From an uncultured delta proteobacterium (GTDB lineage: Bacteria > Myxococcota_A > Polyangia > Fen-1088), in the NCBI GenBank assembly GCA_963737265.1, contig CAVTRY010000011.1, positions 1,056,001 through 1,120,000 of the forward strand: 64,000 nt of DNA. The letters run 5' to 3'. The notes beneath the pieces were generated by a model. That model saw nothing but the letters and a program-made list of their open reading frames with translations, had not been told where the DNA came from and did no database searches. The position numbers were made by a program, and so were the translations under genes. This document shows positions 1 to 64,000 of the stretch, piece after piece; the stretch's first letter is position 1, and the number at the start of each line of letters is the position of its first letter.

Positions 1-57
1 CGGCAGCCGCGGTGGTGGCGGACGCGCCCTGACGCGTTCGCCGAGGACTGGCCAGCC

Positions 58-1353
58 GTGGCCAAGTTGCTGGAGGAAACGCCTGGGCTGGAGGCTCAGA
101 CGGTGCTGGAGCTGCTGGAGGCGAAGCAGCCAGGGCGGTACAACGAGAGCCATCTTCGGACAATGCAGCGGCGAATCCGTCGCTGGCGGGCCGAGCATGG
201 TCCTGCGCGTGAGATTTGGTTCACGCAGGCGCATCGGCCCGGTGAAGCCGCGCAAACCGACTTCACGTCGACGGCGGAGCTTGGTGTGACGATCGTGGGC
301 CAGCTATTTGTGCACCTTTTGTGCGTGACGGTGCTGCCGTACTCGAACTGGCAATGGGCGACCGCGTGTCTGTCGGAGTCTCTGGCAGCGCTTCGGCGAG
401 GGATCCAGTCGGCGCTGTTCCAGCTTGGGCGGGTGCCGCGATACCACCAAACCGACCACTCGACGGCGGCGACACATCAGATCGCTCGCGATGCGGAAGA
501 TCGCACTTTCAACGATGAATACAAGGCGGTCATGCGGCACCTCGGAATGGAGCCACGAACTACAGCCGTCGGGGCCAAGGAACAAAACGGCGATGTGGAG
601 GCCAGCAACGGCGCGCTCAAGCGTCGGCTTGAACAAGCGTTGCTGGTGCGTGGCAGCCGCGACTTCGCGGACCAAGACGACTACGAACGCTTCGTAGCCA
701 AGGTGGTCCGCAAAGCCAACGCTTCGCGAGGCCCGCGCGTCGCCGAGGAGATCGAAGCCATGCGGCCGCTGGTGGTGGAGCGTTTGCCGGAGTACGCAGA
801 AATGACGGCACCTGTGGCGTCGACGAGCACCATCCGGGTCAAGTCGTGCGCCTACTCGGTGCCGTCGAGGCTGATCGGCGCACGGGTGAGAGTCCGCGTG
901 TTCGAGCACCGAATCGAGGTGTACTACGCCGACAACTTGGAATTGGCCTGCGACAGGCTGCGAGGCAAGACCGCGCGCATCGACTACCGGCACGTCATCT
1001 GGTCTTTGGTGCGCAAGCCGGGCGCGTTTTCTCGCTACGTCTACCGAGAAGAGCTGTTTCCAAGCGTGACTTTCAGGCGGGCATACGACGCGATCCAGGC
1101 GACCAAGCCTGGAATCAAAGGCGACGTTGAATACCTGCGCATTCTTCACCTGGCCGCCAGCACGATGGAAGCCGATGTCGAGCAAGCGCTCACGACTCTG
1201 CTTGCCGATGGGACCATCTTGACGGCGGATGCAACCAAGAAGAGATGCACACAGGCGACGGACAGTACCTATCCACCGAGCGTCCCCGCGCTCGAAGCAC
1301 CGCTGGTCGATCTCGCGTCCTACGACCTGCTCCTCGAACAGGTGGCATCATGA
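58..1353 (+). CDS. istA: IS21 transposase IstA (N-terminus probably outside window)
   Basis: DDE-like QTDFT / QTDHS / GDVE motifs and YSVPSRLIG beta-barrel; ATGA overlap with istB. Confidence 0.9.
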   Translation: MAKLLEETPGLEAQTVLELLEAKQPGRYNESHLRTMQRRIRRWRAEHGPAREIWFTQAHRPGEAAQTDFTSTAELGVTIVGQLFVHLLCVTVLPYSNWQWATACLSESLAALRRGIQSALFQLGRVPRYHQTDHSTAATHQIARDAEDRTFNDEYKAVMRHLGMEPRTTAVGAKEQNGDVEASNGALKRRLEQALLVRGSRDFADQDDYERFVAKVVRKANASRGPRVAEEIEAMRPLVVERLPEYAEMTAPVASTSTIRVKSCAYSVPSRLIGARVRVRVFEHRIEVYYADNLELACDRLRGKTARIDYRHVIWSLVRKPGAFSRYVYREELFPSVTFRRAYDAIQATKPGIKGDVEYLRILHLAASTMEADVEQALTTLLADGTILTADATKKRCTQATDSTYPPSVPALEAPLVDLASYDLLLEQVAS

Positions 1354-2198
1354 CCAACGTCTCCGTAGACACGGTCAAGCCGAGCGCGCTCGACGCTCTG
1401 CTGGTGCTTCTGCGCGCGCTCAAGCTGCCTGCCTTCACCCGGCACGCCGAGGAGATCGCGATCAAGGCCAGCCGCGAGGGGTGGACCTTCAGCCAATACC
1501 TCCAGCACCTGGCCGAACTGGAAATCGAAGAGCGCCGAACCCGTCGCATCGATCGCGCGCTTCGCGATTCGGACCTTCCCACGGAGAAAACCCTGGCCAC
1601 CCTGGAACGTGGTCGGCTGTCACCCAAGGTGATGAAGCAGATGGCGAGCCTGTGTGAGGGTGGCTTTGTCGAACGTGGGGAGAACCTGCTCGTCTTCGGA
1701 CTGCCCGGCCGAGGCAAAAGTCACGTTGTGGCTGCCATCGGCCACGAACTCATCCGGCGCGGCTACCGGGTCCTCTTCACGCCGACCTTCGCGCTTGTCC
1801 AGAGGCTGCTGGCCGCCAAGCGCGACCTTCGCCTGGAACGAGAACTGGCCGCGCTCGACATCTATCACGCCGTGATCCTCGACGACATCGGCTACGTCCA
1901 GCAGAGCCGCGATGAAATGGAGGTCCTTTTCACCTTCCTGGCCGAGCGGTACGAACGCAAGAGCGTCCTCATCACCAGCAACCTGGTCTTCAGCGATTGG
2001 ATCCGCATTTTCAAGGATCCCATGACCACCGCCGCCGCCATCGACCGACTGGTCCACCACGCGGTCATCCTTGAGATGACCGGCCCCAGCTACCGCAGCG
2101 AAGAAGCACGAAAGAGAGGCGTCACCACCCCAGCGACAACTACGACAACTACCGATCAACCAACGACAACTACCCCCGACAACAATGGGGCGATGTAA
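1350..2198 (+). CDS. istB: IS21 helper AAA+ ATPase IstB
   Basis: Walker A GLPGRGKS, Walker B VILDD, ITSN and AIDRLVHH motifs; Thr-rich tail. Confidence 0.93.
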   Translation: MTNVSVDTVKPSALDALLVLLRALKLPAFTRHAEEIAIKASREGWTFSQYLQHLAELEIEERRTRRIDRALRDSDLPTEKTLATLERGRLSPKVMKQMASLCEGGFVERGENLLVFGLPGRGKSHVVAAIGHELIRRGYRVLFTPTFALVQRLLAAKRDLRLERELAALDIYHAVILDDIGYVQQSRDEMEVLFTFLAERYERKSVLITSNLVFSDWIRIFKDPMTTAAAIDRLVHHAVILEMTGPSYRSEEARKRGVTTPATTTTTTDQPTTTTPDNNGAM

Positions 2199-2302
2199 TT
2201 GACGTCACCGGGTGAATGTAGTTGACGTCCAGCACGGCACCAGATCTACAGAGCGCGGCTGTCCATTTCCACCGTGCTGCTGGGCGCGGACAAGCCCCAT
2301 GG

Positions 2303-2863
<561 letters not shown>

Positions 2864-2867
2864 GACG

Positions 2868-3233
2868 CTACTCTTGCCTGACGATGTCGACCGAGATCTC
2901 CACCGCCGGAATCGTTCCTCTGTTCTCGAGCCAGTGCGTGGTGTTCCTATCCTCGGGCCAACCGACACCCGGCCCGTAATCCGTGGCAACTCCATTTCGG
3001 TGGTCCGTGATCGTTCCTTGCAGGATGTAGACGGTGCCTGGCCTACCTTTGTGGTCGTGAATCGGACCGAAGACGCCTCCAGGCTCCATGGTCACTATAC
3101 GCATTCGAAGTTGGCGCCCCGCCATGCCCTCGATCTCAGGGCCAAGGTCAACCGTGGCGAGTAACTTCACCGAAATAGCTTTCGTTTCAGGTGCCACCTG
3201 TTCGTTGCTCATCAACGTCTGCGTGTTCGACAT
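2868..3233 (-). CDS. Cupin domain protein
   Basis: HDH..PGTVYILQG and HWLEN cupin motifs. Confidence 0.8.
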   Translation of the reverse strand: MSNTQTLMSNEQVAPETKAISVKLLATVDLGPEIEGMAGRQLRMRIVTMEPGGVFGPIHDHKGRPGTVYILQGTITDHRNGVATDYGPGVGWPEDRNTTHWLENRGTIPAVEISVDIVRQE

Positions 3234-3378
3234 GAATCCTCCGGAGTACCTATGTGTACTTTACGAATAGATGCATGAAATGCTGTTGAGGCTCGCAGAA
3301 ACAGGATGCTGCTCCACCTGTCCACCCGCTCAGCGCTCCCTTCCTGGTATAGAGCACTGCAAGGTCGATCAGCCGCCG

Positions 3379-3780
3379 TCACCAGATCGTATCGAGATCC
3401 GCGGCGCGGATCTTTCTGTCCCTGGTCACGAGAGGAAGACCCAGGTGGAGCGCTGTCGCTGCGATGATTCTGTCGGGCATGTCGGGGACGCTATCCCGGT
3501 CAACCCTTGCCACGGCGTCAGCCACGCCGCGGTCAATCGCCGCCAGCACGAGTCCCGACGCAGGATCGTCGATCAGGCTGGTCACGCGCGCTCTTGCAGC
3601 CTCGGGTAGACGCCCCTTCTCCACGAGGTAGGTCAACTCGATCAAGCTGACAGCCGGCACATGCAGCGGCTCACCCGCAGCAAGGGCGGCGTCGAGTCGA
3701 TTTCGCGCGGTAACCGAAAGGCGCGGCGAACCGAGCAGATACCAGACGAGTGCGTGGGTATCGACAACCATGCCTGCCAT
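3379..3780 (-). CDS. vapC: VapC PIN-domain toxin
   Basis: VVDTHALVWY, DMPDRIIAATA and LVTRD PIN acidic residues; coupled to upstream antitoxin. Confidence 0.9.
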   Translation of the reverse strand: MAGMVVDTHALVWYLLGSPRLSVTARNRLDAALAAGEPLHVPAVSLIELTYLVEKGRLPEAARARVTSLIDDPASGLVLAAIDRGVADAVARVDRDSVPDMPDRIIAATALHLGLPLVTRDRKIRAADLDTIW

Positions 3781-4004
3781 TAGAGATCCCGGCGTGGAAA
3801 TTCGGCCCAGGCCTCGCGCCTGGCTTGGTTGATGTCCTCGGCCGACAGATCGACGCCCAGATCAGCCAACGCGCCGGACAAGCTCTTGTGTGGCGTGCCC
3901 CGGCCCAAGCGAGTCTCGAGGAACTCGACGAAGTCCAGCACCTCGCGCTGCCCCTCTGGCGGCAGCGCCTTGGCTTTGGCCACAAGGATCTCCATGGTCG
4001 TCAT
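3780..4004 (-). CDS. Antitoxin (DUF2281-like) of VapBC pair
   Basis: 74 aa, ALPPEGQREVLDFVEFL; TAATG overlap with vapC. Confidence 0.8.
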   Translation of the reverse strand: MTTMEILVAKAKALPPEGQREVLDFVEFLETRLGRGTPHKSLSGALADLGVDLSAEDINQARREAWAEFPRRDL

Positions 4005-4088
4005 GCCCCTATGATACCCGAGCCGTGAGGAAGGAAAACCCCGAAGTCCGAAACCGCCCTCGGCCGGGGTTCGCCCATCCGTGCTAAC

Positions 4089-4988
4089 GTGCTTTGCAAT
4101 GACCTCCCACGCTTCATTGCCAAGGGCAGTCAGCTGGTGGATCCTGCCCGAGCGAGCCTGGCCCTTTGCCTTGCACTCGGCTGCGTATTCAATGTCGCGT
4201 GCGCATCCACGCTGCCGGCATACCCAGGCCCACGCAGGCCAACCCAGACAGTGGCTCGTCTGCACGCCCGAGACGTCGACATCGAGGAGGTCGATGGCTA
4301 CCGAGGAGGATGGACCGCCTCGGACTTCGAAATCGCCCCCGGAACGCATTCGGCTCTGGTGCGAATCGTGGGCAGACGGGAGCATGTGGCAGTCTCATCC
4401 GGGGTGTTGCGGGTCTGTTTCGTCTCCGAGGCGGGCCACACCTACGCGGTCATTCCCCGGATGGCCGCAACCGGTGTTGGGCAGGGGCCGTGGCTCCCCC
4501 GTATCGCGGATGAAACGGTGAATGCCTGGGTGCCATCGAAGTCCCTCAACGCCGAGGAGACCGCGTGCTCCGAGCAATCGATGGAGCCAGTCTTCCGTAT
4601 CGCCTGGCCCCTTGGGATCGGGAACATCCGTTCGAATGCGATGGAGCAACGGAAAGGCTACTTCCAACAGGTCAAAGCGCATGTCGAGCCGCAGTGGAGG
4701 CCCATCGAGGAGTATGCCCGAAGAAACCCCACTGATCCCGATCTGGGCATGCGCAAGTGGGCGACGGTGCTGCATGTCCAGTTGCGCGCCGACGGCTCGC
4801 TCATGAATGTGCAGATCGCGGTGCCGTCGGGCTCCCCTGTGCTGGACGAAATCGCTGTCTCTGCCGTGCAACAAGCCCAACCTTTCCCGGCACCATCCCC
4901 CGATCTGGTCAAGCCAACCGGCATGACGACCATCCCACTGGCCTTCGAAATCAACGGGGCTGGAAAGTCGGCGATGGCCAATCCATAG
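4089..4988 (+). CDS. TonB C-terminal domain protein, possible lipoprotein (start uncertain)
   Basis: C-terminal DGSL..V....SG...LDEIAVSAVQQAQPFPAP; hydrophobic stretch ending VAC. Confidence 0.65.
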   Translation: MLCNDLPRFIAKGSQLVDPARASLALCLALGCVFNVACASTLPAYPGPRRPTQTVARLHARDVDIEEVDGYRGGWTASDFEIAPGTHSALVRIVGRREHVAVSSGVLRVCFVSEAGHTYAVIPRMAATGVGQGPWLPRIADETVNAWVPSKSLNAEETACSEQSMEPVFRIAWPLGIGNIRSNAMEQRKGYFQQVKAHVEPQWRPIEEYARRNPTDPDLGMRKWATVLHVQLRADGSLMNVQIAVPSGSPVLDEIAVSAVQQAQPFPAPSPDLVKPTGMTTIPLAFEINGAGKSAMANP

Positions 4989-5018
4989 CTGTGGCAGGAG
5001 GGCGGCCAGCCGCGGTCA

Positions 5019-5129
5019 CAATCAGGCCTCGCTCCTGTCCCCGCCAGCGGCCGAAACGCTGCCTCCATCATTTCGCAAGTCACAGCACCCGTCCGAGGTG
5101 ACGTTGATGGAATACCGAAGGGGGCGCAT
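5019..5129 (-). pseudogene. Internally deleted remnant copy of the DHFR/RibD-family gene
   Basis: Encodes MRPLRYSINVTSDGCC and EMMEAAFRP; similar to 2663-2863 with the middle missing. Confidence 0.8.
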
Positions 5130-5693
5130 TACGTGACGCCGACGGGGTGGACCAGCAAGGTTAGCCCGTGGGACGTCACCCAGCTTCTTGCCCCCGGTGA
5201 TACAATGCCGCCACCGATGCATCCTTGTGCTCACCGACCCCAAAGGCTGAACCATGGCGAAAACTAGCGACAAGGCCGCGAAGCCCAAGGTCGCCGCCAA
5301 GGAATCCCCGCAGTCGGGCGCCAACCTCGGGTTCGAGGCCAAGCTGTGGCTGACCGCCGATAAGCTTCGCAACAACATGGACGCGGCGGAATACAAGCAC
5401 GTCGTCCTCGGCCTCATCTTCCTCAAGTACATCTCGGACACCTTCGACGAACATCACGCCAAGCTGGTCGCGGGCAAGGGCGACTACGCGGGCGCCAACC
5501 CCGAGGACAAGGACGAGTACAAAGCCGAGAACGTCTTCTGGGTGCCCAAGGAAGCGCGCTGGGCGTACCTGCAGGCCAGCGCAAAGCAGCCTACCGTCGG
5601 CAAGGTGGTGGACGACGCCATGGTCTGAAGTGGACCCCAAAAATGGGACCAGGAGCTAAGGTGTAGTCCGCCTCAACAACGAGGCAGGACACG

Positions 5694-5987
5694 ATGAAAA
5701 CGAACCGCCAAAAGCACACAGCACTCTTCAAGGCGCAGGTAGCTCTCGAAGCCATGCGGGAGCAGGCAACGGTTGTGGAGATCGGGCGCCGATACAAGAT
5801 CAACCCGAACCTGGTTCACAAGTGGAAGAAGGAAGCCGTCACACGGCTGGCCATGGTTTTCGAACCAGGCCATGCAAATGCAGAGGAATCGGCGAACGCC
5901 GAACGCGAATCGGAATTGCTGCGCAAGGTGGGGCAGCTGACGCTGGAGAATGATTTTTTAGCACGCGGGCTCGCGCGCATTCGCTGA
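5694..5987 (+). CDS. IS3 transposase OrfA (HTH)
   Basis: FKAQVALEA..HTH..WKK; slippery TTTTTTA at about 5955. Confidence 0.9.
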   Translation: MKTNRQKHTALFKAQVALEAMREQATVVEIGRRYKINPNLVHKWKKEAVTRLAMVFEPGHANAEESANAERESELLRKVGQLTLENDFLARGLARIR

Positions 5988-6001
5988 CGGAGAAGCGCGC
6001 C

Positions 6002-6838
6002 ATGATCGAGCCCCACAACGACCTATCTGTCCGTCGGCAGTGCGAGCTGCTGAATCTTGCGAGATCGGGCATCTACTGGGAGCCGATGCCGATGGCAGAG
6101 GAAGATCTGGCCATCTGCAAGGAGCTGGACAAGCTGCATCTCGAATTGCCAGCATTCGGCAGCCGGAAGCTGTCACGGTTGCTAAAGGCACAGGGGCAGA
6201 CGGTGAATCGCAAACGGGTGCAGAGACTGATGCGAATCATGGGCATCGAAGCGCTGGCGCCCAAACCGCGGACGACCGTGCCCGCGCCGGAACATACGAA
6301 ATTCCCGTACTTGCTGCGCCATCTCGCGATCATTCGGCCCAATCAGGTGTGGGCCTCGGATATCACGTACATCCCGACGAGACAGGGGCATTGCTACCTG
6401 GTCGCCGTGATGGATTGGTACACGCGCCGGGTTCTGTCCTGGCGCATTTCAAACACGATGGACAGCCGTTTTTGCATCGAGGTCGTGGAAGAAGCTCTTG
6501 CGAACTTCGGCTTGCCGGAGATCTTCAACACCGACCAGGGGTCGCAGTTTACCGACGACAACTTCACATCGGTTTTGCTGGACAAGGGCGTAAAGGTCAG
6601 CATGGACGGTCGCGGCCGATTCATGGACAACATCTTCGTCGAGCGTCTATGGCGGTCTGTCAAATGCGAGGAGGTCTACTTGAACGACTACCGAGACGTG
6701 GCCGACGCCCGCAGTGGCATCGCGATCTACCTGGACAAGTACAACCACAGGCGGCCTCACCAAACCCTTGGATTTCAGACACCCGTAGCGTTTTACGAAT
6801 TCGAACTAAAGAAGTCGGCGATGAAAGAGGCCGCCTAA
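6002..6838 (+). CDS. IS3 transposase OrfB (DDE)
   Basis: WASDITY, NTDQGSQF and DNIFVERLWRSVK motifs; -1 frame relative to OrfA. Confidence 0.93.
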   Translation: MIEPHNDLSVRRQCELLNLARSGIYWEPMPMAEEDLAICKELDKLHLELPAFGSRKLSRLLKAQGQTVNRKRVQRLMRIMGIEALAPKPRTTVPAPEHTKFPYLLRHLAIIRPNQVWASDITYIPTRQGHCYLVAVMDWYTRRVLSWRISNTMDSRFCIEVVEEALANFGLPEIFNTDQGSQFTDDNFTSVLLDKGVKVSMDGRGRFMDNIFVERLWRSVKCEEVYLNDYRDVADARSGIAIYLDKYNHRRPHQTLGFQTPVAFYEFELKKSAMKEAA

Positions 6839-7346
6839 ATCGCCGCTGCATCATGCTGATGGCACGCTGCCCACAACTGCAACGCGTTCACCTGCTTCTG
6901 TGGGGCCGTGCGCGCATTGCATCCGTGGACAGCAGCCATCAGCATGCCTCCGCTCTCAACAATTTCCTTGCCGGCGAGGCTCACCCGGATCTACAAACAA
7001 ACCCACGCGGACTCTCTCTTAGCTCGGGCCATTTCTGGTCCTACCAAAGGGGTCCACTTCAGTCGCCATCGAGCGCGACAACCCGCGCCTCAAGGGCGTC
7101 CTGCCCAAAGAGTACGCCCGCCCCGGCCTCGACAAGCACCGCCTGGGCGAGCTCATCGACCTCATCGGCACCATCGGACTCGGCGACCGCGAGAACCGCG
7201 CCAAGGACATCCTGGGCCGTGCGTACGAATACTTCCTTACCCAGTTCGCCAGCGCCGAGGGCAAGAACGGCGGCCAGTTCTACACCCCGTCCTGTGTCGT
7301 GCGCTGCCTGGTCGCCATGCTCGCGCCATACAAGGGCCGAATCTAC

Positions 7347-7382
<36 letters not shown>

Positions 7383-7762
7383 TCCGAGAAGTTCGTGGAA
7401 GCCCACGGCGGCAAGCTGGGCGACATCAGCATCTACGGCCAAGAGAGCAACGCCACCACCCGCCGCCTGGCCGTGATGAACCTTGCCCTGCGTGGCATCG
7501 AAGCCGACTTCGGCCCCGAGCACGCCGACACCTTCCGCCGCGACCTGCACCCCGACCTGCGCGCCGACTACGTCCCGGCCAATCCGCCCTTCAACGACTC
7601 GGACTGGTTCCGCAAGGACGACGACGTGCGCTGGCAGTTCGGCAGCCCGCCCAAGGGCACCACCACGTCGGCGCGGAGGAAGTGGAAGATGATGGCGAGC
7701 CGTTTGGCGAGAAGATGGCGAGACTGGTAGCTGAGCTAAGCGGGCAATTCGCCGAGGGAGCC

Positions 7763-7816
7763 AAGCTGGAGAAGGCCATCAAGGCGAACCTGAAGGGGCT
7801 GGGGTATGGAGGCTAA
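7763..7816 (+). repeat. hsdM 3'-end direct repeat, copy 1
   Basis: 46/54 identical to 8969-9022. Confidence 0.9.
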
Positions 7817-7831
7817 CGTCCGGAGATTCCG

Positions 7832-7886
7832 CCTCGCCCCGCGCAGCGGGGAGAGGCCGACGCGCGAAGCGCGGCGGGTGAGGGGC
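7832..7886 (-). repeat. REP-like palindromic repeat (CCCTCACCC...CTCTCCC type)
   Basis: Reverse complement matches 21203-21269. Confidence 0.75.
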
Positions 7887-7939
7887 ACAGGCACGTGCTG
7901 TCATCCCGGCAAGGATTTCTCGTGACGCAATCATTTTTC

Positions 7940-7968
7940 TTGCGCGAGAAATACACCATGGGTACTTT
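7940..7968 (+). promoter_or_regulatory. Sigma70-type promoter of the Abi cassette
   Basis: TTGCGC-N17-TACTTT; predicted TSS about 7975. Confidence 0.6.
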
Positions 7969-7973
7969 TGGAG

Positions 7974-8035
7974 ACAGCAAACCCGCCGGGCCTCTATCGC
8001 AAGATATGCTCTCTCTCGGCGGGTGTTTCTTTTTC
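7974..8035 (+). ncRNA. Putative abiF-type leader/antitoxin RNA hairpin with U-tract
   Basis: ACCCGCCG (7981-7988) pairs with CGGCGGGT (8017-8024), followed by GTTTCTTTTT, directly upstream of the Abi gene. Confidence 0.6.
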
Positions 8036-8049
8036 AGGGTGAGGATGTC

Positions 8050-8967
8050 GTGAGGTTCACGAAGCCACCCCTGAGTGTCGAACAGCAGGTCGACCTCTTG
8101 CTGACTCGGGGAATACAAGGCGATCGCGGCGAAATGCTCCAGCGCCTGACCGCCGTCAGCTACTACCGCCTTAGCGGCTACTGGTTCCACCGCAAGCTGG
8201 CCGACAACACCTTTCAGCCCGGAACCCATTTCCAGGTGGTTTGGGACCAGTACGTCTTCGATCGCAAGCTGCGGATCGTGTTCATGGACGCTATCGAACG
8301 GATCGGGGTGGGTCTGCGGACGTTCCTATCGCTTCATCACGCCCATGCGCACGGTCCCTTCGGATACACAGATGACCCGGCCTCGCTTCCCAAGTTAGAT
8401 CCATCGAGACGTGCCGACCTTCTGAAACGCATCACCGATGAGGTGCAGCGAAACCGGAAGCGGGAGCTTTTCGTGAAGCACTTCTTCGACACCTACGGCG
8501 ACCACCACACCTTGCCGCCGATCTGGGTCGCCACCGAGGTGATGAGCTTGGGTTGCGTGCTCAGCCTTTGGCAGGCCACGACCAAGAAGGTGAAGAACGA
8601 AGTTGCCCGGATGTTCAAGGTCAGCGACGAGGTGTTGAAGACGTGGCTGTGGTCGCTAAACGAAGTTCGCAACATTTGCGCCCACCATGGTCGCCTGTGG
8701 AACCGCGATTTGGGGAACAAGCCGACCATTCCACACGCCAAGCATCATCCCGACTGGCATGCACCCGTCGCCATCCCCAACCACCGGGTCTTCGCTGTCT
8801 TGACGGTTTGCGCGCATTCGTTGACGCTGCTCGCGCCCCATAGCCATTGGCAACGTCGACTGCGGGGCTTGCTGAATCAGCATCCCAAGGTGCCCATCAA
8901 GAACATGGGCTTCCCAGAGAATTGGCTCGATTGTCCGATCTGGAAAGGTACCGCCGATGCTGCTTAG
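8050..8967 (+). CDS. Abi family (AbiD/AbiF, Abi_2) HEPN RNase
   Basis: KPPLSVEQQ, SYYRLSGY, YVFDRKLR, PPIWVATEVMSLG and HEPN RNICAHH motifs; GAGG RBS before GTG. Confidence 0.9.
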   Translation: MRFTKPPLSVEQQVDLLLTRGIQGDRGEMLQRLTAVSYYRLSGYWFHRKLADNTFQPGTHFQVVWDQYVFDRKLRIVFMDAIERIGVGLRTFLSLHHAHAHGPFGYTDDPASLPKLDPSRRADLLKRITDEVQRNRKRELFVKHFFDTYGDHHTLPPIWVATEVMSLGCVLSLWQATTKKVKNEVARMFKVSDEVLKTWLWSLNEVRNICAHHGRLWNRDLGNKPTIPHAKHHPDWHAPVAIPNHRVFAVLTVCAHSLTLLAPHSHWQRRLRGLLNQHPKVPIKNMGFPENWLDCPIWKGTADAA

Positions 8968-8968
8968 G

Positions 8969-9022
8969 AAGCTGGAGAAAGCCATCAAGGGGAATTTGAA
9001 AGGACTGGGGTATGGCGGATAA
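8969..9022 (+). repeat. hsdM 3'-end direct repeat, copy 2, containing the hsdS start
   Basis: Encodes [17 protein letters not shown]; hsdS ATG overlaps it. Confidence 0.9.
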
Positions 9023-10328
9023 GTGGACACGGGTTCGCGTTGACGAAATCGCGCAGCGGACGGCGACCGGTCCGTTTGGCTCTGCGATTAGCTCGAAGCA
9101 CTTTTGTGATTCCGGTGTTCCCGTCATTCGCGGCAGCAATCTGAGTCAGAAAACGGGCATTCGGTTGGTTGACGAGGGTTTGACGTTCGTCTCGGAGGAG
9201 AAGGCCAGGGAGTTCGCTCGCTCGGAAGCTCGGCCTGGGGACTTGGTATTCACTTGCTGGGGAACAATCGACCAAGTCGGACTCATCGACCGCCGCGCAC
9301 GCCACAAGCGCTACATCGTGTCGAACAAGCAAATGCTGTTCACCCCGGATGCGTCGCGGGCAGACAGCCTCTTTCTGTACTACACGTTCCGTTCACCGGA
9401 GAATCGTTCGGCGATACTGAACCAAGGAATTGGCAGCTCAGTTCCCGGTTTCAACCTGGGGCAGCTCCGCTCATTTGAGATCGACCTTCCGCCCCTCGCT
9501 GTACAGAAGGCAATCGCGGCGGTGCTTGGCGCGCTGGACGACAAGATCGAGTTGAACCGGCGGATGAACTCGACTCTGGATGCGATGGCGCGGGCGCTGT
9601 TCCAGAGCTGGTTCGTGGATTTCGATCCCGTCCGCGCCAAACTCGACGGCCGCAAACCCGAATGCCTCGACAAAGCCACCGCCGCCCTGTTCCCCGCCGC
9701 CTTCGAAGACTCCCCGCTGGGTCTCATCCCACGCGGTTGGGAAACGCGCAGCCTTGACAAGACCGCCAACTACCTGAACGGGCTCGCCCTCCAAAACTAT
9801 CCGGCGGGCGATGGCGATGATCTTCCCGTGATCAAGATTGCCCAGCTCCGCAAGGGCGACACCGATGGAGCAGACCGGTGCAGCGCCGACCTGTCACCCG
9901 AGTACATCGTTCAGGACGGCGATGTACTATTCTCGTGGTCGGGCAGCCTGGAGGTCCAGCTGTGGTGTGGCGGCCCAGGCGCGCTGAACCAGCACCTATT
10001 CAAGGTCACCTCGGCCGAGTTCCCGAAATGGTTCTGCTACCTCTGGACGTTGCACCACCTCGACGAGTTCCGCCTCATCGCAGCTGGCAAGGCGACTACC
10101 ATGGGGCACATCCAGCGCGGCCACTTGACAGCAGCCAAGGTCATCATTCCACCCCAGCCGTTGCTCAAAGCGATGACCCGCGTCTTAGCGCCGCTTGTCG
10201 ACCAAATCATCTCCAACCGCATCCAGTCGCGCACCCTCGCCACCCTGCGCGACACCCTGCTGCCAAAACTGCTGAGCGGGGAGCTGAGCGTAGACGGCCC
10301 GCGAGCCCTTCTTGAAGCGAACCCATGA
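9012..10328 (+). CDS. hsdS: Type I R-M specificity subunit
   Basis: Two TRDs; PPLAVQKAIAAVLGALDDKIELNRRMN and LATLRDTLLPKLLSGE conserved helices. Confidence 0.93.
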   Translation: MADKWTRVRVDEIAQRTATGPFGSAISSKHFCDSGVPVIRGSNLSQKTGIRLVDEGLTFVSEEKAREFARSEARPGDLVFTCWGTIDQVGLIDRRARHKRYIVSNKQMLFTPDASRADSLFLYYTFRSPENRSAILNQGIGSSVPGFNLGQLRSFEIDLPPLAVQKAIAAVLGALDDKIELNRRMNSTLDAMARALFQSWFVDFDPVRAKLDGRKPECLDKATAALFPAAFEDSPLGLIPRGWETRSLDKTANYLNGLALQNYPAGDGDDLPVIKIAQLRKGDTDGADRCSADLSPEYIVQDGDVLFSWSGSLEVQLWCGGPGALNQHLFKVTSAEFPKWFCYLWTLHHLDEFRLIAAGKATTMGHIQRGHLTAAKVIIPPQPLLKAMTRVLAPLVDQIISNRIQSRTLATLRDTLLPKLLSGELSVDGPRALLEANP

Positions 10329-10637
10329 ACGGCAACAAGCGCCTCCGAAGGGTCTTTTCTGTGAAGGAGGAACTCCTCAAGAAGTCCCGCGAGGCGGCGC
10401 TCGCTGCGGTGCAGATATTCAACAACCCAAACGTCACGTTCAAATCCGAGACGTACGTTATCCTCATGATTGTCTCGTGGACGTACCTCCTGCACGCTTA
10501 CTACCGGGGCCAAAGGATCGACTATCGCTACTACGCCCAGGGCGACAGACGAAGGCGATTCGACCGAACGAAGGGCGAGTATGCACTTCACAACACCAGC
10601 GGAAACCACAAAAACCTACACCTGACAGCCTGCTAGC

Positions 10638-10799
10638 CTAGCCCTTCGGCTTGGCCGGCGGCGGGTCGGCTGGCGTAGGCTCTTCCGGCCCCAGGGGCTT
10701 CGGTGGCTCGCCCCCGAGCACCTGCCCCATGATGCGGTCAAACTCGTCTGCCGGCATTCGTAGCTCCTCGTCCTTGCCCGTGGGCTTCTGTGGCTTCAC
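10638..10799 (-). CDS. 53-aa micro-ORF, last gene of the element operon
   Basis: GTG start overlaps the relE stop (GTGA); MKPQKPTGKDEELRMPADEFDRIMGQVLG, Pro-rich tail. Confidence 0.55.
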   Translation of the reverse strand: MKPQKPTGKDEELRMPADEFDRIMGQVLGGEPPKPLGPEEPTPADPPPAKPKG

Positions 10800-11068
10800 C
10801 TGTACACGTCCTTTCGGTGGTCGATGTCGAGCACGCATACGATCACGCCTCGCACGCAATAGAGAATTCGGTAGTCACCTGAGCGGATACGGTAGATCCG
10901 CTCCGCCCCGTCTGCCATGCCCTGTACGATCTTGGCAGTTGTTGGATGTGGATTGGCGGCGAGTTGCTGGATCTTGGTGACGATTTGCCGACGCGGCTTC
11001 TTGTCGAGCGTCTTGAGGTAGTCAAGGCAGCACCGCGCATAGGCAAAGCCGTAGTATGGAGATGGCAT
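10796..11068 (-). CDS. relE: RelE/StbE-family toxin
   Basis: 90 aa, basic; YRIRSGDYRILY and IDHRKDVYR signature; TGATG overlap with the R-M gene. Confidence 0.9.
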   Translation of the reverse strand: MPSPYYGFAYARCCLDYLKTLDKKPRRQIVTKIQQLAANPHPTTAKIVQGMADGAERIYRIRSGDYRILYCVRGVIVCVLDIDHRKDVYR

Positions 11069-13803
11069 CAGGAGAGTAGCTCATCTAGTTCCGCCTCTAG
11101 CTCCGCGCCCTGCACCATGCTGTCCTTATTCTTTCGAATGCCAGCAAGCCTCGATGCGGCGATGGCCGCGTCGCGCTCATCCTCGGTCAGCGAGGATTCG
11201 TCATCGTCGCCTTCTGGTTCGTCATGCAGTCCTTCTATCTGCTTCGTGAGGAGTGTTGCCCGGTTCCGAAGGGCGACCCTTGTCTCAATGATGTGCCTAG
11301 TTTCGTCAATGATGCGCTTGCGCTCCTTGTCAGACTTCGGCACAGCGACCTTCAACTCAAGGACGCGCTTGCCTAGTGTGTCGATAATGTCCTGTGTGAA
11401 CTGCTTGGAACGAATCTGCCTTTTCACAACAGAGGTGTTTAGGCACGCGAAAAGTAGCCATGGATCAATTATCTTTGGATCTTCGACACGCAACCGGAAA
11501 ATGTGACTCTGGAATAGCATCGGAAGGTCGCTTTCCGTCACCATTGCGCACGTGCCTATGAGGTAGGTGCCGTCGCGAACGATCAAGATGTCCCCAGCAC
11601 GCGCATCCGAGCCAGAAGCATACTCTCCGTATATCGCCCTGCTCACTCCATGCTTGAAATCGGCTCGAATTTCCCACCCAGAAAGGTCCGATGATCGGAT
11701 GAATGGTATTTTGCCGGTTCCATATGCCATCTTCCCTGGCTCGACTCCCGTGGAGAACGAAACGGCTCCAGCATCAACCAGCTCTCCGATCTGCATCAGT
11801 TCGTGCGTCTTCAACAGTGAAACGAGATAATGGTCCAATTCGGGATTGTAATACTTCGGGACAAAGATATTGTTGCGAATCTCATTGGATTTGATGAGGA
11901 ACCCTAGGTGATCCCACTGGTCAGGTGCTCGGCGATTCGTCGTGCGGAAGCGTTCGCCGATCACGGGTACATCATCCAACAGTTCCGATGGTCCGCCCTT
12001 GAGGTTCTTCCGGATAGTAGGGTTACCCCGGCTATCGTGGCCACACCACTTGGCGTCGGCCATGAAGATGTTGTATGGCTGCCTCGGCGGTGTCCCCTTC
12101 TTGAGAAGCATGACACACACCTTGGTGTGAGTTCCGCCTTTGCCGCTTGTCTTAAAAAGAGCTTCCGGCATCGTGACTACGGCACGGATGGTTGTCCGGG
12201 CGAGCAAGAATCCGATCACGTAGGCATAGGACGGATTGCCCAGGATGCTTTCTGGAAGCACGATGCCGACCGATCCGCCCTCTTTGGCCAACTGTAGGCA
12301 GCGCTCCAAAAACAGCAGTTGGGGGACCTGATCATCGCGCACGTCAGTCTTATCAAATTCCAGGTCGCCCCCGTCTGCATTCTCGCGCCATTTGTGGCCA
12401 AGGGCGTACTGCACCAGGGTTTCCTTGGTATCGATCTTGAGCTTCGCACCAAAGGGAGGATTCGCTACGACAACCTGAAAGGTTCCCAGCTTGATTGCGT
12501 GGCGCGGTACAGGGTCCCACTGGTCGTGTGGGAGTAGACTGTTCAGGGAGAAGACTCCGCCACGACCATCACCCATTATGGCCATGTATGCCTTCGTCAC
12601 CTTGGCAAGGAAGGAGTCCTTGTCGATTCCTCGGAAACACTGCGATGCTACGCGGATCTTCTTTTGCTCCAACTGCGAAGCTGACCATGCCTTGCGCTTT
12701 CCCTCAGCTTCCAGCTTCCGCCAGACGTTTTCCAGCGCACCAATCAGGAAGCCGCCCGAACCGCACGCTGGGTCTACTATCCAGTCCCCCGGCACGACAT
12801 CGATCATGTCCATGAGCATTTGGACCACGTTGCGAGGTGTAAAGAATTGGCCATCTGCTCCTCGCAGAGCGGGACCAATGAACGTCTCGAACGCGTCCCC
12901 TATGGCATCGCGGCTCGCCCTCGTGAGACAGTAGTTTTGCAGCTCTCCGACAACGTAGGCGACGCTTGGGGCATCAAGCGAAATACTTTCGTGCTCGTCG
13001 AAAACGTCCGCATACTCTGCTTTCACTTTATCATTGAAGATTTCGAGTATTCTTTCTTTGGTGTCGGCTGGTTCCTCGTCGATTCCAGTGTGGAATGACA
13101 CTGCCTCGTCCGGTTCGGTATTCAGTTCGTCGTATAGCTTGCAGAAGAGAATGTTGATGATCTCTTTTGCCACCGCTTCGTCGCGCGTGGTCCCCTGGGT
13201 CAACTGGGCCAGATGGTTGCGTATGTCGCGAAACACAGCTCGAATGTTCGACGGCGGAACCAAATCGCGACGCTTGAACAGTCCGACATCTTCAATGCGC
13301 TGGCCACGCCTAGGGATCGAAGAGATATTCTCATAGTTGCGTTTCCCGTTGCGAAAGACCTTGCGAATGTAGAGGTGCTCGTCGCCGTTGAACCACACTC
13401 CTATGTCGGCCGGCGACATGTCCAGGTAAAGCTTCAATTGAGCAAGGCCATCCTTGCTCGTCTTCTTTTTACACTCAACCACCATGAACAGGTGGTCTTC
13501 TATCTTCTCGGCGTCCTTAAAGACGGCGATGTCGACCGGATACGCCCTTGCCTCGTCCGACGGGCGACTGCGAACCCTGAACTGTGGCCGCGTCTGAATC
13601 TGCGCCTTGTGATAACCGAAATCCTCTACCAGTCTCCTGGCAAAGACCTGTACAGCTTCGTATTCTTCACGAGTAGCTCTGACGGGAAGCTCGCTGATGA
13701 AGTCAATGAGCGTCCCCTCGGCGGGAATTTCGCTCAATTCCGATCCTGCGGGATCGTTGGGTCCGCTTGATGGCGTTTCCTGTCGCTTGGCCAACTTTGC
13801 CAT
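11068..13803 (-). CDS. Single-chain restriction-modification enzyme (HsdR-N-like nuclease + N6-adenine MTase + one TRD; type IIG-like) with acidic antitoxin-like C-terminal tail
   Basis: PVDIAVF..VECKK..QLKLY nuclease; GQFFTP, DPACGSGGFL, NPPF; TRD IPFIRSSDL..GDILI. Confidence 0.88.
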   Translation of the reverse strand: MAKLAKRQETPSSGPNDPAGSELSEIPAEGTLIDFISELPVRATREEYEAVQVFARRLVEDFGYHKAQIQTRPQFRVRSRPSDEARAYPVDIAVFKDAEKIEDHLFMVVECKKKTSKDGLAQLKLYLDMSPADIGVWFNGDEHLYIRKVFRNGKRNYENISSIPRRGQRIEDVGLFKRRDLVPPSNIRAVFRDIRNHLAQLTQGTTRDEAVAKEIINILFCKLYDELNTEPDEAVSFHTGIDEEPADTKERILEIFNDKVKAEYADVFDEHESISLDAPSVAYVVGELQNYCLTRASRDAIGDAFETFIGPALRGADGQFFTPRNVVQMLMDMIDVVPGDWIVDPACGSGGFLIGALENVWRKLEAEGKRKAWSASQLEQKKIRVASQCFRGIDKDSFLAKVTKAYMAIMGDGRGGVFSLNSLLPHDQWDPVPRHAIKLGTFQVVVANPPFGAKLKIDTKETLVQYALGHKWRENADGGDLEFDKTDVRDDQVPQLLFLERCLQLAKEGGSVGIVLPESILGNPSYAYVIGFLLARTTIRAVVTMPEALFKTSGKGGTHTKVCVMLLKKGTPPRQPYNIFMADAKWCGHDSRGNPTIRKNLKGGPSELLDDVPVIGERFRTTNRRAPDQWDHLGFLIKSNEIRNNIFVPKYYNPELDHYLVSLLKTHELMQIGELVDAGAVSFSTGVEPGKMAYGTGKIPFIRSSDLSGWEIRADFKHGVSRAIYGEYASGSDARAGDILIVRDGTYLIGTCAMVTESDLPMLFQSHIFRLRVEDPKIIDPWLLFACLNTSVVKRQIRSKQFTQDIIDTLGKRVLELKVAVPKSDKERKRIIDETRHIIETRVALRNRATLLTKQIEGLHDEPEGDDDESSLTEDERDAAIAASRLAGIRKNKDSMVQGAELEAELDELLS

Positions 13804-13806
13804 GGT

Positions 13807-14775
13807 CTAGCTCGCCTTCCGTTGCGGAGAATGGAGCATGAGGCGCTTGCCTTCCATGCGGAGGATGCCGACCACGGTGCGCTCGCCGTCGGTCATCTTG
13901 CGGGTGTTGTACTTGTGGTCAAGCTCGGCGAAGTAGAGGTGCGTGTGCTTGTAGCTGATGCTGTGGTGGGTGCCGTCAATGCTGCGCTTGGAGTTTCCGA
14001 AGAAGCCCTCGGCGGTGTTCGTGGTCACGCGCACGCCATCTTCTGCCGTGCGCGCGTACTCCTCGATGCTGTGGTTGACGGTCTCGTGTGAAGAGAAGTC
14101 CTTGCCGACCTTTGTGTAGAGCGGGGATTCGTCGGTGTGCAGACTGGCTTCCTCGTTGACGTGTTCCTTCAAGAGCTTCGTGATCGCTTCGCCGGTCACG
14201 TGGTCGACCACGCGGGAGCGCACTCGGCCTCCGCGTTCAATGAGCGATACGACTGGCGTCTTGTTTCCCACGTAGCCCCGGCCTCGACCGCGCATCTTAC
14301 CACCCAGGTAGGTCTCGTCAGCTTCCACGATCCCGGTGAGCTGGTCCGACGGGAAGATGTCGGCGAGGGCGAAGCGGATGCGATGGCAGAGGAACAGGGC
14401 GCTGTGGTAGGAGCCAATCTCAAGCTGGCGTTGAAGCTGAAGCGCCGAGACCTGCGTCTTGCTCGCGCACATCATGTAGAAAGCGATCAGCCACTTGTTC
14501 AACGGAATGTGGCTGTCTTCCATGACCGTTCCGACGGTGACGGTGAAGGTGTCCTGGCACTCGGCGCACTTGTACATGCCCTGTCGGATCTTCGCGGCGC
14601 GGTTCGCGGTCAGCGCGTAGATCCTGAACTCATCGGCGTTTCCACAGTGCGGGCAGCTTCGGCCGTTGGCCCAGCGCACGCCCTCGAAGTACGCGCGCGC
14701 GGCTTCTTCCGTTGAGAAGCGAGCCATCACAGTCATCAGCGTGAGGTCGGAGCCGGTTGCGTTCTTCGTTGCCAT
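13807..14775 (-). CDS. IS1595-family (ISXO2-like) transposase
   Basis: Zn ribbon CPHC..CAEC, VEADETY, LHTDE, VNHS and TNTAEGFF motifs. Confidence 0.95.
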   Translation of the reverse strand: MATKNATGSDLTLMTVMARFSTEEAARAYFEGVRWANGRSCPHCGNADEFRIYALTANRAAKIRQGMYKCAECQDTFTVTVGTVMEDSHIPLNKWLIAFYMMCASKTQVSALQLQRQLEIGSYHSALFLCHRIRFALADIFPSDQLTGIVEADETYLGGKMRGRGRGYVGNKTPVVSLIERGGRVRSRVVDHVTGEAITKLLKEHVNEEASLHTDESPLYTKVGKDFSSHETVNHSIEEYARTAEDGVRVTTNTAEGFFGNSKRSIDGTHHSISYKHTHLYFAELDHKYNTRKMTDGERTVVGILRMEGKRLMLHSPQRKAS

Positions 14776-14781
14776 GATCTG

Positions 14782-14810
14782 AAGATAGTATGATCTGAAT
14801 TATGGCGCAA
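14782..14810 (-). promoter_or_regulatory. Putative leaderless promoter of the tnp-RM-relE operon
   Basis: TTGCGC-N17-TATCTT-N6-ATG. Confidence 0.6.
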
Positions 14811-14816
14811 CCAAAA

Positions 14817-15047
14817 TCAACCTGTGTCTGTCGATTCTGTAGGATGCGTTAAACGCACAGCAGCCTCAACCGCCCATCTGCGAACACAGACCGAGTGGTC
14901 TTGCTCAAGAAAACGAGCTGCTGCCAGGATGGTGGCGCGTTCTTCGTCGGTAAGCGTCACATGAATCGTGTTCTGCTTGCGCCGTGGGTTTGGGGTGCGC
15001 GGGCGACCACGGCGGCGTTGGCTTTGTTCTGGCTGGGTTGAGTCCAT
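14817..15047 (-). CDS. Small DNA-binding regulator (RRGRPR hook + ribbon-helix-helix-like)
   Basis: RRRGRPR then IHVTLTDEERATILAAA..SVCVRRWAVEAA. Confidence 0.65.
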   Translation of the reverse strand: MDSTQPEQSQRRRGRPRTPNPRRKQNTIHVTLTDEERATILAAARFLEQDHSVCVRRWAVEAAVRLTHPTESTDTG

Positions 15048-15053
15048 GCACAC

Positions 15054-15082
15054 AACCTACCAGCACACTAATTTAAGCGCAA
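15054..15082 (-). promoter_or_regulatory. Putative leaderless promoter of the regulator
   Basis: TTGCGC-N17-TAGGTT-N6-ATG with extended -10 TG. Confidence 0.6.
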
Positions 15083-15976
15083 CTAAATCATCCTAGGGTT
15101 TGACGTTCCGTGAACTAGGGCGTCACGTCGGGCGGTGTTGTGAAGTGCATACTCGCCGAACGAAGCATGGCGCCTTCAAGCACTGGGAGCTGGAGAGATG
15201 CCTCGATGAGAAGACCTGTCCGCTCCAGCGCGAGGTGGTTCAAAACCCGAAGTTCCTAACTGGACTCCGCCACGAAATCGAACACCAGATGACCACGCGT
15301 ATTGATGACCTTCTCAGTGCGCGTTTCCAAGCCTGCTGCATCAACTACCACGATGCCAGTGTGGCGCTCTTTGGCGAGGACCACGGCATCGCGAAGCACC
15401 TCGCTGTCAGCTTGCAGTTCGCATCTCTTGGTGCTGAGCAGATCGAGACCCTGGACCAACATCCGGGACTTCCGGGGTACGTAAGGCGATACATCGAGGG
15501 CTTCGATGGCGCACTGACTGCCGACGACTACACGAGCCCGAAGTTCGCCTACCGGGTCATCTTCGTCCCGAAGACGGTGAATCATCCGAGCCAGGCCGAC
15601 CAGGTCATCAAATTCGTCAAGGCTGACTCAGCGGTCGCCCAGCAAGTCAATGCCACCTACGCGGTCGTAAAGGAAACCGAGAAGCCCAAATGTCTTCCGT
15701 CGGAAATCGTCAGGAAGATGAAAGAGGAGGGTTTCCCTCGATTCGGCATGCACCAGCATACGGAACTCTGGAAAAGTATAGACGCCAAGGACATGGGCAA
15801 GGGCTTTGGCGTCTCCATCGGCAAGACCTGGTACTGGTACGACCCATGGCTGGATGAGGTTCGCAAGCATTGCAGGGACAAGAAGGAGAAGTACCAATGA
15901 CTTCAGGGTCCGGTGCGCGTGAAAGAACTTTGGCCTTCACCCTCAATTCCCTGGGCTTTACGAAGGAACTCGTGCC

Positions 15977-16297
15977 ATGAACCAGGCCGATTTTGAAGGA
16001 CTCCTGAACGACACGACCAAGCGCGTGATCGGCGATGTCACATGGGCGGTTGACGAGGACCGCTCGCCGGCCGTGGAGTTCCGCGTGGATCACAACCCCA
16101 CTTGCACGAACACCGGCGAGAAGCACAAGCACCGCTGGCGCAAGCCGGTGCGGGACAAGGAAGCGTACGTCCCTGATGACATCACCGCGCCACCGACCGA
16201 TCCTGTTTCCGTCTGGCGCCAGTTCTGCGCTGAGGCCAAGATTAACCACGACGGCGTCATGCACCCGCCGCCGCCAGTTCAGATGGAGCTGCTATGA
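15977..16297 (+). CDS. Hypothetical (DUF6978-like, HKH motif), possibly internally deleted
   Basis: HNP..GEKHKHRW..EAY..FC; ATGA-coupled to the DUF1828-like gene. Confidence 0.5.
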   Translation: MNQADFEGLLNDTTKRVIGDVTWAVDEDRSPAVEFRVDHNPTCTNTGEKHKHRWRKPVRDKEAYVPDDITAPPTDPVSVWRQFCAEAKINHDGVMHPPPPVQMELL

Positions 16298-17078
16298 GCC
16301 TAGCCGCTAGCGACATTCTCACCGACAAGTTGGGCCCGCTGTTTTCGTATGACCAGGTGAATGGCTTCACCCGGATACGGACGCCGTTCCTCTATCCGGA
16401 TGGCGACGTGATCGACCTCTTCCTTCAGGAGCAGTCCGGCTCGATGACAGTCACCGACTTGGGCGAGACCATGCGCTGGCTGCGCGGCCAGTGCATCTCT
16501 CCCCGTAGGTCGCCGAAGCAAAGAGCCTTGATCGAGGATGTCTGCCTGAATCATGGGATCGAGTTCTTCCGGGGCATGCTGGTCGCGCGGGTGAAGCCCG
16601 GCGACAACGTCGCGGCGGTCGTCATGCGTGCCGCGCAGGCGTGCCTTCGCGCGGCCGACGTGTGGTTCACCATGCGAACGCGGTCGGTGGAAAGTGTCAC
16701 CGACGAGGTGGAGGTCTTCCTGGGTTTGAACGCAGCCAGCCGTTGGTCGGTCGGTCGGGGAGGACCTGGCGACCCGACTTTCATACGCGCACGCCCAAAC
16801 GCAGCTCGCTGGTCTGCGTCCTGAGCACGGGTAGCAGGGCCGCGGCCAAGAACGTCACCGAACATGTGCTGGCCGCTTGGTACGACCTCAACGTCCTCGC
16901 GATTGGCCCCGAAGGTTTGCAGTTCGTCTCGCTGTTCGACGACACCATGGACGTCTGGAGTGACCAGGACTTCAACCTTCTGAAGGACATTTCCACCCTC
17001 ACGCGTTGGTCGCAGCCCGAGGGATTCATCGAAGCGTTGGCAGCCACCCCTATTGAAATGGCGGCTCGAACGACGTAG
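16294..17078 (+). pseudogene. DUF1828-like protein, frameshifted at about 16720
   Basis: IRTPFLYPDGDVIDLF..VTDLGET N-part; GRSGRTWRPDF C-part lies in another frame. Confidence 0.7.
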
Positions 17079-17083
17079 AGAAC

Positions 17084-17635
17084 ATGGAGCAGATGCGATC
17101 CCTGTCGCCGCCCGATATCGAGTCCGAGCTGAGCTATGCCTACCTGCACGCGGTGGCATCCAAGGCAGGTATGTCCTGTCGCTGTGGCAATCGGCATGAA
17201 GACAACAGCGGGACCGACGCCATCGTGACCGCGTGGTTGCCGCCCGTAGACCCCTCGACCCTGACGGAGGTGACCATCAACGTCCAGCTCAAGGCCACCG
17301 TCAAGAACCCCGGCGAGGATGGCGTGAACCTCTCGTATTTCCTCGGCGAACCCAAGCGCTACCACGATCTGCGCTCAGAGACGGTCGCCGTGCCGAGGAT
17401 TCTGGTGGTTCTGTTTCTGCCGCACGATGCCTCCGAGTGGCTGCATCATTCGCCTGAACAGCTCGCGCTCCGTCGCTGCGCCTACTGGGAGAGCCTCCGA
17501 GGAGCGCCGGAAATCACGACGACCTCTGGCACCACCGTCAAGCTGCCTAAGACTCACGTCTTTTCCCCTGAAGGGCTGACCCATCTCACTACACGTCTGT
17601 CGCGTAGGGACTTTCCTCGCTACGGTGTTGCATGA
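17084..17635 (+). CDS. DUF4365 PD-(D/E)xK-like protein
   Basis: LSYAYLHAVAS..D..GTD..VQLKAT..PRILVVL..CAYW. Confidence 0.8.
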   Translation: MEQMRSLSPPDIESELSYAYLHAVASKAGMSCRCGNRHEDNSGTDAIVTAWLPPVDPSTLTEVTINVQLKATVKNPGEDGVNLSYFLGEPKRYHDLRSETVAVPRILVVLFLPHDASEWLHHSPEQLALRRCAYWESLRGAPEITTTSGTTVKLPKTHVFSPEGLTHLTTRLSRRDFPRYGVA

Positions 17636-18768
17636 ACCTGGAAACCCTCATTCCGCCCACGGACCTACGCGACTACGCCAAGGAGCGAGGTTGGGTCTTG
17701 GTCAAGGAAGCCGCGAAGGATCGACTCTGCGTCATGAACCATCCGCGCTTCGAGAGGAGGCAGTTGGTGTTCCCGATGGACACCACGGCTCCAGACTACT
17801 CTGAGGCCGTGATGCTGGTTCTGGAAAAGCTAGCGATCATCGAAGGGCGCAGCAGGGAGGACGTCTTCAAGAACGTCGTAGAGGCGGGTGATGACGCCAT
17901 CGCCTTCCGGGTGACCACACCTCGGCTCGACGATCGTTCCGTGCCACTTGCCTATGCCGGATCGCTGCTGGCCGGCGCACAGCAGTTGCTCTTAGCGTCG
18001 GCGTGTACCGTGCTCAAGCCACAGCTACATCATCCAAGACTCAGCAGAGTGGAAGCGCAGCAGTTCCTGGACACGGCCAGGTTCCGCCATACCCAGCCGG
18101 GAAGCTTCGTGCTCAACATTTCCTGCCCGGTGCGAGCCATGGATGTGCAGTCCGCGCTACTGCCCGAGGAGACCGATGCGCCATTCGTTCGCAGGGCCAC
18201 GGTGGCCCTACGAAAGGGCGTCGGGCAGCTGGTCACAGCGATCGAGACCGACTCGTTGGACGACTTCGTAGATTCCGCCAGGAAGGCGCCGAGCCCGGTC
18301 GTATCGTCAAACCTTTGCGAGGCGCTCACGCACTTCGAGGACTCGTCGCTCAAGAGCTCGGTCGAGATCGGGATTACGTGGGCGGCCTTGCTCCCGAGGC
18401 CCGTCAATGAAGGGTATGTGTCTGTGGTGCGGGTCCAACACGACTATTTTCCACGCATCGAGGAGGTTCGCCGGGAGCTGCGGGCAACCGAAGCACATCT
18501 CGAAGATGTCTTCCCCGGAACCGTCGAGCGGCTGGACGGCGAGATGGGGACGGACAGCAGGCGTTCTGGCGAGGTGATCCTGTCGCTTCTGACGGCGGAC
18601 GGCGAGCAGGTACGAGCGCGCGCGAGCCTCGATGCGGACCAATACGAGCAGGCTGACAAGGCCCACATGACGGACGGGGCATTCGTAAAGGTCAAAGGCA
18701 AGTTGCATCCCGGTCGCCAGCCGAGGCACCTGAGCGACATCCAAGCGTTCGAGCTGCTGATCAAGTAG
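17632..18768 (+). CDS. Hypothetical protein coupled to DUF4365
   Basis: 378-aa ORF, ATGA overlap; FRHTQPGSF motif; OB-like C-terminus. Confidence 0.75.
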   Translation: MNLETLIPPTDLRDYAKERGWVLVKEAAKDRLCVMNHPRFERRQLVFPMDTTAPDYSEAVMLVLEKLAIIEGRSREDVFKNVVEAGDDAIAFRVTTPRLDDRSVPLAYAGSLLAGAQQLLLASACTVLKPQLHHPRLSRVEAQQFLDTARFRHTQPGSFVLNISCPVRAMDVQSALLPEETDAPFVRRATVALRKGVGQLVTAIETDSLDDFVDSARKAPSPVVSSNLCEALTHFEDSSLKSSVEIGITWAALLPRPVNEGYVSVVRVQHDYFPRIEEVRRELRATEAHLEDVFPGTVERLDGEMGTDSRRSGEVILSLLTADGEQVRARASLDADQYEQADKAHMTDGAFVKVKGKLHPGRQPRHLSDIQAFELLIK

Positions 18769-18836
18769 GCGAATCCCAGGCGAGACGGCATTGCCCGCGG
18801 GCCGTTGACCACGCGTTCGACAATCCAAGGGTCGGG

Positions 18837-19394
18837 TCAAATTGGGCTACAATGGCTGGGACGATGACTGCACAAGCAAAGCGCCTTGTCGAAGTCGTCC
18901 ATGACTTGCGCCTTGACCTTGGCCGCGGCCGGTTGGGTGTCGAGGCGTTCGCGCAAGGCCACGGCCGACGCTACCTGCGATGGACCGATGGGGCGCAGCT
19001 CGGCGTCGAGGCCATCTGGGAACAGCGCCTTGAACGCCGGTCCGCCGGTGGCGCTGTTGTCCGTCGCGTGGGCGAGCAGGGCGACCTGCCGGATGGTGCG
19101 CTCGAGCGCATGCTCGGAGAAGTCGCGTGAGTGACGGTGGGCTTTGCCCAACGTCACTCGCCGCGGGAGTTGGTAAGAACCCTTTGAGGGTTCTTACTCA
19201 AGGTCAACGCGCAGATCGGTCATCGCCTGCTCCGCCTCCACGCGCGCCGTTGCCGCTACTCGCAGGGCATCCTGCACGGGCTGAAACGCGCTGGCCAATG
19301 CTTTTGTTCCTTCACTCTGTGCCAGCGCGGCCAGGTGATAGCGCCCCAGGTCCAACATCGACTCCGAGGCCATTGCGGGTTTCACACTACGCAT
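18837..19394 (-). pseudogene. Degraded copy 1 of a helical hypothetical gene
   Basis: Near-identical to 20784-21387; 78-bp insert with an in-frame stop; 3' truncated. Confidence 0.7.
19123..19200. repeat. 78-bp double-hairpin insert, copy 1
   Basis: GTAAGAACCC-TTTGA-GGGTTCTTAC hairpin (19173-19197); same element at 21032-21109. Confidence 0.75.
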
Positions 19395-19484
19395 GGGTTC
19401 CTCCAGTCCCGCCTCCGTGGCGGGCAAGTGACACGGATTGTTGCCGGACATGCGGGGCGTGTCAAGAGGGGCGAATGCGGCCGG

Positions 19485-19871
19485 CTACCAAATCAGCTTC
19501 GTTCCGTAGAGCCCGAACACGGGGTCTAGGGTAACGAGCGGCAAGTCCTCGGCCTGCGATTGCGCTATCAGTACCCGGTCAAAAGGATCGCGATGCGGAC
19601 CTGGCAAGCCGCCAGCGCGCTGGGCATGGTCGACCGTGATGGGCAGGGGCAGGAAGCCCTGACTATCGAGGCATGCCATCACATCGGTAGCTACCGTTGC
19701 CGCTCCGGGCAGTTTGCCAAGGCGGAACTTGGTGCAGATCTCCCAGGCCGACGCCGCGCTGACCAGCACCGTGGTTTCGTCGTTGCCGATGAGGCGCCGT
19801 GCGCGTTGGGAAAGGCGCGGGTCACCATCCAGCCACCAAAGCAAGGTGTGCGTGTCGAGCAGCACCCTCAC
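19485..19871 (-). CDS. vapC: VapC PIN-domain toxin
   Basis: LLDTHTLLWW, SAASAWEI and HRDPFDRVLIAQ motifs. Confidence 0.92.
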   Translation of the reverse strand: MRVLLDTHTLLWWLDGDPRLSQRARRLIGNDETTVLVSAASAWEICTKFRLGKLPGAATVATDVMACLDSQGFLPLPITVDHAQRAGGLPGPHRDPFDRVLIAQSQAEDLPLVTLDPVFGLYGTKLIW

Positions 19872-19874
19872 GCG

Positions 19875-20105
19875 CTACTTCTCCCAGACCTTGAGTTCGC
19901 TGGCCGGAAGCGGCTCGAAGAACGCAGCCGTGGTGCGCGCCTTGCCCTTGAGAGCGCCGAACCTGCGCTTGCGTACCGGCATTTCCACGGGAACCAAACG
20001 GACCACGGGCGTGTCACCCCTGGCGATCACAATTTCCTCGCCAGCACATGCCTTCTTGATGAGCCGCGAGAGATCCGTCTTGGCTGCATGGATAGTCGTA
20101 CGCAC
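19875..20105 (-). CDS. Phd/YefM-family antitoxin
   Basis: IHAAKTDLSRLI..GEEIVIAR..PVVRLVP. Confidence 0.9.
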   Translation of the reverse strand: MRTTIHAAKTDLSRLIKKACAGEEIVIARGDTPVVRLVPVEMPVRKRRFGALKGKARTTAAFFEPLPASELKVWEK

Positions 20106-20132
20106 AACACTAGACTAGCTAAGCTGCCTTGG

Positions 20133-20390
20133 CTAATCAAGCCGGTAGTGCCCTGAAGGCCAATCTTCTTCCGACACTGGCGTGGTGGGATCCTCATGGA
20201 ATACGATGGGCCCCAAAGCCGGGTTTGGACGAAAACGCGAGGCGAAGGTCGTGTCGGCAGGCTGGGGCGTGACCACGGATGAGCTGGAGAGCACGATCAC
20301 CTCGGCGTCGCCAGCGGGCACTTCCGCGGGAACTTCGATCATGACCTTGTGGTCTTCGGGAATGGTGACGTGCACTCGGTGGGCTTGCAT
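20133..20390 (-). CDS. Small hypothetical, antitoxin-like orphan
   Basis: MQAHRVHVTIPEDH..PAGDAEVIVL..PVSEEDW; GGAG RBS. Confidence 0.55.
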   Translation of the reverse strand: MQAHRVHVTIPEDHKVMIEVPAEVPAGDAEVIVLSSSSVVTPQPADTTFASRFRPNPALGPIVFHEDPTTPVSEEDWPSGHYRLD

Positions 20391-21031
20391 GTTCGTCTCC
20401 GAGAGATTCTGCCAGGGCTGCCGTGGGTGCGCCTGCCCGATGGTCGATAGTGCCACCTCCTCCCGGTTTCGCCAGGAGGAGGTGGTTTCCACGTTTTTCG
20501 GGCCGTGATGGGCGGAATTACTTGTCCTTCTTGTCGGTGGTCGGCGTGGGTGGGGTCGGCGTGTCGCCGCCTCCGCCGTTGTCCGAGGCGTGGTTGGGGG
20601 CGATTTCGCCTTTGTTCCGGTCTTGCTGGGCGCGGTCGCGCGGGAAGATCTGCCTGATGGCGCCGATGTCGCTGTCATAGGCAGAGACGAAGCGCTCGCG
20701 CGCGCCGGATTCGGTGGCACGGGCTTGGCTGACTTTGGTGTCGCCGGCTTGGCGATTGTCGATGGCCGACTTGAATAGGGCGAGTGCCTTGTCGAAGTCG
20801 TCCATGACTTGCGCCTTGACCTTGGCCGCGGCCGGTTGGGTGTCGAGGCGCTCGCGCAAGGCCACGGCCGACGCTACCTGCGATGGACCGATGGGGCGCA
20901 GCTCGCCGTCGAGGCCATTCGGGAACAGCGCCTTGAACGCCGGCCCGCCGGTGGCGCTGTTGTCCGTCGCGTGGGCGAGCAGCGCCACCTGCCGGATCGC
21001 ACGCTCGAGCGCATGCTCGGAGAAGCGGAAG

Positions 21032-21109
21032 TCGCGTGAATGACGGCGGGCTTCGCCCGACGTTACTCATCGCGGGAGTTGGTAAGAACCCTTTGAGGGT
21101 TCTTACTCA
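21032..21109. repeat. 78-bp double-hairpin insert, copy 2
   Basis: Hairpin at 21082-21106; flanked by AAG/AAG. Confidence 0.75.
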
Positions 21110-21202
21110 AAGCCAACGCGCAGATCGGTCATTGCCTGCTCCGCCTCCACGCGCGCCGTTGCCGCTACTCGCAGGGCATCCTGCACGGGCTGAAACGCGC
21201 TG

Positions 21203-21269
21203 GCCCCTCACCCGCCTCGCTGCGCTCGGCGACCTCTCCCCGCCGTGCGGTCCGCCGTGCGGGGCGAGG
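21203..21269 (+). repeat. REP-like palindromic repeat
   Basis: GCCCCTCACCCGCC..CTCTCCCC..GGGGCGAGG; matches 7832-7886 on the opposite strand. Confidence 0.75.
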
Positions 21270-21647
21270 TGGTTTTAGGCGAGGCCATTGCGGGTTTTAC
21301 ACTACGCATGGGTTCCTCCAGTCCCGCCTCCGTGGCGGGCAAGTGACACGGATTGTTGTCCGAGAGGTGGGGCGTGTCAACAGGGGGCTAGGATGGGCTT
21401 GCTTGATGCCGGCGAGGGCAAGCGAGGCACCCATGCAACGAGGTATCCCCTTCCCGCATGCACGGGCGCGAAGGGGCTGCATTTTCTGAACCCTTTCTTC
21501 CCGGCTGCAATCCAAAGCACACTATCTGAACAAGGAAACACGAATGCACGGGCTCGCACCGTTTTGCGCAGGTGCAATTGGGCGAAGGCAAAATGGCGCT
21601 TGTTCGGACTGTGCTGTCGAGCCCGCATTCACCAGCTTGGAGAAACG

Positions 21648-22343
21648 ATGCTTAGATCAGGGTTATGGTTGTCGATGATTGGTCTTCTTTCTCTTGCCGG
21701 ATGCGGCAGTTCCAGCAGCGGAGGTGCGCCGGGTGCGGGTGGTAGTGGGGGAAGCACTGCGGGCGCGGGCGGCAGCCTGGGTGCCGGCGGTAGCGCTGGG
21801 GGGATGACGGGCGCGGGCGGGGCTGGCACGGGTGGCAGTGTGGGGACTGGCGGCACGACGGGTGCGTGCGGGATTGGCTCGGGAACGAGCACCGGCGACA
21901 CCTGCAACTCAGTCGCCCTCAACGGCCCCTGCGTGACGCCTCAACTGTCGACGGGCACCGTGCCCACGGGGATGGGCGGACCGATCAGCAACGGGACCTT
22001 TGTCCTGACCGCAGAGACGCTCTATGCCGACCCGGATGCAGGCATCACTTTCACGGACGCAGGCCTGACCCAGGCAGACCGTCAACAGACGTTCGTCTTG
22101 TCGAATGCAACCTCGGCGTCGTTCACCCTTGACCAGGTGTCGATCACTGGGACACGCACGGACCGATCGCACGGGACAGTGGCGGTCGCGGGCGTGATGT
22201 TTACATTCACGCCTACTTGCCCGCCACCGACGGACGGGGGCGATGATGGCAACACCGGCAGCTTCACGGCCACTTTGACGACGATCACGCTGATCCAGTC
22301 CGCCGCCGCGGGGACCGTGGTCAGCGTGTACACGAAATCCTAG
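21648..22343 (+). CDS. Gly-rich lipoprotein
   Basis: Lipobox LAGC, GxGG linker, Cys-containing beta domain; GGAG RBS. Confidence 0.8.
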   Translation: MLRSGLWLSMIGLLSLAGCGSSSSGGAPGAGGSGGSTAGAGGSLGAGGSAGGMTGAGGAGTGGSVGTGGTTGACGIGSGTSTGDTCNSVALNGPCVTPQLSTGTVPTGMGGPISNGTFVLTAETLYADPDAGITFTDAGLTQADRQQTFVLSNATSASFTLDQVSITGTRTDRSHGTVAVAGVMFTFTPTCPPPTDGGDDGNTGSFTATLTTITLIQSAAAGTVVSVYTKS

Positions 22344-22400
22344 GTACGCATCGCCCGGCCCACTTCTGCGCAAGGCGTAGGGCAGCGAGAGCACGTACTC

Positions 22401-22583
22401 CTAATCCTCGTCGTCCTCCTCGCCGCCCTTGCGGCGGGGCGACTTGAAATCGAAATCGAGTTCCTCGGCGAACATGGTGTCGACTACTTCGTCCATCGAG
22501 CCACCAAGGCCGTCTGACCTGCGCAACTCTTCGCGCTCGAACTCTTCAAAGGTCCGGTAGATTCTCTCGTCGCCATACTTCAT
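22401..22583 (-). CDS. Small acidic hypothetical protein
   Basis: 60 aa; AAGGAG RBS upstream. Confidence 0.7.
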   Translation of the reverse strand: MKYGDERIYRTFEEFEREELRRSDGLGGSMDEVVDTMFAEELDFDFKSPRRKGGEEDDED

Positions 22584-22794
22584 GTCTTGGTTCTCCTTGG
22601 GTTGCAGGGAAACGGACTACATGTAGGTATAAGTAGTACGTAAACCGTGCGTTCGGTCAAAATTTTCGATCTCTTTTCTTTGCGCCCGGCGGCCCCTGCA
22701 TCGAGCACGCGACGAACAAGCGGTCCGACAATGTTGAAAACTGCCAGCCATTGATGCTAGGAGGATGCACCCCAACGCCTGGGCGACGACACTT

Positions 22795-23595
22795 ATGGGC
22801 CGGGTCATCGCGGTAGCGAACCAGAAAGGTGGCGTCGGAAAGACGACCACCGCAGTCAACTTATCGGCCTCACTGGCCGTGGCCGAGAAGCGCATCCTGC
22901 TCGTGGATATGGATCCGCAGGGCAACGCCACTTCGGGGCTTGGACACGCCCGCCAGGCAGCCGGCGGCGAAGGCGGCAGCGTGTACGACGTGCTCATCGG
23001 CCGAAAGTCCATCGCCGAGGTCACGCGCGCGACCGAGCTGCCCTATCTGAAAATCGTGCCCTCGGGCCAAGATCTGGCGGGTGCCGAAATCGAGCTGGTA
23101 TCGCAGCCTTCCCGCGAGATGAAACTGCGCGATCCGCTGCGCCTGGCGGTGCCCGACTACGACTTCATTATCGTTGATACGCCTCCGTCGCTGGGCTTGC
23201 TGACGCTGAACGCGCTTTGCGCCGCGGACGGCGTCCTCGTGCCGCTGCAATGCGAGTACTACGCGCTCGAGGGCCTGTCGGACCTGCGCGCCACGGTCGG
23301 GCTGGTGGGTCGGTCGCTCAATCCCGGCCTCGACATCGAAGGTATTCTTCTGTGCATGGTCGACATGCGCCAGAACCTGGCCGAACAGGTCGCGAGCGAA
23401 GTTCGCAACCACTTCGGCGACAAGGTGTACCAAACGCCGATCCCGCGCAACGTGCGTCTGTCCGAGGCGCCGTCGTTCGGCAAGCCCATCCTGCTCTACG
23501 ATGTGGCTTCGAAGGGCGCCAAAAGCTACATGGAAGCCGCGCGCGAATTTCTCGCACGCCATGCCCGCGGCGCCGAAGGGGGCAAAACCTCGTGA
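22795..23595 (+). CDS. parA: Chromosome partition ATPase ParA/Soj
   Basis: NQKGGVGKTT, DMDPQGNA and IPRNVRLSEAPSFG motifs. Confidence 0.95.
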   Translation: MGRVIAVANQKGGVGKTTTAVNLSASLAVAEKRILLVDMDPQGNATSGLGHARQAAGGEGGSVYDVLIGRKSIAEVTRATELPYLKIVPSGQDLAGAEIELVSQPSREMKLRDPLRLAVPDYDFIIVDTPPSLGLLTLNALCAADGVLVPLQCEYYALEGLSDLRATVGLVGRSLNPGLDIEGILLCMVDMRQNLAEQVASEVRNHFGDKVYQTPIPRNVRLSEAPSFGKPILLYDVASKGAKSYMEAAREFLARHARGAEGGKTS

Positions 23596-24489
23596 GCGCG
23601 GGCGGCGGCAAACGACAGGCTTTGGGCCGAGGTTTGGCGGCGCTGATTCCTGGCGCGTCGGACCCTGCGCCGGAAGCTGGCCAGGGTGCGCATACCTCGG
23701 CGGGCAGCGGACTGCGCACCCTCGACATCGAGGCCATCCATCCCTCGCCCAGGCAGCCGCGCAAGCATTTCGACGACGGCCACCTCGACGAGCTCGCGGA
23801 ATCCATCCGCAGCCAGGGCATCATCCAGCCCCTGGTGGTGCGCGTGCGCGAGGGTGGCGGCTTCGAGCTGGTGGCGGGCGAGCGCCGCTGGCGCGCGGCT
23901 CAGCGCGCGGGCCTGCATCAGGTGCCGGCGGTGGTGCGCGACGTGGCCGAGTCGCAGGCCTTCGAGCTAGCGCTGGTGGAAAACCTGCAGCGCGAGGATC
24001 TCGAATCCCATCGAAGAGGCCGAGGGATACCAGCGCCTCGTCGCCGAGTTCGGCTACACCCAGGAATCGCTGTCGGCGCGGGTGGGCAAGGATCGCAGCA
24101 CCGTCGCCAATGCGCTCCGCCTGCTCAAGCTGCCACCGTCGGTGCGGACCATGGTAATCGAAGGCCAACTGAACATGGGGCACGCCCGCGCCCTGCTCGG
24201 GCTGGAAAGCGACCAGGCCATCGAACGACTGGCCCGCCAGGCCGCGAGCCGGGGACTTTCGGTCCGACAGGTCGAGGGGCTGGTCAAGCGCGAGCGGGAC
24301 AACGGCAATCGCCCCGTCCCGCCGCCCACCGGCCCATCCCCCGCCGCCCGCGACTTGGTCCACCGCCTCGAACAGGCGCTGGCGACGCGGGTGAAGCTGA
24401 CCGAGAGCAGCCCCAAGAGCGGCCATCTCGAAATTTACTACAGCTCCCTCGACGAGCTCGACGCCGTACTGGCCAAGATTTTGCGCTAG
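23592..24489 (+). CDS. parB: ParB/Spo0J, apparent +1 frameshift at about 24002 (probable sequence error)
   Basis: ALGRGLAALI, GERRWRA and ENLQRED in one frame; NPIEEA..GKDRSTVAN in the next. Confidence 0.88.
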
Positions 24490-24714
24490 CCCGCACTATT
24501 CACGAACATCGCGCCACCGACGAGCGCCATCAAGAAACAGTCTGCGCCAGCCTCGCGAAGGACGGCGGGCTAGCCCGATTTTAATGGGAACCCTGAGAGG
24601 GTTCCCAAACCCTCCCGCGACGCCTCGCTGCCGGCACAGCCGACAGGCTCCGCACGCGCTTGCTCAGCCCGCACAGACACCGATTTGGTACAGCTCATGA
24701 AAAATGCGGGCTAG
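24486..24714. repeat. Tandem MITE-like units bounded by CTAGCCCG/CGGGCTAG
   Basis: Units 24486-24573 and 24570-24714; internal GGGAACCCT-GAG-AGGGTTCCC hairpin. Confidence 0.6.
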
Positions 24715-25436
24715 CTTGTCGCGTCCGTGGCGCGCAAACGCTTGGCATGCTCGACCATCAGGGCGTGGAACTCCTGGTAGCTCGCCAGCGAGCGCGGGAG
24801 CTGCCGCTCGCACAGGCGTTTGGCGCGCTCATAGTCGATAGGCGGCCTGCAATACCGGTGGCGGCACAGCACGCGCAACGTATACGCGTCGACCATCATC
24901 TCCGTTTCCTTGTAGGCGTAAAGGCGCATGCTGTCGGCGGTTTCCGACCCTATGCCCCAAACGCCAAGCAACTCGTCCCGCGTGGGTGTTCGCCCATCCT
25001 GGCGCAGGTAGAATTCCGAAAACACGCGCAGCTTTTTCGCCTTGGCGCGAAAGTACCCCGACGCGTGAACGGCCGCCTCGAGCGCGGCATCGGCCGCGGA
25101 CAAAATAGCTTCCGGGGAAAGCAGCGCTTGCTGGTTCAAGCGGCCAAGCGCCCGTTCGACGTTGGTCCAGGCTGTGTTCTGGGTGAGGATCGCGCCGCAG
25201 CAGATCTCGAAACGCTCGGCATCGGTGCTTGGCAGGGAATAGTCGCCGGGATGGTAGCCCGTCAATCGGCCGGTCAGGGTCGGATTGCTTCCCGCGTGAG
25301 AGAGCAGCGGCCACCAGCCTTGCGGGCCATAGGCATCGAGCAAGTCTGACGCGAAAACGTCAAGCGTCGTTCCACGCGACGGAACGAAAGGTCGACCGTC
25401 CTGCGTTTGGGTGATTCGGGTTGCGGCTTCAGGCAT
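24711..25436 (-). CDS. HhH-GPD endonuclease III-like glycosylase (start uncertain)
   Basis: YGPQGWWP, GAILTQNTAWTNVE, GIGSETAD and YQEFHALMVEHAK motifs. Confidence 0.85.
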   Translation of the reverse strand: MPEAATRITQTQDGRPFVPSRGTTLDVFASDLLDAYGPQGWWPLLSHAGSNPTLTGRLTGYHPGDYSLPSTDAERFEICCGAILTQNTAWTNVERALGRLNQQALLSPEAILSAADAALEAAVHASGYFRAKAKKLRVFSEFYLRQDGRTPTRDELLGVWGIGSETADSMRLYAYKETEMMVDAYTLRVLCRHRYCRPPIDYERAKRLCERQLPRSLASYQEFHALMVEHAKRLRATDATS

Positions 25437-25527
25437 ACCATGGACGATGATGATCTCTTGAAACCGCTCCGACAAGAATTGATGATGCAAGCGTGTCCAG
25501 GCACCACGACCCAACCCGAGCGATGAC

Positions 25528-26658
25528 ATGAAGCTGGGCGAAATCCTCCTTCAGCTCGGCATGCTCACGTCCGAGCAGCTCGAAGGAGCTCTGCGCGATC
25601 GCAGTTCGCCCGGGGCAAAGCTGGGCACGAGGCTGGCAGAGCGCGGCCTCCTCACTTTGGATCAGGTCTCCGAAGCCCTTGGCCGTCAGATGGGCGTGCC
25701 CGCGGCCTCACAACGGCACTTCGACAGGGCCGATCCCGCGATCGTCGCCATGCTCAAGCCGAACCTGGCGGCCCGCTATCTGGCTGTGCCGCTGGTGGCG
25801 GCCCGCAGCGGGCCCAAACGCATCGTGGTAGCGATGGCGACGCCGCTCGATGTGCTGGCCGTGGACGACGTTTCCTTCGCCCTAGGCGCACGGGTCGAGC
25901 CGATGGTCGCGGCGGAGCTCGCCATCGCGAGGAGCCTCAAGCGCTTTCACAACATCGATCTCAAGCTGGAGCGCCCCGCCGTTCACGACGCCTTGGACGC
26001 GACGGCGAGCGCGCCGGCCTCTCGCGAAATTCCAGTCCTAGCGACAGCGTCGACCAGTCCCACCCGGCGGACGTTCTCTTCGATGGCCGCGGTGGCTACC
26101 GAGCCGGCTCGAACATTGGCCGCGCCTGCCACGGTCGACGTCTCGCTCGAAGACGCCATTCATCGCCTTTCGGTCGCCGAGCATCGCGAGCAGCTTGCCG
26201 ACATCTTGATTGACTTTATGCAGCCCCGTTTCGGCTGCGGACTCGTCCTCCTCCTGCGCGGCGTGAACGCCCACGTGTGGCGGGGTTTTGCCCCCAGCGT
26301 CGAGTCGCGCGCGATCGAGACCATCGCCTTTCCCATGGCCATGCCGTCGATTTTTCGCACCGCCAAGGAGCGCGTGGCCACCTTCCGCGGACCGCCGCCG
26401 GCCGAAGGCATGCATTTGCAGGCTCAAATCTGGAAGTACCTGCGTTGTCCCGTGCCAACCGACGTGGTCGTAATTCCCATCGCCATTCGCAACCGAATCA
26501 TCAACCTCGTATACGCGCACGGCCGCGACAGCCGCGGTTTGTCCGACGCCTTCGTTCACGAGTTGCAAGCCGTCTGCGCGGCGATCGCCAGCTCGTTCGT
26601 TCGGCTCATTCGCCAGGCGAAGGATGGCCGGCAGGCGACCTTCCCGCCACCGCGCTGA
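25528..26658 (+). CDS. MshEN/GSPII-N domain protein with GAF-like C-terminus
   Basis: KLGEILLQLG and KLGTRLAERG MshEN repeats; VAMATPLD. Confidence 0.75.
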   Translation: MKLGEILLQLGMLTSEQLEGALRDRSSPGAKLGTRLAERGLLTLDQVSEALGRQMGVPAASQRHFDRADPAIVAMLKPNLAARYLAVPLVAARSGPKRIVVAMATPLDVLAVDDVSFALGARVEPMVAAELAIARSLKRFHNIDLKLERPAVHDALDATASAPASREIPVLATASTSPTRRTFSSMAAVATEPARTLAAPATVDVSLEDAIHRLSVAEHREQLADILIDFMQPRFGCGLVLLLRGVNAHVWRGFAPSVESRAIETIAFPMAMPSIFRTAKERVATFRGPPPAEGMHLQAQIWKYLRCPVPTDVVVIPIAIRNRIINLVYAHGRDSRGLSDAFVHELQAVCAAIASSFVRLIRQAKDGRQATFPPPR

Positions 26659-26667
26659 GGACTGCCG

Positions 26668-27804
26668 TCAGCCCTCCCGGCGCAACATCAGCATGTGCTC
26701 GCGCCGCGGGTGGCCGGCAAAGATTTCGCTGAGACGCCGGTCGCGAGGCGGCCGCGACTGGGAGGCTCCCGCCACGGGCAAGAGCCCCGCCTTGGGCGCT
26801 TCGAACTGAATCGCCTCGGCTGCGTCTTCGGCGCGCCCGCCCACCACACCGTCGCCGGCGACCAGAACCACGGCTGCACCCGGCCGAACCACGCGCGCCA
26901 TCTCGCCCAGCCAGCGCCGCCTGTCTCTTTGCCAGCGCTTCTCCGCCGAACCGAGTCCCTCGGAACGGGCCCCGACCTGAATGCGGTCGAGGTTTTCACG
27001 CGGCAGACCGAGCCACAGAAATCGCACGTCGTGGTGCTCGGCGTAGTCATAGGTACCGGCATAGGGCGGCGAGGACAGCACCAAGTCGAATCCACGATCC
27101 GGCAGGTTTCCCAAATTGCACGCGTCGCCGAGCCGAATCACCGGTGCCGGTGTTCCCGCTGGCGTGCGCTGCGCGAGGGAGGCGAGCGACATCGACAGCT
27201 CCTTGGCACGACCCGCGAAGAAGCGCGAGGGCACGCTGCGGCCGATGCGCTGACGGCCTTCTTCGCTCGACTCCAGCTCGGGCGCACGCATGAACTTCAC
27301 CAAGATCGACGAAAAGCAGGCGCGCAGGGCCTGTCCGACGTCATCCTCGGCGGTCTTGCCGAGCAGCTCGCGCAGGCCGAGCAATTCGAGCGCGACGTGG
27401 GGAGAAAAGCGCTCCTTCTCGCGGCTCGCCCAGACCGGAATCATCGGACGAATGCGTTTGCGGGCGCGCTCGGCGGCCTCAGTTGCGATTTCCTCCGCGG
27501 CCATGACCAGCCGCTCGCGGGCAGCCTCGTCAAGCAGCGTCGAGCGAACCTTCGCGATGAGCACGGCCAGCGGGCTGGCATCGCCCCCCGTGGCGTGCCG
27601 GCCGGCAGCCATGGCCTCGACCAAGACCGTGCCGCTGCCGCAAAATGGATCGAGAATGCGTTGTCCGGGCGTCGACAGCGCCGCGATCGCCACGCGAGCC
27701 GTCGACGGATGCATGCGCCCAGCGTAGCTGTGAAACCCGTGGGTGAGGGCACGCGAAAGCCCGCGGTCGATCTCGAACAGCGACCCCATGAGACGAGCCG
27801 CCAC
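26668..27804 (-). CDS. Orphan DNA methyltransferase-like protein (m4C type)
   Basis: THGFHSY, DPFCGSGT and SSPPY motifs. Confidence 0.75.
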   Translation of the reverse strand: MAARLMGSLFEIDRGLSRALTHGFHSYAGRMHPSTARVAIAALSTPGQRILDPFCGSGTVLVEAMAAGRHATGGDASPLAVLIAKVRSTLLDEAARERLVMAAEEIATEAAERARKRIRPMIPVWASREKERFSPHVALELLGLRELLGKTAEDDVGQALRACFSSILVKFMRAPELESSEEGRQRIGRSVPSRFFAGRAKELSMSLASLAQRTPAGTPAPVIRLGDACNLGNLPDRGFDLVLSSPPYAGTYDYAEHHDVRFLWLGLPRENLDRIQVGARSEGLGSAEKRWQRDRRRWLGEMARVVRPGAAVVLVAGDGVVGGRAEDAAEAIQFEAPKAGLLPVAGASQSRPPRDRRLSEIFAGHPRREHMLMLRREG

Positions 27805-27873
27805 GGGCTCGCCCCAGGTTTCGACCGGACCACCCAGAACAGAGAATGCCTGACGTCGCCGAGGTATCAGCGG

Positions 27874-29563
27874 CTACTCCTCGGGAGGCGCGTCGGCGGG
27901 CGGCGGTTGATCGGACGCCGGCTCGTTGCCGACTTCTCCTTCGTCGTCGCCTACCGGCTTCGCGGGACCGGCCTTGCCACCAAATGCGAGCTGCGCTGAC
28001 AGCACGCCCTCGACCGCGACGCCAAAATCGCCGAGCCCACTCAGGACACGAGCATCGAGCGCAAGGGCGAAATGGCGAGAGACGTGATAGATGAAGCCGC
28101 CGCTGACGCCAAACAGGACCGGCCCGATCGGACGCGTGTCTGTCTTGGCGATGAATTTGTCGTTGTTCGGAGTCCCGTCGGGGTTGGTTATCAGGGGTGT
28201 CGGTTTCACGGGAAGACGAACGTACCCGCCGCCGAGATCGCCCGACAATGAAAGCTGAAAATTCCCCCCATCGGACAGATCCGTGTAGTGGATGCCCCGG
28301 ACAAGCGCGGCGAAAGCCATGGAGGTCGGGGCCCCGGAACGACCGCTCGAAACACCAGATATCTGTTGCTGGCTGATGAATTCCCATCTCACCTGGACGG
28401 CCATCGCGAACGTGTCGGAAAACATGTAACCGAACTCGGGCAAAAGACTAAACAGACCCGTCGGCGCGGTTAGAGCGGTTATTTTGATGTTCGTCTCCCA
28501 CTCCAAAGATCCTGCAGGCGCATAACCCCACCCGACGCCGCCACCCAGGCCGAACCAAATCGCGCCTTCGCGGCGGCGGTGCAGCCCAGCTTCGTAGGCC
28601 TCAGCCTTTTGCTGGTCGCGAATCTTCTTCATCGGATCCTCGTCCTCGCCACCGGCAGAACCGCGCGCAGCGCCTTTCTTCCGGATCTCGATGATCGAGG
28701 GGCTGTCGATCTGGCCATTACTGGCTAGCACGTTGTCGCCGGCACCTTGGGCGTCGAAGTAGACTTGCAGGCTCTTGCCTTTGACCATGGGACCGGGCAG
28801 GATCGCCAGATACCAACCCTTGGGGGTTCGTTTCATGGGAAGGACTTGAAACGACTCTCCGCCTTCGACCCGGTAGTGGAGCTGGACGAGTTTGGCGTTG
28901 ATGCCTGGCTTCAAGGCACAGCGGATGGCCAACTCCTTGCCGGCACGCGCGTCCTCGGGCACCGCACACATGAGCGGGGCGGACATGGTGTCCGGCAGAT
29001 CCGGCTCGCCCTCCTCCTCCGGACCGCTGGTGAGCGACGGCGCGGCAGGAGCGGACGGCCGAGCGGCGGGCTTGACCGGCCGGCTCGAACGACGATGCCG
29101 CCTCGGGCACGGGGCTGGGTTCGGCATCGACAGCGGCAAGCTCGAAAATTGTTCGCAGATCGGGGGTCTCGATGGCAGGCGTCAGTTGGATGTCGGGGCG
29201 AATCTTTTTGGCGAGCGCGAAGTTCTGAACCGCCGTCGCCTGGTCCTGGAAGCCAACCCAGTAAACCGCACCGAGGTGGATATAGGTGCGCGCCGTCATC
29301 TTGTCGTCTTCCAGGCCGGACTGTTTGGCTTCCTTGAGCGCTTTGTTAAGAAGGGTCTTGGCGGTCTCGAAGTCCTTGGCCTGGTAGGAAAGGATGGCTT
29401 GCTTGTTCAGATCGACGATCTTGGCGCGCGCCTTGTTTGCATCGGCGGCATGAACCAAGCGGGGTGACAACGCAAGCACGACGCCGGAAAACCCCAGCGC
29501 GAGTGCGAGACATCGAGCCGCAAACAACTGCTTGGCCGATCGCCCGTGTACCTTTGTGCCCAT
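27874..29563 (-). CDS. Secreted TPR-containing protein, frameshift near 29100
   Basis: Signal peptide and TPR in 28718-29563; C-terminal beta-rich part in 27874-29139. Confidence 0.65.
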
Positions 29564-29578
29564 GGTCGCGATTCCTTC

Positions 29579-30598
29579 CTATTGCTCGGTAATCATGAAT
29601 TCGACGCGGCGATTGCGCTCGCGGCCCGCCGCTGTTTTGTTGCTGTCGATGGGTCGATCGGGACCATAGCCCTTTGCCTCCATCCGATCACTACCGATTC
29701 CTTTGCCAACCAAGTAAGCCTTTACCGAATCGGCGCGAGACTGGGATAAGCGAAGGTTGTAGGTGTGGGCGCCTCGGCTGTCGGTATGGCCCTCGATGCG
29801 GACTTGCATCGTTGGTCGTCCGAGCAGAACCGCGGCGACTTCGTCGAGTAAGCCGTAGCTCTTGCTCATAATAACAGCCTTGGCCGTCTGGAAAAAGATC
29901 GACTGTTTGAGTTCGATCTTCTCCGGGGTGACGTTGATGAAGGTCGAACTTTACCGGGCAACCGTCGTTCGAGGCTGGACCAGGCTCGTTCGGACAGCGG
30001 TCGCTTGCGTCGGGGACGCCGTCCTTGTCGTTGTCGGGGTCGGGGCACCCGTCTTCGTCCTCGAACCCATCGAAATCCTCGGGTTCGTTTGGACACTTGT
30101 CGTTGACGTCCAGGATGCCGTCCTTGTCGTTGTCGGGATCGGGACATCCGTCTTCATCTTCAAACCCGTCTTTGTCTTCCGGCTCGGTCGGACACGGTCC
30201 TGGAGGTCTGGAATGCCATCGCCATCGCTGTCGGCCAGAGGATCGGGCGCAGGGTTCGGGGCGATGCGGACGAGCCACCGGCTTCGGACCTTCGGGCACA
30301 ACCGCTCATCCGAAGACAGGCGCAGGGCGGCCTTGGCCGAAGCTTGCGCGGACTCCAGATAGTCCTTGGCGGCAAAGTACTCGCCCGCGTCAAATTCCCT
30401 CTCGGCGAATTCGGCATTCGACTCGCCAGCGGCCAGTTCCCTAGGAGCGCAACGATAGGCACCTTGGCTGCGCGCGATCGCGAGATCCTGGCGCACATCG
30501 CCCAGCCGAAGCGCCAAATCGGATCCCGCACAGCTAACAACACTCGCCAGCGCGAGCGACAAAACGGGCAGGCGAAGGCACCACGGCGCCACGCTCAA
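29579..30598 (-). CDS. OmpA-family lipoprotein with DUF4398 and Ca-binding TSP3-like repeats, two frameshifts (about 30195 and 29945)
   Basis: DGCPDPDNDKDG repeats; IEGHTD..NLRLSQSRA..NRRVEF. Confidence 0.8.
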
Positions 30599-30940
30599 AG
30601 CTCCCCGCAACTCTGGTTTGGTCTGGGAAGTTCCCCGGTGTGCTTGGCCTGCGCGGATCTGGCCAAGGCCGATGCCCGGGCCGAACAGTCCTGGCTGCGG
30701 CGGCCCCAATCGATGGCATTCTGAAAATGGGCGCGGCCCGCGTCTTCGCGTGCCTTGTCGTAGTACAAGCTGGCTTTGGTGAACTCGTACGGGCGCAAAT
30801 TTCTCCGCTCCGTCGGACTTCGCTTGCGCCAACGCCGTGGCCGCACTGCCACTCACTTCTTTCAAATACGCCACGGGCCCGCAGCCGAGGAAGAATAGAA
30901 ATCCCAGCGCGAGCGCGCGAACGTGGCGACGGGGCGGCAC
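30595..30940 (-). CDS. DUF4398-like lipoprotein, frameshift at about 30791
   Basis: Lipobox FLGC; APYEFTKASLYYDKAREDAG. Confidence 0.65.
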
Positions 30941-31191
30941 GACTTGGACGGTAGAAAAATCTTGGAAATCAGTCAAGAAGTCGATGGTCTGTGGTGCGTT
31001 TTGGCCGGGTGAAAAGCGTGGGCTGTCTTTCCGCCGCGGCCCCAAACCGGACAGACTGGGGCGCGAAGTAGGCGAGTGTCGGTGTGTCGCGCACAAATCG
31101 TCTCTTGGGTCGAGCAATCACCTTGATTTGTGCTGCGTTTTCGAGGTATTAGCAAGGTTTCGCTCTTCAATTTCAGTAGCCGGAGGTTCCT

Positions 31192-31446
31192 GTGAAACAG
31201 CTCATCGCCTTTCTCCTTGACCACGCGATGCTCGATTTTTCGGGCGAGCTTACGATCGATATGGTCAAGGACTTCCTTCGCGATGAGGACACCCGCGAGG
31301 CACGCGCCCTCCTCAACAAGATAATGCAAGACGGCGGCGTCGAGGACATGCAAATCACCCTCGCAGACTGCCTGCAAGACAGTCTGCGCACCGGATTGAC
31401 CGAGAACGTCGTCGGCGAGCAGTTGAAGCTCTACGCGGAAAGCTAA
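31192..31446 (+). CDS. Hypothetical protein
   Basis: 84 aa; GGAGG RBS before GTG. Confidence 0.75.
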   Translation: MKQLIAFLLDHAMLDFSGELTIDMVKDFLRDEDTREARALLNKIMQDGGVEDMQITLADCLQDSLRTGLTENVVGEQLKLYAES

Positions 31447-31509
31447 GGCCCGCACCGTCGGCACGTCGCGTCATGAGAGCCCCCGCGAGAGTCATCTGGC
31501 CGCGTGCGC

Positions 31510-33978
31510 TCACGGTTGGCAGCCGAGCGCGCAGGAAAGGCTGATTTCTCCCAATTTCCCTACCGTCACGGTGACGGATCCATCGTGATCCGTTCGCAGC
31601 ACACGGATCCCCCGCCGCGCATAGCGTGCGATGGCAATGGGATTGGGAAGGTTGAACCGGTTGTATCTGCCCGCCGAAACTACCGCCAAACCCGGCGAGA
31701 TCGCGTCGACAAATTCGGGGCTCGAAGCGTATCGGCTTCCGTGATGGGGCATCTTCAGGATGTCGCAGGAGAGCTCCAGTCCGCCAGAACGTTGCCCAAG
31801 AAGCTCAGCTTCTCCGTCCGCGCCAATGTCGCCGGTGAACAAGATTCGGCGCCCAGCATAAGACAACCGGACAACCAAGGATGCGTCGTTTGCCCCGAGC
31901 CCTGGCGGCACGCCGATGACATTGCCCACCCGTGGCCCGAGCGCCTCGACGACAAGACCTGAGCTGGCGAACGACCCCGGCGATGGCGCCGGGACGCCGC
32001 GCTCTTGCGCCAGATGGATGAGATCCCAATAGGCCGGATTGTCGCCGTCGTCGCCTTGGGTCCAAAGCGCGCCGACCGGAAAGCGCCTGAGGATGCGAAA
32101 CAACCCATTCATGTGGTCGGGATGAGGATGAGACAAGAGCACCAGATCGAGCTTTGTGATTCCACGCGCGCGCAGCACCGGCTCGACGATGCGCGCTCCG
32201 GTGTCGAAGTTGCCGTCGTAGTGGCCTCCACCGTCGACCAGAGCGACAAATCCGGCGGGCCCCTCAATCAAAGCCGAGTCGCCCTGCCCGACGTCGATAA
32301 AGGTCACGCGCAGATCGTCCCTGGTTCGCCTCGCCACGTCGCGCGCCAGCAGGCTGCCGATGGCGAACGCCGTGGCCAGCGCGCCGATTGCGAGCCAGCG
32401 CCTTCGATGGCGGCCGCCAGCGCTCAACCCCTGGAGCAGGCAAGCGGCCGCGCAAACCAGCAGGAGCGTCTCGCACCAATTGGGAAATCGCACCAAAATG
32501 ACTGGGGCGAAACGGCGAAAGATATCAGCCAGGGCAAGCGCCACTCGGGCAGCGAACCCCGCCGCGAGCAGGGGCAGCGCGCCCAACCAAGGTCGCGCCA
32601 ACGCAAGCAGCGAGCCGACAAGTCCGCACGGCAACACCACCAGCTCGACGATGGGTACCAGGGCAAGATTGCCCATCGGTGCTGCGGGCGTAATTTCGCC
32701 GAACTGGTGCGCTACCAGCGGCAGGGTCACAAGGCTAGCGGCGGAACTCGCGGAAAGGGATCGAAAAAGCCAGGCCAACGACCGGCGCCAAGGGCCGGAC
32801 CTTCGCGCGAAGTCTGGCGGCAAAAGCCAGCCCGCAAAGAGGCCCAACCCGATGACCGAGGCGAAGGAAAGCTGGAATGAAACATCAAGGAGCGCGAGCG
32901 GCGAAAGCACGAGCAGAACGATGGCCGCGGCGGCAATGCTGGCGGAGATAGAGAGCGGGCGATTGATGACAGCCGCGCCGAGGACGATGGACGCCATGAT
33001 CGCGGATCGAACCGTGGCAACAGCCTCGCCGGTGAGAAGCGTGTAGAGCGCGACGGCAGGCAATGACAGCGCCGACGCCAACGCCTTGGGAGGAACACGC
33101 AGGGACCAGGATGGAAAGCGAGCGATGAGCCTGTGCAAGAAATGAAAGACCAGGGCGGCTACGACCGCCAGATGCAGGCCCGAAACCGACAGAACGTGGG
33201 TGGCGCCCGCGGCCCGGAATCCGTCCTCAACCAGAGGCGGCACGTCGGTCCGCTCGCCGACCACCATGGTGCGCACGAAGCCGGCGGCCGGCTCCGTGAG
33301 GCGGCGGTTGATGGCACGGGACATGGCCTGGCGCAGACGAAATGCGCAGCGCCGAAAGCCGGACAAAAAGCTCGCGCGGCCATGAACCCGGCGCAACTCG
33401 ACTGAGGATCGCAGCGAGGCGACGAGGTCGATCCCCTGCGCACGGGCGAGCAGGCGCGAATCCGGCAAGCCAGGATTTGCATAGCCGCGCGGCACGTACA
33501 GACGACTCGAAAACTGAACCGAGTCGCCGGGAGCAACGTCCGGAACTCCGTCGACGACCGTCAGAGCCACCCGCGCAGAGACGGGTCTACCGTCGACCGT
33601 CCGTAAGTCAACCAGCAAGTGGCACCGCTTGGCAGGAGAGTCTCGCTTGCCTCCAGGCGCCTGGGAAGGGTCGGACACCCCAGCTATCGCCGGCTCGTCG
33701 GTGACGTCTGCTCCGCGCACGATCTCGCCGAAGATGTCCGATGGCTTGTCTTCCTCGATAGCGGCGGGTGCCGTTGCGCGCAGAACCTCCTGGCTGCCCA
33801 ATCCGATTCCGCACGCCAAAGCGATGACCGCCAGTCCCGTTGTCCAAGCTCGCCAACGCACGAGGGGAAGCACAGCCAGCACGGCGAACGCGGCCACGAC
33901 CCACGAAGCCGTCCGCCCGGCCGCGACGGCAAACGCGATCCCGCCGGCGAAGGCCGTGGCCCAGAATGCGAGTTGCAT
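31510..33978 (-). CDS. comEC: DNA uptake channel ComEC/Rec2
   Basis: HVLSVSGLH, SFQLSF, DVGQGD, SHPHPDHMNG and PHHGS motifs. Confidence 0.93.
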   Translation of the reverse strand: MQLAFWATAFAGGIAFAVAAGRTASWVVAAFAVLAVLPLVRWRAWTTGLAVIALACGIGLGSQEVLRATAPAAIEEDKPSDIFGEIVRGADVTDEPAIAGVSDPSQAPGGKRDSPAKRCHLLVDLRTVDGRPVSARVALTVVDGVPDVAPGDSVQFSSRLYVPRGYANPGLPDSRLLARAQGIDLVASLRSSVELRRVHGRASFLSGFRRCAFRLRQAMSRAINRRLTEPAAGFVRTMVVGERTDVPPLVEDGFRAAGATHVLSVSGLHLAVVAALVFHFLHRLIARFPSWSLRVPPKALASALSLPAVALYTLLTGEAVATVRSAIMASIVLGAAVINRPLSISASIAAAAIVLLVLSPLALLDVSFQLSFASVIGLGLFAGWLLPPDFARRSGPWRRSLAWLFRSLSASSAASLVTLPLVAHQFGEITPAAPMGNLALVPIVELVVLPCGLVGSLLALARPWLGALPLLAAGFAARVALALADIFRRFAPVILVRFPNWCETLLLVCAAACLLQGLSAGGRHRRRWLAIGALATAFAIGSLLARDVARRTRDDLRVTFIDVGQGDSALIEGPAGFVALVDGGGHYDGNFDTGARIVEPVLRARGITKLDLVLLSHPHPDHMNGLFRILRRFPVGALWTQGDDGDNPAYWDLIHLAQERGVPAPSPGSFASSGLVVEALGPRVGNVIGVPPGLGANDASLVVRLSYAGRRILFTGDIGADGEAELLGQRSGGLELSCDILKMPHHGSRYASSPEFVDAISPGLAVVSAGRYNRFNLPNPIAIARYARRGIRVLRTDHDGSVTVTVGKLGEISLSCALGCQP

Positions 33979-34007
33979 GCTGGGTTTTCGTCAAGAAGAT
34001 CGAAGAA

Positions 34008-34044
34008 GTTGCGAAAAAGCTGCGAAAAGCTGCGAAAAAGCTGT
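34008..34044. repeat. Short tandem repeat TGCGAAAA(A)GC x3
   Basis: Seen between the tRNA 3' end and the comEC start. Confidence 0.7.
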
Positions 34045-34049
34045 GTCTG

Positions 34050-34123
34050 TCGGGGCGAGAGGATTTGAACCTCCGGCCTTTCGGTCCCGAACCGAACGCG
34101 CTACCAGACTGCGCCACGCCCCG
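34050..34123 (-). tRNA. tRNA-Pro(CGG)
   Basis: CGGGGCG acceptor stem, TTCGG-TTCGGGA-CCGAA anticodon arm, GTTCAAATC T-loop; CCA not encoded. Confidence 0.95.
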
Positions 34124-34238
34124 ATGTTCCCCCTGCCGCGAAGGCTTTCAGGCCGAAACCCGATTGCCCTCCTACGCCGCCAAGGCGGCGAAAATTATCA
34201 CGAACGGGCTCCACCGCCACAAAAAACGCCAAGCGATG

Positions 34239-34457
34239 CTAATTGCCCTCGCCGTCACCAGCCTTCGCCAACGGTGAAGCATCCAGATCCTCCTCGGCGG
34301 CGGCGTTGCTGATGCGATAGTTCGCATCGAGCCAGCCGCCGAGGTCGATGGTCTTGCACCGGCTCGAACAAAACGGGCGAAACGGCGCTGCCCGGTCGGC
34401 CGCCGGGATTGCGCGCTTGCAGATGGGGCAACGTGGGCCCTGTGGATTCTCCGCCAT
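34239..34457 (-). CDS. yacG: DNA gyrase inhibitor YacG
   Basis: CPIC..RPFCSSRCKTIDLGGW. Confidence 0.9.
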   Translation of the reverse strand: MAENPQGPRCPICKRAIPAADRAAPFRPFCSSRCKTIDLGGWLDANYRISNAAAEEDLDASPLAKAGDGEGN

Positions 34458-34518
34458 GGGGAATGTCCTACCACGCCGGCGCGCACCCAAGGCGCTTGCG
34501 TCGTGCTACGGTTGCGCC

Positions 34519-37340
34519 GTGAAATCCGCACTCGCCTTCTGCGCTCTCGCGACCCTGGCCGGTTGTGCTGGGAGTTTCGCGAGCTCTTCGGGCGGGTCGG
34601 CGCAACCAGAGGATGTGGAAGGGAGACCTAAACGCGTGGAATTCAAACTCGATAACGGCCTGGAGGTGGTTCTGGAAGAGAACCACGCGGCACCCGTCGT
34701 GGCTTTTCAGGCTTGGGTAAAGATCGGCTCGGCCGACGAGCCACCCGAGCTGGCTGGCATCGCGCATGTGTTCGAACACATGCTTTTCAAGGGCACGAAG
34801 AAGCGCGGCGTGGGCCAGATCGCTCGCGAGGTGGAGAGCTCGGGCGGCGAAATCAACGCCTGGACCAGTCACGACGAAACCGTCTACCACCTGGTCTTGG
34901 CCAGTCGCTTTTTCGACACGGGCCTCGATATTTTGGCCGACACCCTCATGAATTCCAGCTTCGACGCCGCCGAGCTCGAGCGCGAGCGCAACGTCGTACT
35001 TGAGGAAATCAAGCAAGGCCTCGACGATCCCGAACGGCAGGCCGGCCAGGGGCTTTTCCAAACCGTGTTCGACGTCCACCCCTACGGACGGCCCATCATC
35101 GGCAACGAAGCCACCGTGCGGAAGCTGCGGCGCGACGACATCCTCGCCTTCTTCGCCAAGAATTATGTGGCCAGCAACGTGACGATGGTGGCGGTCGGCG
35201 ATTTTGATGCCACCGCCGCGAAAAAGAAGATAGTGCAGGCATTCGCTGCCATGCCCGAGGGTTCTCGCGTCGGCCCTCGCCCGAGCCAACCCGAGCAAAG
35301 CGCGCTCCGCGTTCAAGCAGCAAGCCGCGACGTCAAAGAGGCGCAGCTCCTGATTGGCTTCCGCACCCCAGCCATCAACCACCCCGACATCGCGGCCCTC
35401 GACCTGCTCGCGGTCTTGCTTGGGCAAGGCGATAGCTCGCGCCTGAATCTGGAGGTCGTACGCAATCGGCAGCTCGCCACCAATACCTCGGCCTACCTGT
35501 TTTCGGCCAGGGATCCCGGTGCCTTGGTCATCGGTGTGAGCTTGTCTCCGTCGCGCATCGAGGACGCCACCCGTGCCGTGCTCGACGAGGTTTTTCGCCT
35601 TACCCAGGAGGAGATCCGGCCCGAGGAACTGGCCAAGGCCAGAACCATCCTGGAAAGCGACCGCGTCTACGACAAGGAAACGGTTCAGGGCTATGCCCGC
35701 AAGCTGGGATTCTTTTCGGCCATCGCCGGCGACGCAAACTTCGAGGAACGCTACCTGGCAGTCCTACAGAAAACCACGGCCGCCGACCTACGTCGGGTCG
35801 CCGCGCAGTATCTGCGGACCGCCAACATGGCCGTCTACGTCCAGGCGCCCGAGCGCAAAGCGAACAAACAGCAGGACAAGGCGGACAGGGTCGCGGCGCG
35901 CGTGCGCGCCGTGGTCGAGGCTGCCCAGGCCCGAGCCAGCGCGCGCTTTGCCCGCGCGACGACGACTGCGCCGGACTCCGATCGCGTGATCCGTCACGTC
36001 TTTCCCTCCGGACTCAAACTGCTCATCCTGCGCGACACCTCGGTGCCCATCGTCGCCCTGCGCGCAACCTGGGTCGGAGGGCTGCGCTACGAAGACGACC
36101 GTTCCAACGGGATTTCCAACATGCTTGCCGCCCTGCTCGCGCGCGGCACCAAGACCCGCAGCGCTGAACAGATCATGAACGAGGTCGAAGGCATGGCGGG
36201 CTCGCTGACTGGGTACGCCGGGCGCAACAGCCTCGGCCTGCAGGCGGAATTCCTGTCCCGCTACTTCGATCGAGGCTTGGATCTCGTGGCTGACTGCCTG
36301 CTCAACGCCACCTTCTCGGAAGATGAGCTGGAAAAAGAACGGCGCATCGTGCTCGACGACATTCGTGCCCAGGAAGACAATCTCGGCCAGGTCGCCTTCA
36401 AGCTATTCCACGCGGCCATGTGGCAGAAGCATCCCTATCGTCTCGATCCCATGGGCAGTGCCGAGTCGATCGCCGGACTCACGCGCCGCAAGCTCATCAA
36501 CCATTACCGCCAGCGCTACAACACGTCGAACCTGACGATCGCGGTGGTGGGCGACGTAGATCCGGCGCGGGTGCGGGCCAAGGTTGCCGCCGTTCTCGGC
36601 GAGGCTCCGGACGGCAAGCTGGAAAAGCCGACGGTGCCGGTCGAGGCCGCGCGCACCGAACCGGTCCAGGTTTTCAAATTCCTGTCCAAGGAACAAGCCC
36701 ACTTCGTGCTCGGTTTCCAAGGCGTCGGCTTTGCCAGCCCGGATCGCTTCCCTTTGGAAGTCCTGGCCTACGCGCTTTCCGGGCAGGGCGGCCGGCTGTT
36801 CACTGAAATCCGCGAAAGGCGCGCCCTCGCTTATCGGGTGAGCGCGTTTTCCATGGAAGGAATCGATCCCGGCTACTTCGCCGTCTACTTCGCCAGCAGC
36901 CCGGACAACCTGGATGAGGCCGTCAAGGTGGTGCGACAAGAGCTTCATGCAGCGGCGGAAAAGGGAATCTCGGCGGACGAGCTAGCGCGTGCCCAGCGCT
37001 ACCTCATCGGCGTGCATGCCATCGGCCTGCAACGCAAGAGCGCTATCGCGGCGGCACTGGCCTTCCACGAGGCCTACGGCCAAGGATGGAAGTCCTACCG
37101 TCAATACGGCGACAACATTATGAAGGTCACGGTGGCGGACGTCGCCCGCGTGGCACATAAGTATCTCGACCCACAGCGCGAGGTCGCCGCGGTCGTCAAG
37201 CCGCCCGCCGAATCGCCGGGTGCAGCGCGCGCCGCGGCCCGCGCCGGTCGGGTTGCGCTGCCGGCGCGAGCAGCCGGCCCAGCGACCAGCGATCGCGTTC
37301 GCAACGATCACGCAGATCGACGAAGACTGGAAGTAGCGCG
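34519..37340 (+). CDS. M16 family zinc protease (lipoprotein); 3' end approximate, reads through into the next gene
   Basis: LAGC lipobox; HVFEH inverted zincin; NAWT; duplicated halves. Confidence 0.88.
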
Positions 37341-37341
37341 C

Positions 37342-38050
37342 GTGGCGGTCCAAGAGAACAGTCCGAGGAATCTCCTTACCAGCCTGATCCTGGTCTTTCC
37401 GCTCTTCCTCATCTACCAGATTGGTGTGCTGTTCACGCTGCCCGTGCTCAATGGGGCGGACTTTGTGACCGTACTGCTCTTCAACTCGCTCGGCCTGACC
37501 ATCAAAGGCTATCTGTTGTTTCTTGCCGCCGTGGTCGCTCTTTTCGCGCTCGCGCTGGCGATGCTCGGACGAAAGCAGCACTTCAACGCCAAGGTGTTCC
37601 TGCCGGTTTTGCTCGAAAGCACCGTCTACGCCCTGACCATGGGATCGCTCATCGTCTTGCTGATGACCAAGGTGCTCGGGATCTCTCCCAACCTGGCCGC
37701 TGGGCTGCCGGCGCAAGGGCTGCTGGCCCGCCTCGTGATGTCGCTGGGCGCGGGCGTTTACGAAGAGGTGGTCTTTCGCCTCGGCTTGCTCGGCGGTCTC
37801 ATCGTCGTTTTCGAGAAGGTGGCGCGAATGAACCGCTGGGCAGCCGTCTTGGGCGCCTTTTTTCTGTCGTCAGCGATCTTCTCGGGCGTGCACTGACATT
37901 CCTCCCTACGGAGACACCTTCGGGCTCGGGTCGTTTGTGTTCCGAGGTCTCGCTGGAGTTGTGTTCGGCGTCTTGTTCAGAACCCGCGGCTTCGCGGTTG
38001 CAGTCTACACCCACGCCTTCTACGACATCTTCGTGCTGGCCATCCGCTAG
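37342..38050 (+). CDS. CPBP (CAAX/Abi) intramembrane protease, +1 frameshift at about 37895
   Basis: YEEVVFR, FSGVH, then VYTHAFYD in the shifted frame. Confidence 0.8.
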
Positions 38051-38072
38051 CTAGTTGGGACGGACCCGGGCC

Positions 38073-38966
38073 CTACTTGTGCTTCTTGTGGCCGTGTTTC
38101 TTGCCCGCTGACTTCTTGTCCGATCGCTTCTTCTTCTCGGCGGCCTTCTTTTTCGCCTTGTCGGCCGAAGGTTTCTTGGCCGCCGATTTCTTGTCGCTAG
38201 CCGACTTCTTCGCCTTCTCGGTCGCTGGCTTCTTCTCGGAAACCTTCTTGGTTGCCTTCTCGGCCGCTGGCTTCTTCTCGACCACGGCCTTTTTCTCGAC
38301 GAGCTGCTTTTTGACCAAGGGCTCTTCCTCGGCGGACTCTTCGGCCCGTTCCTCGACCTTCTTGGCCGGTGGCTTCGCTGGCCCAGCGGCGTCCCTGCCG
38401 GCGACCGACTGTTTGGCGGCCGCCTTGTCAGCCTTCTCGGATGCCTTCGAGGTCCCCTTGGTGCCAGTCTTGGTCGGGACCGCTGAGGACGACGGCAGAC
38501 CGTCATCCTCCCTGCCGACCGGTGAACCGGGGATGTCCTTCCGGTTATGCACGAGAATTCGGCGCGCGTCGGTAAAGGTGACCTCTACCTTGCTTTCGGA
38601 AACCACTTCGGACACGAAGCCCTTACCAAACTTGGGATGGAAGACGATGGCGTTCTCGCGGTAGGTGTCGCGGAACTCATATGGCTTGGCGTTCTTTTCG
38701 CCATGCTTGGCGAAGAACTCTTCCCAGGTGAGCTTTTTCAACAGCGCGCGTTTGCGCGCCGCCACCGGCTCGGGGATATCTTCCTCGGCTTCGCCGCGCG
38801 GCTTGCGAAAGGAATGTACATCCCCACAAGGGTTGCATTGCACGCGGCGGATTTCGTCTTCGTATTTGGAGATGACGACATGAGTCGTGTCGGTCTTGCA
38901 TTTCGGGCAGTACGCCTCAACGTCAGACCCAACCTCGTCGACATCATCCTCGAACATGAAGTCCAT
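38073..38966 (-). CDS. Zn-ribbon + Tudor-like domain protein with histone-H1-like Lys/Ala tail
   Basis: CPKC..CNPC; VFHPKFGKGFV..KVEVTF; EKKPAAEK repeats. Confidence 0.75.
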   Translation of the reverse strand: MDFMFEDDVDEVGSDVEAYCPKCKTDTTHVVISKYEDEIRRVQCNPCGDVHSFRKPRGEAEEDIPEPVAARKRALLKKLTWEEFFAKHGEKNAKPYEFRDTYRENAIVFHPKFGKGFVSEVVSESKVEVTFTDARRILVHNRKDIPGSPVGREDDGLPSSSAVPTKTGTKGTSKASEKADKAAAKQSVAGRDAAGPAKPPAKKVEERAEESAEEEPLVKKQLVEKKAVVEKKPAAEKATKKVSEKKPATEKAKKSASDKKSAAKKPSADKAKKKAAEKKKRSDKKSAGKKHGHKKHK

Positions 38967-39215
38967 GGTTTTAACCTGGTTCTCGATGATTTCGCCTAGT
39001 AACACGTTAGCCCGCTACCTGCAACAAATCCGAATATTTCAGTAAGTGGGGAAAACAGCCAGGAAATGATTATGTTCATTTTGACTGACAAATATCCATA
39101 TTAATTCATTTATTTACGACGTAACAGCAATGTTTCACTTCATCTTCGTCATAGTTGAAGGTGGCCATGGCTTTCGAGTGGCCTGGCAGTGTAGAAAGCG
39201 TGCGCAAACAAACTC

Positions 39216-40046
39216 ATGCGGTATTTTGACGCGAGAATCATAGAAAACCGGTCGCTAGGTGGCGGATATTTTGTGTTGCGTCTAGGGGGCTGCGAGCCGC
39301 TCGCCGCGAGCCGGCCCGGACAATTTATCATGCTGCGTGGCGACTGGGGGAGAGATCCCCTGCTGCCACGCCCCATGTCGCTACTGTCGGTCGCTCCGGA
39401 AGGACGCGCCGACTTGCTGGCCAAGGCGGTCGGAAGGGGAACGACGCTGCTCGATAAATCCACTTCAGGATCGAGAGTGTCGGTGCTCGGTCCGCTGGGA
39501 AATGGCTTCCCCGCCCCGGCGGCTGACGCGCTGGACCTCCTTGTGGCGGGCGGCGTGGGAATGCCGCCGCTTTTCATGCAGGCGGAACACGCGTCCCGGC
39601 GAGGTCTCTCCGACAGATGCGAGATGCTCTATGGCGGCCGAAGCTCCCGCGATCTAGTTTTGCTCGGCGAAATGCGCGCTCTTGGCCTCACAACGCATCT
39701 CGCGACCGAGGACGGTTCGACAGGCCGACGGGGACGGGTGACGGCCTCACTCGAGGCTCGCATCGACTATCATCGTGGCGCTGCACCTCAGCAAAGGCTG
39801 CGGATTATGGCGTGCGGACCGAAGGAAATGTTGTGGGCGGTTGCTCGCATCGCCGAGGGCCACGGAATCGAATGCCACCTTTCGGTGGAGGAGCACATGG
39901 CATGCGGCATAGGCGTCTGCCTTGGCTGTGCGATGCCGTCTCGTTCCCTTCCGTTCCGCTACACCTGCAGTGAGGGCCCGGTGTTCTTGGCATCGGATCT
40001 GGTCATTCCCCAAATCTCCTCCCATTCGCCCGAGGTCACCCGGTGA
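39216..40046 (+). CDS. pyrK: Dihydroorotate dehydrogenase electron transfer subunit
   Basis: PGQF, RPMS, GPLGNGF and MACGIGVCLGC motifs. Confidence 0.92.
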   Translation: MRYFDARIIENRSLGGGYFVLRLGGCEPLAASRPGQFIMLRGDWGRDPLLPRPMSLLSVAPEGRADLLAKAVGRGTTLLDKSTSGSRVSVLGPLGNGFPAPAADALDLLVAGGVGMPPLFMQAEHASRRGLSDRCEMLYGGRSSRDLVLLGEMRALGLTTHLATEDGSTGRRGRVTASLEARIDYHRGAAPQQRLRIMACGPKEMLWAVARIAEGHGIECHLSVEEHMACGIGVCLGCAMPSRSLPFRYTCSEGPVFLASDLVIPQISSHSPEVTR

Positions 40047-41002
40047 GTGCGGTGCCAATCGACGACTTGACCGAGGCCAACCGCCCTTCCCTGCGGACGA
40101 CTTGCGGACGGATCGATTTCCTCAACCCAGTTCTTACCGCATCCGGTACCTTCGGGTACGGCAAGGAATTCGACAGCCTGCTTTCCCTCTCGGCCCTCGG
40201 CGGATTGGTGACGAAGGGTATCTCGCCCAACCCTCGCTTCGGCAATCCGACACCACGCATCTGCGAAACAGCGTCGGGAATGCTCAATTCCATCGGCTTG
40301 GAGAACGTCGGCGTGGAGGGCTTTGCCAAGAACAAGCTGCCGTTCCTCCGCACCTGCGGGACCAAGGTCCTGGTGAACTTCTTTGGCACAACCTTCGATG
40401 AATACATCGACTGCGGAGAACGGTTGGGGAAGCTGGACGGAGTCGACGGGTTGGAGATGAATGTCTCCTGTCCCAACATCAAGGCGGGCGGCATCGAGTT
40501 CGGCCGCAAAGCGCAGGTCCTGGGAGATCTGGTCCGCGTCTGCCGCGACGTCATCGCCAAGCCTCTTTGGGTCAAGCTGACGCCGAACACCTCGGACATC
40601 GTGGCGCTCGCCCGAGCCTGTGCCGACAACGGTGCCGACGCCGTCTCCATCATCAACACCATTACCGGTATGGCGATCGACGCACGAACCCGAAGGCCCA
40701 AGCTGGCGACAATCTTCGGCGGCTTGTCCGGCCCGGCCATCAAGCCGGTAGCCCTGCGCATGGTCTACCAAGTCCACCGCGCCGGCATCGGAATTCCAAT
40801 CAGCGGCATCGGCGGAATCCAGAACGGCATCGACGCGATCGAATTCATTTTGGCGGGCGCTAGCACGATCCAGGTGGGAACGCAGAACTTCATCGATCCC
40901 GCCTCGCCCGAGCGCATCGTTCGCGAAATGGAGGAATTCTGCCGCCAAAGCGGGGTTGGTGACGTGCGCGAGCTCGTCGGGGCGCTAAAGCCGGAAGCCT
41001 AG
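40043..41002 (+). CDS. pyrD: Dihydroorotate dehydrogenase class 1B catalytic subunit
   Basis: ASGTFGYG, NVSCPN, KLTPN and GGLSGPAIKP motifs. Confidence 0.95.
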   Translation: MSAVPIDDLTEANRPSLRTTCGRIDFLNPVLTASGTFGYGKEFDSLLSLSALGGLVTKGISPNPRFGNPTPRICETASGMLNSIGLENVGVEGFAKNKLPFLRTCGTKVLVNFFGTTFDEYIDCGERLGKLDGVDGLEMNVSCPNIKAGGIEFGRKAQVLGDLVRVCRDVIAKPLWVKLTPNTSDIVALARACADNGADAVSIINTITGMAIDARTRRPKLATIFGGLSGPAIKPVALRMVYQVHRAGIGIPISGIGGIQNGIDAIEFILAGASTIQVGTQNFIDPASPERIVREMEEFCRQSGVGDVRELVGALKPEA

Positions 41003-41108
41003 CGAGGCCGGGTGCCAGCAGCTATCCACGCACAGGGTTACTATAAATTCGCGGGCGCGAAATACGCCGGAAATCTTTCGCCGCTAGTCTTCAGGGACCA
41101 ATTCCTGA

Positions 41109-41501
<393 letters not shown>

Positions 41502-41903
41502 GAGCGGATCTCCACGAGTTGGGCCTCCAGGCGGAGTTCGACGGCGCTGCTGGCAGGCGACTGCATCGCCGCCCGGGGCGCTGGCGTGGCCTTGCATTTC
41601 GGGCTTTGTTAGATCGCCGTCCCTGACCTCCGTGTTCCGTGCTGCCACTGGGACGTAGACGGGCACTCGAATGTCGGCTTGCGCGCGAGCCATCCGACCA
41701 GCTCAACGCGCATGATTTTACGTCGACGAAACAAAACTTGTGATGCAGTCGCAACGTTGTCTGCGCTAGATCTTGCCCCTGAAAGGCATCTGCTTGTCGC
41801 GGTGGAGGCCAATTCTTGCGGATTTCTCTACATCGCGTCGGCAGCGGCCACTAGAAGAGAGCCGAGAACAGAGAAAGAACACCAACAAAACTGAGGACAC
41901 CAC

Positions 41904-44048
41904 ATGACAGCCCGCAGAAATGCCGTTGCCGCAATTGCCACAAAGAAAGTTGAATCTACCGAAAACTACCTGGAGCATGCCGGTGAGGATATCTACGGCA
42001 GCTACGTGTTCGGAGACGACGCCCAGCGCGAGTACCTGCCCAAGCCGGTCTATCGCCAACTTCGCCGCACGATCGCCGGGCTAGAGCCATTCGATTCCGG
42101 CATCGCCGATGCCGTGGCGCAAGGTATGAAGGCGTGGGCGCTTTCGCATGGCGCCACTCACTACACGCATTGGTTTATTCCGCTCACCGGCACCACCGCG
42201 GAAAAGCACGACTCGTTCCTCAATCCTGACGGTGACGGCAAGACCATCGTCGAGTTCTCGGGCAAGGCGCTCATCCAGGGTGAGCCCGACGCCTCCTCGT
42301 TCCCCTCTGGCGGCGTGCGCTCGACCTTCGAGGCTCGCGGCTACACCGCGTGGGACGTCACCTCGCCGGCCTTCTTGCAAGTCGAGCCGAACGGCGTCAC
42401 GCTGACTATCCCCACGGCCTTCGTCTCGTACACGGGAGAGGCCCTGGACCAGAAAATCCCCCTTTTGCGCTCGCAGGAGGCGATTGCCAAGCAGGCACTA
42501 CGCATCCTCAAATGGTTTGGCAATACCACCACCAAGAGGGTCTTCACGACCATCGGTCCCGAGCAGGAGTACTTTCTCGTCGATCGCGGTCTGGCCGAGC
42601 TCCGTCCCGACCTGGTGCTGACCGGTCGCACGCTGTTTGGTGCGCCATCCCCCAAGGGCCAGGAGCTGGAAGACCAGTACTTCGGCTCGATTCGCGAGCG
42701 CATCCTGGCCTTCATGCAGGACCTCGATCGCGAGCTGTGGCGCCTGGGTATGCCGTCGAAGACCCGCCACAACGAGGTTGCTCCGGCCCAGTTCGAGTTG
42801 GCTCCCATGTTCGAGGCGACCACGGTGGGCTCGGATCACAACATGCTGTTGCTCAATCTGATGCGCAAGATCGCCTTCCAGCACGGTCTGGCGGCGCTGG
42901 TGCATGAGAAGCCCTTCCGCGGCGTCAACGGCTCGGGCAAGCACAACAACTGGTCGATGGCCACCGATGACGGCGAGAACCTTCTCAACCCGGGCCACGA
43001 CCCGCATGCCAACGCGCAGTTCCTGACCTTCCTGGCCGCCACCATCCGCGCGGTCAGCCTGCACTCCGATCTGCTGCGCGCCTCGGTCGCCGACGCCGGC
43101 AACGACCATCGCTTGGGCGCCAACGAGGCTCCACCCGCCATCGTCTCCATCTTCCTCGGTGCTCAGCTGGAAGACATCGTCCAGCAACTGGAGAAGGGCA
43201 CCGCTTCTTCGTCCAAGCAGGGCGGCAAGCTAGAGCTGGGTGTCACCACCCTGCCCATTCTGCCCAAGGACTCCACAGACCGCAACCGCACCTCGCCTTT
43301 CGCCTTCACCGGCAACAGGTTCGAGTTCCGCGCGGTTGGTTCCTCGGTGCCAATCTACTGGCCCCAGACCGTGCTCAACACCATCGTGGCCGAGTCGCTT
43401 TCGGTCATCGCCGACAAGCTCGACAAGCTCAAAAGCAACGACTTCGCCGGCCTCACCAAGATCCTGTCCGAGGTCATCAAAGAGAACAAGCAGGTGCTCT
43501 TCTCGGGCAATAACTACGCCGAGGAATGGCATGCGGAGGCCGCCAAGCGCGGACTGCCGAACAACAAGAGCACGGTCGACGCCTTGCCGGCTCTCCAAAC
43601 GGAAAAGGCCAAGAAGATCTTCGCGCAGTTCGGCGTGCTCTCCGAGCGCGAGCTTGAGAGTCGTTACGAGATCGCTTGGGAGCGATACGTCAAGGTGCAG
43701 AACATCGAGGCCAACGCGTCCATCGAGATCGCACGGACGCTCCTCGTCCCGGCAGCCGTGAAGTACCTTGGCGAGCTTGGCGCGGCATCGAAATCCAAGG
43801 GAGCCAACAAGCTCGCCGACAAAATCGCCGGGCTGGTTGACAACTTGGTGGAGAACATTGACGCGCTCGAAAAGGCCCAGCATGCAGCCCATGCGGCCGG
43901 TTCGCTCCACGCCGAGGCCAAGGCGTTCAAGGAGAAGGTGATTCCGGCCCAAGACTTGGTGCGGGAAGTGGCGGACGCGCTCGAGACCTTGGTTTCGGAC
44001 GAGCTCTGGCCGCTGCCCAAGTACCGGGAGCTGCTCTTCCAATACTAG
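41904..44048 (+). CDS. glnA: Glutamine synthetase type III
   Basis: THYTHWF, GEPDASSFP, HEKPF.GVNGSGKHNNWS and DRNRTSPFAF; 714 aa. Confidence 0.95.
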   Translation: MTARRNAVAAIATKKVESTENYLEHAGEDIYGSYVFGDDAQREYLPKPVYRQLRRTIAGLEPFDSGIADAVAQGMKAWALSHGATHYTHWFIPLTGTTAEKHDSFLNPDGDGKTIVEFSGKALIQGEPDASSFPSGGVRSTFEARGYTAWDVTSPAFLQVEPNGVTLTIPTAFVSYTGEALDQKIPLLRSQEAIAKQALRILKWFGNTTTKRVFTTIGPEQEYFLVDRGLAELRPDLVLTGRTLFGAPSPKGQELEDQYFGSIRERILAFMQDLDRELWRLGMPSKTRHNEVAPAQFELAPMFEATTVGSDHNMLLLNLMRKIAFQHGLAALVHEKPFRGVNGSGKHNNWSMATDDGENLLNPGHDPHANAQFLTFLAATIRAVSLHSDLLRASVADAGNDHRLGANEAPPAIVSIFLGAQLEDIVQQLEKGTASSSKQGGKLELGVTTLPILPKDSTDRNRTSPFAFTGNRFEFRAVGSSVPIYWPQTVLNTIVAESLSVIADKLDKLKSNDFAGLTKILSEVIKENKQVLFSGNNYAEEWHAEAAKRGLPNNKSTVDALPALQTEKAKKIFAQFGVLSERELESRYEIAWERYVKVQNIEANASIEIARTLLVPAAVKYLGELGAASKSKGANKLADKIAGLVDNLVENIDALEKAQHAAHAAGSLHAEAKAFKEKVIPAQDLVREVADALETLVSDELWPLPKYRELLFQY

Positions 44049-44063
44049 CGACAACCCACATGG

Positions 44064-44102
44064 AACGAGGCCGGTTGGTAACAGCCGGCCTCGTTTTGTT
44101 TT
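44064..44102 (+). terminator. Intrinsic terminator after glnA
   Basis: AACGAGGCCGG..CCGGCCTCGTT stem plus T-rich tail. Confidence 0.85.
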
Positions 44103-44217
44103 GCCTGTCAAGGTTGTGCACCCTCGGCTGGATGACAACGAGCACCCTATGCGAAACTCGTTGCGGAGAATCAAAGACCTCCCTAGAGTTGCGCCCCTCC
44201 CTGTCGGCAGTCGTTCT

Positions 44218-45120
44218 ATGTCCAGTATTTCTTTTGGCGAGCGAGTAGCAAGAGACGCGTGGCGCATTGCGCCCAAGGCGCTCCTTTCCAGGGTGATTGG
44301 CTGGGGCTCCAGACGAGAGCTTCCCCGACGTCTTCAGACCCTACTGCTCAACTCCTACGCTCGGACCTACGGCCTCGACTGCGCCGAAGCGGAGCTCTCC
44401 ATAGACAGCTACAAGAGCTTGCACGCATTTTTTGCCCGACGCTTGCGACCAGATGCTCGCACCCTGCCTGCCGATAGAAATGCGATCATGGCCCCTTCCG
44501 ATGGCACGATCTGCGAGGCTGGACTTGCTTCCGCTGGCAGGCTGCTGGAGGCCAAGGGTTCACTCTTCACCTTGGCTAACCTTTTGGCGGACGACACCCT
44601 GGCCGCTCGCCTTGCCGGCGGACCCTATATCGTCATCTACTTATCTCCTCGCGACTATCATCGCGTGCACTTTCCGATGGGCGGCAAGGTTGTCTCGTGG
44701 ACCCATATCCCAGGGAAGCTTTTTCCGGTGGGCAGCAGCAGCGTCAGACGCGAGCCCGGCCTTTTCGCGAAAAATGAGCGCTTCGTTACTGTCGTGGATG
44801 GCCCGGCTGGTCGCTACGCGGTCGTCATGGTTGCCGCGGTTGGAGTCGGACATATCACCGCTAGCTACGATTCCGAAGTCGCGACGCATGACGCCGGTTT
44901 TGCAAAAATCTCCATGCGACATAGGCAATTCGAGTCGCCCGTGCCCGTTGAAACTGGACAGGAGCTCGGGATCTTCAACCTCGGCTCGACCACCATCACG
45001 ATTTTCGAGCCGGGCCGGGTTGAGCTGGACGATCTTGTTTCTGACACACAAATGAGGATGGGAGCTGAAGTTGGCCGTATCATAACAAGACACCTGCACG
45101 GACAGACGCCCCGCCAATGA
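44218..45120 (+). CDS. psd: Phosphatidylserine decarboxylase
   Basis: FFARRLRP, YLSPRDYHRVH, NER and FNLGST cleavage motif. Confidence 0.92.
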   Translation: MSSISFGERVARDAWRIAPKALLSRVIGWGSRRELPRRLQTLLLNSYARTYGLDCAEAELSIDSYKSLHAFFARRLRPDARTLPADRNAIMAPSDGTICEAGLASAGRLLEAKGSLFTLANLLADDTLAARLAGGPYIVIYLSPRDYHRVHFPMGGKVVSWTHIPGKLFPVGSSSVRREPGLFAKNERFVTVVDGPAGRYAVVMVAAVGVGHITASYDSEVATHDAGFAKISMRHRQFESPVPVETGQELGIFNLGSTTITIFEPGRVELDDLVSDTQMRMGAEVGRIITRHLHGQTPRQ

Positions 45121-46718
45121 GTCGAAACGGCGACACGCCCCAAGCTCCGACCACGGTCTCGACCCCGGACCATGATGATTCGGTTAGCGCGCGGTTGGAG
45201 ACGGATATGGCTGTCTTGGCCGATCACGATCCGACCCTGAAGTGGATTGTTTCAGACCTTGTGGAAGGGAACGAACAAACTCCGCCGCCTCTGACGTCCG
45301 AGCATTTCGCGCGAACGCCGCCCGCGGAAGAGACGCGGGTCGGTGACCGAACGCCGCCCCCGGAAAAGACGCCGGTCGGTGAACGAACGCCGCTCCCGGA
45401 AAGGACGCCTAGGGCGGCCGTGCGTTTGGTCGATTTCAAGGGCGCTGAGCCCGACGAGTTTTTGGCCGCAGATCCCACGCCTCCTCCGCCAAGCGCGGCA
45501 CCACGGGCCGATGTCTTGGGCGCGGAGCCCACGGCGATACTGCCCGGGCCCACAGGCAGTGATTCCGAGCTGCCCGCAGATGCCGTCGAGATCATTCCTC
45601 ATTCGGCTGGCGAAGTGGGTGCCACACCCTCGGCCTCCGACCTTGCCGACACGCCACCGGACGGAATCCCCACAAACCCAGACTCGTCCTCGCCAGCATC
45701 CTCGGCTGCGGCCGAACCACGTGAAGTGGAGCCGGACCTTCTTGAAATGATGGAGTCGGCTGAACACTTGACGTTATCCGAGGCGGAAACGCCCCCCGAG
45801 GCATCTCAGCCTCCGACGCCTCCTCCGGTCCCGGTCGAAGCTTCCGGCCCAGCGGCGCCAGCCCCGCAACCACCGACGCCTGCGTCTCCCTTGTTCGAAG
45901 AAAGCGCGGCGGCGATCGGCGAATCGCAAATACCTGAAGCTCTCGCACGGCGCTCGCTCAAGAAACGCTCAAAACCCTGGTTCGAGGAGGTGTTTGACGA
46001 GGACTTCCTGCGAACGCTTCCCTTCTCGACCCCAGAGCAGACCGCGCGCGAGGTGACGTTCATTCGCCAAGCCCTGTCCCCGCCAGCGGGTGGCGAGGTT
46101 CTCGATCTCGCGTGTGGGTACGGCCGGCATGCCCTGGAGCTCGCTCAAACTGGGCTCCGCCTAACCGGCCTCGATCTCTCGCTGCCGCTGCTCATCCGAG
46201 CGGCGGACACTGCCCAGCGACGCGGACTCGCCGTCAACTTCGTGCATGCCGATATGCGGGAGATGACGTTCGACAGCCGGTTTGACGCCGCCTACTGTGT
46301 GTTGTCGTCGTTTGGTTACTTCGACGAAGAGACCAATCTGCGGGTTGCAAGCGGCATTTGCCGAGCTTTGAAACCTGGCGGACGATTCCTGCTCGACATC
46401 ATCAACCGCGACTACATCGTCGCTGATCTCCCGAGCCGCACGTGGTGGGAAGGAGACGGCTGCGTTGTGCTCGAAGAAGTGGATTTCAACTACCACACCA
46501 GCCGCGTTCTGATTCGACGTTCAGTCGTTTTCGCCGATGGTCGCCAGGTGGAACAAGAGATATCGATGCGAGCCTACAGCCTGCACGAGGTTGGTAAGCT
46601 GCTTTGCCAAGCGGGTTTCCGGGTCTTGGAAGTTTCCGGCGGCCTAGCAGTGAGATCCAAATTCTTCGGATCGGCTTCGCGCAACATCATTGCTGTCTGC
46701 GAGAGGCCCGTGCCCTAG
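45117..46718 (+). CDS. Class I SAM methyltransferase with long Pro/acidic N-terminal region
   Basis: VLDLACGYGRH, ADMRE and LKPGGRFLL motifs. Confidence 0.85.
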   Translation: MSRNGDTPQAPTTVSTPDHDDSVSARLETDMAVLADHDPTLKWIVSDLVEGNEQTPPPLTSEHFARTPPAEETRVGDRTPPPEKTPVGERTPLPERTPRAAVRLVDFKGAEPDEFLAADPTPPPPSAAPRADVLGAEPTAILPGPTGSDSELPADAVEIIPHSAGEVGATPSASDLADTPPDGIPTNPDSSSPASSAAAEPREVEPDLLEMMESAEHLTLSEAETPPEASQPPTPPPVPVEASGPAAPAPQPPTPASPLFEESAAAIGESQIPEALARRSLKKRSKPWFEEVFDEDFLRTLPFSTPEQTAREVTFIRQALSPPAGGEVLDLACGYGRHALELAQTGLRLTGLDLSLPLLIRAADTAQRRGLAVNFVHADMREMTFDSRFDAAYCVLSSFGYFDEETNLRVASGICRALKPGGRFLLDIINRDYIVADLPSRTWWEGDGCVVLEEVDFNYHTSRVLIRRSVVFADGRQVEQEISMRAYSLHEVGKLLCQAGFRVLEVSGGLAVRSKFFGSASRNIIAVCERPVP

Positions 46719-46975
46719 CCGTCCGGTCTCCCGCCGTCACACATCGTCGCGTCAATTGTGACAACCCGACTGGCGCGGTGGCACTAACACGGTCATGGCA
46801 GTTAGTTTACAAGCCATACAACCGATCTATCGGGTCAAGCATCTTATCGTAGGATGAAAGCCAAGGAAGACCAGGAATATTTCTTCGCCTACATTGGTAT
46901 GAAGTGTGGGAGAAGTGGCGATATGAAAGCGGCAACGCGGAAACGGAATGCGCGATGCGTCGAATAGCAGCTAAA

Positions 46976-48580
46976 ATGAAACCAGTCAGAAAACAACGAC
47001 CTATACGCGAGGATCGGCGCGCGAGGATGGTCGAACGCGTGACCTCGACGGCATCGGCCGATGTTGCTGTACCATTTGCCCGTCCGGCAAATGACACCGG
47101 TGCTGAACTCGACTTCGTCGGGGATCCCACGGTTGAGCCTGGATTCGGTCGCGTTGTGGACGAACTGGATTCGGTTGCTGACACTCTCGCGGTCGTAGAA
47201 CCGGAGGTTGAGGACGATTCCCTCCCCGCTGTGTTGGCCGCCAACGCTGCCGTGGGTGAGATTGAGCCAGCCGAGGATCTCCCGGACGAACCCGAAGCTG
47301 ACGACGATGCCGACCCCGAGGTTGGCGCCGAGGCAGAGTCCGCGGACTCTGACGATGAGTCCACCGCTGCGACTCCGGGTGGTCCCAAGTCGGACGAGCC
47401 TCAGAGCTTCCTGGCCATGTATTTTCGCGATATGGCAGAGCTATCGGTGCTCAAGCCTGAACAGGAATTTGAAACGGCTCGGCACATCGAAGAGCTGGAA
47501 TTGGACCTTTGGCAGGCCCTGCTCGCCTACACGGCCTGGGCATCGCATCTTGCGATCACAGTCGAAACCGCGATGGGCAGAGCTCTTCCCGAGCTCAAGA
47601 CCTACCGCATGCTCTCCGAGCGCGTCGGCCGCAAGGGGCCGACCCCCGAAAAGCGCAAACTCTCCAAAACCATGGTTGCCTTAGCGGCCCAGCTCAAGGA
47701 GCTCGACATCGACCGAGTCTTTGTTGATGCTGCCCTTACCGAGCTCCAGCGTCTGAGCGGTGCGGCGCGCATGGGGCGCCCGATCGAGAGGCTCGGATTC
47801 AATACCGAGACCAAGCCATTTCAGGAGTTCGCGTCGACCATCACCAACAAGTCCGGAATCGTCAAACGCGCCAAGAATGAGTTCGTGAAGGCAAATCTGC
47901 GCCTCGTGGTTTCCATCGCCCGTCGCTTTAACCATGGACGACTGCCGCTGCCCGACCTAATCCAGGAAGGGAACATCGGCCTCATGAAGGCGGTCGAGCG
48001 CTACGACTACCGACGGGGATTCCGCTTCTCCACCTACGCGAGTTGGTGGATTCGTCACGCCATCAGCCGAGCGCTCGCCGACAAAGGCCGCGCCGTGCGG
48101 TTACCGGTACACATGATCGATGCGTACCATCGCATTGCCAAGTCCGAGCGCGAGCTCCAGTCGAAGCTCGAACGTCCAGCCACGACCGAGGAAATCGCCT
48201 CGGTGACCGGCATCGAGGCCGAGAAGCTGGAAAAGATGCGCACTTTCCTGGCGGACAATCCAGTTTCCCTGGATCGGTCGCTCTCCGAGGACGATGGGCG
48301 CCGCCTCATCGACGTGCTCGTGGATCCCAACGAAGCGCCGAGCCCGCCCGATCAAATGATGAGCAGCGAGACCCAGCAGGAAATGCTCAAACTGCTGAGC
48401 GTCCTCAAACCTATCGAGGCTGACATCCTGCGCAAGCGCTTCGGGCTCATCAACGACCACGAACGCACTCTCAAGGAAATCGGTGACGAATACCGTTTGT
48501 CCCGCGAACGCGTGCGCCAGTTGCAAGAGCAGGCCTTGGGCAAAATGCGCAAGGCAATGGCCAAGCGCGAGATCGTCTAG
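46976..48580 (+). CDS. Sigma-70 family factor (RpoD-like, non-primary; start uncertain)
   Basis: [33 protein letters not shown] and TLKEIG..SRERVRQ motifs. Confidence 0.9.
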
Positions 48581-48589
48581 CTAGCTAGC

Positions 48590-49528
48590 CTAGCCCTCGG
48601 TCGAAAACGGAGCCAGGATGGTGCCTGGTGGGATGCGGTGCCCCGCCAGGAGTGCCTGGGCGAGCATGCGCTTGCGACCTGGCATTTGAAGCTCGGCGAA
48701 GGCGAGTGCGCCCTCGCCGCAGGCTACCGCGAGACCCGCGGGGACGAGACCTAGGACCTCGCCCGGTCTTCCCGAGCCGGCGACCAACGTAGGCCGAAAG
48801 ACCTTGGTGGGCGCGCCAGCCACAACGACGGTCGCTCCGGGCCACGGGTCAACTCCGCGCGCCTGCGCGGACACGCTCGGAGCTGATTGCCCGAAGTCGA
48901 GCAGACCATCTTCCTTTTTCAGCAATGGCGCGAAGGTCGCGGCTGCGTGGTCCTGCGGCTGCAAAACGACGGTTTCCGCGCCGATCCGCGGAAGGGTTTC
49001 CGCCAGCAACCGTGCCCCGAGCGGCGCCAGGCGGTCGGCCAAAGATCCTGCCGTGTCGTCGTCCCTGATTGCATCCTTGGCAAGAGCCGCGACCGGTCCC
49101 GTGTCGAGTCCCTCTTCCATACGCATGATCGTCACGCCGGTCGTGTGCTCGCCCCGGATGACCGCCCACTGAATCGGTGCCGCGCCCCGAAACTTGGGCA
49201 GGATTGAGGCATGCACATTCCACGGGCCGAGCCGGGGTACGGCGAGAAGGTCGGGCGGAAGAATTCGGCCGTAGGCAACGACGACGAACAAGTCGGGCTC
49301 AAGCGCCATGAGCTCGCGGGCCAGTGCGCCATCACGAAGTTTGGTCGGCTGAAAGACCGGAAGCCCGCGCTGGCTCGCCAGTACCTTGACCGCCGGGGCC
49401 TGAACCTTTCCGCCTCGACCCGCCGGACGATCGGGCTGGGTGACGACGGCGACCACGTCGTGGTGATCGGCCACCGCCACAAGCGATGGAACGGCAAAGT
49501 CGGGCGAGCCGAAAAAAACGATTCGCAC
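48590..49528 (-). CDS. fmt: Methionyl-tRNA formyltransferase
   Basis: FFGSPDFA, TQPDRPAGRG and NVHASILPKFRGAAPI motifs. Confidence 0.95.
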   Translation of the reverse strand: MRIVFFGSPDFAVPSLVAVADHHDVVAVVTQPDRPAGRGGKVQAPAVKVLASQRGLPVFQPTKLRDGALARELMALEPDLFVVVAYGRILPPDLLAVPRLGPWNVHASILPKFRGAAPIQWAVIRGEHTTGVTIMRMEEGLDTGPVAALAKDAIRDDDTAGSLADRLAPLGARLLAETLPRIGAETVVLQPQDHAAATFAPLLKKEDGLLDFGQSAPSVSAQARGVDPWPGATVVVAGAPTKVFRPTLVAGSGRPGEVLGLVPAGLAVACGEGALAFAELQMPGRKRMLAQALLAGHRIPPGTILAPFSTEG

Positions 49529-49534
49529 GGCCGG

Positions 49535-50764
49535 TCAGCTTCGCGAAAAGCCCGCAGGCGATGGCGTTGCATCCCGAGACCCCGGCTCGCCGTCCGCGTC
49601 CGGGCCATGGGCCAAGTTGAACTCGTAGGCCGAGCGAAGGACTGGGGTCGAGAGCACGCGCAGTCCCTCGTCGAGCACGTCCTGGATGGTTTCAATCTGT
49701 TGCTTCAATTCATGCCACAGCTCCGGCCCGACGGTTTCGGGTGCGATTTCCTTGCGCAGCCTGGTGTAGGCCCGGCGGACGTCATTCGCGTCCGCGCGGC
49801 GATCGAGACCAAGCGACTGGAAGTAGTCGCTTTCCACGGCAAGCGCGTAGCGAGACTGAATGCGCTCGCGATCGATGCCAAGATCGCGCAAGCCCACCCG
49901 CGCGCCGTCCCGCACACTCGTGCCCGCGTCCACGGGCCGCAACACACCAAAGATGGATAATGTTAGTGCAATCCGCGCCACGGTTGCGTCCGAAAGGCCG
50001 CTGTCTCGAACCACGTCAACGAGCGAACGGATACCGTCGAACAGCGATGGCACACGCGTTTCCGCTTTTTCGGCGGTGGCGGCCAACTCGGACACCGAAT
50101 CCGCCGCGCCCGTAGAGTTGTCGAGCAGGAAGGCGATCTTACCCGTCCCCAAGCGCGCCGCGATCTTGTCGCTGGGGTAGTCGCGCGCCAAGCCCTCGCA
50201 GACGAGCACGATGGGATGGCGAAGCAAGCGGGTTCGGTCGGGCCCCGCGGTGACATTGGGATCGATTTGCCAGCGCCCCGTCGTCCAGGCGAAAAGCGAC
50301 AGAATGATGCTTTCGTAGTGGCGCCGAACGGCGGGCAAAAGCTCATCGCTGCGCAAGAAACCCAAGTCGACCAGAACGGCGCCGACCTTCCGTCCCGTGG
50401 CATCGACTACGCGCACAGTCTCTTTGTTCTGGCGGGCGTCGAGCACGCCTTCGCGGGTGAGCATGGCGAGCATTCGATCGGCGGCATCGTCGGAGGCTGC
50501 CATCACGGGGAGGCCGGCCTCGAAGTAGACCGACTTTTCCGCCTGCTCGCCGCGCACGCGCAGCCGGCCGGTCATGCCTTCAAGGTAGATTCGGCCGAGC
50601 AGCAACGGCATGTCGAGATCGGCCAAATCGCCCCCCACGGCCGGACCGCCGCCGACGACGATGGTGCGCAGCGTGCTCGACATCTCCGCGTCGAGAATGC
50701 CGTCGATGCTTTCGGCGAGCCTCCCGAGCAGCTTGGTCGAATCTTCATTGGTCGGCTTCATCAC
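49535..50764 (-). CDS. DUF4388 domain protein with degenerate J-like C-terminal domain
   Basis: GDL..TGRL..KSVYFEAG; DYFQSLGL..DVRRAY with APE in place of HPD. Confidence 0.7.
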   Translation of the reverse strand: MMKPTNEDSTKLLGRLAESIDGILDAEMSSTLRTIVVGGGPAVGGDLADLDMPLLLGRIYLEGMTGRLRVRGEQAEKSVYFEAGLPVMAASDDAADRMLAMLTREGVLDARQNKETVRVVDATGRKVGAVLVDLGFLRSDELLPAVRRHYESIILSLFAWTTGRWQIDPNVTAGPDRTRLLRHPIVLVCEGLARDYPSDKIAARLGTGKIAFLLDNSTGAADSVSELAATAEKAETRVPSLFDGIRSLVDVVRDSGLSDATVARIALTLSIFGVLRPVDAGTSVRDGARVGLRDLGIDRERIQSRYALAVESDYFQSLGLDRRADANDVRRAYTRLRKEIAPETVGPELWHELKQQIETIQDVLDEGLRVLSTPVLRSAYEFNLAHGPDADGEPGSRDATPSPAGFSRS

Positions 50765-53025
50765 AGGACACTCTGCGGATCTACGTCTACCTCAAGACGC
50801 ACGTTGCGGGGAAGCGGCGCACGCTGCATCACTCGGGCCACGGTGAGTAGTTTCGCCCGATCTGTGCCGGACAGCCAGACTTGAAAGCGAGATCGCCCAC
50901 GCAGGCGGGCAATGGGCGCCTCGGACGGTCCCAAGACGCGAACGGCGGAATCCGCCACCGCTCGGGCACGCGACGCCACGGCGCTAGCACCCTCGCGGAC
51001 CGCTTTCTCATCGGGGCTATCCAAGCGCACGGCGACCATGCGCGAAAAGGGCGGATAGCCCGCAGCTTCCCGATGTGACAGCTCGTCCTGCACAAAACCT
51101 TCATAATCGTGCTGCCGCAGAAACTGAATTGCCGGATGCTCCGGACAGTAGGTCTGGACCACGATACGCCCAGCTCGTTCGGCCCGCCCTGCTCTTCCCG
51201 CCACTTGCTCCATGATTTGGAACGTGCGTTCGGCCGCGCGAAAATCCGGCAAATGGATTCCTTGATCGGGCTGCAGAATTCCGACCAAGGTCACGCCGCC
51301 AAAATCGTGGCCCTTGGTCACCATTTGCGTCCCGATGAGAATGTCGATTTCGCCGCGATGAACTTTGGCGAGCAACGCTTCCAGGCGCCCGCCGTCGGCG
51401 GTATCGCGGTCGAGCCGTGCCACCCGCGCTTGCGGGAAGCGCTCCCGCACCAGCGTCTCGACGCGCTCGGTGCCGCTGCCCATGCCTTCAAGGCTTGTTC
51501 CCTTGCACTGCGGACAAATCTCGCGGATTCGCTCCGCGCGACCGCAGTAATGACAGAGCAGGTGAGCGCGGGCTCGATGCAAGGTCAGCGATACCGCGCA
51601 CGAAGGGCAACGCATAACGTGTCCGCAGGCGCGACAGTGAACAAACGTGGAGAAGCCGCGCCGGTTGAGAAACAGGATAGTTTGCTCGCCTGCCGACAGC
51701 GCCTGCTCTACCGCCAGGGCCAAGGGTGGTGAAAGGATGCCATCGCCGCCGGGCGGGTGTCTGCGCAGGTCGATGACCTCGACGGGTGGCAGTGGCCGAT
51801 GGGCCGCCGCTGGGTTGGCCCGTGTCGGCAAGAGCAAGCGGGTGAACCGGCCCAGCACAACATTGCGATAGGTTTCAAGACAGGGTGTCGCGGAGCCCAG
51901 CACGGCGAGCACGTTGCCCTGGCGTGCCCGCATGACGGCGAGGTCGCGGGCGTGGTAGCGAAAGCCCTCCTCCTGTTTGAACGATCCGTCGTGCTCCTCG
52001 TCGACCACGATGACGGCCAGCTCGCGAACCGGGGCAAACACCGCGGACCGCGCGCCGACCGCGATGCCGACCTCGCCACGACGCAACCGCCGCCAGGCAG
52101 CAATTCGCTCGCCCGCCGGCAAGGCGCTGTGCAGGACCGCCACGTCGTCGCCGAAGCGGGCACGAAAGCGCGCGGCGAGCTGGGGTGTCAGCGCAATTTC
52201 GGGCACCAACACCAAGGCGCCGAGCCCACGCTTTCGCGCCTCGGCAATGAGGCGTAGGTAGACTTCCGTCTTGCCTGAGCCGGTGATCCCTTGCAGGACG
52301 AAGGTTCCATAGCCACCGCCCAGCGCCTGCAAAAGTGCGGCGAACGCAGCTTGCTGGTGTTCGTTCAGTTTCGGCAATGCCTCGCCGTCGAAGACCTGAC
52401 GATCGGGGCTGTCTTCGCCGGCCGTCTTTGTCCGCCGTTTGGCCCCTCGGATCGCGTCCGCAACCTCGACGAAACCGCGCTCAACGAGAAAGCTCACGCG
52501 TGCTGCCTCGGCCGACGACGTGCGTGCGAGACCAGTCATGCCGAGCGTCTTCGCCTTCTTCAACCTGGCCAACATCGCGCGATCGCCAGCATCGAGTGCC
52601 ATCGTGGCAAGCGCGGAGGCGCCGGTCGCTTCCGTCGCTCGCCGCCCTGCCTCAGTCAGGTGCACGCGCCGCGAAGACGAAGCGCGCTCTCCGCGCGGCA
52701 GCGCCGCACTCAATACCTCGCCGAGTGGAGCAAGGTAGTAGCTCGCTGCCCATCGGCACAGTTCGAGAACTTGCTCATCGAGTGCCGGTCCGTCGCCTAC
52801 GACCTCCGCGATTTCGCGCACGTCAACCGGCGCTTTCTCGGCGTAGCCGACGACGAATCCAGTGATGGTTCGCCGACCGAACGGCACAACGACCTGTGTT
52901 CCGAGGGGCGCGCGCGCGCCTGGCCGAGGATCGCGATAGGTGAACAGATCCGTCAAGGGAAGCGCAACGGCCACTTCGTACAAGACGCCGCCAGCTCCTC
53001 CGGGTCGCGGGCCGGAGCTACTCAT
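50761..53025 (-). CDS. priA: Primosomal protein N'
   Basis: GITGSGKTEVY, DEEH, four CxxC pairs and DVDP C-terminus. Confidence 0.96.
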   Translation of the reverse strand: MSSSGPRPGGAGGVLYEVAVALPLTDLFTYRDPRPGARAPLGTQVVVPFGRRTITGFVVGYAEKAPVDVREIAEVVGDGPALDEQVLELCRWAASYYLAPLGEVLSAALPRGERASSSRRVHLTEAGRRATEATGASALATMALDAGDRAMLARLKKAKTLGMTGLARTSSAEAARVSFLVERGFVEVADAIRGAKRRTKTAGEDSPDRQVFDGEALPKLNEHQQAAFAALLQALGGGYGTFVLQGITGSGKTEVYLRLIAEARKRGLGALVLVPEIALTPQLAARFRARFGDDVAVLHSALPAGERIAAWRRLRRGEVGIAVGARSAVFAPVRELAVIVVDEEHDGSFKQEEGFRYHARDLAVMRARQGNVLAVLGSATPCLETYRNVVLGRFTRLLLPTRANPAAAHRPLPPVEVIDLRRHPPGGDGILSPPLALAVEQALSAGEQTILFLNRRGFSTFVHCRACGHVMRCPSCAVSLTLHRARAHLLCHYCGRAERIREICPQCKGTSLEGMGSGTERVETLVRERFPQARVARLDRDTADGGRLEALLAKVHRGEIDILIGTQMVTKGHDFGGVTLVGILQPDQGIHLPDFRAAERTFQIMEQVAGRAGRAERAGRIVVQTYCPEHPAIQFLRQHDYEGFVQDELSHREAAGYPPFSRMVAVRLDSPDEKAVREGASAVASRARAVADSAVRVLGPSEAPIARLRGRSRFQVWLSGTDRAKLLTVARVMQRAPLPRNVRLEVDVDPQSVL

Positions 53026-54068
53026 GACCCAGATTCCTCGGTGTGCGCGACGCCGACAAGCAGTTCCGCAACCCTGTCGTAGAGGATCTCAGGGATCTCG
53101 CAGCCCTCCTCGACACCCTGGAGAGCACATGCGAGGTGATTGTCTTCGACGATCGGCACCTTGCTGGTCCGCGCGACATCTTCGATCTTCTGCGCGACCC
53201 GGCGCTCGCCTTTGACCAAAACCACCGGCGCTCCCTGGCCGGTGCGGTCGTAGCGGATGGTCGCCGCCAGCACGCCTCGTTCGACCACGACCAGATCGGC
53301 GCTTTCCACTTCGGCCAGTGCGTGCTGTTGCAAGATTTCACCGTGGAGACGCTGACGTTCCGCCCGGCGCGCGGGATCGCCTTCGTTTTCCTTGTGCTCT
53401 CGCCTTACCTCATCCCGACTCATGCGCAACGATTTCCTATGACGATGGATCTGCCATCCGTAGTCCACGCCGCCGAGCACCACCATAGCCACCGCCAATC
53501 GGAGCCCCAGGATATTTCCCATCTTGGCGATGGTCAGGAGAATCCGCGAGGCCCCTGCGCCACCTAGATGCACGATCTCGGGCGCCCAGGCGCGAAGCGA
53601 CCAATAGCCGACCAAGCCGACGACGGCAATCTTGAGCAGCTCTTTCGCCATTTCCACGCAGGCATCGCGCCCCACGAGTCGACCGCGCGAAGGAACGAGG
53701 CGATTCGTGTCCAACCGGACCCGCCCGAGCGAGAAGAAAGCGCGAGTCTGTGCGAGACCAACGAATAACACGATGGCGACCGTGGCTGTCACGGGAGCAA
53801 CGAGCGCCATGAGCCACTCTCTTAGGCAGGACTGAACCACGCCGGAGAACGACGTTGCGCTGGCAGCCACACCCAGGGTCATGCGCATGGTTGCGACCAA
53901 TCCACCGGCCCAAGACGGACCCGCCGCAATGAGAGCCACGCATGCCGCAAGCGCGCCAAATCCAGAATTGAGATCGCGACTGAGCGCGATCTGCCCCTCG
54001 TGGCGCGCCCGTTCCAGTCGTCGCTGGGTGGGCGCCTCGGTCTTTTCCTCCAGCGCCGGATCAGCCAT
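53022..54068 (-). CDS. flhB: FlhB/SctU export switch protein lacking NPTH
   Basis: EKTEAPT..RL..AR.EG, LRMSRDEVRREHKENEGDP; VVERG at the NPTH position. Confidence 0.85.
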   Translation of the reverse strand: MADPALEEKTEAPTQRRLERARHEGQIALSRDLNSGFGALAACVALIAAGPSWAGGLVATMRMTLGVAASATSFSGVVQSCLREWLMALVAPVTATVAIVLFVGLAQTRAFFSLGRVRLDTNRLVPSRGRLVGRDACVEMAKELLKIAVVGLVGYWSLRAWAPEIVHLGGAGASRILLTIAKMGNILGLRLAVAMVVLGGVDYGWQIHRHRKSLRMSRDEVRREHKENEGDPARRAERQRLHGEILQQHALAEVESADLVVVERGVLAATIRYDRTGQGAPVVLVKGERRVAQKIEDVARTSKVPIVEDNHLACALQGVEEGCEIPEILYDRVAELLVGVAHTEESGS

Positions 54069-54095
54069 GGGCACGCTGGCGAGTCATCGGGCGCA

Positions 54096-54914
54096 TCATC
54101 GTCCCAGCCGCGCGGCTGCTTGGAAAATGCCGAGAAATTCCTGAAACGTGTGTTGCATGGCCACGTCCAATGTTGCCAGCCCCACCAGCACGGCGCCGAC
54201 GCCCAACAGCGCTTTGAGCGGCATGCCGACGAAGTAGAGTGGAATCTGCGGAGCCGCACGCCCGAGCACCCCAAGCGCGATGTCGGCAAGCAACGACGCA
54301 ACGACCACGGGAGCACACAGGCCAATCGCGGTCTCGATGAGCTTGCCTGACGCACTGATAGTCAGAATGGCCAGCGCGTGCGTGGACTCGCGAAACGGTA
54401 TCTGCGGGGTCAGCGGGATTGCCTCATAGCTGCGTGCCAGAGCCAACGCAACCGTGCCAACACCTCCAATTTCATGGAACACGACGATGAACAGCAGGAG
54501 CATGACGACACCGAGAGGGCTGCTCACCGTCTCGCCTGCCGGGGAGATTGCCTCGGCGAGATTGGCTCCGCGCAGAACGTCCGTCAGCTGTCCCGCGGCT
54601 TCGGCTGCACGAAACGCGCAGGAACAGACGAATCCTATCGCTGTCCCGACGACTGCCTCGCGCCCAACCAGAAGCAACCAGATGAGAATGCCACCCGTGG
54701 GTGGATGCGCAGAAAGCATGGGAAAGCAAAGCGCCGAAAGGCCAATTCCCAGGGCAAGGCGAACCTGGGCCGGCAACGTGGGACCGCCAAATGCCGGAAT
54801 CGACCACACCAGGGGAACGGTTCGCGCGGCACCCAACGCCACAATCAGGAGATCTTGCAGGAGATCTTGCAAGAGATGTTGATCGAGGCTTCCGGGTAGC
54901 AAGGCGGCAGGCAC
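54096..54914 (-). CDS. fliR: FliR/SctT export gate protein
   Basis: RE..VG..IG, AG.L.D..RG and GRAAPQI..GMPLK motifs. Confidence 0.85.
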   Translation of the reverse strand: MPAALLPGSLDQHLLQDLLQDLLIVALGAARTVPLVWSIPAFGGPTLPAQVRLALGIGLSALCFPMLSAHPPTGGILIWLLLVGREAVVGTAIGFVCSCAFRAAEAAGQLTDVLRGANLAEAISPAGETVSSPLGVVMLLLFIVVFHEIGGVGTVALALARSYEAIPLTPQIPFRESTHALAILTISASGKLIETAIGLCAPVVVASLLADIALGVLGRAAPQIPLYFVGMPLKALLGVGAVLVGLATLDVAMQHTFQEFLGIFQAAARLGR

Positions 54915-54915
54915 C

Positions 54916-55194
54916 CTAGCGGATCGTGGGAATTGCGAGCAACAGAGCCTGCGCGAAACGCAAGACTTGCGCACCCAGCAACGGCCCCATCGCAAGCAGA
55001 ACCAAGGCGACCGCCACCAGCTTCGGTACAAAGGCCAGAGTCTGGTCGTGAATCTGCGTCGCTGCTTCCAGAATGCCGACCACGAGCCCCACGGCCAAGC
55101 TTGCAAGAAGCGGCGGCGCGGACACCAGAAGCACCAACATCAGCCCCTCCCGAACCGCGCGCAAAATGACATCCGGAGCCCCGCTGCTAAACAT
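54916..55194 (-). CDS. fliQ: FliQ/SctS export gate protein
   Basis: GLVVGILEAATQIHDQTLAFVPKL. Confidence 0.9.
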   Translation of the reverse strand: MFSSGAPDVILRAVREGLMLVLLVSAPPLLASLAVGLVVGILEAATQIHDQTLAFVPKLVAVALVLLAMGPLLGAQVLRFAQALLLAIPTIR

Positions 55195-55909
55195 AACTTT
55201 CCACCAGTCCCCTCAAGAGAAGCTGCCAGCCGTCGGCGAGCACGAAAAGCAGCAGCTTGAAGGGCAGCGACACCGTTGTCGGCGAGAGCATGTGCATGCC
55301 CAGGGCAAGAAGCAGGTTGGATATGACCATGTCCACGACCAAAAACGGAATGAACAGCAGGAATCCGATCTCGAAGGCTCTGCGCAACTCCGTCGTGAGA
55401 AACGCCGGAACCGCGACCAGGAAATCACGATCCGTGATGCCTGCCCTATCCGCCGGCGCCCGCATACGCAGGGCCAGATTGTGGAACAGGTTTCGATCCC
55501 TCGAAGTCCCGTGCTTGAGCAAGAATTCGCGCAGGGGTTCCTTGGCCTTTTCCACCGCCGAGCCCAGCGCCTCTAGACTTTGCCTGCTCAGGAGCTCCGC
55601 GCCGACTCCCTGACCAAGCACCGGCTCGACGGCCCGAAACATCCGCTCCCCCGTTGGCGCCATGACATAGACAGTGAGGATCAAGGCGAGACCGGTAATG
55701 ACCTGCGAGGGTGGAATATTGGGCGTGCCAAGCGCGCTCCTCAAGATCGACAGCACCACGGCGATCTTCACGAAGCTGGTCATGAGCAGCAAAGCGAATG
55801 GCAGAATCGACAGCGCCGCCAGGGCGACAAGAAACAATGCCGGCCGGGAAGAAAATCCCTGCGTCCTGTCCAGGTTCGCAGCAGCCACGCTTGCGACCAG
55901 CGCAGTCAT
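55187..55909 (-). CDS. fliP: FliP/SctR export gate protein
   Basis: TSFVKI..LRSALG..PP; ELRRAFEIG; SLPFKLLLFVLADGW. Confidence 0.92.
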   Translation of the reverse strand: MTALVASVAAANLDRTQGFSSRPALFLVALAALSILPFALLLMTSFVKIAVVLSILRSALGTPNIPPSQVITGLALILTVYVMAPTGERMFRAVEPVLGQGVGAELLSRQSLEALGSAVEKAKEPLREFLLKHGTSRDRNLFHNLALRMRAPADRAGITDRDFLVAVPAFLTTELRRAFEIGFLLFIPFLVVDMVISNLLLALGMHMLSPTTVSLPFKLLLFVLADGWQLLLRGLVESYV

Positions 55910-56271
55910 CGTCTGCCCCGCTTTAGCACCCGGACCAAGACGTCAGGGAAAGACGATCCTGTCTGGTCGCCGGCGCCTGCAGCCGGAATGCTTGGCAACG
56001 CCGACTTCTCGATCTCGGCCAGCATCGTCATTGGACCGTCCCCGACACCGACCAAGAAACAGCGCCCGCCCGACTCGATGAGGTAGACCGCTCGGCGAGC
56101 CTCCAGGGCACATCGGCCGATGAGGCGAATGGAACTGTCTCCCCGCCCGACACCACGTCGCGCCAGCCAGCGCAACACTACGAACGCGGCTAAGCAGACG
56201 ATACCCAGGGAAACAAAAGAAAGCGCTAGAGAACTTCCTAGTCCTGGAAGGTCAGACGCTGGCGCATCCAT
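55906..56271 (-). CDS. fliO: FliO-like protein
   Basis: One TM followed by L..RRAVYLIE..FLVGVG. Confidence 0.8.
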   Translation of the reverse strand: MDAPASDLPGLGSSLALSFVSLGIVCLAAFVVLRWLARRGVGRGDSSIRLIGRCALEARRAVYLIESGGRCFLVGVGDGPMTMLAEIEKSALPSIPAAGAGDQTGSSFPDVLVRVLKRGRR

Positions 56272-56328
56272 GATCCGGAATTACCGCCATCGGGCATTCC
56301 GTGTCAACCGGGCAATTCACCTCGGGTG

Positions 56329-56958
56329 CTACTCGCCGCCCCGGCTTCGTCCGGCCCGCTTCATGGTCGCAGCCGACTTCGCGGGTGCGCCTGCCCCTAG
56401 ATTCTTCTTCACTTTCGGGGCCGTCGCTGCTTTCGTCTTGGCTTTGGGCTTGGCTTCGCCGGCGGCCGCCGACTTCTCCTTGCCCTTTGCCTTCGCTTCG
56501 CCTGGTTCCTTGCCCTTGGGAGACGGCTTCGCACCGGTCTCGCCGGGCTCACCCGGGATAAGTTCCAGCAAAGCCATGGGGGCTGCGTCGCCCGGACGCT
56601 GGGCCATCTTCACAATGCGGGTGTAACCGCCATGGCGAGAGAGAAAGCGTGGTCCGATTTCCTCGAACAGCTTCATGACCGCATCGCGATCGCGAACCAC
56701 CCGCAACGCCATCCGCACCGCATGTACCATCCGGGCGCGCTCTTCATCCGTCCGCTTGTCGGGCTTCTTGGTGAGAATTCCGCCCAATCGGCGAGCCCAG
56801 GTAATTGCTCGCTCTGCGAGACGACGAATCTCCTTGGCCTTGACCTCCGTGGTGCGAATGCGCTCGTAGGTGAGCAACGCCGCCACCATGTTGGAGAATA
56901 GCGCCTTGCGGTGCGCCGCCGTTCGGGAAAGATGTAGTCCAGCTCTCTTGTGTCGCAT
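56329..56958 (-). CDS. rplQ: 50S ribosomal protein L17 with insertion and Lys-rich extension
   Basis: MRHK..HRKAL..GGYTRI..GDAA. Confidence 0.95.
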   Translation of the reverse strand: MRHKRAGLHLSRTAAHRKALFSNMVAALLTYERIRTTEVKAKEIRRLAERAITWARRLGGILTKKPDKRTDEERARMVHAVRMALRVVRDRDAVMKLFEEIGPRFLSRHGGYTRIVKMAQRPGDAAPMALLELIPGEPGETGAKPSPKGKEPGEAKAKGKEKSAAAGEAKPKAKTKAATAPKVKKNLGAGAPAKSAATMKRAGRSRGGE

Positions 56959-57032
56959 GTTGGCCTAGGTACTCGTTGGCTCTGCCTGTTTACAATTCCT
57001 GCCTGTTGTCGCCTGGCTCTGCTTGAGAACGC

Positions 57033-58079
57033 CTAGGCCTTCTTCGGCGGACCGTCGCCCGGCCAGCCTTCCAGCTTCATGCCGAGAGAGAGCCCCATCG
57101 CAGCCAGGATCTCTTTGATTTCCTTGAGCGACTTGCGTCCAAAGTTCTTGGTCTTGAGCATGTCGGATTCGGTCTTCTGCACCAGCTCGCCGATGTAGCG
57201 GATGTTGGCATTCTGCAAGCAGTTTGCCGAGCGAACCGACAATTCCAAATCATCGACCGACTTCCACAAGTTCTCGTTGAGCTTCTGTTGCTCTTCGGAA
57301 ACCGTCGCTTCCGGGGCCGGCTCCGCGCCCTCCTGGAAGTTGATGAAGATAGAAAGCTGGTCCTTGAAGATCTTGGCCGCGTAAGCAACGGCGTCCTCGG
57401 GACTCACCGTGCCGTTCGTCCACACTTCGAGGGTCAAACGGTCGTAGTCGGTCTGCTGGCCAACGCGCGCGTTGGTCACCGCGAAATTGACCTTGTGAAC
57501 CGGCGAGAAAAGAGAATCGATGGGCACCACGCCGACCGGCATGTTCGGCTGTTTGTTGCGGTCGGCTGGCACGTAGCCGCGCCCCACCCCGATCTCCAAC
57601 TCCATGCGAACCTTGGCCCCCTTGGAGCAGGTCATGACGTGATGGTCTGGGTTCAAAATCTCGATGCCTTCCGGGCACTGAATATCCTTGGCGGTGACCT
57701 TTCCTTCCCCATCCTTGTCAATCCGCACCGTGCGCGGCTTGCCGTCGTGGGAAAGGATGATCACTTCCTTCAGGTTCAGCACGATGTCCGTAACATCCTC
57801 GGCCACCTCGGGCAACGAGGTGAACTCGTGCACGGCGCCCTCGATTTTCACGGAGGTGATAGCCGCGCCTTGCAGCGATGACAACAACACCCGGCGGATG
57901 CCGTTGCCTATGGTCGTTCCGAAGCCGCGCTCAAGCGGCTCACAGGTAAACTTCCCATAGGTTGGCGTCAACGATTCGACATCCACCTCAAGCTTGCGCG
58001 GCTTGATGAGGTCTCGCCAATTCCTCGCAATAAACGTAGACGGCGTGACAGCGGCGGTCTGGGCACTAGCGCTCGACAT
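57033..58079 (-). CDS. rpoA: RNA polymerase alpha subunit
   Basis: [10 protein letters not shown] and [11 protein letters not shown] motifs. Confidence 0.98.
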
Positions 58080-58130
58080 CCTGTTCTCCTGTTAGATTCT
58101 AGGAATCAAAAAACTTCGCGGCGGCGTTCG

Positions 58131-58760
58131 CTACTTAGAATAAAGTTCGACGACGAGCTGCTCGCGAACCGTCATCGTGAGGTCTTCTCGCGACGGCAAC
58201 GTCACGAGCTTGCCCTGAAAATTGTCCTTGTCGAGTTGCAGCCATTTGGGCACGCCTCGACGATCAACGGCACCCAGGCTCTCAAGGATACGGGTCACCT
58301 TCCGCGACGGCTCGCATACCACGATGCTGTCGTTCATACCGCAAAGAAAGGACGGAATGTTCACTTTCTTCCCGTTGACCAGGAAATGACCGTGACGAAC
58401 CAACTGCCTTGCCTCGGCGTGATCGGACGCGAAACCAAGACGGTACACCACGTTGTCGAAACGACGTTCCAGCAATTGCAGCAGGTTTTCGCCGGCAACC
58501 CCCTTCATGGAAGTTGCCTTCTTGTAGTAGCCGCGGAACTGGCGCTCTGCTAGCCCATACATGCGCTTCAGCTTCTGCTTCTCTCGCAATTGCGAGCCAT
58601 AGTTGGAAAGTTTTCTTCGTCGCGCCTGCCCATGCTGGCCAGGAGCGTACGCTCGTCGTTCGTAACCACATTTGTCGGTGTAGCAGCGGTCGCCCTTCAG
58701 GAAGAGCTTGGTGTCTTCCCGGCGACATAGGCGGCAAACCGGACCGGAATACTTCGCCAT
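58131..58760 (-). CDS. rpsD: 30S ribosomal protein S4 (Zn-binding form)
   Basis: CRLCRRE..QLREKQK..VELYSK. Confidence 0.98.
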
Positions 58761-58817
58761 CGGTGTCTTACCTTCCTCGTTCTTTCACTGTCCTAGAAGC
58801 GCCCCAACCAAGTCCCG

Positions 58818-59225
58818 TCATACCCTGCGCCGCTTGGGCGGCCTGCAACCATTGTGCGGGATGGGCGTAAGATCCCGGATCACGTTGATTTTGAAGCCCG
58901 CCGCAGCCAGCGCGCGCAGGGCTGACTCGCGGCCAGACCCCGGCCCACGAATAAAAACATTGATAGACTTCATGCCGTGCTCCATCGCCTTGTGAGCCGC
59001 ATCGTCGGCGGCAAGCTGGGCGGCAAACGGCGTCGACTTACGCGAGCCCTTGAAGCCTTTCACCCCGGACGAGGACCAAGACACCACATTCCCAGAAACG
59101 TCGGTGATGGTGACGATGGTATTGTTGAAGGAGGCCGTGATGTAGGCGATCCCGCTTTGGATGCTCTTGCGGGCCTTCTTCGCTTTGGCCTTTGGCTTTA
59201 CTACTACTTCGTTCTCAGTCGCCAT
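58818..59225 (-). CDS. rpsK: 30S ribosomal protein S11
   Basis: [23 protein letters not shown]. Confidence 0.98.
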
Positions 59226-59272
59226 ATCTTGTCCGTTCTGTTTCTAAGGGTGCCAACGATGGAGCCCGAAGC

Positions 59273-59662
59273 CTATGCACCGGTGCCTTCGGTCTTGCGT
59301 TTGATCATCTGGCCCTTACGTGGGCCCTTGCGTGTGCGCGCATTGGTCTTGGTGCGCTGACCTCGGACCGGCAGGCTGCGGCGATGTCGCAAACCGCGGT
59401 AGCAGCCGAGATCCATGAGCCGTTTGATGTTCATGGAAACCTCGCGCTGCAAATCGCCTTCGACCTTGAGCCCCATCTGTTCGATCACCTCGCGGATGCG
59501 GCGAGATTCCGCATCGTCAAGCGCATCGCTGCGCTTGTCCAAGGAGATTCCGGCGGCCTTGAGCACCTCGCGAGCCTTGGTGCGGCCGATGCCGTTGATA
59601 TAGGTCAGCGCAAATTCCATGCGCTTGTTTCGTGGGAGATCGACGCCTGCTACGCGTGCCAT
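59273..59662 (-). CDS. rpsM: 30S ribosomal protein S13
   Basis: [24 protein letters not shown]. Confidence 0.98.
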
Positions 59663-59714
59663 AAGGTTCGGGTTCCTTTCCTATCCGTGCCGTCAGAACT
59701 TGCGGTTCTACCGC

Positions 59715-59828
59715 TCAGCCCTGCCGCTGTTTGTGGCGGGAATTCTCGCAAATCACCCGCACGACACCACGTCGCCGGATCACCTTGCACTTGTCGCAGA
59801 TCTTCTTGACTGATGCTCTGACCTTCAT
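59715..59828 (-). CDS. rpmJ: 50S ribosomal protein L36
   Basis: [20 protein letters not shown]. Confidence 0.97.
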
Positions 59829-59844
59829 AGGACACTCATCCGTT

Positions 59845-60600
59845 TCACGCCCGCGAGAGAACCAACGGGCCGTTTTCGGTGATCGCCACCGAGTGCTCAA
59901 AATGGGCCGAGAGGCTACCATCTTTCGTTACCGCAGTCCACCCATCGTCCTCGATGACGACTTGGGGTCCGCCTTCGTTCACCATCGGCTCGATGGCGAC
60001 GACCATGCCGACGCTCAGGCGAGGGCCACGACCGGCCGGGCCGTAGTTCAGCACCTGCGGCGGCTCGTGCATGTGGCGGCCGATCCCGTGTCCGGCGAAC
60101 TGCTCCACGACGGAGTAGCCGCGCTTCTCCACATGGTTTTGCACCGCCCAACCGATGTCGCCAAGACGGTTTCCCGGCACGCACTGCTCGATGGCCTTTT
60201 CCAGGGATACCCGCGTCGCCTCGACCAAGGCTCGCGCTTTCTCGGAAACATTGCCGATGAGAAGCGTCCGTGCCGAGTCCCCACACCAGCCATCCTTGAA
60301 GGCGCCAAAATCGATGGACAGGATATCCCCGTCTTTCAGAACGACATCTTTGCGCGGGATGCCGTGCACAATGACGTTGTTCACCGAGGCGCACAGAACC
60401 GCGGGGTATCCGCGATACCCCAAAAACGCGGAATCGGCCGAAAGTTCCTTCAGCCGTTTGCGCGCGACCAGCTCCAAGTCCCAGGTGGTGAGGCCGATGG
60501 CAGCCGCGGCTGAAAGCACATCGAGGACGTCCGACACAATCAGATTGGCCTCGCGTAGCTTGGCGATCTGCGCAGCGGTCTTGAGCTCAATCCCCTTCAC
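59845..60600 (-). CDS. map: Methionine aminopeptidase type I
   Basis: HGIP, GDSART, GHGIG..HEPP, AIEPM and SAHFEH motifs. Confidence 0.95.
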
Positions 60601-60710
60601 GCGCGCCTCGCCCACGCCGGCAGGACGGCAAACCATCCGACAGCACGACGTGCCTCGGCGCGAAGAATGGGGCTTTTCGCCATAGAGAATGTTCTCCAGG
60701 TTTCCCAAGC

Positions 60711-62057
60711 CTACCCACCGACCGGAGCTGTCACACGTCCGCCACGCCCGCGAATGCGTGGGCCTTTGGGACCGGTGAAGCCCTCGTAGTTCCTGGTGAT
60801 GAGATGCGACTCGATCTGCTGAACTGTATCGAGGGCAACACCAACGACGATCATCAAGCCCGTACCGCCGAAGCGGAAGGGAACACCAAGATTGTCGGAA
60901 AGCAGGTTGGGGAGAACGCAGATGATAGACACGTAAAGTGCGCCGCCCGCGGTGATTCGGGTTAGGACCTTGTCGATATAGGACGCGGTTGCCTTTCCCG
61001 GTCGGATGCCGGGAATGAATCCGCCGTACTTTCGCATGTTGTCGGCGACGTCCACGGGGTTGAACGTCACCGCGGTGTAGAAGTAGCAAAAGAACACGAT
61101 AAGCGCGACGTAGAGCACGTTGTAGCGCCAATCGCCGGGATGAAGGGCGTCCGACAGCGCGCGTGCGATGGGGTTGTTCAAGAACGACGCGATCTGCTGG
61201 GGAAACATCAGGATCGACGAAGCGAAGATCGGTGGAATGACGCCTGCCGTGTTCACCTTCAACGGTAGGTGGGTCGATTGCCCGCCGAACATCTTGCGTC
61301 CAACCACACGCTTCGCGTACTGCACGGGAATTCGTCGCTGGCCACGCTCGAAGAAAATGATCGCTGCAATAACCACCACCACAATGAGGCCCATCAGCGC
61401 CAATGAGAACGCGGTGAGGTTGCCTTCGCGCGCACGACCGCCAAGCCGAACCAAGGCGTTCGGAATTTCAGTCACGATGCCGGCAAAAATGATCAACGAA
61501 ATGCCGTTGCCCACGCCGCGCTCAGTGATTTGCTCGCCCAACCACATGATAAAGGCCGTCCCGGTGGTCAGCGAGATCATCGTGAGAAGGTAGAAACTCC
61601 ACCCTGGATCGGGAACGACTTCGCCTAGGTTTCCGTAGGCCGAGTTGTTGGATATCAGCCAACGTGCAATGAAATACGACTGAATCAACGATAAGATCAC
61701 ACAGCCGTAGCGCGTGTACTGGTTGATCCTGCGCCGCCCTGCCTCGCCCTCCTTCTGGATCTGTTCCAGCTTGGGAATAACGACGGTCAACAGCTGAATG
61801 ATGATGGACGAGCTGATGTAGGGCATGATGCCCAGGGCGAAGATCGACATCTTCTCCAAAGCGCCGCCCGAGAACATGTTGAAGAGCCCTAGAAAACTGC
61901 CGGACGACTGGCTGACGATCTTGCTCATTACGGCGCCGTTTACGCCGGGCGTGGTCACGAACACGCCAATCCGGTAGATCGCCAAAAGCGCAAGCGTGTA
62001 GAGGAGACGCCGGCGAAGTTCCGGAATCTTCGTCATATTCTGGAAACCAGAGGCCAT
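60711..62057 (-). CDS. secY: Preprotein translocase SecY
   Basis: [18 protein letters not shown] and FIPGIRPG motifs. Confidence 0.98.
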
Positions 62058-62181
62058 CTAGCTCCTCCTTTGTGGAGACGGGTCTTGATCCTCGGGCGCC
62101 CAGCAACACGACAACGGCAAACAGAACACCGCGCCCGAAGCCAACTTCAGGCCCGCGATCCCCTGTGTGCTATGGACTCGA

Positions 62182-62637
62182 TCAGCCATCAACCAGCTCG
62201 GCGCGGCCGCCCTTCTTTTCGATTTTATCTTTCGCGCTTGCCGAGAACGCATCGGCCTTGACCACGAATTTCTTGGTCAGCTCGCCATTGCCCAGCACCT
62301 TCACGCGATCGCAGCGACGCGGCACCAGTCCGACGTGGTGCAGCTCGGCCAAGGTCACCGTGCCAGCTTCGAAGCGCTCATCGATATCGGACAGATTCAC
62401 CGCGAAGATCTCCTTGCGGAAAATGTTCTTGAACCCCTTCTTGGGAAGCCGCCGCTGCATCGGCATCTGGCCACCTTCGAAACCAAAACGCGCGCCATGG
62501 TGACCGGTGCGGGCCTTCTGGCCCTTCACACCGCGCCCGGATTGCTCGCCGGTTCCCGAACCAGGGCCGCGTCCCACGCGCTTGCGATTTTTCGTCGCAC
62601 CCCGCGGTCCCTTCAAATTCTGCAACGTCGTACCCAT
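62182..62637 (-). CDS. rplO: 50S ribosomal protein L15
   Basis: RVGRGPGSG..FEGGQMP..RLPK. Confidence 0.97.
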   Translation of the reverse strand: MGTTLQNLKGPRGATKNRKRVGRGPGSGTGEQSGRGVKGQKARTGHHGARFGFEGGQMPMQRRLPKKGFKNIFRKEIFAVNLSDIDERFEAGTVTLAELHHVGLVPRRCDRVKVLGNGELTKKFVVKADAFSASAKDKIEKKGGRAELVDG

Positions 62638-62670
62638 GTCTAGCTACCTTTCGGAAATCGTGTGCGTTCT

Positions 62671-62856
62671 TTACTCCGCCGCTTCGACCTTCACCAGGTG
62701 AAATACGGAGCGGATCATCCCGCGCACCGCGGGATTGTCGGGCAACACCACCGTGCGGCCGTGCTTGCCGAGTCCAAGCTTCGCAATGGTCAGCTTGTGC
62801 TGTTCCGGGCGGTTGATGCCGCTGCGTACGAGAGTGACTTTCAATTTCGTTGCCAT
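62671..62856 (-). CDS. rpmD: 50S ribosomal protein L30
   Basis: KVTLVRS..LGL..VRGMI..V.HLV. Confidence 0.95.
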
Positions 62857-62859
62857 GAG

Positions 62860-63366
62860 CTACCCCACTGCCAGGATTTCTTCAAGGCGCTTTCCGCGCA
62901 AAGCAGCCACGGCCTCGCCGCTGCTGAGCCGCTTGAGAGCGTCAATCGTGGCGTGAATGACATTGTGAGGATTAGAGGTTCCGATGCACTTGGTGAGAAT
63001 ATCCTGCACCCCGGCGACTTCCAGCACCGGACGAACCGCGCCGCCGGCAATAACGCCGGTTCCCGGACTTGCCGGGCGCAACACGACGGTGCCCGCCCCG
63101 AACGTTCCCTTGACCTCGTGCGGAATAGTGTGCCCAGCCAAGGGAATCTTGAATAGACTCTTCTTGGCTTGCTCCGTTCCCTTGCGGATGGCCTCGGGAA
63201 CTTCGTTGGCCTTACCCAGGCCAGCTCCGACGTAGCCGTGCTGATCTCCGACAACGACCAAGGCCGAAAACGAAAACCGCCGGCCGCCCTTGACGACCTT
63301 CGCCACGCGGTTGATGAAGACGACGCTGTCGACGAGCTCGCCGACCTCTTCGTAGTTAATCGCCAT
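62860..63366 (-). CDS. rpsE: 30S ribosomal protein S5
   Basis: [16 protein letters not shown]. Confidence 0.98.
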
Positions 63367-63414
63367 TCTTGCTCCTAGACCTCAGTGCCTTTGTAACTGC
63401 CACTCTGAAACCTT

Positions 63415-63786
63415 CTAAAACTTCAACCCTGCTTCGCGTGCGCCGTCGGCAACGGACGACACCCGGCCGTGGTACCGATAGCCCGCCCGATCGAACACCA
63501 CGGAAGAGATGCCCTTTTCCTGGCACTTCTTGGCCACCAGCGCGCCGACCTGCTTGGCCCGATCGCGCTTCTTTCCCTTGGGCGCGTCTGCCGGTACATC
63601 CTTTTTCGGAATAAGGTCGGACGCAGCCACAATGGTCTTGTTGCCCAAGTCGTCAATGACCTGAGCGTAGATATGACGGGCACTGCGATAGACAACCAAC
63701 CGCGGGCGTTCCGGCGTGCCCGCCAGACGCTTCCGCAACGAACGGTGTCTCCGTCTACGCGAGTCGAATTTGCTCTTGCTAGCCAT
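63415..63786 (-). CDS. rplR: 50S ribosomal protein L18
   Basis: RPRLVVYRS..YAQVIDD..YHGRV..AREAGL. Confidence 0.97.
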   Translation of the reverse strand: MASKSKFDSRRRRHRSLRKRLAGTPERPRLVVYRSARHIYAQVIDDLGNKTIVAASDLIPKKDVPADAPKGKKRDRAKQVGALVAKKCQEKGISSVVFDRAGYRYHGRVSSVADGAREAGLKF

Positions 63787-63825
63787 GCGTTATCTTCTTC
63801 CAGCTTGGTCCGGTTACCTAGGCGA

Positions 63826-64000
63826 CTAACCGCCACCGCCCGTGGCAGCAGCCTTGCCAACCTTCTTCTTAATGACTTCCTCGGCGTACTTCACACCCTT
63901 ACCCTTGTAGGGCTCGGGGGCGCGCAGCTCGCGCAGCTTCGCCGCGGTCTGCCCGAGAGTGTCCTTGTCCGCGGAGGTTAGAATCAAGCGATTCTTCTCG
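63826..64000 (-). CDS. rplF: 50S ribosomal protein L6, partial (3' end)
   Basis: [17 protein letters not shown]. Confidence 0.93.

Follow-up and report, generated by a model that had tools for sequence, protein, structure and literature searches.

A probable IS1595-family transporter IS with a restriction-modification gene and a RelE-type toxin gene inserted in a DUF3644 gene

The 64-kb stretch of DNA analysed as a whole (the window) contains one copy of a 4,584-bp element, which very probably is an IS1595-family 'transporter IS' with a single transposase, carrying genes for a restriction-modification (R-M) enzyme and a toxin of the RelE type. IS1595 elements with passenger genes form a class that is already established, and a similar Type IIG R-M unit was published in 2010, so the earlier note on this DNA overrated its novelty. 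Three points are new: the RelE toxin tracks the IS1595 transposase; an R-M gene lies directly behind the transposase gene also in a 69%-identical relative of another phylum; and a separate antitoxin gene is missing, the conserved C-terminal tail of the R-M enzyme being a tentative candidate for this function. The features have the following positions in the window:

10325-10573, plus strand: 5' portion of the DUF3644 gene that the element splits, 83 codons (positions 1-57 of the Pfam DUF3644 profile, E = 1e-22)
10566-10573: left copy of the target-site duplication, GAACGAAG (read directly from the sequence)
10574-10597: terminal inverted repeat (TIR) at the distal end, downstream of the genes, 24/24 complementary to 15134-15157
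10638-10859, minus strand: micro-ORF of 73 aa when started at TTG, other possible starts being ATG at 10838 and 10757 (ORF list)
10796-11068, minus strand: RelE-type toxin gene, 90 aa (Pfam, predicted fold, conservation)
11068-13803, minus strand: gene of a single-chain restriction-modification-specificity enzyme, 911 aa (Pfam, NCBIfam, PADLOC, fold)
11071-11226, minus strand: C-terminal tail of this enzyme, residues 860-911, an acidic linker and two predicted helices (conservation, model)
13807-14775, minus strand: IS1595-family DDE transposase gene, 322 aa (Pfam, NCBIfam)
14798-14823, minus strand: second copy of the leader repeat, which overlaps the stop of ORF1 and immediately precedes the start of the transposase gene (direct repeat)
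14817-15047, minus strand: ORF1, 76 aa if started at ATG or 78 aa with the GTG at 15053 (Atlas feature matches)
15062-15087, minus strand: first copy of the leader repeat, preceding ORF1 (direct repeat with 14798-14823)
15134-15157: TIR at the transposase-proximal end, 24/24 complementary to 10574-10597
15158-15165: right copy of the target-site duplication, GAACGAAG (read directly from the sequence)
15166-15900, plus strand: 3' portion of the split DUF3644 gene (positions 62-180 of the Pfam DUF3644 profile, 1.2e-25)

The perfect 24-bp TIRs, the 8-bp target-site duplication and the length of 4,584 bp were all borne out as the earlier note had given them, and so was the common orientation of the genes, since each ORF in the list has minus-strand orientation. 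At ≤ 3 mismatches the TIR matched only its own two positions in the window (0 matches expected, 100 shuffles). The proposed insertion into a DUF3644 gene proved to be a precise interruption. The 5' part of this gene terminates with the left copy of the duplication and is in frame with the 3' part, which aligns to residues 83-327 of the intact homolog P0246. In silico excision of the element restored a 327-aa DUF3644 ORF that was colinear with P0246 (56.8% identity, 324 aa) and had no gap at the junction. The interrupted gene adjoins hsdS and an Abi_2 gene, which represents a defence-island setting. The GC content of the element is lower (56.6% versus 62.1%), supporting a foreign composition. 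Together with the perfect TIRs, the intact duplication and the intact ORFs, this value fits the recent arrival suggested previously.

The transposase gave Pfam matches to DDE_Tnp_IS1595 (1.2e-33) and Zn_ribbon_IS1595 (6.6e-13) and an NCBIfam match to transpos_IS1595 (173 bits, cut-off 75), in agreement with the classification as an IS1595-family element with passenger genes. We take COG3677 to comprise transposases of the IS1/IS1595 type. Residues C41, C44, C70, C73, D153, D215, N253, E256, and K263 were conserved in ≥ 99% of 74 sequences. Although the presence of a single copy in the 64-kb window would be compatible with a dead relic that is no longer able to move, this is quite unlikely: both the TIRs and the duplication are perfect, the N-terminal zinc ribbon and the catalytic DD(N/E)K residues are intact, and the three main genes, encoding transposase, R-M enzyme, and RelE, are free of frameshifts and premature stops.

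The 911-aa enzyme combines a PD-(D/E)XK nuclease and an N6-adenine methylase with a single type-I-like region for target recognition. Pfam assigned HSDR_N_2 to residues 52-164 and N6_Mtase to residues 297-586, NCBIfam gave a MAD5/S-like match at 641-842, and PADLOC reported MTase_II, Specificity_I, and REase_MTase_IIG. RM.BsaXI was the best solved relative both by sequence (3.7e-20) and by fold, and BpuSI was matched as well. Judged by sequence, the protein is closest to the BsaXI/BcgI enzymes; Type IIB is defined by cutting on either side of the site, a property that the sequence of the 911-aa enzyme cannot show. With BsaXI/BcgI (Type IIB) and BpuSI (Type IIG) it has in common an N-terminal PD-(D/E)XK nuclease that is joined to a downstream adenine methylase in a single chain, and a type-I-like specificity module. 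It differs from them by its fused specificity region, in which one recognition region was detected, and by an additional C-terminal tail, and its identity to BsaXI is just ~20-22%. The database names of its relatives ('N-6 DNA methylase' or 'type I restriction enzyme M protein') and an NCBIfam MAD2 match, which is to a methyltransferase model, would suit a methyltransferase alone, that is, a non-restricting epigenetic or anti-restriction 'self-protection' cargo. We consider this very unlikely, however, because the HSDR_N_2 nuclease domain is present, its residues D91, E110, and K112 are invariant in 13/13 sequences (as are the motifs DPAxGxGGFL and NPPF), including the protein of the Planctomycetota relative described below, and the closest solved relative is a Type IIB restriction enzyme.

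As noted before, 3 nt separate the stop codon of the transposase gene (13809-13807) from the R-M start (13803), and the R-M stop and the RelE start have one base in common (TGATG at 11070-11066). An overlap of the remaining genes, which had also been claimed, was confirmed for R-M and relE; ORF1, with its stop at 14817, ends 41 nt ahead of the transposase start at 14775. We infer that the transposase, R-M, and RelE genes are co-transcribed, given the 3-nt gap and the single shared base. Promoter and terminator signals in the element did not exceed the shuffled expectation (promoter-like sites: 0 versus 1.9 expected). A single transcript with translational coupling would lead to joint production of the three proteins. 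The R-M enzyme would methylate one adenine motif in the host and cut unmethylated incoming DNA, which would provide a defence benefit to the host and make loss of the element costly.

Family-like repeats were present near the transposase gene in 47 of 80 fetched loci. For 44 of these 47 relatives the repeats matched 20-24 of the 24 positions and an exact 8-bp duplication was found; their lengths ranged from 2,012 to 6,411 bp, and therefore 1 kb or more of DNA other than the transposase gene is present in each. Of the 44 bounded relatives, 42 are shorter than the element. ISfinder subgroups of IS1595 have names and size ranges (ISNwi1+, ISNha5). One relative (L001) from a MAG of another phylum, Planctomycetota, has a 69% identical transposase, and its left repeat (99-122) is identical to the TIR at 15134-15157 in 21/24 positions as counted by eye. 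In L001, a gene for a 659-aa protein with HSDR_N_2 and N6_Mtase domains overlaps the transposase gene and a specificity gene of > 519 aa comes next, so that the cargo slot is occupied by a split BcgI-like R-M plus S pair. The R-M identity between the element and L001 is about 33-34%, which fits both common descent and independent capture. In the element, the cargo slot immediately after the transposase gene would likewise be taken by the R-M gene. L009, L047, and L048 have other methylase or R-M genes as cargo. The cargo of the relatives is mostly without family, and a PADLOC match was obtained for 8 of 56 scanned cargo ORFs, spread over 7 of 47 elements; a designation of the clade as a whole as 'defence vehicle' thus does not hold.

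The RelE protein matched Pfam ParE_toxin with 33.6 bits (cut-off 23), and the best solved matches of its structure model (pLDDT 87.2) were RelE proteins (1wmi with TM 0.75, also 4fxe and 9g12). When the 119 relatives listed for the transposase were compared with the 119 listed for RelE, 19 contigs were shared, 12 of them ≤ 10.5 kb; a shared contig means exactly equal longest-contig size in the search tables, not sequence, and is no proof of adjacency for large contigs. The same comparison among the listed relatives revealed no shared contig for transposase versus R-M and one for RelE versus R-M, and offset controls gave about one per offset (contigs ≥ 4 kb). The identities of the transposase and RelE relatives to the window co-varied with r = 0.91. 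Because of this co-occurrence and co-divergence, RelE looks like a part of the element backbone rather than cargo. The view of R-M plus toxin as cargo therefore has to be revised for RelE, which does not behave like free cargo. Most likely, RelE would serve as an addiction or fail-safe module.

No separate antitoxin gene was found among the ORFs of the element with the ORF list, Pfam, and NCBIfam, which is unusual for a functional RelE. The defence operon described as 'complete' is hence complete with respect to the R-M enzyme but not with respect to a toxin-antitoxin pair. The C-terminal tail of the R-M enzyme is conserved in five aligned relatives (P0127-P0131, 72-87% identity), missing in P0132 and in four ~860-aa relatives inspected, and had no Pfam or PDB sequence match. 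A low-confidence model placed helices at 874-891 and 900-910, and complex prediction of the tail with RelE gave 0.59 compared to 0.02 for the best control, which lends weak support to the tail as a candidate tethered antitoxin. Based on these models, RelE might be masked by the R-M protein. Alternatively, RelE could be partnerless within the element, with R-M and RelE as ordinary passengers; a chromosomal antitoxin of the RelB type would then neutralize RelE in trans, or RelE would be an inactive remnant. The lack of an antitoxin ORF agrees with this, and the available text of PMC9296519 records RNase toxins standing as orphans in R-M loci, with antitoxins encoded at other sites. The 19 invariant residues and the mean column identity of 71% over 48 relatives (57-91% identity) speak against a remnant, and tracking of the transposase would be hard to sustain if every new host had to supply the antitoxin beforehand, which renders a partnerless RelE somewhat unlikely.

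ORF1 might also be considered as antitoxin of RelE. Its Atlas feature matches were the ribbon-helix-helix clusters of NikA/MobC and CopG (a language-model resemblance; score 0.93 with 174 features in common), suggesting that it probably binds DNA through a ribbon-helix-helix fold and has a basic N-terminal arm. Antitoxins of the ParD and RelB classes possess the same fold. The operon would then be bracketed by an antitoxin-repressor gene in first and the toxin gene in last position, in accordance with the usual order of antitoxin first, and the ORF1-RelE pair would autoregulate transposase and R-M expression, for which the motif repeated before ORF1 and before the transposase gene could be taken as a further hint. 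However, only ~8 residues extend beyond the predicted fold, leaving no space for the usual C-terminal toxin-binding arm; an ORF1-like gene is absent in L001, where the left repeat is located 8 bp ahead of the transposase ORF and there is therefore no room for it; and ORF1 has no HMM family in Pfam and NCBIfam and an atypical GC3 of 0.53 (0.65-0.84 in sure genes). A function as antitoxin is thus unlikely, and ORF1 is probably a lineage-specific DNA-binding regulator acting on the repeated leader motif. The leader repeats (18 nt at 78% as computed, about 25 nt by eye) possibly represent a putative operator or promoter element.

The micro-ORF had no Pfam, NCBIfam, or PADLOC family, its Atlas recognition of 2150 was below the mark of 2300, and its ten best Atlas matches had no common family. 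Its product is proline-rich. The coding status is doubtful and the region may be subterminal non-coding DNA. Of the five genes counted in the earlier note, family support thus exists for those of transposase, R-M enzyme, and RelE and is lacking for ORF1 and the micro-ORF.

According to the available text of the sources, 'transporter IS' (tIS) of the IS1595 family are IS with passenger genes (Siguier, Gagnevin & Chandler 2009, cited in PMC3129680), and tIS are restricted so far to the IS1595 and IS66 families (TnCentral preprint 10.1101/2021.05.26.445724). The element is like them in having one zinc-ribbon DDE transposase, short TIRs, an 8-bp duplication, and extra genes inside the repeats, but differs in its cargo, which is a closely spaced run of genes for a complete single-chain R-M enzyme and a RelE toxin. 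The R-M unit of Neisseria gonorrhoeae NCCP11945, as far as described in the available text (Furuta, Abe & Kobayashi 2010, PMC2853133), has 26/26 TIRs, an 8-bp duplication in comparison to an empty site, and ORFs for a Type IIG R-M homolog, a Type I S homolog (BcgI-like), and a protein with a transposase motif (COG3677). It shares with the element the TIRs, the 8-bp duplication, the Type IIG R-M, and the transposase-like gene. Unlike that of the element, its R-M gene is N-terminally truncated; the authors regard the third gene, with its transposase motif, as a likely inactivated derivative, and in that text no toxin is reported and the unit is not assigned to IS1595 (PMC2853133).

In PrrC-EcoprrI and in R-M loci with orphan VapC or HicA, an RNase toxin adjoins the R-M genes and no antitoxin gene is present, and the toxin was proposed to be a fail-safe when restriction is defeated (available text of Wilbanks et al. 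2022, PMC9296519). The element shares the toxin directly beside R-M without an antitoxin gene and differs by the RelE-type toxin, the single-chain R-M enzyme, and its organization as a mobile transposon unit. In Tn3-family transposons with built-in toxin-antitoxin pairs, these adjoin the resolution site, and transposon stabilization ('take me or die') was proposed as their role (available text of Lima-Mendez et al. 2020, PMC7157771). In these transposons, and apparently also in the element, the toxin gene forms part of the transposition module and is not placed among ordinary passengers. The transposases belong to different families, and these Tn3-family transposons carry complete pairs, whereas the element has only a toxin gene, which is located at the far end and joined to the R-M gene by the start/stop overlap.

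The element at positions 10574-15157 of the window is a genuine, intact IS1595 transporter IS whose passengers encode an R-M enzyme of the single-chain type and a RelE toxin. The perfect 24-bp inverted repeats described in the earlier note were confirmed: 10574-10597 and 15134-15157 are complementary at 24/24 positions, and a repeat search with up to 3 mismatches returned the two arms as sole matches in the 64-kb window, with 0 matches expected according to 100 dinucleotide-preserving shuffles. On their outer sides, the arms directly adjoin GAACGAAG (10566-10573 and 15158-15165), which is the claimed 8-bp duplication, and the unit size of 4,584 bp and the location of all ORFs of note on the minus strand were also correct. 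The note had furthermore counted five co-oriented genes, with an overlap between ORF1 and the transposase gene. Family support was obtained for three of the five, ORF1 and the micro-ORF being without a family, and the overlap does not exist, as the two genes are separated by a gap of 41 nt. The ORFs of the element, in its own direction, are as follows.

15047-14817, minus strand: ORF1, 76 aa, no family, resemblance to ribbon-helix-helix proteins
14775-13807, minus strand: transposase, 322 aa, Pfam DDE_Tnp_IS1595 (1.2e-33) and Zn_ribbon_IS1595
13803-11068, minus strand: R-M enzyme, 911 aa, HSDR_N_2 nuclease, N6_Mtase and a type-I-like specificity stretch
11068-10796, minus strand: RelE, 90 aa, Pfam ParE_toxin, RelE fold
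10859-10638, minus strand: micro-ORF, without support

As judged from its sequence, the transposase is a clear IS1595 member. The catalytic domain (DDE_Tnp_IS1595, ISXO2-like) scored 116.8 bits with the Pfam model (cut-off 27) and the N-terminal zinc ribbon (Zn_ribbon_IS1595) 48.8 bits (cut-off 25.4), and the NCBIfam model transpos_IS1595 gave 173 bits (cut-off 75). In a same-family alignment of 74 sequences, i.e., the window transposase and 73 relatives, the zinc-ribbon residues C41, C44, C70, and C73 and the catalytic residues D153, D215, N253, E256, and K263 were kept in at least 99% of the proteins. The element also has the short repeats (24/24) and the 8-bp duplication (GAACGAAG) that characterize the family. 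Relatives of the transposase number in the thousands, with 69-94% identity among the matches listed, one of which, at 71%, comes from a Terracidiphilus MAG. In ISfinder, an isoform of a named IS is defined by >95% protein or >90% DNA identity. Plasmid-borne homologs are too distant to provide context, the best transposase match being 46% identical, R-M relatives less than 50% and RelE relatives about 35%, and the DNA of the element had no match in plasmid or phage collections.

The insertion interrupts a DUF3644 gene, whose two pieces cover Pfam profile positions 1-57 and 62-180. In silico excision of the element together with one copy of the duplication restored an ORF of 327 aa, which represents a computed empty site and not an observed allele. 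The restored ORF shares 56.8% identity over 324 residues with P0246, an intact homolog of likewise 327 aa, and the alignment is free of gaps at the junction. The element, which has a GC content of 56.6% compared to 62.1% in the rest of the window, probably arrived recently. No tRNA genes were found in 1-30000 and no Rfam match in 9500-16500, and promoter and terminator scans yielded signals no higher than those of shuffled sequences.

The R-M gene starts 3 nt beyond the transposase stop codon. Its product combines nuclease and methylase in one polypeptide (HSDR_N_2 and N6_Mtase domains), which is a feature of Type IIG and Type IIB enzymes, and the nuclease residues D91, E110, and K112 (PD...ExK) as well as the motifs DPAxGxGGFL and NPPF are invariant in all 13 aligned R-M sequences. 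The specificity module is type-I-like and was matched by the NCBIfam model MAD5/S-like at residues 641-842 and by PADLOC Specificity_I at residues 663-857. Type IIB enzymes recognize a bipartite site by means of two recognition regions and cut on both sides of it. In the R-M enzyme one specificity-like stretch was matched, in a protein whose structural model (mean pLDDT 63.6) is too poor for counting domains. The nearest solved relative by sequence is the Type IIB enzyme BsaXI (3.7e-20). BsaXI was also the best match in a fold search with the predicted model, with low TM values of 0.27-0.29 from this poor model, and the fold matches serve only to back up the sequence result. Assignment of the enzyme as a MADS component was rejected because the MAD2 score of 344 bits is far below the equivalog cut-off of 720; MAD5 reached 40 bits with a cut-off of 400, and no further ORF in the element matched a mad model in PADLOC.

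The relE gene starts at 11068, the base with which the R-M stop codon ends. The encoded protein exceeded the cut-off of Pfam ParE_toxin (33.6 vs. 23 bits) and stayed below that of NCBIfam RelE_StbE (20.8 vs. 27.9 bits). A confident structural model (pLDDT 87.2) had RelE proteins as its top nine matches among solved folds (TM 0.66-0.75), with ParE at 0.52. Across 48 relatives with 57-91% identity, 19 residues are invariant, so that the gene is under constraint.

To relate the toxin to the transposase, we compared the "longest contig" columns of three tables listing 119 transposase, 119 RelE, and 120 R-M relatives. At least 19 exact sizes were common to the transposase and RelE lists, a lower bound since the tables show only cluster representatives, and in a control with contigs of at least 4 kb, where sizes differing by 1-50 bases were counted, each offset gave on average 1.0 pair as against these 19 matches. 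Two of the shared contigs are unmistakable (194,127 and 3,865,764 bp), and 12 measure only 4.2-10.5 kb, so that transposase and RelE genes lie within one short stretch there. The identities of paired transposase and RelE relatives to the window proteins co-vary (r = 0.91). Indirectly, from these table values, the RelE toxin thus appears to travel with the transposase. The R-M list shared no size with the transposase list and one with the RelE list, which says little because it comprises the best 120 of 5,830 relatives. In the transposase list, 11 of the 119 contigs form a peak at 4.00-4.25 kb, and the window element minus the ORF1 segment measures about 4.2 kb; together, these values suggest that the common unit may consist of transposase, R-M, and RelE genes. 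In each of the three lists, contig sizes accumulate at about 3.5-4.4 kb, a pattern that would result if an element of about 4 kb, present in several copies, assembled on its own.

A scan of the genome collection with the transposase yielded at least 80 loci (L001-L080). The closest among the matches listed was L001, a contig of 4,635 bp from a Planctomycetota MAG, whose transposase is 69% identical to that of the window; the other 79 loci listed showed at most 50% identity. The left repeat of L001 (99-122) is identical to the window repeat at 21/24 positions when compared by eye, and its transposase gene spans 131-1123. The final base of this gene is also the first base of a gene for a 659-aa protein with HSDR_N_2 and N6_Mtase domains, which is followed by an overlapping specificity gene that runs off the contig end. 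The R-M proteins of the window and L001 share only 34% identity. In two phyla, the transposase gene is thus immediately followed by an R-M gene, and the sequences suggest that this slot is conserved.

Family-like repeats beside the transposase gene were present at 47 of the 80 loci. The other 33, among them L001 and further loci truncated at contig ends, were set aside. In 44 of the 47, the repeats match at 20-24 of 24 positions and are accompanied by an exact 8-bp duplication. These bounded relatives measure 2,012-6,411 bp (median about 2.6 kb), with no bare IS among the 44. Most of the 129 non-transposase ORFs in the 47 elements have no family. Recognizable cargo comprised methylases and R-M fusions (L009, L047, L048), PIN toxins (L004, L022), DUF3800 proteins (L005, L035, L077), an AbiLi-like ATPase pair (L042), SocA/Panacea (L053), NYN (L063), and a Schlafen-like protein (L079). 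When the 56 longer cargo ORFs were submitted to PADLOC, only 8 of them, in 7 of the 47 elements, gave a match, which weakens the view of this IS1595 clade as a dedicated defense vehicle. The 44 bounded elements, with mostly unfamiliar and some recognizably defensive genes, form a compact mobile set in which new defense genes may be sought.

Three of the relatives have a distinctive content. The element L042:9720-13574 (3,855 bp, 8-bp duplication) carries a two-gene AbiLi/PDC-M38-like system composed of an AAA_15 ATPase and a DUF3226 protein and provides another clear example, the second, of such an element with a defense system. Between the IS1595 repeats of the largest bounded relative, L073:9942-16352 (6,411 bp), lies an additional transposase, which belongs to the Mutator family (409 bits); this relative represents either a composite or a nested insertion. 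L079:7825-11497 (3,671 bp) encodes a Schlafen/AlbA_2 protein with HATPase_c_4, a ClpP-like protease, and a Rap1a immunity-like protein, a combination in which we recognized no system. Inspected by eye, the 8-bp duplications were A+T-rich in most of the 44 bounded relatives, unlike the GAACGAAG of the window.

Type II toxin-antitoxin loci have a cognate antitoxin gene adjacent to the toxin gene, and such a neighbor is missing at relE. The element contains no separate antitoxin gene; relE is preceded by the R-M gene and followed by an ORF without a family. ORF1, the other internal candidate for an antitoxin, is without a C-terminal arm and is missing from L001. A further candidate is the C-terminal tail of the R-M protein (residues ~860-911), which is conserved in five aligned relatives of 72-87% identity (P0127-P0131) and also occurs in P0126, a near-identical protein. 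P0132 and four inspected relatives of about 860 aa lack the tail, which had no Pfam match and retrieved nothing in a profile search of solved structures (PDB). In complex predictions, RelE and the tail scored 0.59 compared to 0.02 for the best of 3 controls, with at least 88% contact agreement between runs and a partner pLDDT of at least 68. Of 157 solved complexes, 116 scored high enough to pass, as did 2 of 215 mismatched pairs, and scores up to 0.60 included just 18 of the 157 solved complexes plus both mismatches that passed. The prediction lends weak support to a RelE-tail complex, and the pass may reflect likeness only, because RelE-RelB complexes have already been solved.

A further reading, which we consider rather unlikely, is that the role of antitoxin falls to the R-M enzyme, whose conserved tail of 45-50 residues would hold RelE as RelB does, with the toxin as fixed backbone and the R-M gene as exchangeable slot. 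RelE would then be silent as long as the R-M enzyme is intact and would be freed when the element is lost or when a phage disables or degrades the enzyme, and any gene entering the R-M slot would have to bring the tail. If this were true, a restriction enzyme on a transposon would be physically wired to a suicide RNase, and a small transposase-driven unit would unite defense, abortive infection, and addiction. If a backbone toxin were indeed held by the R-M protein, transposon addiction would be coupled to restriction and abortive infection in a new manner. Three points merit follow-up, namely the transposase-RelE linkage, the R-M slot directly behind the transposase gene, and the possible tethered antitoxin.

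Passenger-carrying IS1595 elements are already known as a kind. A transporter IS (tIS) is described in the available text of 10.1101/2021.05.26.445724 as a single-transposase IS with transposition-unrelated genes inside its inverted repeats, a concept credited to Siguier et al. (2009; PMC3129680, available part), and the window element has R-M and RelE genes in exactly this position. The closest precedent is the Neisseria gonorrhoeae unit of Furuta et al. (2010; PMC2853133), which is bounded by inverted repeats (26/26) with an 8-bp duplication and comprises a Type IIG R-M gene in truncated form together with an S gene and a transposase-like gene. Related arrangements are outlined in the available portions of Lima-Mendez et al. 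(2020; PMC7157771) for Tn3 transposition modules with integrated toxin-antitoxin pairs and of Wilbanks et al. (2022; PMC9296519) for R-M loci with orphan VapC or HicA toxins, with the analogy to PrrC. Within the main texts of openly accessible papers, we found no description of an IS1595 element with internal R-M and RelE genes; the available parts of PMC7371123, PMC5880901, and PMC10214660 mention IS1595 and contain nothing on internal R-M cargo. The window element provides a concrete example that a complete restriction system can move with a single IS transposase alone.

ORF1 belongs to no Pfam, NCBIfam, or PADLOC family. Its language-model features resemble those of NikA/MobC and CopG ribbon-helix-helix proteins (score 0.93, 174 shared features), a lead toward a putative ribbon-helix-helix protein. 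The GC3 value of ORF1 is 0.53 compared to 0.65-0.84 in sure genes. A Pfam search at E values up to 10 with the micro-ORF, ORF1, and the R-M tail gave nothing except a chance-level PT-VENN match. The gene strand has a repeated leader motif, AGGnTGATTT..GTTGCGC..AATT, which measures about 25 nt. It is found once before the transposase start (14798-14823) and once before ORF1 (15062-15087) and could be an operator for a ribbon-helix-helix protein or a trace of ORF1 acquisition.

The neighborhood of the insertion is a defense island, and the element landed in it while the island was decaying. The following features surround the element.

3379-3780, minus strand: PIN toxin gene, directly after the DUF2281 ORF
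3780-4385, minus strand: ORF of 201 aa with a DUF2281 stretch, preceding the PIN gene
5954-6835: IS3-family transposase (NCBIfam 260.7 bits), just upstream of the hsdM fragment
7023-7727: hsdM fragment, covering only profile positions 156-294 of 515
8023-8967: Abi_2
9012-10328: hsdS
15977-17635: small DUF6978, DUF1828, and DUF4365 genes downstream of the split DUF3644

No hsdR was seen near the hsdM fragment and hsdS. Since the IS3 transposase gene adjoins the partial hsdM and the IS1595 element splits DUF3644, two different mobile elements seem to have broken the Type I R-M locus that resides here and comprises the hsdM fragment, Abi_2, hsdS, and DUF3644. Elements of this type thus land in and remodel existing defense islands, in this case one whose Type I locus seems already broken by an IS3 element. 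The small genes downstream of DUF3644 encode domains of unknown function only, and the PIN and DUF2281 genes at 3379-4385 likely form a VapBC-like toxin-antitoxin pair.

Follow-up and report, generated by a model that had tools for sequence, protein, structure and literature searches.

A transposon-borne restriction-modification enzyme with an antitoxin-like C-terminal tail, encoded directly ahead of a RelE-family toxin gene: a candidate addiction arrangement

Among the described systems that come closest to the locus analyzed here are the RelBE modules (E. coli RelBE and archaeal aRelBE), with which it shares a RelE-fold toxin, a putative antidote encoded immediately upstream with stop and start codons overlapping or adjacent, and an acidic, helix-prone antidote segment showing the ED..D pattern seen in neighboring classical antitoxins. 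In contrast to those modules, the locus has no free antitoxin gene and no RHH or Phd/YefM DNA-binding domain, so classical autoregulation is not expected, and the candidate neutralizing segment is the C terminus of a 911-aa enzyme, with no match in Pfam or among solved structures. CapRel is a fused toxin-antitoxin protein, and intragenic antitoxins of the Rpn/RpnS kind were reportedly described by Zhong in 2023. In both of these, as is proposed here, antitoxin function lies in the C-terminal part of a larger open reading frame (ORF), but that part neutralizes the toxin domain of its own gene, whereas the tail considered here would neutralize a separate toxin encoded downstream, and the larger ORF codes for a restriction enzyme.

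Toxins linked to defense systems offer a second comparison. A 2025 review names PrrC and PARIS as restriction-modification (R-M) guardian systems; in PrrC-EcoprrI and in PARIS, a translation-blocking toxin is made dependent on how a restriction system is faring (PMC12707154). The toxin gene here is likewise tied to a restriction system, but PrrC is an anticodon nuclease in noncovalent association with a type Ic enzyme, and a phage peptide triggers it, whereas the present arrangement, set against PrrC and PARIS, has a RelE toxin, a putative covalent antitoxin peptide, and type IIG-like enzymes or S subunits. A guardian of the PrrC type was considered and rejected, as the locus contains no anticodon nuclease with an ABC-ATPase-like N-terminal domain in a type Ic hsd operon, its toxin is a 90-aa RelE, and the partner is a transposon-borne type IIG-like enzyme. 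CreTA makes Cascade addictive, its antitoxin working only with an intact defense effector (PMC12737573). The same dependence of an antitoxin on an intact defense gene, common to CreTA and CrePA, is proposed here; CreTA, however, is an RNA pair with Cascade as the repressor, whereas a protein fusion and translation of the whole gene would create the dependence at this locus.

Elements of the IS1595 family are also pertinent, and they reportedly carry passenger genes, as noted by Siguier in 2009. The element found here resembles the IS1595 passenger elements (tIS) in its DDE and zinc-ribbon transposase, in its inverted repeats and 8-bp duplication, and in the location of its cargo, which fills the interval from the transposase gene to the far repeat. 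Toxin-antitoxin pairs inside Tn3-family transposons have been described (PMC7157771). Our literature search did not return any account of an antitoxin-fused R-M enzyme being carried together with RelE on an IS1595 element.

The window, meaning the whole 64,000-nucleotide stretch of DNA that was analyzed, contains an IS1595-family transposon of 4,584 bp (positions 10574-15157) that carries the enzyme/relE unit as its cargo (Table 1). The ORFs, domains, and TGATG overlap described in a first-pass annotation of this DNA were all recovered from the sequence at their reported positions; the transposon context, the modular character of the tail, and a conserved third small ORF lay outside that annotation. 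The assignment to the family follows from a transposase with a zinc ribbon, inverted repeats, and a direct target duplication, which in IS1595 elements is 8 bp long. The element is mobile, as seen from its perfect 24-bp repeats, its 8-bp duplication, and the DUF3644 gene that it splits, the halves of which, by their coordinates, come into frame once the element and one copy of the duplication are removed. This gene lies within a type I R-M/Abi island, with Abi_2 and HsdS adjoining. The inverted-repeat motif gave two matches in the window against 0.19 expected, and it recurs about 210 nt past relE in 11 of 14 other loci; 10 of those 14 also have a homologous transposase immediately ahead of their R-M gene. 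In the window, the transposase stop is 3 nt ahead of the R-M start. The 78-aa ORF near the transposase end is absent from a related element in locus L144.

Table 1. Positions of the transposon, its cargo, and the interrupted gene in the window
Feature	Position	Strand	Details
DUF3644 gene, 5' part, split by insertion	10325..10573	+	PF12358 profile positions 1-57, 1e-22
8-bp target-site duplication GAACGAAG, left copy	10566..10573	.	Same 8 bases flank both repeats
Terminal inverted repeat, cargo end (GGCGAGTATGCACTTCACAACACC)	10574..10597	.	24 nt, 100% complementary to 15134-15157
ORF3, 53 aa	10638..10799	-	Motif ..EELRMPADEFDRIMGQVL.. then Pro/Lys-rich end; homologues at other loci
relE, RelE/ParE-superfamily toxin gene, 90 aa	10796..11068	-	Pfam ParE_toxin PF05016 6.2e-8
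Whole single-chain R-M-S enzyme, type IIG-like, with fused tail, 911 aa	11068..13803	-	ORF list, Pfam, NCBIfam, PADLOC
Antitoxin-like tail LTEDERDAAIAASRLAGIRKNKDSMVQGAELEAELDELLS, residues 872-911	11071..11190	-	Conserved in 7 other proteins; profile clusters
Acidic linker HDEPEGDDDESS, residues 860-871	11191..11226	-	Point at which tail-less relatives end, with a short acidic run
HsdS-like target recognition domain, residues 641-842	11278..11883	-	MADS5-like 1.8e-10; Specificity_I 3.2e-11
N6-adenine DNA methyltransferase domain, residues 297-586	12046..12915	-	DPACGSGGF and NPPFG; Pfam N6_Mtase 3.1e-28
HSDR_N_2 nuclease domain, residues 52-164	13312..13650	-	D91 ... E110-x-K112; Pfam 1.5e-11
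IS1595-family transposase, 322 aa	13807..14775	-	DDE_Tnp_IS1595 PF12762 1.2e-33; Zn_ribbon_IS1595 PF12760 6.6e-13; NF033547 7.8e-51
78-aa ORF between inverted repeat and transposase	14817..15053	-	No Pfam match
Terminal inverted repeat, transposase end (GGTGTTGTGAAGTGCATACTCGCC)	15134..15157	.	Perfect 24-bp pair with 10574..10597
8-bp target-site duplication GAACGAAG, right copy	15158..15165	.	Same 8 bases flank both repeats
Split DUF3644 gene, 3' part	15166..15900	+	PF12358 profile positions 65-180, 5.5e-25

By its sequence, the 911-aa protein is a type IIG-like single-chain R-M-S enzyme for which cleavage and methylation are predicted, with a PD-(D/E)XK-type nuclease, gamma-type N6-adenine methyltransferase (MTase) motifs, and a target recognition domain (TRD) in one polypeptide. 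In an alignment with 17 relatives, the nuclease residues D91, E110, and K112 were invariant, as were the MTase residues D344, P345, A346, G348, S349, G350, G351, and F352 of the first motif and N448, P449, P450, F451, and G452 of the second. Eco57I/MmeI_Mtase was also matched in Pfam, and the HsdS-like TRD match with NCBIfam and PADLOC models spans about residues 641 to 857. Identity as MAD2 of a methylation-associated defense system (MADS) was rejected, with NF047738 scoring 344 bits against an equivalog cutoff of 720 and with a transposase and RelE, and no mad genes, as neighbors.

The last helix that is shared across the enzyme family (...ALRNRATLLTKQIEGL) is followed by the acidic linker and then the tail, with no DNA-binding domain between the TRD helix and the tail. 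Among the best 120 matches, 8 of 70 full-length relatives, the protein of the window included, have the tail in frame, and over their final ~75 residues the seven other database proteins show 32 to 85% identity to that of the window. A profile of the enzyme end, built on those ~75 residues and dominated by the tail, matched 225 protein clusters, the majority of them tiny proteins, at an E value of ≤0.001, nearly all through tail positions. Among the best 150 of these clusters, the tail lay no more than 12 residues from the C terminus in 119 of the 149 with a local match. Its partner domains included N6_Mtase, Methylase_S, N6_N4_Mtase, MerR, and Unstab_antitox. In three proteins (P0338, P0342, and P0376), the first 80 to 190 residues of a transposase of the same subfamily, at 58 to 70% identity, were joined in frame to the tail, and in P0241 the enzyme end was disrupted with the tail kept behind it. 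On this distribution, the tail is a modular peptide, occurring on several R-M families and as tiny free proteins. No Pfam domain was found in the last 65 or 110 residues of the enzyme, and the tail had no match in a Protein Data Bank profile search or in the ESM Atlas; its antitoxin nature is therefore argued mainly from context.

That context was uniform. A RelE of this subfamily directly follows a tail-bearing R-M protein in 15 of 15 loci with readable context, namely the window, locus L013, and 13 loci on viral contigs, and all 15 R-M frames preceding RelE are uninterrupted. The RelE start and the R-M stop are separated by anything from a 1-nt overlap to a 9-nt gap, the overlap in the window being the single base within TGATG. 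Ten of the 13 viral-contig proteins were tested for domains, giving eight N6_Mtase enzymes and two Methylase_S subunits, and at least four R-M architectures, separate specificity subunits among them, bear the tail together with RelE. Conversely, among 80 tail-less enzyme relatives from species genomes none had the tail, and none had RelE within 1.5 kb downstream, although for six of these loci the sequence available downstream was shorter than 400 nt. A search of 400 further genomes of the phylum gave neither the tail nor a close RelE, the best RelE match reaching 75 bits against 164 for the self match. The pairing of tail and RelE goes beyond chance, since the same in-frame tail is found in independent homologues and always adjoins a RelE gene.

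RelE itself looks intact, as had been surmised from the letters of the sequence, and is a predicted toxin. It has 702 relatives, and, besides the Pfam match, a profile of its family matched solved RelE structures (1wmi_A at 2.2e-6, 3bpq_B, and 3g5o_B) and, at about 1e-4, E. coli RelE (4fxe_D and 4v7k). In a 38-sequence alignment, R60, R62, R67, R85, K86, and the C-terminal Y89 were invariant, and this combination of fold match, conserved basic residues, and terminal tyrosine places the protein in the RelE/ParE superfamily. The small separate antitoxin with an N-terminal RHH, Phd/YefM, or helix-turn-helix domain that typifies RelB/Phd-type pairs is absent. Among the ORFs of the window, no separate antitoxin adjoins relE, in agreement with the first-pass annotation, and an out-of-frame ATG gives only MTNQKATMTNPR and a stop. 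The tail-bearing R-M protein is thus the only candidate antitoxin for the RelE immediately downstream, here and in all 15 contexts.

Both this genome and its relatives contain RelE paralogues with classical antitoxins next to them, and these antitoxins end in an ED..D......R/L pattern like that of the tail. A profile alignment (hhalign) of the tail with eight of them aligned only 15 columns, with a probability of 7.5% and an E value of 0.0046. Cofolding of RelE with the tail scored 0.53 (0.53, 0.52, and 0.53 in the individual runs) against 0.01 for the best control, an outcome rated as weak support for binding of the tail by RelE. Of 80 solved complexes, 58 reach the mark applied, as do 2 of 110 mismatched pairs; scores of 0.60 or less that reach it come from just 7 of the 80 solved complexes plus both of the passing mismatches. 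The runs agreed in at least 81% of contacts, with a partner pLDDT of at least 67. RelBE complexes have already been solved, and the score may reflect likeness to those structures.

We propose, with a probability of roughly 60%, that the enzyme polypeptide is itself the antitoxin of RelE and makes the R-M gene and its transposon addictive. The last 40 residues would serve as a RelB/Phd-style neutralizing peptide, and RelE would be an mRNA interferase of the RelE family encoded immediately downstream of its antitoxin enzyme. Translation of relE appears to be coupled to termination of the enzyme frame, given their one-base overlap and the lack of a visible Shine-Dalgarno sequence. In that case each RelE would be synthesized next to, and just after, its antidote and would be held on the C terminus of the enzyme. 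The antidote would be produced only when ribosomes read through the whole 2.7-kb frame. Its supply would stop if the transposon were lost or if the R-M gene acquired any deletion, frameshift, or nonsense mutation; RelE made beforehand would become free and growth would be arrested, and a cell losing or truncating the enzyme would probably be poisoned. If translation is coupled in this way, an early stop codon in the enzyme frame would reduce fresh synthesis of RelE as well, which speaks against addiction, and killing would require premade RelE to outlive the enzyme-borne tail. A tail carried on a large folded enzyme might be stable, a second point against it.

More tentatively, the tail may be a portable antitoxin tag, such that any ORF fused to it must be fully translated for the cell to survive the adjacent RelE and such that mobile elements can insure costly defense cargo against being lost or inactivated by mutation. 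Attachment would have happened repeatedly, involving at least four R-M architectures, with the tail kept in frame on transposase stumps after deletion of the cargo, and the tether could double as a switch for phage-triggered release. Costly restriction enzymes are often lost or inactivated, and it is a standing question by what means mobile elements keep them intact. If confirmed, an antitoxin tail attached covalently to the enzyme would answer it very simply, with R-M null mutants poisoning themselves. It would extend "safeguarded immunity" from CRISPR-Cas (CreTA) to restriction-modification by way of a protein fusion, add a new minimal antitoxin family having neither a DNA-binding domain nor a solved structure, reveal a transposon family that spreads R-M systems along with their own lock, and supply a compact genetic tool for rendering a gene addictive. 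A small set of constructs in E. coli would allow a direct test of addiction.

An alternative, along the lines of the guard idea in the first-pass annotation, is that RelE lies latent on the R-M enzyme as an abortive-infection guard and is freed once the enzyme is disabled or broken down by a phage, for instance by way of anti-restriction proteins, host shutoff, or attack by Lon or Clp on the tail, whereupon translation would stop and the infection would abort. We consider this guard role unlikely. The toxin is physically coupled to a defense enzyme, the element sits in a defense island beside Abi_2 and HsdS, 13 related loci are on contigs filed as viral, and PrrC and PARIS are precedents. In addition, CrePA sets off abortive infection once CRISPR-Cas is disabled (PMC12737573). 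However, no phage sensor is indicated by the sequence, and neither RelE nor ORF3 matched a PADLOC defense model. The tail occurs on at least four unrelated R-M architectures, on truncated transposases, on other domains, and alone, and such varied partners make a specific conformational trigger in the enzyme unlikely. The transposon context, the modular tail, and ORF3 lead us to favor addiction at least equally with abortive infection; the two are compatible, and both could hold.

We give less credence to an ordinary stabilizing toxin-antitoxin pair with an incidental fusion, in which a free minipeptide from an internal or noncanonical start is the working antitoxin, untied to restriction, and its frame merely continues from the upstream gene as in the intragenic RpnS precedent. 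Among the best 150 of the 225 clusters, 95 tail proteins are of 100 aa or less and 35 of 60 aa or less, although many of these short database proteins may be gene-calling fragments off short contigs. L013/P0016 and P0033 have an in-frame Met directly ahead of the tail, and the gene call for P0243 is a separate protein of 52 aa, so these homologues may make a free mini-antitoxin. In the window, by contrast, the stretch from the last helix to the conserved half of the tail contains no ATG, GTG, or TTG in frame, and by eye no Met was seen there in P0002, P0017, P0027, P0052, or P0077. The upstream partner is, moreover, an R-M protein and no random gene in 15 of 15 contexts.

The terminal helices of HsdS-type TRDs pair with one another, and the tail could in principle be a structural or oligomerization extension of the TRD, with the RelE-like protein as a nontoxic accessory subunit of the enzyme. 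This is improbable, as 62 of the 70 close full-length relatives within the best 120 matches lack the tail, as do 80 of 80 relatives from species genomes; the tail is also found alone and on non-R-M proteins, and it is accompanied by a RelE whose conserved residues are basic residues and a C-terminal Tyr.

Least credible of all is the caveat of the first-pass annotation, a sequencing or assembly frameshift by which a small antitoxin gene of its own would only seem to be part of the R-M gene. In its favor are an out-of-frame ATG with AAGGA ahead of it near 11230 and that annotation's impression of indel errors in the assembly. Against it, the in-frame fusion recurs in seven other database proteins, in L013, and in 13 viral-contig loci ahead of RelE, all of them from other assemblies; contigs of four runs from one study, possibly the source of the assembly, span 11059-11900 with no indel; and the alternative ORF would lack any DNA-binding domain. 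The fusion is genuine, and the supposition that a missing C hides a 52-aa antitoxin is refuted here.

The third small frame, ORF3, starts with a GTG that overlaps the relE stop (GTGA) and has no Pfam match. Contigs in three runs break within relE into foreign sequence, and relE-disrupted variants may therefore persist. A homologue of ORF3 is present in 12 of the 15 loci, and in L128, L129, L130, and L132 it is fused in frame to RelE.

The 911-aa protein carries an HSDR_N_2 nuclease domain at residues 52 to 164 and an N6_Mtase domain at residues 297 to 586, the latter with weaker Eco57I and MmeI_Mtase matches (Pfam), followed by an HsdS-like target recognition domain at residues ~641 to 857 (NCBIfam, PADLOC). 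Across 17 aligned relatives there was no variation in the nuclease residues D91...E110-x-K112, in DPACGSGGF, the SAM motif, or in NPPFG, the catalytic one, and the protein is predicted to be a single-chain, type IIG-like R-M-S enzyme. Membership in the MADS system was rejected, the best NCBIfam model, MAD2, scoring 344 bits against a cutoff of 720. Past the family's common last helix, the chain continues with an acidic linker and a tail of 40 residues, and the final A of the enzyme's TGA stop is also the first base of the relE ATG. A 38-sequence RelE profile matched the solved RelE proteins 1wmi_A (2.2e-6), 3bpq_B, 3g5o_B and E. coli RelE (~1e-4); no PADLOC model matched RelE or ORF3, the 53-aa ORF after relE. 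ORF calls, sequence and domain matches agreed in every detail with what the first-pass annotation had said of the enzyme, its tail and the overlapping RelE.

Features of the tailed R-M locus and its surroundings, in window coordinates
Feature	Position	Strand	Basis
IstB_IS21 helper ATPase gene	1245-2195	+	4.2e-56
Three overlapping ORFs upstream of the Abi_2 gene	6002-6838, 6040-7476, 6908-7816	+	
Abi_2 gene and type I hsdS gene	8023-8964, 9012-10328		
DUF3644 gene halves	10325-10573 and 15166-15900	+	profile positions 1-57 and 65-180, in frame
Inverted repeats, perfect, 24 bp	10574-10597 and 15134-15157		repeat search
ORF3, 53 aa	10638-10799	-	ORF call
relE, 90-aa ORF	10796-11068	-	Pfam ParE_toxin, 6.2e-8
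R-M-S enzyme, 911 aa	11068-13803	-	ORF call and domain matches
IS1595-family transposase	13807-14775	-	domain matches
78-aa ORF between inverted repeat and transposase	14817-15053	-	Arg-rich, then ...IHVTLTDEERATILAAARFLE...

The first-pass annotation had allowed that a single indel might conceal a separate 52-aa antitoxin, and it had proposed a search for homologues with the same fusion. A protein-collection search with enzyme residues 640 to 911 yielded 959 matches, and among the best 120, which were examined, 70 were full length (at least 800 aa). A short acidic stretch soon after the family's last helix formed the end of 62 of the 70. In eight, the window's own protein and P0002, P0016, P0017, P0027, P0033, P0052, and P0077 from the databases, a homologous tail reached the very C terminus; over the last ~75 residues the other seven were 32 to 85% identical to the window's protein, and the tails gave the consensus EDERDAxIAxxRLAEIxxNPxxLVRGxELExELxRLES. 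A spurious frameshift would not recur, with the frame open, in seven other assemblies, and the fusion is therefore not artefactual. Contigs from four soil-metagenome runs of one study were likewise free of indels over positions 11059 to 11900, a check that is not independent, since the assembly may have been built from these runs. The indel caveat can accordingly be set aside.

In three of the same runs (X1 to X4), contigs left relE for one common AT-rich foreign sequence, X1 and X4 doing so at position 11059 and X3 at 10977. The foreign sequence extended for at least 1.8 to 3.7 kb, and a 20-mer taken from it was absent from the window's genome. Further contig breakpoints within relE lay at 10883 (X2) and 10945 (X1). 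The breaks may reflect strains whose relE is interrupted, as would be consistent with a toxic gene, or may be graph tangles that arise because close RelE genes are numerous in soil.

The tail was found together with this RelE wherever the flanking sequence was available. A metagenome scan with the tail alignment matched four stretches and confirmed one locus, L013, which is close to P0016 and repeats the layout of the window: a tailed enzyme of 906 aa whose stop overlaps the ATG of a 90-aa RelE. Viral contigs gave no match to the tail alignment itself. A scan of them with the RelE alignment produced 19 loci, of which 13 (L125 to L137) encode a RelE of the window's subfamily (43 to 56% identity), five have a distant RelE (33 to 37%) with ordinary small antitoxins, and one (L138) has a partial RelE only. 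In all 13, a tailed, uninterrupted ORF stops 3 to 9 nucleotides before the RelE start; these ORFs encode 773 to 918 aa, or 324 to 366 aa in two loci. When 10 of the 13 tailed proteins were scanned with Pfam, eight had N6_Mtase, three of these also with an HSDR_N-type nuclease, and the other two (L126 and L131) were Methylase_S specificity subunits, that of L131 with a separate N6_Mtase gene upstream. The 15 loci with context come from the window, one metagenome contig and one collection of contigs filed as viral, and all 15 have the stop-start arrangement, with no Shine-Dalgarno sequence visible.

Tail-less relatives of the enzyme in species genomes lacked both parts: none of 80 loci had the tail, and none had a RelE-like ORF within 1.5 kb downstream, six of them having less than 400 nucleotides of downstream sequence. 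Nor did the tail profile match any of 400 other genomes of the phylum, in which the best RelE match reached 75 bits, against 164 for the self match, and RelE matches adjoined classical Phd/YefM or RHH antitoxins. When the 70 full-length enzymes were placed on a tree without their last 70 residues, tail-bearers fell into two separate clades, judged by topology alone. From these two clades and the further R-M architectures in viral contigs, the tail appears to have been attached to R-M proteins, or exchanged among them, more than once.

A profile of the last ~75 residues, searched exhaustively against 1.84 billion representatives (E ≤ 0.001), retrieved 225 clusters, nearly all through tail positions alone. 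The tail was matched locally in 149 of the best 150 proteins and lay within 12 residues of the C terminus in 119 of those 149. Among the best 150, 95 were no longer than 100 aa and 35 no longer than 60 aa; some consist of hardly anything besides the tail, and some of the short ones may be gene-calling fragments. Elsewhere the tail sits behind N6_Mtase (P0335), Methylase_S (P0305 and one more protein), N6_N4_Mtase (P0309), and MerR, RecT, and Unstab_antitox domains. In P0338, P0342, and P0376 the first 80 to 190 residues of a transposase 58 to 70% identical to the window's are joined straight to the tail; P0325 has the tail and RelE-like sequence within one ORF, and P0241 has it, in frame, behind a disrupted enzyme end. 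Its occurrence as tiny proteins, on varied domains and on transposase stumps argues that the tail is a self-contained module. An earlier word-index search for shorter tail proteins with residues 864 to 911 had given 65 candidates, none at E ≤ 10. Pfam had no match to the last 65 or 110 residues of the enzyme, the ESM Atlas no usable match to residues 868 to 911, and the Protein Data Bank none to a profile built from 56 tail-bearing proteins.

Likeness to known antitoxins is confined to a short core. Beside RelE paralogues, both in this genome and in related ones, classical antitoxins have a C-terminal ED..D......R/L pattern, as does the tail. Within the window's own genome, two RelE paralogues (46% identity; C21:136468-136680 and C12:258946-259146) follow one Phd/YefM and one RHH antitoxin, both with ED..D at their C termini. 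When the tail was compared with eight classical antitoxins by hhalign, the ED..D..R..LAE core alone was aligned (15 columns, E of 0.0046, probability of 7.5%). Co-folding of RelE with the tail, also proposed in the first-pass annotation, gave 0.53 with the linker-tail segment in three runs, and the best of three controls gave 0.01; contact agreement was at least 81% and partner pLDDT at least 67. Passing scores came from 58 of 80 solved complexes and from 2 of 110 mismatched pairs; those passing at 0.60 or below included only seven of the 80 solved complexes, plus both of the mismatched pairs that passed. RelBE complexes have already been solved, so the score may mirror likeness to them, and the co-fold lends weak support to a pairing of RelE with the tail.

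The whole unit lies within a mobile element. Between the inverted repeats, all on the minus strand, are the 78-aa ORF, the IS1595-family transposase, the enzyme, relE and ORF3. GAACGAAG flanks both inverted repeats, and the window contains two matches to a 17-base core pattern of the terminal repeat, where chance predicts 0.19. The DUF3644 gene that is split by the element directly follows the Abi_2 and type I hsdS genes. The element is a 4,584-bp IS1595-type transposon, carrying an R-M gene, that jumped into another defence island, and the genome has one copy of it. The first-pass annotation, whose description of the locus is borne out by the sequence, had missed this context, namely the inverted repeats, their GAACGAAG flanks and the split DUF3644 gene.

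The same element family recurs among the 14 other loci. The window's terminal repeat lies ~210 nucleotides after relE in 11 of them, and a transposase 54 to 87% identical to the window's ends right before the R-M gene in 10. Four viral contigs (L185, L196, L200, and L207) have complete elements with both repeats, transposase, tailed enzyme and RelE. Three others (L188, L194, and L197) have the same terminal repeat with different cargo, 1.5 to 3.6 kb of unidentified ORFs, and neither tail, RelE nor R-M gene; the transposon subfamily with this repeat is a general cargo carrier. No tail or RelE was found in 38 more distant IS1595 loci. Conversely, a tailed R-M protein and RelE occur together in L131, L133, and L134 with no repeat or transposase in the available sequence, and L133 has a serine-recombinase fragment upstream in place of the transposase. 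Since either can occur without the other, we rejected the pair as part of the transposon backbone; it goes with the R-M cargo and not with every element.

ORF3 has the motif ..DELRMxxxEFDRIMGxaL.. and then a Lys/Pro-rich end, and had no Pfam match. It is present in 12 of the 15 loci, in four of which it is fused in frame onto the end of RelE, and a possible ORF3-like gene in L194, which has other cargo, aligned poorly. We considered ORF3 as a second antitoxin and rejected it, because its presence follows that of the transposon repeat (all 12 repeat-bearing loci have it, and none of the three others) and not that of RelE as such. P0042 (936 aa) is nested in a tail-bearing clade, has no tail and ends ORF3-like (...GMDPDDLARKMLSTPPMKKRPANKS), a form that clean removal of the tail and relE, with fusion of ORF3 to the enzyme, would produce. 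The 78-aa ORF had no Pfam match and, judged by eye, could be a ribbon-helix-helix-like regulator; a related element at L144 has no room for it. Scans of positions 10400 to 15300 for sigma-70-like promoters (none, against 1.9 expected in shuffles) and terminator-like sites (chance level) are uninformative for this organism.

The anatomy of the tailed R-M and RelE unit is well supported. The tailed R-M protein and RelE are strictly adjacent and no other antitoxin gene is present, and an addiction mechanism by an enzyme-borne antitoxin is moderately supported. In this mechanism RelE would be toxic, the tail would bind and neutralise it, and RelE would outlive the tail. The antitoxin would be the enzyme polypeptide itself and the antidote the last-translated stretch of a 2.7-kb ORF, so that the antidote would disappear if the element were lost, or with any mutation that truncates the enzyme. 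Two facts fit this logic, neither of them a test: the R-M ORF upstream of RelE is uninterrupted in all 15 loci, and decayed elements keep the tail in frame. With translational coupling, a premature stop would also cut new RelE synthesis, and killing would hinge on relative stabilities.

An abortive-infection role such as that of PrrC and PARIS, which are described as R-M guardians (PMC12707154), is compatible with the same anatomy and draws no specific support from it; the tail's indifference to its fusion partner speaks against a trigger based on enzyme conformation. Some homologues have a Met ahead of the tail, and in these an internal start could yield a free mini-antitoxin. In the window, no in-frame ATG, GTG or TTG separates the family's last helix from the tail's conserved half, so that, barring a non-canonical start, the tail would be made there only as part of the enzyme.

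Addiction through an enzyme-borne antitoxin would have the same logic as CreTA, described together with CrePA and said there to render Cascade addictive (PMC12737573), here achieved, as we propose, by fusion. Toxin-antitoxin pairs are also described within or beside R-M loci, both in the pneumococcal tvr locus (tvrAT; PMC6265443) and in the E. coli immigration control region (brnAT, symER, and rpn), and in Tn3 transposons (PMC7157771). No fusion of an antitoxin to an R-M enzyme or to a specificity subunit, and no IS1595 element with such cargo, was found in the available main texts, among which subscription journals are little represented (for the fusion these included PMC2701414, PMC10865869, PMC6265443, PMC12707154, PMC12548467, and PMC12737573). 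The unit combines known kinds, type II toxin-antitoxin, type IIG R-M and transposable elements with passenger genes; the proposed coupling principle appears to be new.

Several minor observations were made alongside. In many relatives in species genomes, the tblastn match to the ~850-residue enzyme spans ~3.15 to 3.36 kb instead of ~2.5 kb (L033, L039, L053, L059 to L062, L066 to L070, L074, L076, L077, L080, L083, L086, and L090 to L093), which suggests an insertion of ~0.7 kb inside the gene, for example an extra domain, intein or intron. A RelE-like match (E of 2.6e-11) at G163:C126:2738-2959, in another genome, lies within a 763-aa open frame and may be another RelE-family domain fused to a large protein. 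The three overlapping same-strand ORFs upstream of the Abi_2 gene, of which the 478-aa ORF had no Pfam match, may be a frame-shifted or novel defence-island gene. The IstB_IS21 helper ATPase gene marks another mobile element near the window start.
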